A stretch of DNA of 64,000 nt from Podarcis melisellensis (lineage: Eukaryota), in assembly GCA_964234715.1 (NCBI GenBank), contig OZ174282.1; one strand, written 5' to 3'. This document shows positions 1-64,000 of this stretch, piece after piece. Both the position numbers and the translations under genes were made by a program. Position 1 is the stretch's first letter. Each line of letters opens with the position of its first letter. The notes beneath the pieces are model-generated. The model was not told where the DNA came from and ran no database searches. It was given only the letters and a program-made list of their open reading frames with translations.

Positions 1-738
1 TGTGAACAGGAGATGAAAGCCAGGCAAAGATTTCAGATTTGGGTATCTTTCCTCCCCAATGGCAGGCAGAACGTGGTACATCAGACCGCAGAGCCACCGT
101 GTTTTGTTTTTATTTTGCATTTTTATGCTGTGAACTGCCCCGAGATCTTCAGATAAAGGGTGGTACACAAATTTAATAGATAATAATAGAAGGGGATTAA
201 ACAAATTCAGGTGTAGTGTAGTGGGAGATGAGGACCTTGGGAGACCAGGGTTCAAATCCTCACTTAGCCATCAAACTCAGCGGGTGACCCTGGGACCAGT
301 CACAGTCTGTCTCAGTCTAATCTACTGCATAGGGTTGTTGGGAGGATGAAGATGTGGAGGAACGTAAGAAAATCCTAGATGGCACTAGTCCAGCGGCCTG
401 TTCTCACAGTGCCTGTCAGAAACTGGCAAGCAGGACCTAAGGCTAAGCACTCTCCCTTCCTGTGGCTTCAGAAATATTACTGCCTCCAACCACGGAGGGA
501 GAGCTTAGCCATTGTGACTTTTAGCTACTGCCTTTACCTCCATGAATTTTTCCAATCCTCTTTTTAAGTCAACCAAGTAGGTGACCATCACTGCCCTTTC
601 TGGGAGCAAACTCCATAGTTTAATAACTGTACGCTGCATGAAGAAGTCCTTCCTTTTATCTGTCCTGAATCTTGGCACAAGAGTATTATGCCAAAGCTCA
701 GTTACGTTAATGTTCTTGCTTTTGTTTCCACAGCAACA

Positions 739-819
739 ATGTCAGAAGGGGACAGTACTGGCGAGTCCATTCATGGCAAACCTTCAGTGGTCTTTAGATT
801 TTTCACAAGACTTGGACAG
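739..819 (+). CDS. RER1: RER1 coding exon 1 (MSEGDSTGESIHGKPSVVFRFFTRLGQ)
   Basis: Acceptor tttccacAG ends at 733, ATG at 739, donor GTTAGT at 820. Peptide matches the vertebrate RER1 N-terminus. Confidence 0.97.
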
Positions 820-1233
820 GTTAGTTTCACATCAGGGGCTGAGAGATGCATAAATAAAAATCAAAGGAGTTATCACTCAGGGTAGTTTAAAGCTGCAGCT
901 TACAGAAAGGAACTGCAGCCAGATCTCTCACCTTCTACTTGCCCATAGGAACGGTGGAAGAGGCATCAGGTATCTGGGGAACTCTTGACTGGGAGCACTC
1001 AAATTGCACTGTGTGCACATTCAAGATTGCACTCACCATGCAGTCAGTCCTGCAGATAGTTCTGTATTTTTGAGTCCTGTTGAACTCAATGAGACGACCA
1101 TGTGTGAAACGTTTGCCCCTCTCCAACATTGTTGGGCTACAGCTCCCATCATCCCTGACCATTGACAATGCCGATGGGAGCTGGAGCCCCAAAACTCTGT
1201 GTACACTGTACTGTAGTAGTAGTAGTAGTAGTA

Positions 1234-1269
<36 letters not shown>

Positions 1270-1498
1270 TACCCCGCCCACCTAGCTGCGTTCCCCCAGC
1301 CACTCTGGCCGGCTCCCAACAGAATATTAAAAACACGATAAAACATCAAACATTAAAAACTTTCCTAAACAGTATACAGGATCGCTGCTGTAATTGTTAG
1401 CTATACAATGCTCTTGTAATAGCTTGCAGTCTTTTGACAGGTGATATGCTGTTTTTATTAGCAACTTGATGAATATCCTAATACTGCATTTTTTCTAG

Positions 1499-1603
1499 AT
1501 TTATCAGTCCTGGTTAGACAAATCTACTCCTTATACTGCAGTGCGATGGGTTGCAACGCTGGGTTTAAGTTTTATCTACATGATAAGAGTTTATCTACTG
1601 CAG
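1499..1603 (+). CDS. RER1: RER1 coding exon 2 (IYQSWLDKSTPYTAVRWVATLGLSFIYMIRVYLLQ)
   Basis: Bounded by ttttctAG and GTAAGA; 105 nt, phase 0-0. Confidence 0.97.
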
Positions 1604-3078
1604 GTAAGAGGACTGAGCACCACTTGCAGGTCCTGCTGCATGTGTGTGGAGTCACTCTGTTTATTGTTGGTTCAAAGATATTTATGTTTGATGGAAGCAA
1701 GAGTTTTTACTTCCTTTACATACCTTTAACGAGAGATACATGTGATGTGCAAGATAATTGTCTGCACAAATGAAATGTCACAGAACTAATATGTGTAGCA
1801 CTGAAAATTATTTGATTCAGAAGATAATAGTACTGATCTGATTATTGAAGCAGTATCTTAACATGATAAATAATGAACATAATAAACCTCCTGTTAGTTT
1901 TTTGTAAGGAAAGAATGGTAATCTGAAAGCACTTCTATGATTCTGTTTTTGTGTCGGTTTGGGTATAACCAGTGTTAAGGGTTTTCTTCAGGTCTGGAGA
2001 ACCCGTGGCTTTCCAGATGTTGCTGGATTACAGTTCCCATCATCTCTTAGCATTGACCACTTTAATGAGGGTTGATGGGAGGTGGAGTTCAACAACATCT
2101 GGAGGACCAGATTACTGCAACAGTATATGCACCTGGGAGCACGTGCCATTTACTCAGTAGGTAAATTTATACCAGTAGATTGTTCCATTGTTATCTGTAT
2201 TTATGCCAATTGAAAAATCACCTTATGAGCTGGAACATTGGAATCATTTCAGATTATTTTGAGAAGCTGGCCTCCTGCCACCCTCCTACCCCACCTTCTG
2301 ATTACTTATTTTAGCAGTGTCCCTGTTTGTCTGCTTGCCCTTGTTTAGATTAAAACCTCTAAGCTGCAGGGAAAAATAAATTCATCCGACTGTAACAAAG
2401 TGGAGGAACAAGCACCATAGGAGAATAGCAGATTTCTGTTTGGATTGCTTTTGAGCACCTCCATTTTAGCCTTAAGATGCATCTACATTGGGAAATCTTC
2501 AGGCTCAGGGTGTGCTTGTTCATTACATTCGTTCCCCACACACTTGCATCTTTATTTGCTCCTACTTTATTAAGATCTCTGCCACCCCCCTAAATATCCT
2601 GCTACTCTTTTATCTCTCCTTATTTCCCTTTTGCTCTCATGCTGTTTTCTTCTTAGTATGCTTTATTCCTTGCTTCTAGTTGATTTAGGCAGCTTCAAAC
2701 ACCTTTGATCATTGGTCATGTTTACTGGGTGTGGTAGGAACATCATCAGGGGATGGACAGACAGGTGCCCAATCCTCATTTGCCCTGGATATGATTTACA
2801 TTATTCATTTACTATATATTGCTGAGCCCTACCATTTCAGACTAGCCAACACGGTGCCCCCCAGATTTTTTTTGGACTACAGCCCCCATCATGCTGGCTG
2901 GGGCTGATAAGGGTTATAGTTGACAATATTTGGGGAGCACTATGTTGGCTACCCCCAACAACCCCCTCATATAGTAAGTATTGCAGATTGTGCACAAGCA
3001 GTTTTGTGTAGGTAGGTGTGTTTCTGTACTTAGAGCCATGTCCTCATTTGACATTTTCTTCTTCCTTCCCCTTCCTAG

Positions 3079-3178
3079 GGTTGGTACATCGTGACATATG
3101 CCTTGGGCATCTACCACCTAAACCTTTTCATAGCTTTCTTGTCGCCAAAGGTAGATCCCTCTCTAATGGAGGACTCAG
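3079..3178 (+). CDS. RER1: RER1 coding exon 3 ([33 protein letters not shown])
   Basis: Bounded by cttcctAG and GTATAA; 100 nt; Rer1 family sequence. Confidence 0.97.
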
Positions 3179-4470
3179 GTATAAAGAACGTCACTAGTCC
3201 TGCTTTTCTCTTGCGCGGGTGTTGGTTGTCGCATGAACTTATTATATATCAGATGTGGGGAAGCCTTTTCAGCCTGAGGACCACATGCCAATGCTTGGCA
3301 GGGCTATAGGCAAAAGTTGGGAGAGCAACAAATGTCTATTTCACCTTTTCCATAACAGGCTAGTTTCTGTACGCACTCACATTGCATTAGTTATGCTTCA
3401 TCCAGGCAAGAACGAAGCATCAGAAGGCTTCAAGGACACATTCCAGTCTGGCAGAAACACACAAGGCGGGCAGGGTGTGTGTGCAAAGCAGGGCTGGTGA
3501 GCAATGTAGCTTGGGGAGAGTCATGAGAATCAGATGGAGAGGCTTGGAGGTTTCTGCTTGTCCACTATGAGAAAAGGATGCTAACCCTGATATGTGTACA
3601 CGCACACACACACACACCTAGAACATATTGGGGATTTAGGCACAGCTTAGTATGTTTTAAGCTGCACCTGCTATCTATGGGTACGAAGAGTGCTGGACTT
3701 TAGTGTGGAGTGCCAACCACTTCTCAACTTTATTGAGTGGACAGACTCCCAATTATCCCACAGAAAACAGTGTCTTTTGTAATGTTATAACACTGTATGT
3801 TTGCTTGTGGCCCTGTGTGGATTTTCATAGCAAGAACAACTGACTCCTGTAAGGTTTGAATGTAAGAGTTCAACCAGTGCCACTCACATCCTGTGGATTG
3901 CATGGCACATAACTGAATATGACACCTTCTAGGAGTTGAGTGATTTCGTTTTTAGCTCCTAGGATAAACATATAAATGATGTATTAGAAATGCTGACAGA
4001 GTTTTGACAGAGCCAGAGTTAGAATCCCTGATTTTGTGTTACTTCCTTCACTTCCCTGTGGATTAAAAGACCTCCCCTCCAATTGAGACTGGAATGACAT
4101 TGCTTTCACGTTTCATACTTTGTGGAGATCTGTGCTGCAATTTCTCTTGCACGTAACAGCCCTTTGATCACCTGTTAATAATTTTTTGTTTCCTTGTACA
4201 CTTTAATGGGTGATTTGTCTCTAGCACAGTCATTCATACCTGCTCTAAGTGTGGTGGTAGCAACGGAGCCTCCTTACATCAGATAAGGCTGTCCATTGAG
4301 CTCAGTATTGTCCAACCTGATTGGCAGCGCCGGTCCAATGTCTCCGGCAGAGGCCTCTCCAAACATCTGCTACTGACCTTTGTTAACTGGGCATGCCAAG
4401 GGTTGAACCTGCAAGAGTTAAATGCAGAAGAAAGCAGTTCCTAAGACTTTGCATTTCCTCCTCTTCTCAG

Positions 4471-4549
4471 ATGAGGGTCCTTCATTACCTACAAAACAAA
4501 ATGAGGAGTTTCGGCCCTTCATTCGAAGGCTGCCAGAGTTCAAATTCTG
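4471..4549 (+). CDS. RER1: RER1 coding exon 4 ([27 protein letters not shown])
   Basis: Bounded by ttctcAG and GTGAGT; 79 nt; contains the [15 protein letters not shown] signature. Confidence 0.97.
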
Positions 4550-5480
4550 GTGAGTACATTTTAATAGCAATGCAAAAGGATTCAAGTCCCTGATCCTTCA
4601 TCTTTCCTGTTCTCCTGCCTCTCATAGGTATGCCTTCTCTTTGGCCTCAAGCTTGTGCCTCCTTCCTTACACTGTGTACTTAACAGTTGCCCAGTTGCCA
4701 CCTCCCCCAAATCTCTGGCCTTCTAGTGCCTTTTCAGTATTAGCCACCTCTTCCACATGATAGGTATGCTTGATTTGAAGGCTCAACTCAGGCGTCACAA
4801 GTCCAAATATCCATCAGTATTGCATTGAGCCTTAGTCTTAACCATAACATAAATCACAGAAGGAGGGATGGAGGAAAGGGGGCAGGGAGGAAAAGCTGCA
4901 AACTCGGGTATTAAACCTAGGTTAGACCAGCTGAAATGGAAACAGTTCAGCTAGCCTGATGAAATGGCTACTGCTAGGTGACAGCTACAAGAAGGGTCCA
5001 AAGACAGCTGGTCCCTCTGCGGAAGTGATAGAATCATCTTTTCTGCCTCTTAAGGCATCATACGAGAACCTTCTGCTGTGAGGTGCAGGATAGCAATGCT
5101 GAGGAAGAGGTGGAAATAGTCTTTTATGGCTTAGATGTAAGGAATGTTGCTGTGGGCTTGGTCCTCCTTCCCACTCCTAGGCAAGTTTCTCCCTTGGCTT
5201 CATGGTTTTCTATAACCATTATTTGCTGTGGAACAGCAAAGTATCACGAGAGCCTTGATTTCCAAGGATGATCAGAAGCCTCTTTTTGCAGACTCTGATG
5301 CAGACGTTAGCACTAACCATGAATTGCAGATTCAGGTGTCACAGCAACCTGGTCGGGGAAAACCAGGAAGTGGTGGGGAGAATGCTGGAGATCAGGAATG
5401 GTATGTGAATTGGGCATTAATGTCCTTAAAAGAATTTCAGTACACAGTCAACCTAACTGCAACTATATTTTCCTTCCAAG

Positions 5481-5616
5481 GCACTCTGCTACTAAAGGCA
5501 TCCTTGTCGCAATGACATGTACATTCTTTGAGGCTTTCAATGTTCCAGTTTTTTGGCCAATTCTTGTGATGTACTTCATTATGCTTTTCTGCATCACAAT
5601 GAAAAGGCAAATCAAG
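5481..5616 (+). CDS. RER1: RER1 coding exon 5 (HSATKGILVAMTCTFFEAFNVPVFWPILVMYFIMLFCITMKRQIK)
   Basis: Bounded by ccttccaAG and GTAAGA; 136 nt; VPVFWPIL motif. Confidence 0.97.
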
Positions 5617-6061
5617 GTAAGAATCTAACCAAGTCGTTCTTTTTTCCAGGTTGTGGATTCTCCTAAACATGAGAGAGGGAGGGATTGCCCCAACATAATG
5701 GCAATATCACTGGCTATGTTGTAGCTCAAAAATTGCTAGTGGTGGTGGTTTTTCTGAAAGACCCCCATAGTTGGAGTAGAGTTTGAGGCTTTGTCCAACA
5801 TGGATGAGGGTATTCTGGGGGCTGTTTCCAATGTGACCTCCCTCCATTTTTAAAAAAAGGGGGGAAAATGACTTCTCCTGTGGATCCCCTGCTGTGATAC
5901 TTGAACTCAAAAAACATTTTAGTGGACATCCAGCTTGTAAAAGAAAATACTAATTGCTCCCATAGGCTCCCCCTATTGATAGTGATGCCCCCTAAAGGCC
6001 TTATTTTTTAAAAAAAAATAAGTGGGTTGTATCCAATTAAGTATTGCTAAGAGTAGAGCCA

Positions 6062-6407
6062 GTGGGATGCGGGTGGCGCTGTGGTCTAAAGCACAGGGCC
6101 TTGCTGATCAGAAGGTCGGCGGTTCGAACACCCGCGACAGGGTGAGCTCCCGTTGCTCGGTTCCTGCTTCTGCCAACCTAGCAGTTCGAAAGCATGTCAA
6201 AGTGCAAGTAGATAAATAGGGACCGCTCCAGCGGGAAGGTAAACGGCATTTCCGTGCGCTGCTCTAGTTCACCAGAAGCGGCTTAGTCATGCTGGCCACA
6301 TGACCCGGAAGCTGTATGCCGGCTCCCTCGGCTAGTAAAGTGAGATGAGCACTGCAACCCCAGAGTCGTCTGCGACTGGACCTAACGGTCAGGGGTCCCT
6401 TTACCTT
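6062..6407 (+). mobile_element. Full-length Sauria SINE in a RER1 intron
   Basis: tRNA-like head, ACCTTT-type tail; TSD TAAGAGTAGAGCCA at 6048-6061 and 6408-6421. Confidence 0.93.
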
Positions 6408-6616
6408 TAAGAGTAGAGCCATTGAAATTAATGAACCTAAGTTAGTCATGTCCATTAGCTTCAATGGATCTACTTTAGGTAAGACGGGTATTGGTACAAC
6501 CCATTGTTCTTTGGTCACACCCACTTTTGATATGTGGCCCACAAAGCGTTGTCCACAGCCCTAAGTTCCTCCAAGATAGCCACTGCTGTTCAAACACATG
6601 AGCACATTCAGGTGTT

Positions 6617-7062
6617 GGTTTTTGTTTTTTTTATAAAAATATATTTATTAAAGTTTTAAGAGGTACAAAAAGAAAAAGCAAAAAAAAATCATTTTAAGCA
6701 AAAAACAATACAACACATCCCAATAGACAAAAGAAAAAAAGAAAAATAGAGAAAAAGCAGAGAATTAAAATCCATTCAGCAAAAAAGAAAAAAAAACAAA
6801 GAAACATACAGCAAATCTTCCATTGCCTTTCATTAGCTTATTTCCCTGACTTCCTCACACCTCCCTTATTTGTATTCTAGATTGATTATCCATTTCAGCC
6901 AATCCTTTCCCTCTTTTCAAATTTTTGTCCTGTAATTTATCTTAATATTAATATAGCTTTACTTCCCCTCCTTTCACCAATTAACAGTCTGTTTTTTCCT
7001 AAACCTTTGTAACATTTTTGCTAAATTCACATAAATTCATTCCAACATCATTCTAACATTCA
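6617..7062 (-). mobile_element. L1 3'UTR fragment just upstream of the last RER1 exon
   Basis: T-rich end with TTTATT; starts with ...GAATGTTAG, like the EC* end of L1 ORF2; TSD CACATTCAGGTGTT at 6603-6616 and 7063-7076. Confidence 0.75.
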
Positions 7063-7155
7063 CACATTCAGGTGTTTGAGGCGGAGTGGGCAGAGGGAGG
7101 GGAGTGCCATGGGTGTGTTCTAAAAGCCTGTGTTTTTCTTTCCCTTCTGTTGCAG

Positions 7156-7245
7156 CATATGATAAAATATCGATATATACCCTTCACACACGGCAAGAGG
7201 AAATACAAAGGGAAGGAAGATGTGGGGAAGACCTTTGCTAGCTAG
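7156..7245 (+). CDS. RER1: RER1 last coding exon (HMIKYRYIPFTHGKRKYKGKEDVGKTFAS*)
   Basis: Acceptor ctgttgcAG, stop TAG at 7243-7245. The six exons total 591 nt = 196 aa plus stop. Confidence 0.97.
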   Translation, partial: HMIKYRYIPFTHGKRKYKGKEDVGKTFAS

Positions 7246-8284
7246 AAATTATACTGAGCCTGCTGACCAACTCCCTTCATTACAATTAAAAGTCCAGTTT
7301 TGAGCCATTGTAATGATGCCTCTTTCCTTCATACCAAGTCATCAGTAATAACGAGGGTGGGGACTAAGAAGTTGTATTTCTCCCCCCGCCCCCTGCAGTT
7401 TATTGAGCGTCAGGCTCCCCGCCCCCTCCCCCCCCCCCGCAAGAGAATATCAGCCATATCATCTTGTTATTCTTTGGATATATGTTATGTCCAAGGGCTG
7501 CTTCTGCCCCCCCCCCCTTTCTGTTGTTGCACAACAGGAGTCATCCCATGTTCTCAAAACATCTCATAGGAAGTACACGCTACTGGTTCCAGCTCCTTGG
7601 AAGTGCAGGATTTGAGTGGCAATTTCACAAGTTTCTGGTGCACATTTAGCAAGACAGAGTAATAAGAGAAGATAGAACATTCATTTCAAGCCCCCTCCTC
7701 ACAAAAGTATAGCCTAGTGTGGAACAGGGGAGTTCCCACAACTGTATTTATTTATTTTTGGGTCCTTTGTGTTGATCTAGTCCAGAATGCATCCTGGTAC
7801 ATTGTTGAAATGCTTTGTGCATCCACAGAGGAAGATGAGACACGGTGATAATGTTTTCTGCTTTGTAATGTCCCAGGTTTTGACTAACAGGCTGTTTACA
7901 GGACCTCTGGTGATATTACTTAAGAGGGAAACTTGTGAACGTTGAAATAAGCCTACCCTGAGTTTTTTATGTTCAAAGTGGAAAAGGAATTAATTGATTT
8001 AGCATTTATGGTGGAAAGGCTGATTTCTTTTTGGCTCTTTCATAATGGCTCACTATTATTCTTAATCATGTTTTTTGGGGCCAGGGTTTGCTGGAGGTCT
8101 GGAATTAAATTTATAAAAAAATATTATGTGGAGAGTATTTTGACACGTTTTATTTGATACTTTAAAAAACTTTTTAAGTTTGCTTCATGTAGCCCTCTCC
8201 AAGGTACATATACACTGGCCATGGCAGACTGAGACTTTGTGGGTTTTAACACAGCTTTTAATTTTCTATGGAGAAAAATATAGA

Positions 8285-8375
8285 AATAAATGATCTGCAT
8301 GTAAAACTTTTTCAATGTGATACAGCTATAAACAATTTTATTAAGTGACTTTTTAAAATTCCAAACTTTATTAAA
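8285..8375 (+). terminator. Candidate RER1 polyadenylation signals (AATAAA 8285-8290, ATTAAA 8370-8375)
   Basis: Hexamers at the end of an AU-rich stretch about 1.1 kb after the RER1 stop; GU/U-rich sequence follows 8375. Confidence 0.5.
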
Positions 8376-8468
8376 AGACAGTGTCCCTTTCTTGGGTTCA
8401 GTAGTCTTTATAACAACCAACGTAAGGTACTAAGTGTTAACATTTCTTCCTTTTTCTCTAAACGTTAT

Positions 8469-8583
8469 GTTGTATCCAAAGTACTATGTAGAACAGAACC
8501 TTGAAAATAATGGGTGTGAGTAACTTAAGTCTACTAATTTCAGTGGGTCTACTCAGAGTAGCATTAACATTGGATGCAACCCA
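8469..8583. mobile_element. About 115-bp palindromic MITE; other copies at about 6024-6503 (split), 11406-11513, 12995-13115, 48993-49096, 58983-59575 (split)
   Basis: Termini GGGTTGTATCCAA...TTGGATACAACCC with a self-complementary interior, recurring in the window. Confidence 0.65.
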
Positions 8584-9607
8584 TTCTATTTAAATATTTT
8601 GGAATAATGTATTTGAACTCTAGCTGTTCGAAAGCAGTCCTTTGCATTACTGTGCAAACCATAGCTGCTCATGATGCAGTCTAAAAGGAAATTTACACTC
8701 TGTGTTGGGCGGACTTGTGATAAGTGTAAAATATCCTGTGCCATGTGAATTGGATCGCTCCACTTTCAGCAGTATGGAAAAAAATCTGTTGCCCTCACAC
8801 CCTAATGTTCTTAGAAGTCAGTCATAGGGGGATCTGTTTACATTTCTAAACAATACTATGAAAAATATTGTACAAGGGACCAGAGGTATTACAGAAGAAA
8901 ATTGCAATGAATAATCCTGATCCTTACCACTGTGCATAGAAGCAAGTTCCAGTGATATCAATTGGGCTTTAATATCTGTTAGTATATGTGTTAATAAAAT
9001 GGTATGGAGCTGGGACAGTAGCTAGAAAAGTAGACTAAGTAAATTTGTCAGAGGTTAATTCATGCTCTCCTCTGTATCAGACCTCAGCTGCATTACTCTA
9101 GGACTAAAACGTCACAGTGTAGAAGGGCAGACACATACCCTCCCCTATGTGGAAACGTGTTCACACCAGCTCTAGCTGTGTGGTGCAGCTTCTACTGTAT
9201 ATTCCTTCTGCCAAGGGTGGCAAACCAGTAGTCCTACAGGTGTTGTTGGTCCACAACTCCCTTCCTCTCCGACTATTAGCCATGCATGCCAGGCCTGATG
9301 GGAGATGATCCAGCAACAGCTGGTAGAGGCACTCTATTGGCTACTTTTGCCTTATATACCCACCGTACAAGATTACCCCAATCTCTGCCAAACTGAATTT
9401 CTGACAGTCGCTGCACTGTAGGGTGCTCATTCCAACTTAGAACTTCAGCTTTATATTAAAAAAAACCTAAGCAACAACTAATTTATTAGGCATAGGGGAT
9501 TTTAGCAGCACACAAACTCAAAATTAATTTCCATATGCATGCCCTAGTATCTTTTGGAATGGTAAAATGTTCTTATTAAGTTACTACCTCTCAGAGAATG
9601 TAGTTTC

Positions 9608-10003
9608 CCATAAGATTAGCCCGGCTGAATCAGGTCATAGACCCATCAAGTCCAGCATTCTGCTCTCAGGGGCCAACCAGATGCCTCTGGGAGGCCTGTA
9701 AGCAGGACCTGAAGGCAAGTGCACGTTCCCCTCCATTTTCCAGTGGCTGGTATTGAGAAACATACTGCCTCCACTCACAGAGGCAGAATATAAGCATTGT
9801 GGCTAGTAGCCATTGATAGCCTTATTCCCCATGGATTTGTCTTAATTCTTTTTTTTAAAGCGACCCAATTGCTGGCCATCACTGCCTCTTTTGGGAGCAA
9901 ATTCCAAAGTATTAACTTTCTGCTGTGTGAAGAAGTACTTTGTTTTATCCCGACCCCCCCCCAACATTCAGCTTCATCAATGTCAACGAGTTACAGTGTC
10001 ATG
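9608..10003 (-). mobile_element. Older CR1-family 3' fragment; related copies at about 361-672, 14320-14605, 24890-25390, 29620-29930, 42545-42660
   Basis: Shared degenerate blocks (CATCACTGCCTC..GGGAGCAAATTCCA, GGCCAACCAGATGCC) recur across the window. Confidence 0.65.
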
Positions 10004-10302
10004 AGAACACTACTGGTAGGTCTAGCAGATGCCTGCCAACGCTTAAAAGGGTTATACCAGAATTTAGGTAGATTTGTGTGCTTTGTTCTACAAAGAAAGA
10101 GGATCAACACCAGAAGTTTGTTTTGTAAGATGACAAGTTCGTATCTCCTTGTACAGGCAGTGCAACTCAAGTGTTAAGCTGCTCAGTTTTATCACAGCAA
10201 TTTAATATCATAATATCAAAATAAAGTCTTACACTTGGTCAAAAGCTGTAGTATTTTTGTTGGTGCTAACACTTTGCAATCTAACAGCTGCACAGGTGGC
10301 TG

Positions 10303-10371
10303 TTATCGATAGTGTTGCAGATAAATCAGCTTCTGCGGATGGAATTTCTCTCTGCACAGTGGGCACTCAGC
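10303..10371 (-). CDS. PEX10: PEX10 last coding exon ([22 protein letters not shown])
   Basis: Acceptor ctcctgcAG, stop TAA at 10303-10305; completes the C3HC4 RING finger. Confidence 0.96.
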
Positions 10372-11151
10372 CTGCAGGAGGGGGGAAATAAATATCTTAA
10401 CTAAACATCTCCCAGTACTCAGTTTGTAAGTCTTTTTCGAGCTAGCTTTTTCTGACAGTTACTTGTTTGCACACTCTAAGTTCTCTACAAATGGAACCAC
10501 AGGCCTTCCCTCAGTACCAGGGGCTTTTGATGGTATGTAGAACTCTTACAGGCATAGAGCTATATTTATAGACAGGATTGTGTAGATGCTGTGGAAGTGC
10601 AGAAGAGCTACATGCTGTGGTATCTAGAGCTGCTATTTAAAACATTTCTAACCTGCCCTTCATTGCAATGTGATATCAATGAAGAGTTTGAGGTGCTAGA
10701 GTCAATTCTACAGCAGTAAACCAGTTCTTAAAAACTAATAGGAACTAACCCTCAGTCTAGTCATTTTGAGTCCATCTGTTGAACTGCAGCTCCCATTATC
10801 CCTGACTATTGGCCATGTTGGCTGGGGCTGCTGGACTCCCAACAACATCTGGAAGACATAAGGCTCCTCGTCCCCGAATTAAGGAATTGTCTTAACAGAT
10901 TATCAACTAGACTCAGATAATGCAAGTGCATATTGGCACCTGCTAGAATTGAAAGTTGATAACTCAAATCACATGCAGTTTCCTCCTTTGGTAAGACATT
11001 GGTAAGAATTAAACCAAGGAGCTATTTCAGGGAACCCACTTCTTTGGCTTGTCTTTTCCTACAGCTCTCATTTCCACTGCAAAAAGGAAACCTGACAGGA
11101 CTTGGCTTTTGTTTTAAGAGTTCAGCAGCCTAGGAGGGGGTCTGTGTTTAC

Positions 11152-11287
11152 CTTGGTGTTGCACCACTCAGTGATGCATTCCCAGCAGAAGAGGTGTCCA
11201 CACGGAGTGGCTGTAGCATGGCGGCGTTCTTCTAAGCACAGAATGCAGCGAGAGCTTCGGCCAAGGAACTTCTCCTCAGGCTGGATT
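11152..11287 (-). CDS. PEX10: PEX10 exon 5 ([45 protein letters not shown])
   Basis: 136 nt, AG/GT bounded; RING motif CxxC...[12 protein letters not shown]. Confidence 0.97.
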
Positions 11288-12292
11288 CTGAGGGAGGACA
11301 AAGTCAGGCACAAGTGCTCTTCAGGTTAATGTCCCAAGGGAGATGATGCTTCTGCTGCCAAGGTTCTAGCATATGACACCATCAGGAGAAACTTAGCTTT
11401 TTAACAGGGTTATAGCCAATGCTAGTCCTACTCAGAGTAGACATGAAAGAAAGTGACGTTACTAACATGGGTCTGTTTCAGGTCATCTACTCTTGAGTAA
11501 ACATTTGCACCCATTTTTTAAAAAAGGATTACGCTCCTAGCCCTCATACTTTTGACTGCTGTTCCTGGGTAGTACTGCTTTCTGCCTAAAAATAAAGGTG
11601 TGGGGAAATGATCTTCAAAGTTACTTAGCAAGTTCCAACAAGACGCAAAGCCACCCAACAAGAGTTATTTTTCCAAGGTAGGGGTAGGCATACTGTTCTT
11701 GGTTTTTTGGTTCTCCTTTTTCCTTTCCCCTCCATATATCACCCTCTGCCATTTACGTACCGAGAATTCCATGTACTGAAAGCCCAGTGTTTGCAAGCAC
11801 AATATAACCAACCCATTCAAATTACACAATTCATTTTAACCAGATCAATTACACACTGAGTTTGTTACCCAGTTTTGATGCCAGGACACAGTTTTAGCCA
11901 TTCTTAACACCTGTTGATTGTCAAGTACAATATTAAGTTAATCTAGGTTTTCAAACACAGCTCAGATGCCACTGCACGCCCCCCCCTTCATTCCAGCTAA
12001 TAATACACCATAGTTCAAGAACATTGGGAGGAACCTTTTTTATCCTGCAGGCCACATTCCCTTCAAGGTTACTTTCCAAGGGCTGTAGGCCAGTAGTGCG
12101 CAGGGACACAGGGAAAGGTGTGTGAACAAATACATAAACACTGGGTGCAAAGCAGCACCAGTGAAGGCTGTAGCCTGGGCACAATTTTGATGGCCAGAGA
12201 GGGTCCTGAATATTTGATCCCCAGGCCTGAGGCTCCCAGGCATCTACGCCCCCCCCCGTAAGCATCTGGTAAGCAAAATGCCACCAGCGTAC

Positions 12293-12468
12293 CTTGGGTA
12301 GGAGAGGTTACGGTGCACCTTCCATTCTTGTCTTGCCCTCTGCCTCTGTTGGAAGCTGTATGCATGGATACCAACTGTTAGTGCCAGGTGCAGCACTGAA
12401 AGGATCCCAAGAAGCCTGTAACTTGACCGAACATGCTGGTTGTCTCCATCTAATCCCGCATAGCGCAG
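12293..12468 (-). CDS. PEX10: PEX10 exon 4 (LRYAGLDGDNQHVRSSYRLLGILSVLHLALTVGIHAYSFQQRQRARQEWKVHRNLSYP)
   Basis: 176 nt; acceptor after a C12 tract, donor GTACGC; SYRLLG and QRQRARQEW motifs. Confidence 0.95.
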
Positions 12469-13257
12469 CTGGGGGGGGGGGGAGACACAAAACCACCACT
12501 TGATATTGATGATATTGATGAACCTAGAGAACTGCAGTGTGATGGCTATTTGAAGTACAGATTTTGTTTAGAAAGAATGGAAACCAGCCCACTTGACTTT
12601 TGAATCTTGAACTGCATCCAGAACAGAATACCATGCTGGTATTGGTGACAGTAGCCCTCCTCTAGAACAGCAGTGGGAACCTATGGCTCTCCAGATGTTG
12701 AACTCCCATCTCTCATCAGCCCCAGCAAGCATGGCCAGTGGTCAGGGATGACAGGGAGTTGTAGCCAAGCAGCTTCTAAAGGGTCACAGGTTCCACATCC
12801 CTGAGCAATACATACGCTTCCAAATTAATCACAAGGAGGGGATCCATACAAAGAAGTAATATGGCACCATAGATATTTAGGGGTAGAGTGGATTCCTAGT
12901 CTTCATTATATTCCTGTTGTACATGTGGCAGTGTTAACAAGTAACAGAAACTCAGGGTGCTGAGAGACAGAAACTGGATGGCAGCCCAAACGTAAGGTTC
13001 TATCCCATCAAGTCCTATGCAGGGAAGACCCATCTGAAATTACTGACTATAACTAACTTGGGTCCCTTAATCTCAGTACGTATACTTTGGGAATGACCAG
13101 CATTGGATATACCCCTTGGTTCCGTTTCCTATTCCCCACTCCTGTCCCAATGCCAGGGATGGAAGTGAGAGCTGCCCACAGTAAACAGTGCCAAAATATG
13201 GGATTTTAGTATATTGCACACAGAACATCAAAGGGCTATCAAATACTTTCTACTTAC

Positions 13258-13664
13258 ATATGTGATCCCTGCCATCCTTTTAGATAGGTGGTAGAAAATG
13301 CCATTCATATAGAAGATGGCCAGGTGCAGCCTACGAAGGAGTGGAATGCCTTGCCTGAGAAAATGGACAACCTGACAGAGCATCTTCCTCTGCTGCTCTG
13401 TTAATTTGCTAAGCCATTTCTGTAACCAACGCCACAAGAAAGTCCTTCCCCACAACCCACGCAAATGTCTGCTTTGCAAAGTCCTCATCTCATCGGGCTC
13501 TGTCTGAAGTTCATGTTCCAGGTGTACTAATCCTTTGTCTAACAAGTAAGGGAAGACAGTGTGCAAAGAAATCAGGACAGCCCGTCGAAGTACTGAAGGA
13601 ACTCTCTTCCGTGATGGGTCTACTTGGATAATATTGACATACTCTTCACCAAGAGTTTGGTAAC
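13258..13664 (-). CDS. PEX10: PEX10 exon 3 (YQTLGEEYVNIIQV...RLHLAIFYMNGIFYHLSKRMAGITY)
   Basis: 407 nt, AG/GT bounded; TLGEEY motif of the Pex2/Pex12 N-terminal domain. Confidence 0.97.
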
Positions 13665-13788
13665 CTAAAGAATATTTTAAAAAACACAATTGGCAATCCA
13701 GAAAATCTGATAAGTTTAATGTTAAGCATAAAATGGCAGCACATTTAGTCAGAGTACCAAGCACAGAACAACTTAGGGGGTGAAATAC

Positions 13789-13869
13789 CTGAAAGGGTTG
13801 TGAGTGTGAAATATGCTATATCAGCAAACAGCTCAATTTCCTTCTGCCACTCCAACCAAATTCTAGCAC
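13789..13869 (-). CDS. PEX10: PEX10 exon 2 ([26 protein letters not shown])
   Basis: 81 nt, phase 1-1, AG/GT bounded. Confidence 0.96.
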
Positions 13870-14850
13870 CTAGAGAGCCAGAGCAAATGACAGTGTTAGA
13901 GAACAAAGTGAACAGAGGTGCCTTGTCAAATAATTTGACTTCAATATGAGTTGAAAAAGAAATTACACCATTTTCATAGGTCAAATAATAAAACATTACA
14001 AAAGTTTAAAAAATTAAGAACTGAGATTTACAAAGTAACCAGTGTCTTTTGTGCAGATACAACTTCTAGAGAGGTAGAACATTGTGGCATAAGCTTTTGT
14101 GGAGTAAACAGATGCATGAAGTATAACCCACAGGCACATACTGAATACCCACACTAGCAATGCAAGAAGCAAAGATAATTTACACTTCAAGCTAGACTGT
14201 ATGCAAGATACGCACTGGAATTCAATGGTTGCAGGATAAGCAAATATGTTTGCAATTTTCAGATCACAGACTATTGATACAGTCCTCTCTCAAGTCTCAA
14301 TCACCTTTATCCATCAATAAAAGAACAGAAGAGCCTGCTGAATCAGGTCAATGGCTCATCTAGTCCAGGATCCCATTCTCATGGTGGCCACCAGATACCT
14401 CAGTGGCAAACCCGCAAGTGGGACCTGGGCACAATTCCTTCCTGTAATTGCCAGCAGCTGGTATTCAGACTGCCTCAGACTGTAGAGGCAGCCATTATGA
14501 CCAGTAGCCTTCATATAGCCTTCTCCTCCATGAATCTGCCTATTCCTTTTTAAAGCCATCCAGGTTGGTAGCAATCACTGCCTCCTGCAGGAGCGAGTTC
14601 GACTGTTACTCGCTAAACTAGGCATTGTGTTACGCAAGCTGAGGCATTCTGCCAATGAATCCTCTGGCACCTTCACCAAAGGTGTCTTCTCCTGCCATTG
14701 GTGAAAGGAGCGTCAGTTCTTACCTGCGGTGATCTCAGCCCAGGAGAGCTATGGGAAGCCACGACTAATAATGCTGGGCTAGATGGGCCAATACCCTGAC
14801 CTGATATAAAGCTGCTTTTTACATTTCCAGGTTTATCCCCCACCCCACCC

Positions 14851-14881
14851 CTCTTCTCTCTCTCTCTCTCTCTCTTTCTCT

Positions 14882-14922
<41 letters not shown>
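14851..14922. repeat. (CT)n(CA)n microsatellite in PEX10 intron 1
   Basis: Directly visible. Confidence 0.95.
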
Positions 14923-14923
<1 letters not shown>

Positions 14924-15219
14924 TGACTCAGATATTGTATCCAGTGTGGCTTGGGGTTCGGACTAGGACGTGGGAGACCAGGGTTCGAATTCCCGCCCTT
15001 AGCCAATGAAGCTCACTGGGCGACCTTGGGGTCGGACACTGCCTCTTAGCCTAATCTTCCTCGCAGGGTTGTTGTGAGGACAAAATGGAGAGGAGAACCA
15101 TGCTCCTTGGTGGAAAAAGTGGGATATAAGGCGCAATGAAAGAAAGAGAAAGAATGAAAAAGATCCGGTATATGGGCTTCTTGTCTTGCAAAGCGGTTCA
15201 GAGGATGCAATTCTGCCCG

Positions 15220-15610
15220 GGGTGATGACGGCTCCTCACCTGCCAGGCCCCCCAAGGCAGCCCCAGCCCCGCTCCTCAGCGCCCCTCGATAGAGCTCGTC
15301 CTTCTGGGCGGACCGAACGAGTCGTGCGGGCCCGGCTTCTACCGCTGCCGGCGACATCGTTGCAAAGGCGAGAAGGGTGCCTGTTCTGCCCGAGCTGCTT
15401 CCGCAAACAGATGCTTCGCGCGGCGCACGCATTTATACGTCATCAAGCCGCTCCACGAACGAGAAAGAGTGTTGGAGTTGCGCATAGAGAGATAGAAAAG
15501 CGTAGAGTGATGCTCACTAGAGGATCTTCCGGGATAAAGGGAACATTCCGCCGTCCTTTCGGAAAACGTGCGCCTTTTAGAGCATATAGCTCAAAAAGAA
15601 AAGCGTTTCA
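15220..15610 (-). promoter_or_regulatory. PEX10 CpG-rich promoter / 5' region
   Basis: High local CpG density around exon 1; ETS-like CTTCCG cores and a TGCGCA motif upstream of the ATG. Confidence 0.7.
15240..15357 (-). CDS. PEX10: PEX10 exon 1 (MSPAAVEAGPARLVRSAQKDELYRGALRSGAGAALGGLA)
   Basis: ATG at 15357, donor GTGAGG, RSAQKDE motif. Total CDS 987 nt = 328 aa plus stop. Confidence 0.95.
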
Positions 15611-15729
15611 GTTGTTTATTTCGTAAAATTTATACAAACCACTTGATTGAGAAAACCAACACCACACCAAAAACACCAGGCGAACAGTATAATGAAACAA
15701 TAAAACAAGGCTTGAATAGCCATTTCTGC

Positions 15730-16465
15730 ATGGATGAAATTGGAAAATATGAGGGGAGGGGGCGTAGATCTCTCTCTCTCTCTCTCTCTTGCTATTATTT
15801 TCGTTAACATCTATGACTATGTGGGGTAGGTTGTTGAGTCAGGCCAATGATACTGATGAGGGGGATTAGTCATTGTCCTGTTGTGCTGTATATGTGATGA
15901 AGGGGATTCACACCAGAGCAAAGGCATGATTGGAAAATATGGGGGGGGGTAGATCTCTCTTTGTTATTATTTTTGTTAACGTCTATGATTGCAAGGATTT
16001 AAACATATGTTTACTGTATTAAGTAGGGGTTCAGAATCTCACCTCCCCCCGTGACTATGGAAATTTAAGAGTGCAAGTGAGGGTTTTACTTTAGGAAAAT
16101 GTAAAATGGGGTTTAATTCGTGAACAATTTGTAAAAAATTGAAAATCAGTAAAAAAAAGATTTGTCAAACGGCTATGTATTGTGAGTACAGTACTTATCT
16201 ACTTTTAAAAATTTTCACCTATGATCTTTTACTTTTTTCTTTGTTCTTTGTTTCCTTTTTTTCTGATATCTTTCATTTCTCTCCTTTATTGTGAATAGCA
16301 TTTTATAGAGGTATAAATAACTGTAAATATGAAAAGAGACAAAATATTCTCTAATTTTTTCTCCTTGGTTATATGTATTTTCTTTTTCTTTTGTATTTTC
16401 TTTTGTTGTAAATATGTATGTTTTCTAATTTGTACTTAATAAAAATATATATTTTTTTAAAAAAA
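15730..16465 (+). mobile_element. Two stacked L1-like 3'UTR fragments
   Basis: T-rich bodies with A tails; AAAAAAAGATTTG(T/G)CAAA repeated at about 16152-16169 and 16459-16476 around the second fragment. Confidence 0.55.
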
Positions 16466-16782
16466 GATTTGGCAAAAATCTAGAACCCTGAAATAACGAT
16501 GAAAATGGTCAACAAGAGAATGAATGAATGAATACAATCAGTGTCCTGGAAAACTCTCACAAAGAGGCAGTGCCCAAAGAGTTGATGTGCGACTGCTGAC
16601 ATGGGGGCCCTTCTGGACCAGGAAGAGGGCATAACTGAGGTGAAATGTGAATGGGGCAGGGCTGAAAAGGGGTGACATGTGATGTAATGGGGCAGGGTGT
16701 ACTCATGCATCTGCTGCTGACAAAAGCAGGGCTGGGAATGGAACCCCAGGTGAAGTGGTCCCTCCCTGTGCACTAGAGACCC

Positions 16783-19700
16783 TTAAGTACATAGTCCATT
16801 GATGGGAGCCAGACAACGGCTGGAGGTGTTGATAGTTGTCAAGGGGCTATTTTGTGGTTTGAGGGAGTTGCCGTCCTCCACAGAGGATGGTTGTTGTTCC
16901 CGATCCTTTGGCATTGACCTTGCTGGTTTGCAGATAATGCAGTTGATCTGCAATGAGGTGAAAGGGGATACTTCAGTAACGTAAAACCCAAGCAGCCCAC
17001 CAGATTTCTTTGTTCAGGACTCACAGCATGACTAAGAACCGGGTGTTCAAAACCACCATCCGGGTGGGTGGTGTCCCCCATTGGGGTTGCCATCTAAATT
17101 GGGGTGTGTGGGTGTCTGTTTCTGGAGGATGTTTTTAAATGGGGAGAGTTTGGGGAAAATACTCCCTTGAGCCACCCACAAAACACCATTACTGGATGGC
17201 CTTAGGTAGAAAACCTCAATAGCCCCTCCACCCTCAGAGATTTAATAAATACATCATCTGCTATCTTTTACAGCAACCAAAATATGTTTTTTTGGGCAGA
17301 GATCTTACTTTGCTTCACAGTCTCTTGAGCGAAGCCAATGATGGTATAAATGTGGGGCCAATAATTTAGCCTGGGGGGACTCTCAGCTGTTAATGGGAAG
17401 ACAGCAGAAACGAAACATGGGGCTCCTTGCTCTACCCATTTCCTCTAGAGTCGGGACCCCTCACCACAATGTAGATAGCTGCAGCTATTTTTGGTACCCC
17501 AGCAAACTCTTCGTTGGTCAAAGGCAGCATTGATGCATGCTACCATAGGAGGGATCCACACCCAGTGTCTAATTCCAAGAGCCCTGAAATGGATCTAGTT
17601 ACGGTAAATAGGCACATTCCCATTTCATGTGCTGAGCTCTGTTTGCCATTCCATCACCTTGTTCTTCCTCTTACCTCAACATGGCAGATAATCCCTTCAT
17701 GAAGGTGTCTGGGCTAAAAAGCTGGTGTACAAAGCACGTCTTTTAAGGTAGCATCTCAGATGTCACTATGAACAAAATATGAAACTAGTAGCATTCACTT
17801 CTCTTAATCTCCCATTGCAGAGGGGAAGGGGCCATGGCTCAGTTGTAGAGCACCTGCCATGTATGTCATGGTCCCAGGTTCAATCCTTGACAGTTCAGCG
17901 TAGGGTTGGGCGAGAGCCCTGCCTGAAACCCTGGAGAGCCCCTGCTAGTTAATGCAGACAACACTGCCTCTGACTTGGTAGGAGGCAACTTTCTGTGTCC
18001 CAAGAATCGGGAAGAAGAAATATTTAACCCTCTCTGCCCCCCACACGCAAAGGTCCCAATGTAAGTAACCCATCCCCAACATTTAGGGGAGAAGGAAGCT
18101 AGAAAGCAGGTTATTCATCCTTATACCTATGGCTGGCAGACTTTTGTCAAGAAGCTGTTTTGCATTTCTTCAGCCAGCAGATGCAGGAGCTTTTGGTGGT
18201 CCGCTGATCTCAAGACCTTCCTCCAGATTTCCTCGTAGTTGCAGTGAATGGAAAAACAAGAGCAGCTGTTGGATCCATGGGTTCAGGGATGGTCAGTTAT
18301 TGCACTGAAAGAGCCATTTTATTCTCTGGGCCAGAAGGGTTTTGCTTCAGCCACCCTTTCACCTGCCTGGCTTCATCATGAACTTTTCCATTTGCTGCCA
18401 AGTTACAGAGAGGTGAATGCGACTGAATACTCTTGACTCTCTGCGCACCTGTGTATTTGCAGCTGGAGAAAATGAGCACCAATTTCATCCCTTGCTGCCT
18501 AGCCAAGAGGAAAGAGGGCTGTCCCTGCCTTCTCAGCTTCTGCTCTGTTGCTTTTTTTTAAAATGAACTTAATAATGGCTAGTGTACTAATGTGGGAAAG
18601 CTCCAAAACCTTTGCCAGTTGCCACGAGGCAGAAAATGATCTGGGATCCAGAGGGAAGCTGAGATCGGGAAACTCCTGACACGGGGGTGGGGTGGGGGAG
18701 AGCCAGTGTGATGTAGTGGTTAAGAGCGGTAGCCTCGTAATCTGGTGAACCAGGTTTGCGTCTCCACTCCTTCACATGCAGCTGCTGGGTGACCTTGGGC
18801 TAGTCACACTTCTTTGAAGTATCTCAGCCCCACTCACCTCACAGAGTGTTTGCTGTGTGGGAGGAAGGGAAAGGAGAATGTTAGCTGCTTTGAGACTCCT
18901 TTGGGTAGTGATAAAGCGGGATATCAGATCCAATCAACTCTTCCTCCTCCTCCTCCTCCTCCTCCTCCTCCTCCTCCTCCTCCTCCTCTTCTTCTTCTTC
19001 TTCCTGGCCTCCCCACACATGGAGAGACTTTCTGAGCAGGCCCCACAGATTCCCAACCCACCACAGCTATTTTCCTCACTCCCAGCACAGGTAAAGGACC
19101 CCTGGATGGTTTAATTCGACTTTGGGGTATGGAGCTCATCTCCGCTTTCAGGCCGAGGGAGCTGGCAATTGCCCGCATACAGATTTCCGGGTCATGTGCC
19201 CAGCATGACTAAACTGCTTGGAAGCAGAAAGGTTTTACTATTCATTGAAAACAGGTGAGGGGGGATCTTTGGCCCTCCAGATATTGCTGAACTACAGCTT
19301 TCACAACCCTAAGCAAGCATGTCCAGGGGCCAGGGATGATGGGAGTTGGAGCTGATCTCCCACACCTGATCTAAAAGAAATCAAGGAGGGAGCCAAGCAG
19401 AACTCTTGGGGAAGGGAGTGCCATAAACAGAGTCTAATTGTATCTACAGACAGATCCACAAGTGGAACTGAAAAAAATCCTATTTCACATTTATTTGGAT
19501 AGTTTGCTTTCCAGTGATATAGCTCTGGTGGAGTTATCACTGGCTGCTTGGCACCCTGAAACCTATTGATATACAGTACTAACTTACCCTTGCAAATATG
19601 TATTGATGAATAGGGGTGGAGTTGGTCCACTGGTTGGATTCAGTATGCACTGAGCCATTATAATAAGCATTCGGCCCCACATAATCCATTTCAGCATCCC

Positions 19701-22541
19701 TGCAATGGAAAGGTTAAGGATTAGATAGGGTCAGGATGCCCTGGGTAGCTACTCCTCACTGGCCTCTACCCTGACAAGGATCTGAATCCTGCAGTCAAGC
19801 CGATGCTGGTAGACTGTCCTCTGGGTGGGCCTGGGCTGGCTGGCTGGCTGTTGATACCCAAAATGCTGATCCCCTTAGCTAGAGCTCCTTGAAAATAGAG
19901 AAATCCCTGAAGGCATCAAAGCTCCCTTCTGCACTGTGCATGTGAAGCATCTATAATCTAGGATTATTTGTCTTGATCAAATAATGATCAATACCTGAGT
20001 CTTGCTCCTTTGGAAATAACTTGCAATGCCACCTGCACACCCCCCCCCATATGAACACACTGTGCTTCTTTTGAAGAAAATTTAGTGTCCCCTTTGGCTG
20101 TACTAATTTGGGAATTTCTCTTTTTAAGTGCTAATGAAAATCCTCCCACATTTTTAGTGTGCATTTCTCCTAATATAGAAATTTTGTGTTCAAGTTTGTC
20201 CAAATGCCATCTTTTTTGAAAGCAGCCTTCTCTGGTGCATTTCTGAATTTTAATTTCACCAGTTTATTCATTTTATATGCATGCTTTTTTTTGCTAATAT
20301 GTGCATTTAGGGGGCAGGGAACCTCTTAGCAAAATGGGGAAAGGTAACTCTCAAAGCAACATTCTGTTTGTGTGTTGATCTGGGAAGTGCATTTGGGGGT
20401 AAGTATACATTAAAATGAAAATAATATGGATTTTTCTGCCCTCCACATCATCTGAGAATGGTTTCTCACACAGTCTTTGCCAGAAAAAGAATCTACTGTC
20501 AATCCCAGCATCCATTCACCCAAACCTCTAATTCACGGTTAGGATCTTTATGACTGGCACCAAGAATCCACCTGCCAGTTTGGCGGCATATTTTCTCCTA
20601 ACTACATGCATAGAGTTCCATTGGGTCTCCTCTCCTTCAGCTGCCACCTGGGAGCAGCCATTCCATTAGACTCATTCAGTGGGAGAGGGGGAAAGCAGGG
20701 CTCCTCCATCAGCTCTGCTGAAAGACCAGCTCCATTAAGCATCTCCTACCCCTAAACTGTGCCAGTAGTGGCTGAAAATATATATACGTATCTTGTTTCC
20801 CCCCTTCCATGTCAAACTATATTACAAAATTAACGTTAATCATGTATAAATATAAATTAACTCTCCCCTGAACAGTACTATAGGATTCACACACAATGTT
20901 TCTTTAAACACAGTATGGTATGCACATAGCATAAAATTTTACCTGTTTAACATAATATCCAACCTACTACAGGGGTGCCAAGTTGAATAAAAAAAAATGG
21001 GGGGGAGGTAAGCCCCGCCCCACACAATAAATCACAAGATGCACACAGCATTTGAATGGCAATGCCCATCAACTTTTTTTGGGGGGGGGAGTGACCCCCA
21101 ATCAAATATTTATTGGGGGGGTAAAGGGACCTTGACCCCTAGGAGCTGGTTCCTATTGTCCACTACTATATATAATGCTAACATCCTAGAGAACCTTCAC
21201 TTTTCTCTGCCAAAAACTTGCCTTTCTTTGACCTTGGATAGTGGTTTGCCAAACTTTGTGATACCAGTATTCTACATCCTAGAGCTGGGACCACTAGAAA
21301 CGTCAACATTCGTTTACGGTCAGGAGTTTTTCAGATGCCATATTGTCAACAAAATCAGCAAAGACCACCACAGTAGATCTCTTCACATCTCTACTCGTTG
21401 CGGATGCAAGAACCTCAAGAACCTCAGCTTAAACAGACGCGCATTCAGTTGCTAGGTAATGGCCATTGGTGATATCGAATACATGGCCACCATGCCAAGG
21501 TTCTAGGAGAGTCAGCATGGCATATTGGTCAGAGTGTTGGACTAGGACCTGGGAGACCTGGGTTCAAATCCCCGGGGCCTCAACCTTGAGCCGGTCATTC
21601 ACTCTCGGCCTAACCTGCCTTGTTGTGAGGATAAAATGGGGAGAAGAAATAGGTATGTCACCTTGAACTCCTTGGAGGAATAATAGGATGTAAATGTCAT
21701 AAGCAGATCAATAAACGTAACAGCCACACAGTACTCCTTCCACAGTAATTTTGTACTCGATGTTTATCTGTTCTTGGTTGTTCAACCAGATTGAGAATAT
21801 CACTTCCCATTTGCCTGAATTGGAACACAGTTGCGAGATTGAAAGCTTCTGTTTTAACTTAAACACTGTTTTGCATGTGAACAGACTACTGCAGCTTCCT
21901 AAGGAAGCAGACTTGTTTCAACAGAACCTACCCTGCTCTCCTGTATCTAGGATTATCTCCTGTTGATCAGTACTCGGGTCTTGCTCCTCAGGAAATAGAT
22001 TTGGCACGGCCACCTGCTCATTTTCCCATAGGAAAACATAGTGTTCCTTTGAGCCGTAGCAGAACAGCAAGGAGCCAATTTAATTCCACGCACTACAAGG
22101 ACGGTATATATTCTTTGAAATGTACAGTTTGATATTTCTGTTCCCTTTTTTAAATCCTGCTTTCCAGACAGAAAAGGTGAGACAAGTCCTGTCCTCAGGT
22201 TTGAAAGCCAAAAGGAAAAGGTCAAGGCACCCAGTTTGAAGGGATTTTTGGGGTAAGAAGTTCAAAAGGCAGAAGGGATGTGGGGGAAGAACAACTTTTA
22301 ACAATGCCCAAAGGAAGGTTTGAGATGTCCATGTCTTGCTGGGGCCAAGCTGATCTCTCGCCCATAGCTGTCTTTAGACAGCGCTGCAGCAACTGACCCA
22401 ACAGCCTTTCATCCCTGGCCAACGGAGGGGGACTGAACATGCTTTGATTCAGCCCTGCAGTCCCAGAGCAAGCGCTGACTGGAGCCCCTTTCTGCCCTGG
22501 CGGGGATGGAGAGAAGCAAGCTCCTTGCAGCAGCTCCTTCC
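16783..22541 (-). pseudogene. Intron-containing pseudogene of an unidentified protein, 3' and central part. Exons: 22126-22541, 21932-22053, 21737-21814, 21318-21427, 20572-20647, 19588-19699, 18363-18462, 18127-18238, 17675-17765, 17465-17583, 17309-17386, 17025-17200, 16783-16947
   Basis: Polypyrimidine-AG and GT boundaries with many short introns (72-124 nt). Exons from 22053 to 16783 splice phase-consistently into about 446 codons ending at TAA 16783-16785. Internal stops occur only at 18170-18172, 17743-17745 and 17094-17096. Three splice sites are mutated, and there is a 1-nt frameshift near 22296-22299. Confidence 0.8.
18696..18924 (+). mobile_element. MIR/CORE-type (Squam3-like) SINE; related copies at about 211-360, 14935-15135, 21508-21700, 63896-64000(-)
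   Basis: tRNA head, GGGTGACCTTGGGC..GTCAC core and CCTCACAG.GT.TTG.TG body; (CCT)n/(CTT)n tail follows. Confidence 0.75.
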
Positions 22542-22576
22542 CTGGCAAAAGGTGAGACCAGATCAATCTCCTAGAC

Positions 22577-22712
22577 CAGGCGTAAGCAAACTTGGTCCTC
22601 CAGATGTTTCAGGACTACAACTCCCATGATCCCTAGCTAACAGGACCAGTGGTCAGGGATGAAGGGAAGTGTAGTCCCACAACATCTGGAGGTCCGTATT
22701 TGCCTATGCCTG
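22577..22712. mobile_element. Palindromic hAT MITE; degraded relatives at about 1110-1200, 1990-2115, 2850-2950, 9215-9330, 10770-10875, 12670-12803, 19255-19360, 47985-48085
   Basis: CAGGC..A.GCAAA TIRs, internal hairpin ACTACAACTCCCATGATCCC...GGGATGAAGGGAAGTGTAGT, 8-bp TSD TCCTAGAC. Confidence 0.88.
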
Positions 22713-22866
22713 TCCTAGACGAGCACAATGTTGTTTTTGTTATTCTTATTCTTATTAATGAATGATCGCTTCCTATGCAGGCTCTCATAGAGGTGGCACA
22801 ATTCAATGAAAAAAATGTTCCGAGAGTCAGGTAAATTTCTGAGGTGCTTCCCATTGGCTCCTTGTT

Positions 22867-22868
<2 letters not shown>

Positions 22869-22911
<43 letters not shown>

Positions 22912-23646
22912 TCTTTATTGTCATTGCCCCCTCTCAGGGACAACGAAATTACTTGGCTGCTCCATCCACCCAGGTAGGGCACTCCACACAAAATCAAAAC
23001 AACTATAAAAACACTAATTAAAACAATACAGTATAATACAGCAAGGAAGATTAGATGACTTTCAAAGTCCAGGCTTCCCATTCAGGGCCGAGATCGCTCT
23101 GGAGAAGCTGTTCTTAAGACGGCTCGTTCTTGTCTTCATCATCCTGTATCTCCGTCCCGACGGCAGGAGCTCGAAGAGACAGTGATCAGGATGCGATGGA
23201 TCTTTTACTATGTCCAGTGCCTTCCTATGGCACCTTGTGGCATAAATCTGCTCTAAGGTGGAGAGTGGGCAGCCAACAATGCTCTCTGCTGCCTTAACAA
23301 CTCTGCACAACCCCATCCTGTCCTGGGTAGTACAGCTTCCGTACCACACACATAAGCCATAAGTGAGCACGCTCTCAATGGCACAGTGATAGAAGGCAAG
23401 CAGCAGTTTCTGCGGAAGATGGTTTTTCCTTAGAATTCTCAAAAAGTACAGTCTCTGATGCGCCTTCTTCACAAGCCCCCTTGTGTTGACACTCCAGGAC
23501 AGATCCTCTTGTAATTCAATGCCCAAAAATCTGAACATTGTTACCCTCTCCACACAGACCCCATCAATCAAAAGTGGCTGGACATTGCTCTTCTGTCTCC
23601 TGAAGTCCACCACAAGCTCCTTTGTCTTCCTTGTATTTATGAGCAA
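22869..23646 (-). mobile_element. 5'-truncated Rex1/Babar non-LTR retrotransposon (RT C-terminal region, 3'UTR and (TAT)n tail)
   Basis: KTKELVVDFRR, FRFLGI, AHQRLYFLRILR, IESVLTY, DPSHP, FELLPSGRRYR motifs; 3' end TGACAATAAAG plus microsatellite; GTTTT on both flanks (22864-22868, 23647-23651). Confidence 0.9.
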
Positions 23647-25026
23647 GTTTTGAAGCTCTTTGGGGGCAGACTCCCACAATACAGGTGTAGAATTAAGGGT
23701 GGTGTGGGTCTTAAGCTCCCCCACCCCCAATTCCCCTGGAGGGACTTAGCTGGCTCCCACAGACAGCAGACAGTGCCAGGGAAATCAACAGGCTCAAGTG
23801 ATGGATCAGTTGTCATAGCAACTGCAGCTGTGGAGCAACAGCCCAGAAGGCCTCAGTTGGGCCTTACAAACTACGAAGAAGACTAAACTAGGGTGTCTAG
23901 AATCTCTCCTATATTAAATATAAATACAATATTCTGTGTATTTTATGGGGACAATAATCTTTTTGTCTTAGTTGGGCAGATTGTGTGTGTGTGTTACAAA
24001 CAAAACAAAAACCAATTATAAACTTACTAGGCAGATCACTACCTCTCAGAAACAGCAGCACTTTCCTACAGTATAGGATAATGTAGACCTACCTCACAGG
24101 ATTATTTTTTGGGTGACTGAGATAATGCTTATGAAGCACTTTGTGCATATACTGTTTTTATTATTTATCTCTGTCAGCCCACATTGCACTTTGTGATGAT
24201 AAAAAGGGGCACCTGTGGAAAAAAGGTGAGACAAAAGGCAGTGGCCAGAGTTTATAATGCTACTGTGTACACACCATACTTTTAAAGTACATTTGAAGCA
24301 CATTCCAGGTACTGTAGTTTCCCGCTCACTGAGTTACAGTTCCCATCAACCCACAACAAATCACAGTGCCCAGAATTCTTTGTGGGGCTGGGATGTGCTT
24401 CAAATGTGTGTTAACGGGATGCTGTAGAAGGTTAGAGGCTAGGAATTTTAACCAAAAAAGGGCACAGAAAAAGGTATATTTTGAGGGTTTTTTAAACCTG
24501 GTTTCCCTCACCACTTTTGTGAATGGGGTGCAGGAAGATAAAGGTACAATCTTGAAGCTTCTTAAGAGCTTGGACATCATGTTTAAGTCCATTTTATACA
24601 CTGATGCCAATCAGGACATTTATCTCCTCGTTCTTTAGGTAATCTTTTTCCAAACCCTGATGACCACTTTGCGGGTGCTTCCAGAGAGCCTGCTTATTGA
24701 GCCGTCATCCTGATTTGTTTGCAAGGCGATTAGACAACACTGGCTATTTAAAACACATTTAACCTGATTTGTTTGTGGGGAGGCTAGATGGAGATGCATC
24801 AGTGCAAACATCCCACACTTTCCCCGTCCCTCTGCATCAGTTCAATCTTTTCAGGAAGCAGGTTAAACTATGGAATTTGCTCCTAGAAAAGGCCGTGATG
24901 GCTACCAACTTGGACGATTATAAAATATGATTTGACATATTCATGGCAGATAAGGCTATCAATGGCTACTAGTCACACAAGGGCTGTACTTTGCTTCCAT
25001 GGTCAGAGGCACTATCTTTCTGAATA

Positions 25027-25248
25027 CAGTGGTACCTCTGGTTACGAACTTAATTTGTTCCGAATGCCTATTCTTAACCTGAAACCATTCTTAACCTGAG
25101 GTACCACTTTAGCTAATGGGGCCTCCTGTGCAATTTCTGTTCTCATCCTGAGGTAAAGTTCTTAACCTGAGGTACTACTTCTGGGTTAGTGGAGTCCGTA
25201 ACCTGAAGTGTTTGTAACCTGAGGTGTTTGTAACCCAAGGTACCACTG
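25027..25248. mobile_element. Tc1/mariner (Tigger/pogo-like) MITE
   Basis: Terminal inverted repeat (TIR) CAGTGGTACCT...AGGTACCACTG flanked by TA on both sides. Confidence 0.88.
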
Positions 25249-26642
25249 TACCACTTGTGGGAATTGCAGGAGGAGTGATTGCTCTTATACTTGGGTCCTG
25301 CTTACAGGCTTCCCAGAGGCGTCTGTGTGGCCTCTGTGTGGACAGACTAACAGGGCCATTGGCTTTATCCAGCAGGCTCATCTTACCAGGTTGCTTTTCT
25401 CTATCATGCCACAAGAATAAAGAGGAAACAGTCTTTAAACTTGGCCCTTATTTTGGATTCTGCAAGCAGCTGGATCCCCCCTGAGAGACCTTACATTCTG
25501 TAGCTCAAGTTAAGTTCTGTATCTGTGGGGAAAAGTAATTTGGTTCTTCTCATTATCATTAAGATTAAATTTTTTTAAGTGTCTTCTCCAAAGAAAAAGA
25601 ACACCACTAGGTGGTAGACTTGCACCATGTAAACCCCTGCGTTTGTGAACCACTTTCTCTGAGAGTAAGACAGAATCCTTTCTATCTTGTAGTAAGCTAT
25701 TCTTTTAAAGTTTGTACTCACTGAGGAGAGCAGATAATTCTAATGAGGACCCCTAGCATTGCATATTATGGATAACATGCACCGTGGGTATCAGCCTTTT
25801 GTGAAAAAGTGTAGCAGGCATATTTGTGTGAGCTTTGCCCAATATTGTCCAATGAACTAATTATCTTTTAGACGATCTCTCACAATAATTAGTTGTCTGT
25901 CATCTTCTCTTCTAACCCCCATAACACTTTGAGTTGCAAAGAAATGTTTATAATCTAGTCCTTTGATGTGAGACTTCCAGTACAAGCCCTAAGCATATTT
26001 ACTCTGAAGTAAATCCCGATAATCTCAATGACTAAGGAAGTTTCCTATAGTTGCAGCCTTAACCAACTGGATTTTCATTCCTCTTCGCCCAAGGTAGTTC
26101 TGATGGTTAGCCTGTGACCCAATGACAAAAAACCTGTGATGTAATTTTATTTTTACAGCTGTCTGGGTTGTTATGCTAATCATCTTGGTAGCTTGTTTAG
26201 CTCATGCAAATAGTGATTATAAACACTGGATTATAAATAGATTTTCGAAAAATATTGTCTGTCTTCTTTTCACAAATTTGACCCTAGCTTACATCTTCTT
26301 AAAGCTAGGTTTTAACTTCAGTTAGTCTACTCTAAATCGGACTAGGATTGGGTACAACCCACAGTCATTTTGTGCTCATGATGGTATAAGGGCACCCCAC
26401 TTTCAATCCTGTTTGCACCTCCTAAATTTTCAGAGCACACATACTGCTTTGTTTACAATCAATGCGTGTCCTATAGCTCCCTGCTGAAATCCTGTAGCTT
26501 TTCATCACACAAACATTGCAAGGTTTTTCTGTCCTGGTATCCTGCAAGAGTGCACCTCCAGATGATGAAAGAGTGCCCCTCCCAATGTAATAACACCGGG
26601 TAAGAATAATGGGGCAAATATTAAAACTGCTAGAGCACTCCT

Positions 26643-26774
26643 GGATGGCTAATAGAGCACGAGACTCTTAATCCCAAGGGTGTGGGTTTGATCCCCACGT
26701 TGGGCAAAGGATTCTTGCAATGCAGGGAGTTGGACTAGGTGATGCTTGTGGTCCCTTCAAATTCTACAGTTCTG
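26643..26774 (+). mobile_element. SINE with tRNA-Lys(CTT)-like head and CR1 3' tail
   Basis: TAGAGCACGAGACTCTTAATCCCAAGGGTGTGGGTTTGATCCCCACGTTGGGC followed directly by the CR1 tail also seen at 59441-59507. Confidence 0.75.
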
Positions 26775-27016
26775 CAGCAAAGCTGAGTAGGGTCTGGCAT
26801 GGTTTCAAAATGGATGGGTGGCTGCATGTTGAGATTCCTGCATTGCAGAGGGTTAGATTAGATGATCCCTGGGGTCCCTTCCAACTTTACAATTCTGTGA
26901 TCTCCGAAAAGTTTGGACCGTCCAGTATAAATCCACCACTGACGCACTTTTATTGTGCCAATAAAACATGTTCCGGAACACACCAATAAAAAAGCCAACA
27001 AAAAAGTCAGGAGGGA

Positions 27017-27018
<2 letters not shown>

Positions 27019-27057
<39 letters not shown>
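27019..27057. repeat. (CA)n microsatellite
   Basis: Directly visible. Confidence 0.95.
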
Positions 27058-27061
<4 letters not shown>

Positions 27062-27360
27062 GGAATATGTTTAAGTATTAATTCTGGAAGGCTGTTGTCT
27101 TTCTGGGCAGATGCATGTTTCATCTGAACTTTGTGTTGTTCTCTTTGCCATACTTTCACTGTACTTTGCTTGCGTTGTATAATAACAATAATTATGATTT
27201 AAACTGTAAGCTGCATATACATTGGAACATAGGAAGCTGCCTTATGTTGAGTCAGACTACGTAGGTCCATCTAGCTCAGTATTGTCTACACAGACTGGCA
27301 GTGGCTCTCCAGTATTTCAGGCAGGAGTATCTCCTTAAACCTACCTGGAGATGCTGGGAA

Positions 27361-27731
27361 CAGGGGTGAACGAAGGTGTCGTGACACCCGGGGTGGGGCG
27401 TCGCTACGTAGGGTGCATGTGAGGTGTCACTATGTACAGCACATGCGCTGTACGTAGCAACGCTGCACATGTGCTGTACATAGCAGTTTGCTGGCGCCAC
27501 CGCTTCAGCACCATACAGATGGTGCCGGGATTGTTGGCGCCGCCGCACATGCACTTTACATAGTGGTTTGCCGCTGGCGCTGGGATCCTCTGCTCACAGC
27601 TGCAGCCACAAACAGAGGATCCTCCACATGCGGTTGTGGTAGGGCGAGCCCCTGTGGGGTGCCTTCTTGTCACCCCCCCAGACATGGCACCCGGGGCGAA
27701 CTCTCCCCCCCCCCCCGTTGCGATGCCACTG
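27361..27731. mobile_element. CpG-rich non-autonomous hAT element inserted in a SINE
   Basis: Exact 8-bp TSD GCTGGGAA (27353-27360, 27732-27739); CAG(G/T)GG termini. Confidence 0.8.
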
Positions 27732-28621
27732 GCTGGGAATTGAGCCTGGGACCTTCGGTTTGCAAGATAGCTCTATCACTGAGCTATGGCTCTTACTCTA
27801 GAGAGCTGAGAAATAAATTCCTCTATAATAAAAAGTAGGACTCTGTGAAGCAGAAGGAACTCCAAACAGGTGTAGCTTGTTAGCCAATAAACACCTGCCT
27901 AATCATAACAGAATTGACAACAGTTGCCTAGAATGGTGTTCAAACCTTGGAGGAAGACTCCCAACCTCTCAGAGGAAAGAACAGCTGCCAGGATTAAGGT
28001 TTTTGCCTTTTGCTGTTCTGGAGCATGGTTATGCTCATCAATTCAAAGCACAGTCCTGTTAAGAATCTTTTAGCTGTCTGACTCTTCACCTCTGAAATGT
28101 TCTTTATCAATGCATACTTATTTAGTTTTTAGTAAGCGGCGATCTCGCCCTTACTTCTGGATTAACAGATATAGGACTGAGGGTGTTAATCAGCTGCTGG
28201 CTCGGTGATTCTCGCAACAGCAAGTGAGTAATACCATGATGGCCCCATTTTACAGTTATCAAATGAACCAGAGAAGCTAAGCTGCTTCTTTCGAGCTGTG
28301 GTGTCAGCTGAGATTGTAGCTTTATGCTCCAAGAAGGATGTTTCCCTTATCCTTTCCCTGCTTTGGGCCTGTGACATGGGAATGCTGATTCCTTTAGGTT
28401 TAAACTTTGCTATTCAGCAAATGGATTAAGGAGAAGATAGCAGCAAGCAATGCACATCCTCTCAAAATCTGTTGAAATCCATGGCCAGTCAATGTAGACA
28501 GTATTGAGTTAAATGGTCTTGACTCATTATAAGGCAACTTCCTTTGTTCCTTTTTAAAAAACCTCTTAATTTAGAATAATGGGGGACTAGAATCTTATTT
28601 TTAGAACATCTCCTCTGCATG

Positions 28622-28917
28622 CAGACCCTCCAAGTGTTCCTATTTTTCCAGATTTACAGAAGCTGTCCCGTTTTCTGTTTTGATCCCGGATTGTCCTGCT
28701 TTTCCTTAGGACGTCCCTATTTTCATCAGAGAAATGTTGGAGGGTTAGGAGTTATGCCACCCATGAGCCAAGGAGGTAAATAACTATACAACCATTAGAA
28801 GACATCTGAAGGCAGCCGTGTATAGGGAAGTTTTGTTGATGTTTAATGTTTTATTATGTTTTAATAAATGTTGGAAGCCACCCAGAATGGCTGAAGCAGC
28901 CCAATCAGATGTGTGGG

Positions 28918-28960
<43 letters not shown>

Positions 28961-29018
28961 CATCATCATCATGGAATAGGATGTCCCTATTTTCATCAGA
29001 GAAAAGTTGGAAGGCATG
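28622..29018. mobile_element. Composite hAT-like MITE with a duplicated right end enclosing an L2 tail; simple form at about 52613-52742
   Basis: CA.ACCCTCCAA start; TAGGA(C/T)GTCCCTATTTTCATCAGAGAAA.GTTGGA.GG occurs twice; the host SINE resumes after it. Confidence 0.65.
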
Positions 29019-30042
29019 TGCACGCAGAAAGTCTCAGATTCTGTCCCCAACATCTCTAGGTATGGCTGGGAGAGTGAGCTCTGCCTGAAATCTGGGTGAG
29101 TTGCTGCCAGTCAGTGTGGGCAATACTGAGCTAGTTGGACCAATGGTCCGACTCTGTATAAGGCAACTTCCTATTAGCTTTGGCTATCAATCGGAGACAG
29201 CAAGGAGAGAAGCTTGTAGCTGCCTATGTATGTAAGGTTTTTTTTTGTCTGGCAAATAGTGTTGGGTACTGGACACAATTCTGAGTCCGAACCAATATAG
29301 TTAATATTGTTGAAAGGAATCGGCTTGGCAGTTAACAAACAGACAGTATTTTCATTCATTATTGAGAAACAAAATTTCTTTTTTGAACACATTTTGTACC
29401 CTGGGTATATATAGTCAGTGGAACGCACCCTTCTCCATTTTCCAATTTTGCCACCTACAAATAGGGTAGAAGATCTCAAGTGCCCATTTTTCACTCAGCC
29501 CCAGGGTGCTGCTGTTCTGCCGGTGCACGCATTGGTCTCAAATCCACTTTATGATTCTATCCTATTTACTTAATGTCAACTGTGGGGGTGGAATTGGTGG
29601 CTGAACATGGAAACTCCAGCACAAGCAAGGCATATGTCCAAATGTAGAAGCCTTGAAAGCAGTGGACATCACCTCTATGCTTTACCTCCACTGTCAGAGG
29701 CGTTAATGCCTCTGAATCCTAGTTAACAGGGAATTGCAGTTGGGCAGAGTGCTCTTGCACTCATGCCCTGCTGGCAGGCTTCTGAATCCCGGTTGCTGGA
29801 GACCACAGAGGGGGAGAGTGCTGTCAGAAGTCCTCCTTGAAGACTTCTGACATGCACCTGTCTGGCCACTGCGAGAAAAGGATGCTGAACTAGGTGGGGC
29901 ATTGGTTTAACTAAGCTGGCTTGTCTTAATGCCAGCACACCTGCTTTATGCCAGTAGTTCCTAAAAAACAAGGAAACCCTGGGGACATGGCACAGTTTTG
30001 GTGAATCTCTGCAGCTCTGGGATTTAAAAGGCAATAAACAAC

Positions 30043-30214
30043 AATTTTACTTTTAAAAGACAACTGAAGGCAGCCCTCTTTAGGGAAGTTTTTAATGTCT
30101 GATGCTGTACTGTTTTTAATATTCAGTTGGAAGCCACCCAGAGTGGCTGGGGAAACCCAGACAGATGGGCGGGGTATAAATAATAAATAAAACAACAACA
30201 ACAACAACAACAAC

Positions 30215-30269
<55 letters not shown>

Positions 30270-30270
30270 T
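30043..30270 (+). mobile_element. L2-type LINE 3' tail ending in (CAA)n(TAT)n; minus-strand copy at about 1212-1372
   Basis: GGAAGCCACCCAGAGTGGCTGGGGAAACCCAG..AGATGGGCGGGGTATAAATAATAAA followed by a microsatellite. Confidence 0.7.
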
Positions 30271-30567
30271 CCCCAGGAACAAAGGGATATCTTTTAAGTA
30301 TCTAGACCTGGAGCTAAAGCATTCACCACCCGTTTCCAGGGCAAAAGCTCTGTATCAGTCAATGACTCTCATACTTCACTCTTCTCAGGGTCGTGTTTCG
30401 TCTGGGGATTTTATAATCAGCGTTGTTGACACGTCTCTGGAATGAGGCTGAGGCATCTGCATTCCTTTCAAGACTGAGGGTTGGCGGGTGGGTGGGAGAG
30501 ATCTGGTGCATGCTTTAAGCAGGACTGCCTCCATGTTTGGGGACACTGGGTTGATGGGTGTTTATAC

Positions 30568-31302
30568 TATGGTTACCAGATTTTTTTTCAATGAATCCGG
30601 GGACACTTCTTCTTCTTCTTCTTTTTTTTTTTGAAGCTGAGTAGCAACAGGGAGTCAGTAGTGGGGATGGTGAGGCAAAAGACTCTGGGCCCAAGCACAC
30701 ATGCATATTGTATAAAGGTGCAAAGCCCTTCTTTCTCACCCTGTGAAACATAAATGCGCAGAGTTTTTTTTAAAAAAATCTGGGCAACAGTGTGCTGTGT
30801 GCCCGTGACTCCCAAGTTTTCCCCAATCTCCTGCCCCCTTCCCCCTTTGTTTTGACTGATCGGGGGAGGCTCGGGAGTCATGGGCGGGTGGCCGTTGCAC
30901 AGTTTTTTAAAAAAAACTCTGCACATTTATGTTTCACAGGGTGCGAAAGAAGGGCTTTGCACCGTGCCTGGCACAGAAACCGTGTGCCTTGTGCCCTCCC
31001 TGGGCAACGACCACCTGCCTGTGACCCCCGAGCCTCCCCCGATCAGTCAAAACAAAGGGGGAAGGGGGAAGGAGATCTGTACTGCCGGACGTCCACGGTT
31101 CCCCTTTGGCAGTGGCGGCAGCAGCGAGCAGCGAGCAGCTCCTGAAGCCAGCCAGAGCCAACTGCACTACCAGGCTGGCTCCGGGCTGCTGAGGCTGCCG
31201 CTGCCACATTTCCCGGGAACAGATTGGCAAATCTGGGGACATTCCAGGGATGGAATTTGTCTGGGGACAGATTTCCAAATCCGGGGATGTCTGGTAACCC
31301 TA
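30568..31302. mobile_element. Non-autonomous hAT element (735 bp)
   Basis: TIR TA(T/G)GGTTACCAGA; exact 8-bp TSD GTTTATAC at 30560-30567 and 31303-31310. Confidence 0.88.
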
Positions 31303-31362
31303 GTTTATACTGATGTCAAGACCTCCAGGCAGCAGACCTTCACCTCCTGACTATTCCTGTAA

Positions 31363-31708
31363 GGCCCCATCCACAATATGGATTTAAATCAGTATCCCAC
31401 CACTTTAAACAGCCATGGCTTCCCTCAAAGGCTCCTGCAAACTGTAGTAGTTCCTTAAGAAGTGCTGCAACTTGTCAGGGAACTCATATTCTCTTCACAG
31501 AGCTACAGTTTTCAAAGTACCCTGGGAAGATGGATGGATTTTTTAAAACCGCTATAGGAATTCCTGCTCACTGAGGGGAATAAGGGTCTCCTAAGAACTC
31601 TCAGCACCCATAACAAACTACAGTTCCCAGGATTCCTTGGGGGGTGGGAAGCCATGGGTGCTTAAAGTGGCATGATGCTGTTTCACATGCAAGGCGCAGA
31701 TGGGATCT
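31363..31708. mobile_element. Palindromic MITE-like family rich in AACTACAGTTCCC; relatives at about 24255-24420, 34690-34812, 37930-38085, 53020-53150
   Basis: Inverted ends (CCCATC.ACA...CACTTTAA..AGCCATGGCTTCCC and its reverse complement). Confidence 0.6.
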
Positions 31709-32004
31709 AAGTTGAGCTGTCTTTCAGGGCGCTGTCGAAACTTAAGATAGCAGGGGCCAATGAGATTTACTGTGTTAAAAAGAGAAGAAAGGCAGACGTC
31801 AGTCCTGCTGGGCTTTCGGGCCAAGGCAGCCTCTAAAGGATGCTGAGTGCTGATGCAAATCCTGCATCCTTTAGATCCCCTCCCCAAGTATTTTGCATTT
31901 CTCCCTTTTGATTCTTGCCTATTGATATTTTAGTTATAATGTGAGCAGCAGGGGAAGTAGGGCAGAGGGAAAGAGTGAGCGCTCGAAGAAAAACCGGGGG
32001 GAAA

Positions 32005-32196
32005 GGAAAGGGTGGTAGCTCAGTGGCAGAGCATTTGCCTTGCATGCAGAAGGCCCCGGATTCAATCCCCAGCATTTCCTGATAGGGTTGGGAGAGAACC
32101 CTGCCTGAAGCTGCAGAGAGCAGCTGCCAGTCAGTGCAGACAATACTGAGCTAGATGGACCAATGGGCCCCATCAGCAGAAGACAGCCTCCTATGT
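32005..32196 (+). mobile_element. tRNA-derived SINE (Squam2-like); related copies at about 17823-17999, 27224-27790(-), 28600-29175, 35675-36090(-), 44745-44895, 57170-57335
   Basis: GTAGCTCAGTGGCAGAGCAT..TGCATGCAGAAGG..GGATTCAATCCC head and GCTGCCAGTCAGTG..GACAATACTGAGCTAGATGGACCAATGG body. Confidence 0.7.
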
Positions 32197-32889
32197 AACA
32201 CAATTATGACTTCTTAGAGGTTCGTTTGAAAATGGATTCCCATTTTAGGAAATTCCTTCCTTTAGTTGGCAGGGGAAGCGGGGCCATAACTCTCTGGTGT
32301 TCTTGCAATATATTTGGTTGCAAGCATTTTCTCTTTTTAATTGGACACCTTCTGCGTATACTTTCCCAGGCTGCCACTTCCAAGCTGTTAAGCAACTCCA
32401 GTGCTCTGACTTGGAGGCGGGATGATTTACAGCTCTGTCTATGGGATGCTCAGCCTGATGCTAGGTGAGGGCAGAGCTATAATTTGCAAAGAGGTTTCTG
32501 GGCTCTGTAGCAGCGAGAGGGAACCTGATTGATGAGCAATTTGCTTGTTGCAACACCAGGAACTGGGGCTTTCTTGTAGTCCTCCTTACCAGGCAATGAA
32601 CTCCACATTTGTGGAGTGGGGAACGCGCTTGCACACAGCTTATTATGGACTTGGTGCCGATTACGCTCTAATGTTTTCTTCTTTTTGTACTGGCCACATG
32701 ATGTTGCCATCATCAAAATGCCATCTCGTGCTTTTTCTACATTTTGTCCAAATTTCAACTTTCTGCAGAAAACCCCCAAAGTAAAAAACAACCAGCTGTA
32801 CCTTGGCAGTCCCTGCCACTGTGGACAGTCCATAGCACATTCTTTTTTGGGTGGCCAGTTTGTCATGTGCCATGAGTGACTAGGAATGG

Positions 32890-33310
32890 CAGGGTGGGGG
32901 AGAGGAATCCAATCCAGTTTGCATTCAAAAGTGATCTTATCTAATTGGTGCTTTCTGAAACAATAAGCGAGCCAAAACACAGCCGTCCTTTGAAATTCAC
33001 ACTTCTTCGAATTTTGCATTGCGGTTTCTCCAGCCAACTACCGTGGACAAAAAATGTACACAGTAGGGTAAAGTGTGCATGAAAATGCATCTATCTGGTG
33101 AAAACAAATCACATATAAAACAGTTTTGCAAAAACGTGTATGTTAGAGAGAGTTGCATACAGAAGTGCGTACGTTTAGAAAAATTCACACTAGTTTGCTG
33201 TTGAATTATCATGGGTGGGTGGGTGTGGAATGCAAACAGTTGTGGAAATGTGGAGAACTGAACTTAACATTGGGATGGAAAATGAAAGACAGAAACTGAA
33301 ATGGACATAG
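32890..33310. repeat. Old interspersed repeat, probably DNA-transposon derived; relatives at about 20130-20440, 34945-35045, 38770-38975, 45960-46080, 60480-60845, 63095-63455
   Basis: Recurring block AAACACAGCC.TCCTT.GAAATT..CACTTCT with AT-rich arms. Confidence 0.55.
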
Positions 33311-33324
33311 TGGTGATGTTTCAG

Positions 33325-33643
33325 TAAGGTAAAGGTAAAGGGACCCCTGACCATTAGGTCCAGTCGTGGCTGACTCTGGGGTTGCGGTGCTCTTCTCGCT
33401 TTATTGGCCGAGGGAGCCGGCGTACAGCTTCCGTGTCATGTGGCCAGCATTACTAAGCCGCTTCTGGCAAACCAAAGCAGCGCACGGAAATGCCATTTAC
33501 CTTCCCGCCAGAGTGGTACCTATTTATCTACTTGCACTTTGACGTGTTTTCGAACTGCTAGGTTGGCAGGAGCAGGGACTGAGCAGCAGGAGCTCACCCC
33601 GTCACGGGGAATCGAACCGCCAACCTTCCGATCAGCAAGTCCT
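33325..33643 (-). mobile_element. Sauria SINE, 5'-truncated
   Basis: (AAAGGT)n tail on the + strand followed by the reverse complement of the same body as 6062-6407. Confidence 0.9.
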
Positions 33644-35050
33644 CTATTACCACACTCCGGCTTCTGTTTGCCGCTCATATGAGATTTGCACGAGACCTGT
33701 AATAATAAAATAAATGTCTGGGTCAGGGTCTGTTTATTGTCCTTTCCCCTTCAGTCCTTCTATAATTTCTTACCCTCTGCTTTCTTAACTTAAAGCACCC
33801 ATTATCCCTGTTGTGCTGCTGGTGTGTGCATGCCAAATGATTCCTCAGCCTCTTTTCACTTTTTTTTTAAAAAAACTTCTCCGAGAGTTTGCTGCAGCAG
33901 GCAGGGAGGAATATGAGATGGCCCCAAGTCCAGGCGTTGCAATAAGTAGATCTCCTCTTGCTGTGCTACAGATCCCCCTGCAAACCTCATTGCAAATTAT
34001 AGCTCTGTCTTGAACAAGCATTGTGATCTGCAGATGTGGTGATGGGAACTCATGGTGCCCAGAGCTCCTGGTTGTACTGTGGATAAAGAAGAAACAAGGT
34101 TCTCCATGTTGCTTCCTGCTATTAAAAAATAAAAACAAAACTTTCTTTGATATTGCAGGGACTCTTGGATGGGTTTGTTTTTGGTGAAAAGCGAGAAGGG
34201 GTTCAGGACTCTCCTGCCTTCAGCAATGCAATCTGATCCCTGGTTGCTTTAAGCTGAAGTTCTGTATCAGTTGGAAGATGAAGGCTGGGAATTGTTTTAA
34301 TGTATTGAAAGACTGGGAAGCCCCTCCCCACCCCACTCAGAGCACCGTGTAACCCCAGATCTTGCAGACAAGCAAACTGCCTTTTAATCCCCAAAACTAA
34401 CTGAGGGAGGAGTGACTGAGGAGGGCCAGGGCAAAACAACACACCAATAATATTTTCTGTCAATACTCCACCAGCTGGTGTAGGTGGCAAGCTGTGGAAT
34501 AACAATGAATATGATGACCAGGGGTGGGGAGAATGGGAGTCTGTATTCCAGGCCACCCACAAATAAACATCAAACCAGAGTTATATGTTGTGAGATATTG
34601 CCCTACTATGGAGATGGCCAATGTTGGAAGCTATACTTTACTGTTCTGCCAGTGGATTCACTCTTTCTAGAATAGTGTACATTCCATACAATATTTTTGG
34701 GAACTGTAGTTTTAGGGTGCTGGGAATGATACTTTAGTGAAATGGTAAACTATGGTTCCCAGGATTCTTTGGGGGAAGTCACGTGCTTTAAATGTATGGT
34801 ATGTATGCAGCCTAGCTTTTTGTTTTACCTGGCTATTGACAATGGGCACTCATGGGCAAAAGAATGTACCTGGAATGTGAGTCATGTATCCACCTGCCCA
34901 AGCGGAAACTGGGCCTTAGTTTTATTTGAGAGAAGTGCGTCTGTGAGAACTAGGAAAATTCAATTTAGTGCACATTATGAACCTGCCAAATCTGCACTTT
35001 GCAAAACGGTACACAAACTGAAACACAGCCAACCTTCAAAATCCTTTCTA

Positions 35051-35292
35051 CAGTGGTACCTCGTGTTACATATGCTTCAGGTTACATATGCTTCAGGTTA
35101 CAGACTCTGCTAACCCAGAAATAGTACCTCGGTTTAAGAACTTTGCTTCAGGATGAGAACAGAAATTGTGCTCTGGTGGCGTGGCAGCAGCAGGAGGCCC
35201 CATTAGCTAAAGTGGTGCTTCAGGTTAAGAACAGTTTCAGGTTAAGAACGGACCTCCAGAACGAATTAAGTACTTAACCCGAGGTACCACTG
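35051..35292. mobile_element. Tc1/mariner MITE, same family
   Basis: CAGTGGTACCTC TIRs, TA TSD. Confidence 0.88.
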
Positions 35293-35740
35293 TATTACTA
35301 TTACTATTATTAATTTTATTTATGGCTTTCAGTTTTATACATTTCAATAATTCTACAATCATTTTAACATTTCAAAACTCAACTTCCTTTGCCCTCTTTC
35401 TGCGGTTTCTTAACTTTGTTTTTTAATATATATTTCCTGCAGATTCTGCATTAGCTTAATTTACTCATTTATTCATCTATTTTAAATCTATCCTTTTATT
35501 TCTTATGTGTGTTCTCGTATTACAGTTTGAATGCCGTGAAATTAAAATGGCAACACAGTGAAACAGAATATAAAATATAAAAGAGGTAATTGAAAATCAA
35601 TATGAATATGTTCCCCGCCTGAACCACAACCGCAGAGACCACCTGAATAAAGCATGAAACTGGTGGCCCTGTAGGAATGTTAGAACCTGCCTTAGACCCA
35701 TTGGGCCATCTAGTTTAGTACTGTCTACACTGACTGGCAA

Positions 35741-36026
35741 GGGACGCAGGTGGCGCTGTGGGTTAAACCACAGAGCCTAGGACTTGCCGATTAGAAGGTT
35801 GGCGGTTTGAATCCCTGCGACGGGGTGAGCTCCCATTGCTCGGTCCCTGCTCCTGCCAACCTAGCAGTTCGAAAGCACATCAAAGTGCAAGTAGATAAAT
35901 AGGTACCACTCCAGCGGGAAGGTAAACGGTGTTTCCATGCGCTGCTCTGACTCACCAGAAGCGGCTTAGTCATGCTGGCCACATGACCTGGAAGCTGTAC
36001 GCCAGCTCCCTCAGCCAATAAAGCGA
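35741..36026 (+). mobile_element. Sauria SINE, 3'-truncated, lying inside an older tRNA-derived SINE
   Basis: Same head and body as 6062-6407; tail missing. Confidence 0.88.
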
Positions 36027-36449
36027 CCTGGAAATGCAGGGGGACCGAACCTGGGACCTTCTGCGTGCAAAGCAGATGCTCTACCACTAAACTTCTGCTC
36101 TACCCCATGAACTGAACACATGTTTTTTATACGGATATAATAAAGCTGCACGTATTCACTTTGTATACAGCTAAATACATGATTTGCATGCAGTACTGCC
36201 TATGTCTTGCTCAATCTCGTCTACTTTTACTGGCAAAGTATCTCCAAAGTCTCGGCAGCACCTGAGATCCTTTTAACCAGAGACACTGGGAGATTTAACC
36301 CGGGCTTTTCGACATGCAGAGCATTATGCTGCAGCACCGCACACACCCCTTAAAATAATAAATGTATAATAAGGATGCAGAATAAGCTTTCGATGCCAGA
36401 TGTTTGCGTTGAACTACTGCAGATATGAAAACCTGTTTTGTTTCTTTCC

Positions 36450-37449
36450 TTCTCTTCGCTGTTGCTACAACAGACCTGGCGAAGGAGCGACTACCCCTGG
36501 CAGCGGGATGAGGAAGTCCAAAACTCCAAGCCCATCCCGTCTGTGTGCTAATGGTTAACCTGACCGCCCACGTGGGAGCCTGCGAGTTAACAGAACATGC
36601 CTTTTATCATCCTCAGCCCGCCGGTGCACAAGGCAGCACCACGCTCAAATATAGCCACAAACAGTTTTCTTTCAGCTCCCAACCTGAAGAACAAGTTCCC
36701 GTTTGTTTGAAAACAAGAGAGAGCGAGAGGCAGAATGAAGTCCACCTAAGGCCGGTAAACTCCCTCTGCTTGCCTTTGGCCTCCTCCTCCTCCGTCAGAA
36801 CTTGTTACCTTGGAGCTGTTGGAACAAGGACGATAAAAAGTTGCTTTGTAATCTCCGGGCCCTCCTTATGCAAAATATACATGGGAGGAGCTTTTGCTTT
36901 CTCTCTCTCTCTTTTGAGATTTCTACATGGGAGACACCGTGTATGCACAGGAGACAGAAGCATTGAAGCTGCACTCTCTGTCCAATGAAAAAGAGTGAAA
37001 ACTGAGGTATGTGCTCTGTACATTTCTCTCTCTCCCCACCCCGCCACCAATTTCTCCCTAGATGTCTTTTGGTTTTTGTACTGCTAGCACTTCTTCCCCT
37101 CTTTGAAGAGAAAGCGAGTTTGGCAACCTCTAACAAGCTCCTACAGGAACAGCTCGGTAGCGTTTATGGTTGCAACAGAACCTTCTGTCTCTGGCCTTTG
37201 CTCTTTATCTGGAAACGTAATGAAACACAGAATGCAGTACGACAAGGAGCTGAAAACATCATCGCTTTGGGTTCTCTAACTTGAAGAAGACCGAGGAGTT
37301 CCACTTGGGTGGATCCTTCCCTTCTTAAACGCGCTTGCTTCCTTCTCCTCAAAGAGGATCTCTGATGTGCTGTTGCTTTCCCGGGGAGTCCTCTGAAGCA
37401 TTTGGGTTCATGGCAACCCTTTAAACCAAAAGCTAGAGAGAGAGATTAG
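36450..37449 (+). promoter_or_regulatory. Probable PLCH2 distal promoter and non-coding first exon; 5' boundary approximate
   Basis: Repeat-free, CpG-enriched stretch ending at a strong donor TAG|GTAAGA (37450). Position fits PEX10-PLCH2 synteny. Confidence 0.5.
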
Positions 37450-38138
37450 GTAAGACATAACTTTTTTATCAGTAGATCTTCTGATGACTTGCTTGTTTGA
37501 GTCCTAAGTTGCTGGCCTTCAAGGTGCCCAAAGGAAGGAAAGTCTGGACAGCACTTGCTAAGGGGACGGGAACCTGTTTAAACTGGTAACAGGAGAATCG
37601 ATGCTGGTGTGGTTCTGCAGGGTCAGGCGAGCTGGTGTGATTTTGCAGGGTGAGCCCCTGAATGCAGCCAAAAGGGAAATCAAATGGCACATGGGCGCCA
37701 ATATGGTGTGGTTGCTGACCATTTGGCATGGATCAGGGACATCTGGCCTCGTGTCTATTTGGCCACAAAACTTGCTGGGCAACTTTGGCACCAGCTCTCT
37801 TTCAGGGTACCCATTCTTGCAGGGCTGTTGTGCAGATGAAATGGAGAGAGGAGCCATGTGTGCCACCCAAAGCTCCTTGGAGGAAGGGCAGGATATAAAT
37901 ACTGTTTACATATTGCTTTGGCGAAGTGAGACTAGGGCATACGTTTAAAGCAGACCGCTTCCCCCCTGTAAACTGTAGTCTCCCCCCCAGAGCTACAGTT
38001 CCCAGTACCTTTGAAAAAACTATGGTTCCCAGGATTCTTTTTGGGGAAGTAATGTGGTTTTTTTAGTGTGTTGTGTTCACGTAGCCCAGAATGCAGGTTA
38101 GGTTCCTAGGACACTTTCTCATGTTCTGCCCCTAATAG

Positions 38139-38418
38139 CATAGAAACATAGAGTTGGAAGGGACCTTGAGGACCATCTAATCCAGGCATAGGCAAACTCA
38201 GGCCCTCCAGATATTCTGAAACTACAATTCCCATCATCCCTAGCTAACAGGACCAGTGCTCAGGAATGATGGGAATTGTAGTCTCAAAACATCTGCAGGG
38301 CCGGAGTTTGCCTGATCTAACCCAACTTCCTACAATGCAGGAATATGCAGCTGTCACATATGGGAGTCAAACCTGCAACCTTGGTGTTATCAGCACACAC
38401 TGTAACCATCTCAGCTAA
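38139..38418 (-). mobile_element. SINE with tRNA-Ile-like head and CR1 3' tail, split by a hAT MITE at 38183-38314
   Basis: Minus strand TAGCTGAGATGGTTACAGTGTGTGCTGATAACACCAAGGTTGCAGGTTTGACTCCC, then the CR1 tail; MITE TSD ATCTAATC/ATCTAACC. Confidence 0.7.
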
Positions 38419-39767
38419 GTTCCCCTTATCCACCCACTGCCACCCACTAGTTTTTCCCATTAAATTAACTTCCTCCTGGAATGATTTGTAGATTAGAATT
38501 TTCTCATTCTGGGAGTCTGGTATTGTGCCATTTATTTTTTTTATTTAGTGCTGATGATATTTAAAGGGGAGTGGGGGCAATAGCAAAATGGTGGCATATT
38601 TGCTGTGACCTATTAAAAGTTTCCATGTTGATTTTTGTGTGTGTGCGTGCCAGATATGTGCCTGGCTAAGTTAGGGTGGGGAAGAGAAAAGATGGGAGAT
38701 CTGCAGAGCACAGCAGCAGAACAGATTATTTGTATGTAGAAGGTCTCTGGTTCATATTCCGTAGTTCATAAACTGTAGCAAAATATGTTTATGAAAGCTT
38801 TTTTTTTTTTTAGATAAAGGCGCATTTTGTAAATTCAAAGATGTGTATTTAAATGTGAATTTTCACGATCTTTTAGAGAGGGAAAAAAACCCCAGATTAA
38901 TGCAGAGCAGGGTGAAACAGACCTATGAATGACATGAGTGACACTGACAGGAAACAAACTGATTCATCCATCCCTTGAAATGGTTTTGTCTCTATAAAGA
39001 ATAGATCTGTGTCTCTGGTGTTCCACGTCTGACCTCGAGGCCTTTTTGCCTCAGGGCACCTTATTTACCTTGCTCTCCTGTTTTAATAGCATGGTGCTTA
39101 CTGCTGGCCCGGCTTCTTGCCAAAACGTGTCATTGGAAAGAATGGAGAGCAAACCACTCTGCAGCTGTTTACTGAATAAACAGCTTGTCGGATGCCTATC
39201 TTGTGTTTTCTGATCCAGCTTTGATTGTGTTTGTGGAGCTGGGCATGGGGGAAGTGGCTTGACTGAACCGAAGGCGTGTTGCATGAAGAACAGTGGTGAA
39301 GCTTCCTTTATTTAGAACATTCATTAAGCACAAGGACCAGAAACTCAGGAGTCCTAGCCTCTACTGAGCACCTTCAGAGCTTGTGTGTGTGTGTGGATTG
39401 CCCCAGATTTTGGCAAACCAGTTCACATAAAACGTGGCCCTTAGCATGAGCAGGAATCATAATTAGACCAAAGGGGAAACTGGAGAATCTCCCTTGCAAG
39501 GAAAGGCTACATCAAGTGACACACTTTAGTGGGTGGCTCCCCGGATCTGGCCACTGCTGGTAGATAAGCCATTTAGAAGCCTATTTTATAATAGCCTATG
39601 ATCAGTGGTGGCTGGTGCCCTTTGGGCTTCAAAGGGCAGAAGGCAGGGAGAGCAACAGGAGGTGAAGGCAGAGCTAATAACAGGCATAACGACCCCCTTC
39701 ATTGATTATATGTGAGAAAAGCAGGGCAGGTGGGAGCTAGCTGAGGGCAGACTGAGGTTGGTAGAGC

Positions 39768-40319
39768 TGCTTCTTCTTTGGCCATCACTCGTAGCAGAAT
39801 AAGATTGCCTTCCATAAACACGGTTTTAACAGTGAATCCGTAAGTGACTGTGGAGGCCAATTTTGGATCCACACGTCCTTCCACAGTGGGGACATAGGTT
39901 TCTGGGTGGGAGTTGATCACTGTGAGGGTTTGCCAAGCGTGCCTTCCTCCTAGCACGTTTCTCCCTTTCATCCTGAGTTCAAGCATCTTCAAAGCCCATG
40001 ACACCTTTGGTAAAGGCTGTTCTCCAACTGGAGAGCTCGCAGGCCTGTGTTTCCCAATTGTCTGTGTTTATACTACATTTTTAAAGATTTGCCTTGAGAC
40101 AGTCTTTAAATCTCTTTTGTTGACCACCAGCATTACGCTTTCCATTTTAAAGTTTGGAATAGAGTAGTTGCTTTGGAAGATGATAATCAGGCATCTGCAC
40201 AACATGACCAGTCCAACGAAGTTGATGTTGAAGAATCATTGCTTCAACACTGGTGATCTTTGCTTCTTCCACTACACTGGCATTAGTTTGCCTGTCTTCC
40301 CAAGTGATATGTAAAACAG
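39768..40319 (-). mobile_element. RTE-clade LINE 3' fragment
   Basis: Degenerate WEDRQTNASV...QLRWTGHVV...LPKQLLYS...GGQQKRFKD and a terminal CPHCGRTC...HLRIH finger; (AAG)n tail; GGTAGAGC on both flanks. Confidence 0.85.
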
Positions 40320-40359
40320 GGTAGAGCAGTGCCCTGTTTACTCTAATGAAATGGCTTCC

Positions 40360-40360
<1 letters not shown>

Positions 40361-40437
<77 letters not shown>
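40361..40437. repeat. (CTG)n(TAA)n compound microsatellite
   Basis: Directly visible. Confidence 0.95.
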
Positions 40438-40438
<1 letters not shown>

Positions 40439-41092
40439 GTGTTGGAGGGCTAGCTGGGGACCCAACTGTGCATCATGCTGTGGATCAATGCTCTTAAGAA
40501 GCATGGACAGGATTTCAGATGTAATGCTTATTCACATGCCCTTAATTGGATGGATGTTGGGAACAATTTGTATTCACCACCAGTGAGCAGATGTGACTTC
40601 CAGAGGCCCAGGAGATGGCCCTGAAACTCGATTCATTAATCAATGTATTAATAGGAAAGGCATTCACTGAATGAATGAATGAATGAATGAGCATTTCTAG
40701 GATGGTTCACATAAAAAGAGAGATACGTTATATAAAAGAGCAATCAATGAACGAGCTGAACAAAGAACATCGGCTTGAAATACCACATTAAGCTCAGGAA
40801 AGTCAAGCTGGGGGAAATGAAAATGGTCTTTGCTTGAAAGGCCCCAATGTAGATTCTGTGTGAGAGGAAAGCATTGCACAAATGGGAACCCAGCTTGTAA
40901 CCTAGGGGTTCCTAAACTGTGGTCCATGAGTGTCAGTCAAGTGGTCCATGGTGTGTCCACATTAAATATTCATCTTGATTTAAACTGTATTTGTACTGCT
41001 TCTTTTATTTCTTATATTGTATTGTATTTTATTGTACTGCAGTTTGAATTCTATGGAGCACAAATTGCAATATAGTAAAATGCAAAGTAATT

Positions 41093-41425
41093 GGGATGTG
41101 GGTGGTGCTGTGGTCTAAACCACTGAGCTTCTTGGACTTGCCGATCAGAAGGTCGGCGGTTCGAATCCCCGCGATGGGGTGAGCTCCTGTTGTTTGGTTC
41201 CAGCTCTTGCCAACCTAGCAGTTCGAAAGCACACCAAAGTGCAAGTAGATAAATAGGTACCACTCCGGCGGGAAGGTAAACGGTGTTTCCGTGCGCTGCT
41301 CCGGTTTCGCCAGAAGCAGCTTAGTCATGCTGGCCACATGACCTGGAAAAACTGTTTGCAGACAAAGGCTGGCTCCCTCGGTCAGTAAAGTGAGATGAGC
41401 GCTGTAATCCCAGAGTCGTGGACAT
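41093..41425 (+). mobile_element. Sauria SINE, tail missing
   Basis: Same head and body as the other copies. Confidence 0.88.
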
Positions 41426-43108
41426 GAACTCTCAAAATGTCCTTTTGTGCCCATAGGACCAGAGCTCTGTCCTCGTGCTCAGCTTCCCTGGAGCCTGAGG
41501 AGTTGGGCACCTCCCACAAGACTTCACTGGTCCAATGGCACAGGGAGAAAACTAGGAGGGAACCCATTAGAGAGAGGATGAGTGACCATCTTCAGGCCAG
41601 AGAGATGACCCTTTAAGAATCCACCGCTATCAACATGCGGATGGAGGTTCCAAAAGGCTTGGGGCTTCTGCACACTCTTCTGCTCTTTTCATGCATGATC
41701 TGTGCTTTAAAGCTCTGTGTCTGGGTGACCTCCCCCCCGGCTTTCCCTGCAAAAACCCACTCCTTAAAGCTAAGAGCAAATAGCAGTCAACAGAAAACCC
41801 AAATTGATGCTTGTTCCAATTGAGTGCTAAAGAGCAGGTTTTCGTGGGGAAAACTTTGGGGGCACAAAGCACTAATGCTCGGACACAGAACTTTTAAGCG
41901 CGGACCTGTACCTAAAAGAGCAGCGCAAAAGATGAGTGTGGATAAGCCCTTGGTCTGTTCTCAACCTTTGTGGGAGCAAATTGCACCCTTGGTGCTATCC
42001 GTGGTCCTGCAACTTTTGAGCCCTCCTGCCACACAGTTTCTGGCATCAGACTTGTTGTTTGTTTTTTTTAAAGGAGATGCAGCTGTGCAGAGCCTTAATC
42101 TGGAATGTGTTCCCAATCTGGAGAGAAGCCACACACCAGTTTCCCATCCGAAATCCACCCTCATTCCTGTCTCCTAGTGTCTGAGTACAGGCATTCCTCA
42201 CCCCCTTAACACGGGGGTTATGATCCGGGTTCCTGTGCACTTAAATGAAATTGTGTAAAGTAGGGAACACCCTCTAAGCACTCTTCAAATGCTCTCTCTG
42301 CTATGCTCTCTTCAATCCATATCAAGTTGGTAGCCATATTGGTGGGGTTGTCTGCAGTCCCTTTTGGCTTCCTTACGACTTCCCACAAGTACCAGCTGGC
42401 CAACAGGCCCAGCTACATCTTCTCCACCAATCAGACACCAAGAGGATGTACCTAGAACCTGAAATGACCCTACAGCTTCCCCCTTCAGTATAAGAAGCCT
42501 CAGTGCTGCTAGCCCCAGTTTTGTCAGTGAATAACCAAGCTTCAAAGGAAGAAGCTGCTGGATCAGGCTGATGGCCCAGCTAGCCCAGCATCATGTTCTC
42601 ACAACGGCCAACCAGATGACTTTGGGAAGCCCACAAACACCTAAGCACAACCACGCTCTCCTCACTTGAGCATCTGAGAGTTAAATTCGAAATTCCTGCA
42701 GCTGGCTAAGTTTAGGTGAAGTTGAGTAAACACAATCTTCCCTGATGTTGTTATCGTCAAGCATTATAATTTGGACCTGAAAAGGCTTCTGTGTTATCAT
42801 AAGACTTGAGCATAAAGACTTGATTATATATTCTTTCCTTAAGTTTTTGTTTTGTTTTGGAACGGCTGGCACAATCTGTATGTAAATGTTTCTCAAAGCT
42901 CGTAGGACCGTAATGGGTTTGTTTTCTTAAAGGAGAAAACCTACTGCATCACCCTGGCATAATTGAACGTGGAGAGGAGATCAGAATTAAGAGCAGCTGC
43001 CTTCAATAGATTGCTGTAGGGTGGGGAAAGAGAACAAAGTATGGTAGTTTGTTTTTGGTAACTTGCATTTTTATGGCTGAAGGGGCCCATGTGAAGTAGT
43101 ATACAGGA

Positions 43109-43139
43109 AGTCTAGTCTAGTCTAGTCTAGTCTAGTCTA
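43109..43139. repeat. (AGTCT)6 pentanucleotide repeat
   Basis: Directly visible. Confidence 0.9.
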
Positions 43140-46114
43140 TATTACACTTGTATCCAACCCTTCCTCACAAAGGAGCCCCAGAAGGTAGACATATCAACAG
43201 AAGAAAGTCTAGGAACTGTAGTGCATGCAGGAAACTAGACACACCCAACAGATATTCCACTGTGGGTGTTAGTAAGAATGCCTCTTGTAAAATGGCCTTT
43301 CCCTTAGTCCAAGCTTTCCCATATGAGAGCAACTTGTGTGTGTTTGAGTAACTGGAAAAATGTGACACCACACCTACAGTTGGGGTGGGTGGGTTGGTTA
43401 TTGATTTCAGAACGAGTAATCCCTGTGAACATCAACAGATGGCCACTCTTACCTATGGGCCTCTGCCTTGGTTACATTTGCCACGTTTTGCTACTGTAAA
43501 TTTCTCGAGGTGCATTGTGTCAAAGTGGCTGGAGAGGTGAACATCTGCTTCTGTGTTCTCATGCTGTTAATTTGTATTCTGGTTTGAGAGAATGATTGGC
43601 TGGTTGGTTAGTTTCCCTCCCAACCCCCAAATTGTAGCTGGCCCTGTATTTACATATGTGGACGCCAAGTGGTTCAGCTCTGTGGTTAGCGGGCTGTGGC
43701 TATGAGAAAAGATAATGTGTTGTTACGGAGAAAACATGCTTTACATTAAAGGGAGCGCTTTTGTAAAAAAATGTGCAGGACAAGTGTGTTTATTTTAACA
43801 GTTTATATGTGCTGAACTTGCTCATGCTGCTCTATGGGATGGGTTAGCATCTGGCTTGCAGGTGTCACTGAGTCAGTGCTACGGATGTCCTCAAGCAACC
43901 TTGGTTGATAAACCTCACAAACAAATTCAGAAACATAAAGGCATCTAAAGGGGCTTCTCTTCTTAAAAATAGCTCTATTGATCTGACTCTTAGAGCAGTG
44001 GTTTGGGAAGTATCTTAAACTATTTAAGATTCAGCTTTTAAAAACACACCTGGCCTGGTGCAATGTTGCAATTGATAACCTTTTCTTTTTCTTCTTCCAT
44101 GAATTGGTCTAAACACCCTTTCAAAGGTGCCTAAAAGTTGGTGGTCATCACATCATTTTTGGTAGTACAGTCGTACCTTGGTTTTCGAACAGCTTAGTTC
44201 TCAAACGTTTTGGCTTCCGAACGCTCCAAGTGTGTGTCCTGGTTTGCAAACTATTTTTGGAAGCCAAAGGTCCGACGCGGCTTCCTCAGCTTCTGATTGG
44301 CTTTCAAAGTATGTTGTTTGGTTTGGATCTCACGACTTCTGATGTGCTTCTTCATCTCATAACTTGCATATGCCATGTGGTTTCCCTTCCTTCCCCCGCT
44401 GCTTCTGTACATGCTATGAATTGCTAATTTACTATGAGAAGATAAGCCGGAGCCGCTCTAAGTCCCTACTAGCCTCTATACGGCAAATGTTGAAACACAA
44501 AATGGACATCTTTACACACAAGTCTCCTAACATTTTCTTTCCACTGATGAAAGAGCAATTGTCTGTTGGGCTGCTGCTGGGTAATTAGATATGCCTCTAC
44601 ATCTTTGTTGGTTGGGACACAAAGGCCTCATTCCTCTTCCCCCAGGCACTGTTGCCTGCAGTCAAGATGGAAAGCTGTGTTTTGAACATGGTTGGTAAGT
44701 TGTGCCATTTTTAGGGGGTGAAAAACAATGGCATTAAGGAGAGGTAGGGAAGTATATAGAGCTTTTCATACAAAAGGCCCCAGGTTCAGTTCCTGTTATC
44801 TTCAAGTAAGGCTGGGAGAGACTCCCTTTCAGAAATCCTGGGGAGCTGCTGCCAGTCAGTGCTAGATAGACAAATGTTCAGCTTCCCCTGTTCCTAGGTG
44901 ATGCGGGCAGGAGCTCATCACCCTATCAACAAAGTAACAGATACCAAGACAGGAGGAGCTCCATCCATCTTAGGAGGTGATGGAGATGTGCTCCCCTTCT
45001 TGTGGGATATATAGCAGCTATGAAGGATTTAGGAAGGAAGCAGGAAGCAAGCCTCAGCCAAGAGGGAGGAAGGGCGGGATAAAAATCAAATCAAATCAAT
45101 CAATCAATCAATCAATCTTTTAATTATTTATTTAAGGGCTGGAGGCAGCTGGGCCAGAGAGGCTTCTGCTAGTGCTCAGCTGGGTGTTTGAAAGCTGAGC
45201 TGAGGAGGAAGAGAGCTCCCCTCTTGACAGAACCACGTGTCCTGCATTCTCTTGTCAAATCCTTCTGCTACTCCTTTCACTTGACTTTGAGATTCTATTG
45301 TCACTTGTTCGTAAACATTTTTCATTTTGGGGGTGGGGGATTCCCAAGTGGTGAGTTCAAGTCAACACGCTCTTTTTATTTCTCTCTCTCTCCTCCCACC
45401 CTGTCCCAGTTCTGAAGCTTAGCTGACCCCTTGACATTTGTTGGAAGCTGCCCAGAGTGTCTGGGGCAAGCCCCCCAGATGGGCAGGGTACAAATAATAA
45501 GCCCCCCTTATTGTTGTTATAAGCCCCCTTATCGCCCCTGCAGCAGCTGCCTACAACTCCTCCCTATCCCTGGGCCTTTTGTGATGTTTCAAAATCCAGC
45601 ATTTGCTTTTCCTTGGAGACCAAATAAGAAGCTTTTATTTTTTCTGGGGATGGCAAGAATTGGGAGTTGGTATAACGATCTCTCTCCACCCACCCCTGGT
45701 GCTTAGAGAACTCCTATTGTTACAACTTGGCTCCAACCCCCCGTTTGGAAAACACGGCTGTTTGGGATGGGCGCTTGAACTGCAATACTTCATTCCGATG
45801 GAATCTCCTGCATGAGAACAAACCCTTAAGCAAACAGTTGACTGTGCTGACAAATCCCTTGGGATTTGCCCTTCCCCGTCCCTGCCTCCTTCTGTGGCAT
45901 CCTAGGTAGGCAGATGCACACCTGGAGATACAGGCAAGATGTGGGTGCAGAATAGGGACTGGGGGGGAAGGGAAGAAATTCAATCCAGCCCACATTTTAA
46001 TGGTGAACCCACCCCATGCACATGTCCTGAAACAGTATGCAAACTGAAAAACAGCTATCCTTTGAAATTTGCACTCACAACATTGTGAAGAGTTAGCAGG
46101 GCAGGATACTAATA

Positions 46115-46329
46115 CAGTGGTACCTTGGGTTACAGACGCTTCAGGTTACAGACTCCGCTAACCCAGAAATAGTACCTCGGGTTAAGAACTTTGCTTCAGG
46201 ATGAGAACAGAAATCGTGTGGTGGCACAGGGAGGCCCCATTAGCTAAAGTGGTACCTCGGGTTAAGAACAGTTTCAGGTTAAGAACAGACCTCCAGAACG
46301 AATTAAGTTCTTAACCCGAGGTACCACTG
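46115..46329. mobile_element. Tc1/mariner MITE, same family
   Basis: CAGTGGTACCT TIRs, TA TSD. Confidence 0.88.
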
Positions 46330-47421
46330 TATTTAAATAAATTAATACTATATTGGGGCAGGGGGGATTGTGAGAGATTTAGGTGGCAGTTTACACCTGG
46401 AGTCAACCCTGGGCTAGAACTTTGGAAAGGGAGAGGAGGTTTGCTTCTTGATGAGCAACTGGGAAGACTCTTGCCTGCATACTTTCTCTCCGGTCTCTCC
46501 ACAACTGAAAGGGACTAGAGATTGTAAGAAGAGTTGAGAATTAAAGGAAAGGTCCCTAAGATAAACCGAAATAGGTCACCCCTCAGGAGTCCACCTTTTT
46601 GTTACAACATCAGTTCTATAGCCCTGATTCTTCCGAAGAACTCTGTGACTGTTGAGAGTTCTGTTTAAGAAGCTGCTATCCTTTTCACTGCATAATAAAA
46701 GCTCTCCCACAGAGACATAACAGGCAAAAGAAGTGTAGTGTAGATAATAAAAAGGTAGCCATCATATATATTTTTTTAAAAAGATAAAGAACATATTTAT
46801 GAAATGCCCGAATGAGCAATACTGATGCATTTTTGTTTTGTTCACAGGTGTGCAACTCGACCCAGGGGAAAGGGGAAAAAGAAGAACAATCCTTTGCATT
46901 TAAATACCCAGTGAACACACACAGTACTCAAAGGCCCCTGGTTTGGAAGACAATGACAATGTGACCTTTTGTTACTGCCCATGAGTTTTCACCCTCCTAA
47001 GAGGAAGATCGTGGCAGAGAATAGCACTGACGAAAGACACTGGGCTTGTTGAATCCTGGGCTGCTGATATTTTGAAGGAAGCTTTTATCCAGCTGTTGGG
47101 AGACCGCCTTTCACTTAGCTTCAGGAGAACCAATTGCTCAGTGTGCAGAAAATCCCTGGTTCCCTCTCTGATATCTTCAATTAGAAGTCTTTCTGATACA
47201 GGGTCAGGAAATACCAGAACAGACAATACTGGGCTTAATTGGACCAATGGGCATGAAATAGCTTTCTAAAATCAATCCCAGTGGATTATGTTACTGCTAG
47301 AACTGATTTTCATATACCTGAAGTTTCCTGGTGGTGTCTCCTGACAACTGCATACACTCACATCTTGAACGGGTTGAGAAAGACGAGGTCTTCTGCTTTG
47401 CTTCTGGCAACTCTGGAAGCC

Positions 47422-47509
47422 ATGCTGGCTGATTTGGGGCAACCGGAAGATTCCTTGTCAGGAAGCATAAACTGCCAGCATTTCCTTTCCACGAATATCA
47501 TCACAGTAG
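47422..47509 (+). CDS. PLCH2: PLCH2 (phospholipase C eta 2) alternative first coding exon MLADLGQPEDSLSGSINCQHFLSTNIITV
   Basis: Kozak-like gccATG and a phase-1 donor G|GTAAGT. Resembles, from memory, the mammalian PLCH2 isoform N-terminus ...PED...FLSANILPV that splices to the VERCM exon. Synteny supports it. Likely acceptor ttcacAG at 46846-46847. Confidence 0.7.
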
Positions 47510-50273
47510 GTAAGTCAAACAGAGCTTTCTGTTGTATGCCTATAAACTACCACTTGTCTGTGGAGAAGCAAAGACTGCTTCCAGAACTTATTTATGTGTA
47601 GATTGGGTTGCCTCCTGCCATGTTCAGGTTGTCAAAGTGCCACAAATGACTTGTGTTAGTGTTCTGAGGGCTGATGGAGGGGTGATGCTGGTAATAATTT
47701 TAACTACATCTGGGCTATCGACTTCTGTGGACATAATTGTAAAGCTGTTGCATTATACACTGTGGTTTTGTTTAGTTCTTGATTTTGGAGCTGGAAGGGG
47801 AACATTTCGTTCTGCTGTTGCACAAGAGGTTCCGTGGCGCTTTCTGTTTCCAGAAGAGATTCCGTAAGCTTGGGGGGCAAGTGGAAGAACAATGCTGCAT
47901 TTGGCTTTAATTTTCTTTCTTGGTGCTCTATAGCACAAGGTATGAAATAGCACAGAAGATTCATTTTTCCACATGTGGAACTTTGTCTGTTTTTGGACTA
48001 CAGTTCCCACCATCACTGACCACTGGTCCTGCTAGCTAGGGATGATGGGTAGTTGTAGTCCAATAACAGCTGGAGAACCAAGGCCTTAACTCTGCGTCCT
48101 TTTGCCTTACAAGCTGCAGCTGACTGATGTGAGATTGGGCCTTCTCAGATTAGATGCCCAGGTTGTGGAAAGACCCCTCCAGACATCCTTTTTATGGGTG
48201 ATTTGTGCTCATTGATGGTGTTGGAGTGGTCATATGTGATCTTGTTTTCAAAACTGTTTGCACCTGCAAAAGTTTCAAGGTGGACATGCTGCTTTCTTCC
48301 CAGTTTGTGCATGTCCTCCAACTTGCTTCAGAAATCTTGTAAGCATTCCAAGTTTTTTCCCTTGTTCTTTTGTTGTGCTGTAGTGCAAAAGTGGTCCTCT
48401 GGACAGCAGTAATATTGGTAACATTGGCGAATGATCACAGAACAACCAGTGAAGTGGAATGACGTGTGGATGGTCCCTTTTGAGTTTTAGATGAGCTGCT
48501 ATGACTTCTTTTTGCCTGTTCTGACTGTGGGCACAGAATAATTTTAACCCCACCCCTCTTTAGCTGATTGGGAGTGTTTTCACTGATCCCATCTTGCACT
48601 TGGTTTTGATTGCAATTTTACTTATTTTTGGACTATACTTCTTATCAGACATGTATTCATTATGTTAAGCTGCCTTTGGGATGGCAATTTAGGGCCTGAA
48701 AAGCAGAGTGTAAAAAGAAACAGGTGGGAACTGCAAGAAAAGGCTGCAACATGGAATGCTCTTCCGTGATATTCCATTCTCCCTCCCTGTTGGTTCGCTG
48801 TCTGAATGTACTTAGTCCTGTATGGGCTGCTTTGGTTTTTTTTTAATAAAAATTTCTGCTTCTGCATCTCTAAGGTTCGCCCAACCTTGCTGGTATCTCC
48901 CTCTTGTACATGCTTGCTGCAGTTTTGGATTGTGCAACTCACGCTGGAAACAGAAGGAATGATCTCACTCAATAGAGTGTGTTCTTATATAGAGTTGTAT
49001 CCAGTGCTCATCCAGCTCTTGGCAAACCCATTAATGGCTGTGGCAAATGAGACTCATTACATTCACTCTGTGTAGGACTGAGTTGGATACAACCCACAGG
49101 TGTTTGTCTGTTTTTTTGTTCTTTTGCTTGCCTGATTAATGCATGGAGGCTATGATTTGTCTTGTGTTTCCAGACTAGTAGGTAGTAGTTTAGAGACTTT
49201 TTCTTACAGAGTGCATAAGAATGGGAGCATATCTCTTCAGGGGGTTGCCTATATAAACTGCTTTGGCCTATATGTGAGTGGACCTCAAGCTTGCTACCAA
49301 CACTATAGGGTATTCATGCACCCACCCTTTCCTCCTGAGCTACATTCTGCCCGACTCCACCTTTCCTAGCGACTGACTGAGGCATCTTTTATTAGAGTGG
49401 ATACAATATACAACCCTACATAACAACAATTTTTATGTATGTCCACAGTGCTGTACAACGCTCCTATTGCTATCCAAGAAATCTGTTTTTGCTTGATTCT
49501 GTATGCGCGCGCGCACACACACACACGTCTCCAGATGTTTGCAATAGGCTGACACAAAAATGTGAATTGCAAGCCACTTGCCTTAGGATTTAATAACCAT
49601 TTAGTGCAGTCCTAACTATATCTACTCTGAAGTAAACCACATGGTGTTCCTCCCACATAAGAGGGTACAGGATTGTAATCTTATTCTTAGTTTCATGACA
49701 AGATTTGTGCCCAGTTCATTTCTGGTGTCCAGACTCTACGGCTGGATCTAATGGCCTTTTCAGATTAGAAGCTGGAGGTATTCTTCTGCCCTGTAGCTCT
49801 GTAACCACGACTGCTCCTTGGTTTGTTGGGTTCCTATCCCCATAGAGTCCTCTACTTGATATCCTTTGGACAGAGAAATTTAGCCGAAAACAGCAGCGTT
49901 CATTAGCCTTGTCAAAGCCTGCAAGTCTGAGAAATGTAGAGGATCTGATTTAAAATGCTGTTTCTCTCCCTGAAATGGTGAATATGTTGATCTGGACACC
50001 ATGGTTCTAAAAAATGGGGGACATGCTGCATAAGTACTTTTTTTGGAAAAGGGAAATTGTACGCTGAAAGTTGTATGTTATTTCACCAGCAAATCTAGCA
50101 ATCTCAGCACCTCTGATCCATAACCCAGCTTCCTGGCATGCTACCTTTCTGTGGGCAGATTTTCATCTATGTTCAACCATGCAGCCTTCCAGCACTCCAG
50201 TGTAATGCTTTTTGAAATTGCATTCCTGAACTTGGCTCTGAGTTCATATTCTGAGTTCATATTCTGTGCAAAG

Positions 50274-50274
<1 letters not shown>

Positions 50275-50331
<57 letters not shown>
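50275..50331. repeat. (CT)n microsatellite
   Basis: Directly visible. Confidence 0.95.
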
Positions 50332-50333
<2 letters not shown>

Positions 50334-50607
50334 GTCGTACCTCAGAAGTCAAATGGAATAAGTTCCGGAAGTCTGTTCAATTTCCAAAACATTCAGAAAC
50401 CAAAGCACAGCTTCCGATTGGCTGCAGGAAGCTCCTGCAGACAATTGGAAGCTGGCTTCCAAAAATAGTTCACAAACTGGAACAGTCACTTTTGGTTTTG
50501 TGATGCTTGGGAGCCAAAACGTTTGGGAACTAAGCTGTTCCAAAACCAAGATACGTACGACTGTACTATATCTATCTGTCTGTCTGTCTGTCTATTGGAG
50601 GTGTTGA

Positions 50608-50776
50608 CAGTGGCGTAGCATGGGTTGTCAGCACCCGGGGCAAGGCAAGTAATTTGCGCCCCCTAACCTGTGGATTTGCGCCCCCTAACCCGTGGATTTG
50701 CGCCCCCTAACCCTAACCCCCAGATGTTGCGCCCGGTGTGGCCGGGCCCCCCTGCACCCCCCACGCTACGTCACTG
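50608..50776. mobile_element. hAT MITE with an internal 22-bp tandem repeat
   Basis: TIR CAGTG(G/A)CGTAGC; exact 8-bp TSD GGTGTTGA at 50600-50607 and 50777-50784. Confidence 0.9.
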
Positions 50777-53700
50777 GGTGTTGATGGAGTATTTGAGCAG
50801 TTAAGTCAACTGTAGTGTGACATGTCCAACTTGATCAGTTAGTTTTATCCCCAGGTTTTCTCATTTTGGCTGTGTGTGAATATGTTCCATTCTAAAAGGG
50901 ATGCTTCTAGCACCAACAGTTTGGGTAACAGAGAAGCGGTGGTGTGTTTTGTTTTGGCTTCATTTTTGGAGGCTGGCAAATTTAACTTGCTGCGGCGGGG
51001 AGGTGGAATCCTGGGAAAACACCAACAATAAATAAACTTCAGGATATTTTCTTTCTTTCAAACAAGATTTTTAGTTGCTGAAAGCCTTCAGGTGGTGGCA
51101 TGGGATTTTGCTCCCCCCCCCCGTCAGATCAGCCTGGCCTTGAAAAAGTAAGTCAGTTAGCAAATAATGAAACTTGTTCTCGTTCAGAGATTTATCCATT
51201 AGCTTTCCTTCCTTGCAGAATGTAGCAGGCAGCTGTGGATTCCTGTGGCCAGGAGTATGAGTTGGATTTTCATAGTGCTTTCACCACATCTGCTTAGTTT
51301 GGAATAGGGAACCTTTATTCTCATAAAGATCCACAGCAAAGTCAGTTGAGGGCCAGAGCTAATGGTCTATGGAGCTGGAGCCCAGGTGGGGCAGAATATA
51401 TTCCTCTTTCAGCAAAAGTGGAGATGTTTAGGCCACTTGATATCTGCATTGGGTGTGAATTTATTACACACAGACACACACAATTGGGTTAAATTGTACG
51501 CACACAGAGAGACATATACACATTCTGTTTTTATGAATGCAAATGTTTAAGCTGGGTTTTTTTACACACACAAATTGTTCTATGTATGTTTTTACTACAT
51601 TGCAAATCAATTCTGGATGCTTCGTGGGAAAAGATTCATGAATAAATAACAATAATATGAATTTTTATCTTGTAAGCTGCCTTTGAGTTTGCTTTTTTCA
51701 TGAAGAGGAATGGGGGGTATACATTTCTAACTAACGAAAAATATGGAGCTGTAACTTGAGGAGCAAGGTTGTACCTTGGTTAGTTCAGGCAACCCTGATG
51801 AGGCACATCTCAAAGATGTTTCTCTAATTGGCAGTGATTCATGGCAAATGGCCACTCTCTCTATATGAACAAATTCATAGGCCATTGGCTCCTGAACACC
51901 TAACCCAAGAGATATTGAAGTTCTGCTGAAAAGCCGTTTATATTTTTTTTGCAAAAAGAAGAGGAGGAGGAAATCGGAATTTAGAGTTTGTGATGAGCTC
52001 TGCCTTGCTCCCAAGCAGGAAGACCAATAGACCAGTTTTGTGTGTGTGTGTGTGTGTGTGTCTGAGAGCAAGTGGGTAAGCGAGCCCTATTAACATACTG
52101 CCCCTTTCCTTGCTTTGGACTGCCCTTCTCCATTTCTTTAAACAATGACAATACTTCCCTTTGAAGTGAACGGTCACCATGGAAACAGATTACTAAAGGA
52201 TGCAGCTAAGCATTGCCTTTAAAAAAGAAAGGGGGGGGGGGAGCAAGTAAGCGCAGCCTTTGGTGCTGGGAGCGCAGCATCAGGTTTCTGGCCTTGGGCT
52301 TAATCTCGGCGTTCTGTGGAATGGGAAGAAATTGAATGTGCGTTGCGGAGCCGTTTATGAAAGTTTGCCATGCTTGGAAGGGGAGAGGAAGGGTGGCAAG
52401 CCATTATTTTGTTGCAGAGAACGGCGCTGGGTTGTCAGATGTAATATTGCAACTCATGCTGGTTCAATTCTGGGGTTATCATTTCATGCAAGTTAACTCG
52501 GCGAAAAAGAAAGGACATTTCCCCTCTATTTCAACTCTGGTCTGCTTCTAGGCTTGCCTCAGCCACCCATGCTGGTGTTGTACCTTATTTGTGGAATATG
52601 AGAACCTCTGAGCATAAGCCCTCCAAGTGCCCCTATTTTCCAGGGACAGTCCCGGATTTACAGAAGCCGTTCTGGTTTCTGATTTGATCCTGCTTTTCCT
52701 TAGGACATCCCTGTTTTCGTCGGAGAAATGTTGGAGGGTATGTGAGCATGCGCATAAAGGCACACACAGACACAATCGCATTGCTAGGAATGCAGAACTC
52801 AGAAGGCTCACAGGGCACCTCCAGAGTATTTTTGCAGGAGGGAATCAGGCATATGCCAGAACTTCTAAAGTAGAATGAAAAGTCTTGGTCAGGGTCCAGA
52901 AACGGCTGTTTTTAGAGGGTGCAAGGTTTGTAGGCTTCTTAAGACACAAAGAGGGCAGCTCTGCACATTTTGTATCAGTTTTATACCAGTTGAACTGACA
53001 GAAGCTCCCCCCACCCCAGCACTGGGCATGTTTCCTGGGACTAACAGTCTGGTGAGATCCTAAGCTTCCTTTATGAAACTATAGTTCCCAGGGTTCCCAG
53101 GGAGACAAGTGATGACTCTTCAATCCGTTTTAAGTGTGTGTTGTAGAAATGCCCCATTGCTAATACAACTGCTACTCATGTTCCCTTCTGCAAGCTATTT
53201 TGCCCTCATTATCTTACCCTATCATTGTTGCAGCCATAATTTTAGCAGGGTTTTTGTTTCTGCTCTCTATGCATTGTGGCTGCCATCAACAGCAGTGTAA
53301 CCCACTTTTGCTTTAAATGTTCCATAATGGAAATCGGTCTCTTCCTTTGCTGAATGGCTGTGATCCTACAAGTTCACCCTGCTTATTTATTTTTACAAAA
53401 GCAAACTCGGAGTCTGACAGTAAGTGTGCTAATAATCCCTTTCTAGAAGGAGGATTAGAAGAAGGGTCAGAAAGCCAACAAAACTTTGTATTATTGACAC
53501 GGGAACAAGAGGCACGGAAACAAGATATGTGGCACCGAGTATTGACAAAAACAACTGGGCCAGTTCTTAGGAAGAGCGCCCTGCTTTGCTGATTCAGCCA
53601 GTGTGCTAAATCTGTTTGCTGAGGACTAAACAGAGCCTTCCCTTTCAGAAGAATTTCACCCAATTTCCCCCATTAGCAGAGCCTTTGTAATAATGATCCT

Positions 53701-53977
53701 CTCTGTCTTTTAAATTTATGCTCAGATCTAAATTGACTGGCAGATTACTTAAAATGCTAAGAAATAGTTCCCTGGGGAATACTGTATATTTAGTAGCATT
53801 TTTCATAGATGATTTGTTGCAGAATACTGTGACGAACTGTACATTATGTTTGTAGGAAGCTGCCTCATACCAGGCTCTTAGTCTGTTTGCCTGTCTAGGC
53901 TAGTCTTGTTTACTCTGAGTGGCAGAGTGGCAGAGACACTCCAAGCACAATCACCTGGTACCTGACCCTTGTAACTA

Positions 53978-54209
53978 CAGTGGTACCTTGGTTCTCAAAC
54001 TTAATCCATTCCAGGAGTCTGTTCGACTCCCAAAAACCAAGGCGCTGCTTCTGATTGGCTACAGGAGCTTCCTGCACTCAAGCAGAAGCTGCGTCAGACG
54101 TTCGGCTTCTGAAAAATGTTTGCAAACCAGAACGCTTACTTCTGGGTTCACGGTGTTTGGGAGCCAAAATGTATGAGTACCAAGGCGTTCGAGAACCAAG
54201 GTACGACTG
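53978..54209. mobile_element. Second Tc1/mariner MITE family; also 50332-50563 and a partial copy from 44168
   Basis: TIR CAGT(G/C)GTACCTTGGTT, TA TSD, different internal sequence. Confidence 0.8.
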
Positions 54210-54279
54210 TAGAGATGTTGGGGATTAAACCTGGCATTCTTTGCTAGCCCAACCATAGGATTAAGCTGCTGGTGCAGAT

Positions 54280-54405
54280 TGTTGTTGTTGTTTAGTCGTT
54301 TAGTCGTGTCCGACTCTTTGTGACCCCATGGACCAGAGCACGCCAGGCACTCCTGTCTCCCACTGCCTCCTGCAGTTTGGTCAGACTCATGTTTGTAGCT
54401 TCAAG
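54280..54405 (-). mobile_element. BovB-type RTE LINE 3' tail
   Basis: GTTGTTGTTTAGTCGTTTAGTCGTGTCCGACTCTTTGTGACCCCATGGAC is the reverse complement of a BovB 3' end with a (CAA)n tail. Confidence 0.85.
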
Positions 54406-54413
54406 AATACACT

Positions 54414-54418
<5 letters not shown>

Positions 54419-54486
<68 letters not shown>

Positions 54487-54543
54487 GTAAATTGGGTTTG
54501 GAAGGGATTTGAAAGAGATAATAAGATCATATACAGTTTAGAG

Positions 54544-54590
<47 letters not shown>
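54419..54590. repeat. (CT)n and (TA)n microsatellites
   Basis: Directly visible at about 54419-54484 and 54548-54591. Confidence 0.95.
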
Positions 54591-54593
<3 letters not shown>

Positions 54594-55413
54594 CACAGCC
54601 TAACTTCTCCCACATTCTGCTTCCCTACTGAGTATGAGGTTTAAGAAAAGCAATTCCACTGGCTCCCGCATTAATTCCAATTGTCTCCAAGTTTTAAATT
54701 TGCACAGTGTGTGGTGTGAGAGATGTGTCATTTTGGAAGGATGAGCACCTTTTCAGATATATGGAAATATTTTTCAATGGTCTGTTTGAAACCAGTGGGG
54801 TGCAGGCGGAGTGTGTAGGAATTGGATTATAAACTAGGCCCCCATGAATGGGAATACATAAAAGACTTTTTTGTTGTTGCAGTCTCTCTGCACATTCCAT
54901 GAAACGTGGGCCACGGGGCAGGCAAGGAACAGCCAGACTCTTTCAGCAAGATCTGTTGGTCACATTGCTCTGCGACGCTATGAGCACCCACAAGAGTTTG
55001 GCTCTTCGGACGTCCTCCCACGAGCAGTGTCTTCTGATTTAAAGCAATCTACCAGGAGAAGGCTTGAAGCTCAGTGGCAAATCTCCTACTTTGCAAACCA
55101 AAGACCTCGGGTTCGATCCATGGGATCTGGAGAAATAGTTCACAAAGACCCCTGTTTGATATCCCAGGAAGTCTCTGCCCATGAATGAAGGCAAAACTGA
55201 GCTAGATGAACCAACAATCCTGTTCCGTATAAGACAGCCTCCTGTATTCCTCAGGGAATTCATGCAAGCTTGCTTTTCGGTGTGGAAAGAGTTCCCATAT
55301 TTTCATAAGGAATAAAGTCAGTGTTCCTTGGCTCCTGCACACACATGAAAAATAGCAATGAATTTTTGATTTCAGCATATGTGTCCAGCAGTAATATTTT
55401 CTATACCAAACGT

Positions 55414-55560
55414 GAATCATAGAGTTGGAAGGGACCCTGAGGGTCATTTAGCCTAACCCACTGCAATGCAGGAACCCTGCCCTCAGCCATCCCCAGGTGG
55501 ACTTGAACCACCAACTTTCTGGTTAATAGCCATATGCATGGACCCACTGCGCCAAGAGAT
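55414..55560 (-). mobile_element. SINE with tRNA-Asn-like head and CR1 3' tail
   Basis: Minus strand ATCTCTTGGCGCAGTGGG...GGCTATTAACCAGAAAGTTGGTGGTTCAAGTCCACCTGGGGATG, then the CR1 tail. Confidence 0.75.
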
Positions 55561-56484
55561 GAAATCTGGCCCAACCCTATTTGTAATACTGAAGTATGCC
55601 ATCCAGCCAGGCCTAATATACCTTGGGTTACAAACGCCTCAGGTTACAAACTCCGCTAACCTGGAAGAGTTACCTCAAGCTGAGAACTTTGCCCTAGGAT
55701 GAGAATGGAAATTGTGTGCCAGTGGCGCAGTGGTAGCAAGAGGCCCCATTAGTGAAAGCATACCTCTAGTTAAGAACAGTTTCAGGTTAAGAACGGACCT
55801 CCAGAATGAATTAAGTTCGTAACTAGAGGTACCACTTTACATGAGTGGTAATCTCTGAAAACATAGGAGGCTGTCAGACCTCTTATAAAGCTAGTCAGTG
55901 TTGTCTACACTGAGCAGCAGTAGCAGCAGCAGATCCCCAGGGTTTCAGTCAGGGGTATTTCCCAGTCTTGGGGGTGGTTGTAGGACCTTGTGGGTGGAAA
56001 GAATGGGTCCTGCCACTAAACTTCAGCCCCTTCCACTAACAGAATTGTGCCTGCAGCCCAGAGCTATCTTGGAAGAACCTCTCTTTTTTCTAATACTGTA
56101 CTCCAAGGTTCTCGAGGAAGCAGGAGATTTGCAGTTCCACTTGCAGTGCAGGCTTCTGTAGCCTCTGCGGTGCCAAGGAAGGGGATGCCTGACAAGTCAG
56201 GGCACATTGGAGAAATGGGTTTATTTTAATTTGTCATCATCGCTCTGTTTCTTTTTAGACTTGGCAAATTCTGGCATGCAAGAGATGAGAGAGGCAAAGC
56301 TAGGAGAGGAAATGAGGCACCTAATACCTGACAAATGAGAAGTTCAGGTTTTATCAGATGTGATTCATCGTGGAGGGAACAGGAGCCTCTGCCTCCCTAA
56401 GGACACAACAGCCGTTGTGATGATGGTGAAGGGAGAAAATCAGCCCTGTAATGGCAGCAGCAGATTGGAAGTTGACCTTATGTA

Positions 56485-56730
56485 CAGTGGTACCTCAGGT
56501 TAAGTACTTAATTCATTCCGGAGGTCCGTACTTAACCTGAAACTGTTCTTAACCTGAAGCACCACTTTAGCTAATGGGGCCTCCTGCTGCTGCCTCGCCG
56601 CCGGAGCACGATTTCTCTTCTCATCCTGAAGCAAAGTTCTTAATTTGAAGCACTATTTCTGGGTTACAGAGTCTGTAACCTGAAGCGTATGTAACCCAAC
56701 CCGAAGCGTATGTAACCCGAGGTACCACTG
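56485..56730. mobile_element. Tc1/mariner MITE, same family; degraded copy at about 55617-55838
   Basis: CAGTGGTACCTC TIRs, TA TSD. Confidence 0.88.
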
Positions 56731-57454
56731 TACATTCATTCCCACCCAAAGGAGGGGATGTGGTTGTGTGAGCAGCTTGTGTCCAGGCTGCATCTGCAGT
56801 GGATGAAAGCAGCTGGCTTTGGATGTGTCCCCACTTTGCAAAAGGGACATATCAAATGGCCCACCTTACAGAAGATGAAAGCTGTAAAACAACGTTGCAA
56901 ATTAAATTAGTAGCAGCCAGTTCAGCATAGCCTTCCCTCGCGAGGATTTGCTAATTTTCTGCCCTCGAGAGGTGCCTAAATTGCAAGGAGGTTGTTTTTT
57001 AAATGGTTCTGTTTCTAACAATTTTCATTGCTGTAAACTGTCTTGGGTGACTTCTTTTGATAACCCTGCTGTATTAATTAACAAAAGAAAATGAATTAAT
57101 GACATCTGCTAGCTCTGTAGGCTAGGAAACTCCTGCTTGCACTTTTTTATTATTTTAAAGAAAAGGGGGCAAAGCATCTACTTTGCATGCAGAAGATCCC
57201 AGATCTCCAGGTAGGGTTGGGAGAACCTCCCTGTCTGAAATCTGGGAGAGCCACTGCCGATCAGTCTAGACACAGAGCTGAGCAAGAAGGACCAGTGGAT
57301 CTGACTTTCTATAAGGCAATTTTCTAGGTTCCTATGTTGTTCTTCAATGCAGTGTGATTAACAGCAGGGGAGTATTAGTTGGCTTCTAGGCAGAGTAAGT
57401 GGCTGTGTCTCAAAATCCTTGTAGGATTTTTTACATTGTAAGAAGAGCAAGTTT

Positions 57455-58180
57455 TTTTTTAAATTATTGGTTTTTAACATACAAAATTATAAAACATACC
57501 ACACAATTTATCACAAATACATTCTTATTGGACTTCCATCAGCACCTCTGATAATCCTCTGTCTTAATCACTTCTTACACATTTCCTAACTTAAGAATGC
57601 CTTTGCATTCTTAACATATCACGTCTCCTTCTCCATTTTTGCAATATTTCTAATATTATTCCTCACAGAGCTTCTTGCAAACCTACAAACGTCGTCTGAT
57701 CGTCACAAATACTTTTCAAATAATCCGTAAATTTACTCCAGTCCTCGGTAAACTTCTGGTCCCACCGGTTTCGGATCCTTCCCATTAGTTTGTCAAGTTC
57801 TGCATAGTTTATTAATTTCATCCTCCATTCTTCCATCATTGGTAATTCTTCTTGCTTCCATTTTTGGGCCAATAGTATTCTTGCTGCTGTTATTGCATAT
57901 AGAAAAAGCTTACATTCCTTTCTATTTATATCGTTTCCAACAATACCCAAGAGAAATGCTTCTGGATTCTTTATAAATGTATATTTCAACATTTTTTTCA
58001 ACTCATTATATATCATCTCCCAGAAGCCTTTCACCTTTTTACATTCCCACCACATGTGATAAAATGTTCCCTCTTTTTCCTTACATTTCCAACATTTATT
58101 ACTGACTTTATACATTTTTGCTAACTTCACTGGTGTAATATACCATCTATACATTATTTTCATGACATTTTGTAGAATTC
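57455..58180 (-). mobile_element. 5'-truncated L1-clade LINE (ORF2 C-terminal CCHC region, 3'UTR, poly-A)
   Basis: YRWYITP...CWKC...HMWWEC; flanking direct repeat TTTTACATTGTAAGAAGAGCAAGTTT at 57429-57454 and 58181-58206. Confidence 0.92.
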
Positions 58181-59031
58181 TTTTACATTGTAAGAAGAGC
58201 AAGTTTGTTTTGAAGGGGAACAGGAGGGTTGCATAAGAGAAGCCTGGCAGATGTTTGACTGTGTCAAGCTCTTATCCATGGTCTGAAGGTGAATTCTGGG
58301 AAGGACTGCCTTGCAAATAATGCACCTGCCAGCTTTGCTATCTGTTGGAGGGCACTTCTCAGATAGTGTGAATCACCAACAAACACAAAAGTTGGGCCTC
58401 AGAAGGATTTTTATCTTCACAGTGGGTCATTCCAAGAAGGGAAGGGGACTGGTGAGCACACAAGTCTTTCCCAGTCAGCTCCTTCCAGCAGGAAGCGACC
58501 TCTGTTTTTCATGGATGATGTTTCCACGGAGAAAGAGGTCAAGAACGAACTGTGGCCTTTTCAGCATTTCTGTTTTTTTAATAATGAAAGTAAAACCTCT
58601 TAGCACAATAGCTCTTGGGACCTATCAGTCTGAACTTGGGGAAGGTTTCCTGAAGGTGCTGATAACTTTGTGGTTTTGCCTGGCCCTAATAAAGATAACG
58701 TCATACTCCAGCTGTTGCCAGCACGTTATGAAACTTGAGCATGATTGTTGGATGAAAATGGGTGGGGTTATGTAGAGTTTGTCATTGCCATTACTACTTC
58801 TAGTGGGAAGCCTGCCCATATTAGGTATCTTCAGGCGTTCATCGCAAAAGGAGCCTGTGGGAGCATGAGGGGCTAACTCTGGCTAGGATTCCAGTCCCTG
58901 TGCTGGAAACTCTTTTTGCAATTAAGATGGCTTCCTGCAGGCTCACACAATTCTGCATTGGTTTGGAAGTACATTGAGACTGTGGGTTATGTCCAGCATT
59001 AGTCCTATTTAGAGCAGACACATTTGAATAA

Positions 59032-59507
59032 TTTAAGAAGGATATTGACAGTTTAAGAAGGATATTGGTGAGCTGGAACATGTGCAGAGCAGGGTGACCA
59101 ATATGGTAAAGTTTCTGGAAGCCAAGCCTTGTGAGGAACAGTTGAAGGAGTTGGGTATGTTTAGCCCGAGAGGCGATGTGATAGTCATCTTCAAATATCT
59201 GAAAGGACGTCACATAGATAATGGAGCAAGCTTGTTTTCTGCTGCTCCAGAGAGTAGGATCCAAACCAATGAATTCAAATGACAAGAAAGCAGATTCTGA
59301 CGAAACATTAGGAAGAAATTTCTGAAGGTAAGAGCTGTTTGGCCATGGAATGAGCCACCTCAAAAGGTGGTGGACTCTCCTTCACTGGAGGTTTTTGAAC
59401 AGAGGTTGGATGGCCATCTGTCAGGGATTATTTAGCTATGATTCCAGCAGTGCAGGGGGTTGGACTAGATTACCCTTCGGGTCCTTTCCAACTTTATGAA
59501 TCTATGG
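59032..59507 (+). mobile_element. CR1 LINE 3' fragment
   Basis: FKKDI..LE.VQ.R.T.MV...EEQLKELGMFS..RGD.I.IFKYLKG, and a 3' end ...GTCCTTTCCAACTTTATGAATCTATG. Confidence 0.9.
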
Positions 59508-59581
59508 ACACAATTAACTTAGGTCCACTGATTTCAGTGAGTCCGCTTTGAGTGGAACTTAATTGGCTGCAGTTCTTAATA

Positions 59582-59809
59582 TAGTGGTACCTCGGGTTAA
59601 GAACTTAATTCGTTCTGGATGTCCGTTCTTAACCTGAAACTGTTCTTAACCTGACGTACCACTTTAGCTTATGGGTTCTGTTGCACTGCTACTGTGCCGC
59701 CGCCGCACGATCTCTCTTCTCATCCTGAGGTAAAGTTATTAACCCGAGGTACTGTTTCTGGGTTAGCGGAGTCTGTAACCTGAAGCGTCTGTAACCTGAG
59801 GTACCACTG
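59582..59809. mobile_element. Tc1/mariner MITE, same family
   Basis: (C/T)AGTGGTACCTC TIRs, TA TSD. Confidence 0.85.
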
Positions 59810-61880
59810 TACACATCTTATCTTTGCTCCTGTTGCCTTTGAGACTTCTAGCTTTTAAACTGTTTTCACGGATGGGGCCCAATGTTGTTTGTTTTAGTTG
59901 TTATTATTGTTGTGTGTAAGTAATAGAGCCTGATTTTAAGCCATCTTGGCTATTTTCTGCAAAAGCTGTATATAAATCTTGATGATAGATAAAATAATTA
60001 AAGCACTTTCACCCTCCTCAATTGGATAGCCCTGCGGTTCCAACCCAACACAGGGGTGTCTCTGCAAACACAGCCCCCTGACCTTGGTTTCACAATCAAA
60101 TAGCTCTTTTTGGAGAGCAGAGATTGGGTTTAACCCGCACGGCCACGTATCCTAGGAAACAGGCTGTGTAGCTTAGAACTATGGAGTTTGACTCTCAGAA
60201 GGAAGGAGCTGTGCTAGGAATGCAAAGAAGAAGCTGTTAATTTCTGTCAAGATTTAGGAATAATTTTAAAGTAAAGAATCTGACAGGGCGACAGGCTCGC
60301 TCTTTTTGTCAGCTGCGCTAACAACTGCGAGAGATGGCGTGAAATTTGATGAACTCCATTTGAGCCCGGGAGACAGAAATAATTCAGACTCTAATTCCTC
60401 TTTCCCCACTGTCTTGCTTGGGGGCTGGGAGGTGAATGATGAGGGTTTTTGCAGGATGAGGACTCTGGGAATGGTCTCAATGGTATCACTAGGAATGGGT
60501 GAATATGATGATTTTGGTTTCCCATTTTCCCATTCATAGACTCAGTTCTCATTTCCACATCAGCTTCCTCATGAAAATTCTTCAGCATTCTATTGTGAAT
60601 TTATCCTAATATGCACATTTTTGTATGCAATTTCCCCAAATACAATCCATTATTGTATGCATGCATTTGTGCACTGTACCCTGCTGTATCTATTTTTGTA
60701 ATATGGATTCAGAATTGCATAGCAAAATTCAGATAAGTGTGAACTTTGCAGGATGGCTGTGTCTCAATTTCCATATTGCTTTTGCAAAGTGTGAATCAGG
60801 TAGATTTGCCTTTTAAATGTTAACTGGATTGAATTTCTACCCCTTGTTTAGGTAAAACTTGTTCGGGTTAAAGACTGTAGCAGAATCAGATTAGGGATTT
60901 CTGTAGCAGAGATCAAAATGAGATATGATAAGGTTTGTCCCTTTTTCACTGAGCTGCTGTTGCCCAGGAGGTATTCCCTAAAAAAGAGTTTGCAGTTTTA
61001 GCCATCAGAGAGGCCATGATTGAGAAATAAATAAGGCCTTACGCAGAAGGATCACAGATGGGGATTACAAGGTTAGGGACCAGAACCAAGTAGTGAAATT
61101 AGATAAATAATAATCGGAGCAGAGCATCAAAACCAGATTCACATCCCGAGAATGAAAAGGATATGAGACTTATAAGTTAGGTAAGCTCGAAGGATAAAAA
61201 GCTCAGGCGTGCACGGGCCAGTGGTGTGAGTGTTATGAGTGAGCTTGAATCTCCTTCCACTTTACACATGAGGCTGGCAGGATGGAAATAACGTTAAGAA
61301 CAGCTAAGAAATTGAATGTGAAGGATGGTTGTGATGGTATGGAAACACAGCAGGTAGGATACGTTGCCTGAGAGTGTGAAGAGTAAATGTTCAAGTCTTC
61401 ACACTGCCATAAATTCATTTACAAGTGGGAGCTGTAACAAAACGTTGCAGTGTGGGGTGCTTCACTTCAGGGTTCCAAGTAGTCACATTCTGCCCCCCCC
61501 CCCCTCACAAAAAGCCCCAGTCAGTCAGCATTTCATGAACTTTGTCCTCCTTGTGCTATTTTGTTTGGGGTGTGTGTGTTCCAGCTTCTTCCAGTTTTCC
61601 TCCAACAGATTTTGTTTTGTGTACTTCTGCAGACCTTGACATTTTTTCAAGCTTGCCAATAGATCACTCTTGTACATGGGCAATTCTATTTTGTCTACAT
61701 AAGCAACATCACCCACAGACCGGACACCGGAAGTAGCAGGAACCATGTTCTCTTAGCATTCAAAATTTCCACTTCTGCCATATGAGGGACGATAAGGATG
61801 ACCTTACAGGATTGTTTATAAGCATTATTGAGATAATGTATTACATTATCACTGCTTGTGGTATTACAGGCTCTACTTCT

Positions 61881-63016
61881 TCTTTTTTTATAATAATATT
61901 TATTAAAAGTTTATTTAAACAGTAAGAAAAACATGCAAAATAACATATAATTTATCAATATCCACATTTCATTCACCTCATTGGACTTCCTCACAACTCT
62001 CGTTCCTGCATTCCAAAATCTTTAACTTTACCCAGCAATTTATTACCTTGTTTCAATTCTTATAATATAGTTTTCCAAAATTATATCCCTAATTTTAGAT
62101 AATTTAGATCCCAACTTTAAAAACTTAAATTTTAACATAATATTTATCCAAAATTTATCTTTTCTTTTGATTACATTTATCTTCATATTCCTTTTAACTA
62201 ACTTATTGGTGCCGTATTGTTGCTAATCTTACATCTTTCTTAACATTCATACAATTTACAGTGTTTTTGTAAATAGTCCTTAAATTTCTTCCAATCCTCC
62301 TCCACGGCTTCTTCTCCCAGGTCTCGGATTCTGCCAGTCATTTCCGCCAGTTCCATATAGTCCATCAGTTGCATCTGCCATTCTTCCAGTGTGGGCAAAT
62401 CTTGGGTTTTCCAGTGTTTAGCAATGAGTATCCTTGCTGCAGGGACGCAGGTGGCGCTGTGGGTTAAAGCCTCAGCGCCTAGGACTTGCCGATCGAAAGG
62501 TCGGCGGTTCGAATCCCTGCGGCGGGGTGCGCTCCCGCTGCTCGGTCCCAGCGTCTGCCAACCTAGCAGTTCGAAAGCACCTCCGGGTGCAAGTAGATAA
62601 ATAGGGACCGCTTACTGGCGGGAAGGTAAACGGCGTTTCCGTGTGCGGCTCTGGCTCGCCAGAGCAGCGATGTCACGCTGGCCACGTGACCCGGAAGTGT
62701 CTCCGGACAGCACTGGCCCCTGGCCTCTTGAGTGAGATGGGCGCACAACCCCAGAGTCTGTCAAGACTGGCCCGTACGGGCAGGGGTACCTTTACCTTTA
62801 CCTATCCTTGCTGCTGTTGTTGCATACATAAAAAAAGTTCGGTCTTTCTTTAACACCCTCTGGCCGACAATGCCTAAAAGAAAGGCCTCTGGTTTCTTAG
62901 GAAAGGTATACTTAAATACCTTTTTCAGCTCATTATATATTATTTCCCAGAAAGCCTTGACTCTAGGGCAGGTCCACCAGAGGTGAAAGAACGTTCTTTC
63001 AGTTTCTTTACATTTC
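61881..63016 (-). mobile_element. 5'-truncated L1-clade LINE interrupted by a Sauria SINE
   Basis: KC...TFFHLWWTC...PEAFLLG; the ORF rejoins across the SINE (YATTAARILIAKHWK...LYEC*); TSD ATTACAGGCTCTACTTCT at 61863-61880 and 63017-63034. Confidence 0.92.
62441..62802 (+). mobile_element. Full-length Sauria SINE nested in L1
   Basis: GGGACGCAGGTGGCGCTGTGG head, (ACCTTT)n tail; TSD TATCCTTGCTGC at 62429-62440 and 62803-62814. Confidence 0.93.
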
Positions 63017-64000
63017 ATTACAGGCTCTACTTCTGAACAGTCTTGCAGTTTTAGAAATCTGCAACTCCCAAACCGACTTAATGAACATGTACAGTAGTGA
63101 TGGCCAAATCTGTCAGTTTCACTTTCTTTTAGTTTCTCATTTCCCCCTCCCCCATTTTTTAGGTTCAGTTCTCCACATTCTTCGGCATCCATTTAGTGAA
63201 ACTTTCTTCTAATATGCAATTTTGCCTGTACAAAATTCTGCCCAATATACAAAATTCTGCAAAACAATTTCCCCTAATATAAAACATTTCTGTGTCATTT
63301 TGAATAATATGTGCATTCTTTTGCACATTTCTTATGTGTTTGTGTATGTATTCCTTGGCTGCTGAACCGCATTGTAAAACTGAAAGAAGTGTGCATTTCT
63401 AAGGATGGCTGTGTTTTGGTTAGTGTATTGTTTTGGGAAATGTGAATCAAATTCTTCCTCCACACCAACCCTTCATAAGTTAAAATTACAAAATTCATAG
63501 TTTGGGGAACCTTTTTGTTTAGTCTAACTAGAGGTCAACTTAATGTGTTTTAGCTACTACTGAACATTCACAGGAGATCCCCTTCACACAGGAATACTTA
63601 AGAGAGTGGATTTCTCCTGCCTTTTCAAAGCAGGCGTATGGGAGAAACCTAGACTCTAGCAGAGTTGCCAGCTCCAGGTAGGACCAGGAAACAGACCTGT
63701 TAGACTGCTGGAGAGTCACTGCCAGTGTAGACAATACTTATCTGAATGGGCCAATGGCCTCACCTGGGATAAGGTACCTTCAACCTAAGTGCCACGGCTC
63801 ATTGGTTGAGCGCACAATTTGTGTCCAGAAGGTCCCAGGCTCCAATCCTTGGCATTTCCAGGTTGGACTGGAAAAGAAGAAGAAGAAGAAGAAGAGTTTG
63901 GATTTGATATCCCGCCTTTCACTCCCCTTCAGGAGTCTCAAAGCGGCTAACATTCTCCTTTCCCTTCCTCCCCCACAACAAACACTCTGTGAGGTGAGTG

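Follow-up and report, generated by a model that had tools for sequence, protein, structure and literature searches.

A lacertid MROH7-like pseudogene with introns beside PEX10 in Podarcis melisellensis

Does the interval between PEX10 and PLCH2 in Podarcis melisellensis hold an unrecognized gene? A first-pass annotation of the window (the whole analyzed stretch, 64,000 nucleotides of contig OZ174282.1) proposed that it does, joining twelve exons into a decayed vertebrate gene. As a decayed, seemingly unannotated multi-exon gene on the minus strand, the proposal is real. What we observe directly is that the region is homologous to a gene family, which of the family's exons it retains, how they are damaged, and that the same genome carries a whole member elsewhere. 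The region is almost certainly an intron-bearing copy of a lacertid MROH7-like (maestro HEAT-repeat) gene, broken and partly deleted, that cannot encode the family protein. It is an unprocessed pseudogene, with parental introns and flanks kept and disabling lesions present; its origin by an old segmental duplication beside PEX10 is likely. On this strand the pseudogene lies 1.4 kb upstream of position 15357, where PEX10 begins. PEX10 is its downstream neighbor on the same strand, with the first coding exon at 15240..15357 and an exon at 13261-13662 that has 96% identity with Zootoca vivipara PEX10. About 200 kb beyond the pseudogene lies a PI-PLC-X gene (C8:22.955 Mb), which by synteny we take to be PLCH2. 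In human, no MROH gene is known to lie between PEX10 and PLCH2.

The whole member of the family, located at C8:6.27-6.30 Mb, splices from 19 exons into an uninterrupted frame of 745 codons, and its product is 85-90% identical to lacertid proteins annotated as MROH7 or as uncharacterized. Given this member, the locus is an ordinary pseudogene, not a new gene. With the stretch of one copy as a query, 13 proteins were found, all lacertid and all 13 with PF21047 or PF23227; the name MROH7 reflects NCBI labels on two of these 13 matches, in a comparison that contained no other MROH proteins. The Pfam model HEAT_Maestro (PF21047) scored above cut-off in all four family proteins tested and in one exon stretch of copy C11. 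The window peptides alone gave no score against the MROH Pfam models, and most of the domain-encoding exons are missing from the window. The lacertid family proteins match the window only at four remnant exons, in the coding frame, with tblastn E values from 2e-10 to 9e-4. A profile of 12 of the 13 proteins (P0120, which has an internal repeat, was left out) had its eight best matches among 6384 window tiles at remnant exons, the best at family exon 8 (E 1e-4); the best match outside had E 11.

With the 19-exon member as the reference, the window keeps family exons 1, 5, 8, 11, and 19 and parts of exons 7, 10, and 18, and exons 2-4, 6, 9, and 12-17 were not found in it. Exons 1, 5, 8, 10, 11, and 18/19 are collinear with this member, sharing order, intron positions, and phases. 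A working member would have an intact frame of about 750 codons; here 11 of the 19 exons were not found, exons 5, 8, and 11 are frameshifted, exon 10 contains a TAA, and splice sites have been lost. The features below lie on the minus strand. The unit opens with a repeat-interrupted, non-coding 5' flank (21342..24014; 67-93% match to copies), where homology extends to 23798-24014 in several copies and the frames are broken in the copies. Family exon 1 (21318..21341) has an ATG, eight codons, and a GT donor that is kept in all 11 aligned copies; 16 of its 24 nt are identical to the whole member. The intron 1 remnant (20357..21317; nhmmer E 8e-14 to intron 1 of member C11) contains a self-complementary high-copy stretch (~20614-20766) with more than 30 genome matches. 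Family exon 5 (19588..19699; tblastn E 5e-4, 65/119 nt identical) retains intact splice sites, the AG and GT being kept in 7/7 copies, and carries a frameshifting 7-nt deletion near its 3' end; splicing exon 1 onto it in the window leads to a stop at codon 11. Between exon 5 and the exon 7 remnant lies a high-copy interspersed repeat, presumably SINE-like (18699..19003, without assigned strand; 89-93%), and in one genome search it and the window's own sequence accounted for 39 of the 40 scored candidates.

Family exon 7 is represented by a weak remnant of its 3' half that lacks the donor (18395..18477, approximate limits); an nhmmer alignment to copy C12 covers it with low confidence. Family exon 8 (18125..18241; tblastn E 4e-6, 73/117 nt identical) has lost its acceptor (TG) and donor (AT) and has two 1-nt insertions. 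The loss of exon 9 is common to organisms A and C, in which single contigs span 17170-18726 and 16518-18725, respectively; they carry 55 and 28 gap letters, too few for this 137-nt exon. Family exon 10 (17675..17784; tblastn sum E 2e-10 with exon 11, and DNA alignments) consists of a clear 3' part with an intact donor and a degraded 5' part, with the TAA at 17745. In family exon 11 (17465..17583; tblastn in two frames, 84/119 nt identical) both splice sites are intact, and 3-nt and 1-nt insertions are present, with a frameshift after about 22 codons. A segment without a family coding match (17050..17403) stands in place of exons 12-17. It aligns weakly to intron 11 down to 17308 and, among the 20 regions searched, matches only the decayed copies C7:83.93M and C16:37.49M, with frame-breaking indels. 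At 16880..17049 follow the end of exon 18 with its donor, intron 18, and terminal exon 19, in which a few codons precede the 3' UTR; nhmmer matches this stretch to two whole members (E 2e-5 and 4e-5), and its identity to copy C20:10.42M is 84%, with one gap of 1 nt. The 3' flank (15567..16900; nhmmer E 5e-36 and 1e-16) is in common order with the same copy to about 200 nt from the PEX10 start. Toward the two sides of the putative segmental duplication, homology fades at ~23800-24014 and about 15567.

The proposed chain is faithful to the letters: all twelve peptides are where the first-pass annotation put them, and the exons joined by coordinates give 1338 nt and 446 codons with three internal stops, at 18172 (TGA), 17745 (TAA), and 17096 (TAG), before the final TAA at 16785. 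Its 446-residue product is not a real protein, as no more than about 90 of 437 codons follow the family frame and the remainder are flank, intron, UTR, or wrong frame. Coding begins with the ATG at 21341, which leaves roughly the first 90 codons of the chain non-coding; chain exons 1, 2, and most of 3 belong to the 5' flank, and the last 24 nt of chain exon 3 are family exon 1. Chain exon 4 falls within the intron 1 remnant, chain exon 6 begins in the exon 7 remnant and ends in intron 7, family exon 8 was read in the wrong frame, and chain exon 10 and most of 11 come from the segment in place of exons 12-17. In chain exon 12 the frame differs from that of the family. Among the alternative frames, those of chain exons 5 and 6 look more protein-like without belonging to the family, and only that of chain exon 7 belongs to it. 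The chain had been thought free of frameshifts, but relative to the whole member exon 5 lost 7 nt, exon 8 gained 1 and 1 nt, and exon 11 gained 1 and 3 nt. Among its last five exons, presented as the most secure, the frame is correct in exon 8 and up to the middle of exon 9, whereas exons 10-12 are not family coding in the chain frame. Several of its splice sites are true family sites: the donor at 21318, both ends of 19588-19699, the donor at 17675, both ends of 17465-17583, and the acceptor at 16947. Two junctions are non-canonical (donor GA after 21737 and acceptor AA before 18238). An optional 38-nt exon (19995..20032) is no family exon but a second copy of a 5'-flank piece (~21975-22014), both aligning to one place in copies L009 and L010.

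Nor are the chain frames preserved in the copies, which are mostly net-frameshifted. Counting only copies that scored at least 62 and covered 60% of the exon, net frameshifts relative to the chain frame affect 2/3 aligned copies in chain exon 1, 4/5 in exon 2, 8/11 in exon 3, 5/7 in exon 5, 8/8 in exon 7, and 5/6 in exon 9, and only 1/6 in exon 8. The acceptor of chain exon 3 is kept in 0/9 copies and the donor of exon 2 in 0/5; for exons 4, 10, and 12, no copy was above the cut-off in the frame comparison.

All 18 fetched genome regions contain window-matching pieces at 65-85% identity. The pieces include exons, introns, and flanks and are mostly collinear with the window. Four of the 18 regions cover at least 692 of 751 residues. 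At least seven loci in the genome have the last large coding exon, along with many fragments and two intronless copies. The copies nearest to that in the window (C20:10.42M, C5:101.04M, C16:37.49M, and C8:66.83M) are all fragments, with 0-41 of 751 residues. In exons the window copy has 55-71% nucleotide identity, and it is more diverged than the whole members among themselves. In a tree of exon 8 (115 columns), built from the 10 of 23 regions in which this exon was usable, it falls outside the group of whole members, a position that is not firmly supported, with 61-67% identity to all ten other rows.

The closest known systems are lacertid MROH7-like genes, such as XP_060124580.1 (Zootoca vivipara), XP_053257923.1 (Podarcis raffonei), and uncharacterized LOC paralogs. 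The window shares with them exons 1, 5, 8, 10, 11, and 19 in order, splice sites, introns, and flanks, with 38-67% residue identity in aligned pieces; unlike them, it is without exons 2-4, 6, 9, and 12-17 and is disabled by frameshifts, a stop, and the loss of splice sites. A similar pattern is described for the tree sparrow, where MROH genes expanded by segmental duplication into dispersed copies, most of them pseudogenes, and active new members of expanded families are generally testis-biased (10.1101/2023.02.19.529176). The sparrow copies are recent, more than 90% identical, and from a bird. The human family is described as comprising MRO and MROH1-9, including the pseudogenes MROH3P and MROH4P, and as proteins with HEAT or HEAT-like repeats whose function is largely unknown (PMC5391009). 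It resembles the lacertid family in HEAT-type repeats and named pseudogenes, but, as listed in that source, has a handful of members and no dispersed expansion. Our literature search, which left most subscription journals outside its scope, found no title or abstract start describing the family in lizards.

One alternative is a single-copy vertebrate gene, previously unknown, that encodes about 446 residues, has recently begun to die here, and is still intact at the locus elsewhere among vertebrates. A chain with only three internal stops and several real splice sites would suit it. The broken frames in most copies and the two non-canonical junctions argue against it, as do the true frames, which match MROH7-like proteins. 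In the chain frame, the read-through of chain exons 9-11 (17025-17585) matched none of 178 candidates, and its sole match among 1.84 billion proteins was spurious, an abalone ankyrin protein aligned to intron-derived letters. The family-frame matches and the whole 19-exon member already refute this reading, to which we assign virtually no probability; the locus is instead one of many lacertid MROH7-like copies. Pfam searches with the chain exons and their other frames gave nothing near cut-off, and PDB sequence searches gave no credible match for the window peptides and none for P0125. Supposed resemblances to nucleoside hydrolase, VWA, and SAM domains (VWA_CoxE at only E 0.07) were dropped after MROH was found. 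Dispersed copies bearing introns, and a motif likeness, would also fit a fossil intron-bearing DNA transposon, Zisupton/KDZ or HMGXB3-like. We found neither a KDZ/CxC4 domain nor HMGXB3 homology, and the region belongs to neither group: PF18758 had no match in the genome, in a search that also missed its control, PF18717 matched only HMGXB3, and the best match of HMGXB3 in the window (E 1.1) lay outside the region. The copies code for MROH proteins with HEAT repeats, and a transposon, refuted for the coding part, is extremely improbable.

The origin of the MROH7-like copy is less clear-cut. It could be a once-working diverged paralog at this locus, possibly intact in more distant lizards, and not a partial duplicate dead on arrival. 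Its place in the exon-8 tree, weakly supported as it is, would agree with this, as would both gene ends kept with their flanks and dN/dS values of 0.28-0.47 against six copies, over at most 139 codons and with dS near saturation, which suggest selection somewhere along the path. On the other hand, dN is 0.36-0.45, not below the intron distance of 0.33 (introns align at 26% difference over 345 sites), the nearest copies are all fragments, and the exon 9 loss is common to organisms A and C. We regard a working past as possible but rather unlikely. Across the region organism A differs by 3.4-5.0%, with 4.1% for PEX10 intron 1 and 3.0-3.2% for a PEX10 exon. Probably, the family spread by duplication of gene and flanks at the DNA level, most copies dying. 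The window copy would have decayed through deletions, repeat insertions, frameshifts, and splice-site loss, presumably before the split of the three sampled lineages.

The dead copy may not be silent, since contigs from runs X1-X3 of one relative, probably RNA, cover 15379-19612 and PEX10 intron 1. Low cover at 19868-20995 in the X runs was given no weight. In X1 and X3, one contig ends exactly at the acceptor 16947 and another starts at ~18125, the position of the exon-8 donor; neither break is present in X2. These observations are consistent with a spliced non-coding RNA running into the PEX10 promoter and affecting PEX10, which would be compatible with the pseudogene. Against it, runs X1-X4 are presumed to be RNA by guess and come unstranded from one study of another species, the listed contigs traverse introns unspliced, no joint of 18125 to 16947 occurs among the 15 listed of 1066 (a list filled by repeats), and sequence variants could equally break contigs. 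We consider such a transcript quite improbable. Equally speculative, and very doubtful, is the broader idea that the MROH7-like unit is a lizard 'core duplicon' scattering flanks and exons, with the dead copy recruited as a non-coding transcript, spliced from exon 8 to the terminal exon, that would enter the PEX10 promoter and tune PEX10.

Taken alone, a single dead copy matters little, as the family is already annotated in lacertid genomes. It is a useful warning that pieces of a frameshifted pseudogene can be joined into an exon chain with consistent phases and few stops that is mostly wrong. By analogy with birds, the likely products of the whole members are HEAT-repeat scaffold proteins whose expression is biased to the germline, and the wider lacertid MROH7-like family may merit study.

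The region on the minus strand beside PEX10 is homologous to the lacertid MROH7-like (maestro HEAT-repeat) genes, so named from NCBI labels, yet it is not a working member of this family. The open frame at 22083-22373 has six weak matches elsewhere in the genome, four of which share DNA homology with the window region, and DNA searches with three window sub-regions located further matching loci on many contigs. In all 18 regions fetched, which were picked from genome matches to the window, matching pieces with approximately 65-85% identity span exons, introns, and flanks, mostly in conserved order. At least 692 of the 751 residues of the family protein P0125 are covered in four of the 18 regions, and the last large coding exon of the family is present at at least seven loci in the genome. 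The PF21047 cut-off was passed by all four rescanned family proteins. One whole member, at 6.27-6.30 Mb of contig C8, was spliced into 19 exons and 745 codons with no internal stops; it has AG acceptors and GT donors with a single GC donor, and is 85-90% identical to three annotated proteins.

The stretch C8:6.15-6.30 Mb contains four near-whole MROH7-like genes spaced by approximately 45-50 kb, one of them spliced and shown to be open, and is a tandem segmental array. Two intronless decayed copies, at C2:50.907 Mb (L154:4697-5665; 46% to P0125) and C8:36.676 Mb (L155:4985-5843; 41-47% to P0125), are likely retrocopies of older members, which implies that some family member was once transcribed in the germline. 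In another copy (L123-L125, C8:14.25-14.28 Mb), exons 5, 7, and 8 recur in several internal repeats, one piece being inverted, and in the family protein P0120 the coding unit is present twice.

The window copy was mapped against the whole member at C8:6.27-6.30 Mb. Family exon 1 aligns at 21341-21318, exon 5 (19699-19588) has a 7-nt deletion, exon 7 is represented by a weak remnant of its 3' half near 18477-18395, and exon 8 (18241-18125) carries two 1-nt insertions and has retained neither splice site. Mostly the 3' part of exon 10 remains, with a TAA at 17745; exon 11 (17583-17465) has 3-nt and 1-nt insertions; and the exon 18 tail, intron 18, and exon 19 occupy approximately 17049-16880. 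Family exons 2-4, 6, 9, and 12-17 were not found in the window copy by comparison with the whole member, and splicing exon 1 to exon 5 gives a stop at codon 11. When the whole window was scanned as 6384 tiles with a 12-protein family profile, the eight best matches fell in family exons 5, 8, 10, and 11, and the best match outside them had an E-value of 11. Family intron 1 contains a self-complementary stretch (20614-20766) that has over 30 matches spread across many contigs; it may represent either a small element with inverted repeats or additional fragments of the family. The family 5' flank includes a 227-codon open frame (23062-23745; PF09004, E-value 6e-21) that resembles the terminal part of a LINE reverse-transcriptase gene.

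The first-pass annotation had proposed here a 12-exon gene of about 446 codons. Its peptides are present in the window sequence where it placed them, and joining its exons by coordinates reproduces 446 codons interrupted by stops at 18172, 17745, and 17096. The chain requires two non-canonical junctions, with GA as the donor following 21737 and AA as the acceptor preceding 18238. The 5' flank of the family unit accounts for proposed exons 1 and 2 and for most of exon 3; exon 4 is family intron 1, and an optional 38-nt exon is a repeat of a 5'-flank piece. Proposed exon 6 runs from family exon 7 into the intron that follows, exon 7 corresponds to family exon 8 but in a wrong frame, and exon 12 is the terminal family exon, largely UTR and likewise misframed; exons 10 and 11 lie in a segment that, of 20 regions searched, matches only two decayed copies, where indels break the frame. 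The frame of proposed exon 8 agrees with the family, whereas that of exon 5 is right only as far as the 7-nt deletion and that of exon 9 only over the first ~22 codons. By hand tally, 86 of the 437 full codons are in the family frame (93 counting the whole of proposed exon 8). In alignments of the genome copies, the proposed frames are mostly disrupted, and two of the proposed splice sites are conserved in none.

The proposed exons gave no match near the cut-off in Pfam and no credible match in a PDB sequence search, and none of 178 candidates scored with the read-through of exons 9-11 in the proposed frame. The sole match of this read-through among 1.84 billion proteins was judged spurious. 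A possible likeness to HMGXB3/KDZ was examined and rejected. The locus at C2:60.93-60.96 Mb (L003-L007), located by PF18717 and with seven 3' exons that join without an internal stop, is what we take to be the HMGXB3 gene of this genome.

Because introns and both flanks are kept (to approximately 24014 and 15567), the window copy was made at the DNA level, and segmental duplication was probably the copying route. The copy is old, with 55-71% exon identity to the whole member, 78-84% identity to its nearest fragment, and a place outside the whole-member group in a weakly supported tree from a short exon-8 alignment. The few gap letters in contigs from two relatives (55 over 17170-18726 in organism A, 28 over 16518-18725 in organism C) mean that exon 9 had been lost by the time of their common ancestor. 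Comparisons spanning no more than 139 codons give the window copy a dN/dS of 0.28-0.47, but its dN relative to the whole member (0.36) is about equal to the intron distance (0.33); the low ratio may reflect past selection or inflated synonymous change. At 17170-17174, organism A contigs from all three runs have ~27-30 added letters. In organism C contigs, the divergence from the window sequence is 1.2-1.8% across the pseudogene (16518-24734), 4.6-4.7% just upstream (25238-28685), and 3.0% at PEX10 (13100-14833), a contrast that possibly results from shared haplotypes.

PEX10 shares the strand of the pseudogene and has its start at 15357. Its exon 13261-13662 is 96% identical to PEX10 of Zootoca vivipara, which makes a lacertid lizard the likely host. 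Another scenario, which we consider very improbable, is a spliced non-coding RNA from the window copy that reads into PEX10. Contigs of organism A, from three putative RNA runs (X1-X3) of a single study, match 15379-19612 and PEX10 intron 1 with ~95% identity and cross introns unspliced. In X1 and X3, one contig ends exactly at the acceptor 16947 and another starts at ~18125, neither break being seen in X2; these breaks, noticed post hoc, hint at an exon 8-exon 19 splice, with which they are compatible. However, this joint is absent among the 15 joints listed of 1066, and the contigs do not fix the direction of a transcript at the window copy. Organism A contigs, probably RNA, also cover 13841-16157, which takes in intron 1 of PEX10 and sequence upstream of its start, and would represent read-through or divergent transcription from either strand. 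On the other side, the phospholipase C gene at C8:22.955 Mb is presumably PLCH2, by synteny; two plus-strand open frames without a Pfam match, 46985-47269 and 53317-53592, might be upstream PLCH2 exons.

Among the titles and abstract openings retrieved by literature searches, none describes a gene between PEX10 and PLCH2 or a lacertid MROH7-like expansion. HEAT-like repeats are the defining feature of the human MROH family, whose function is largely unknown and whose members include named pseudogenes (PMC5391009). In the tree sparrow, MROH is among eight families grown by segmental duplication, in which most copies are pseudogenes and active new members are generally testis-biased (10.1101/2023.02.19.529176). 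The window region behaves as, and is, a duplicated pseudogene: the feature is real but ordinary, almost certainly the dead copy of an already known type of gene.
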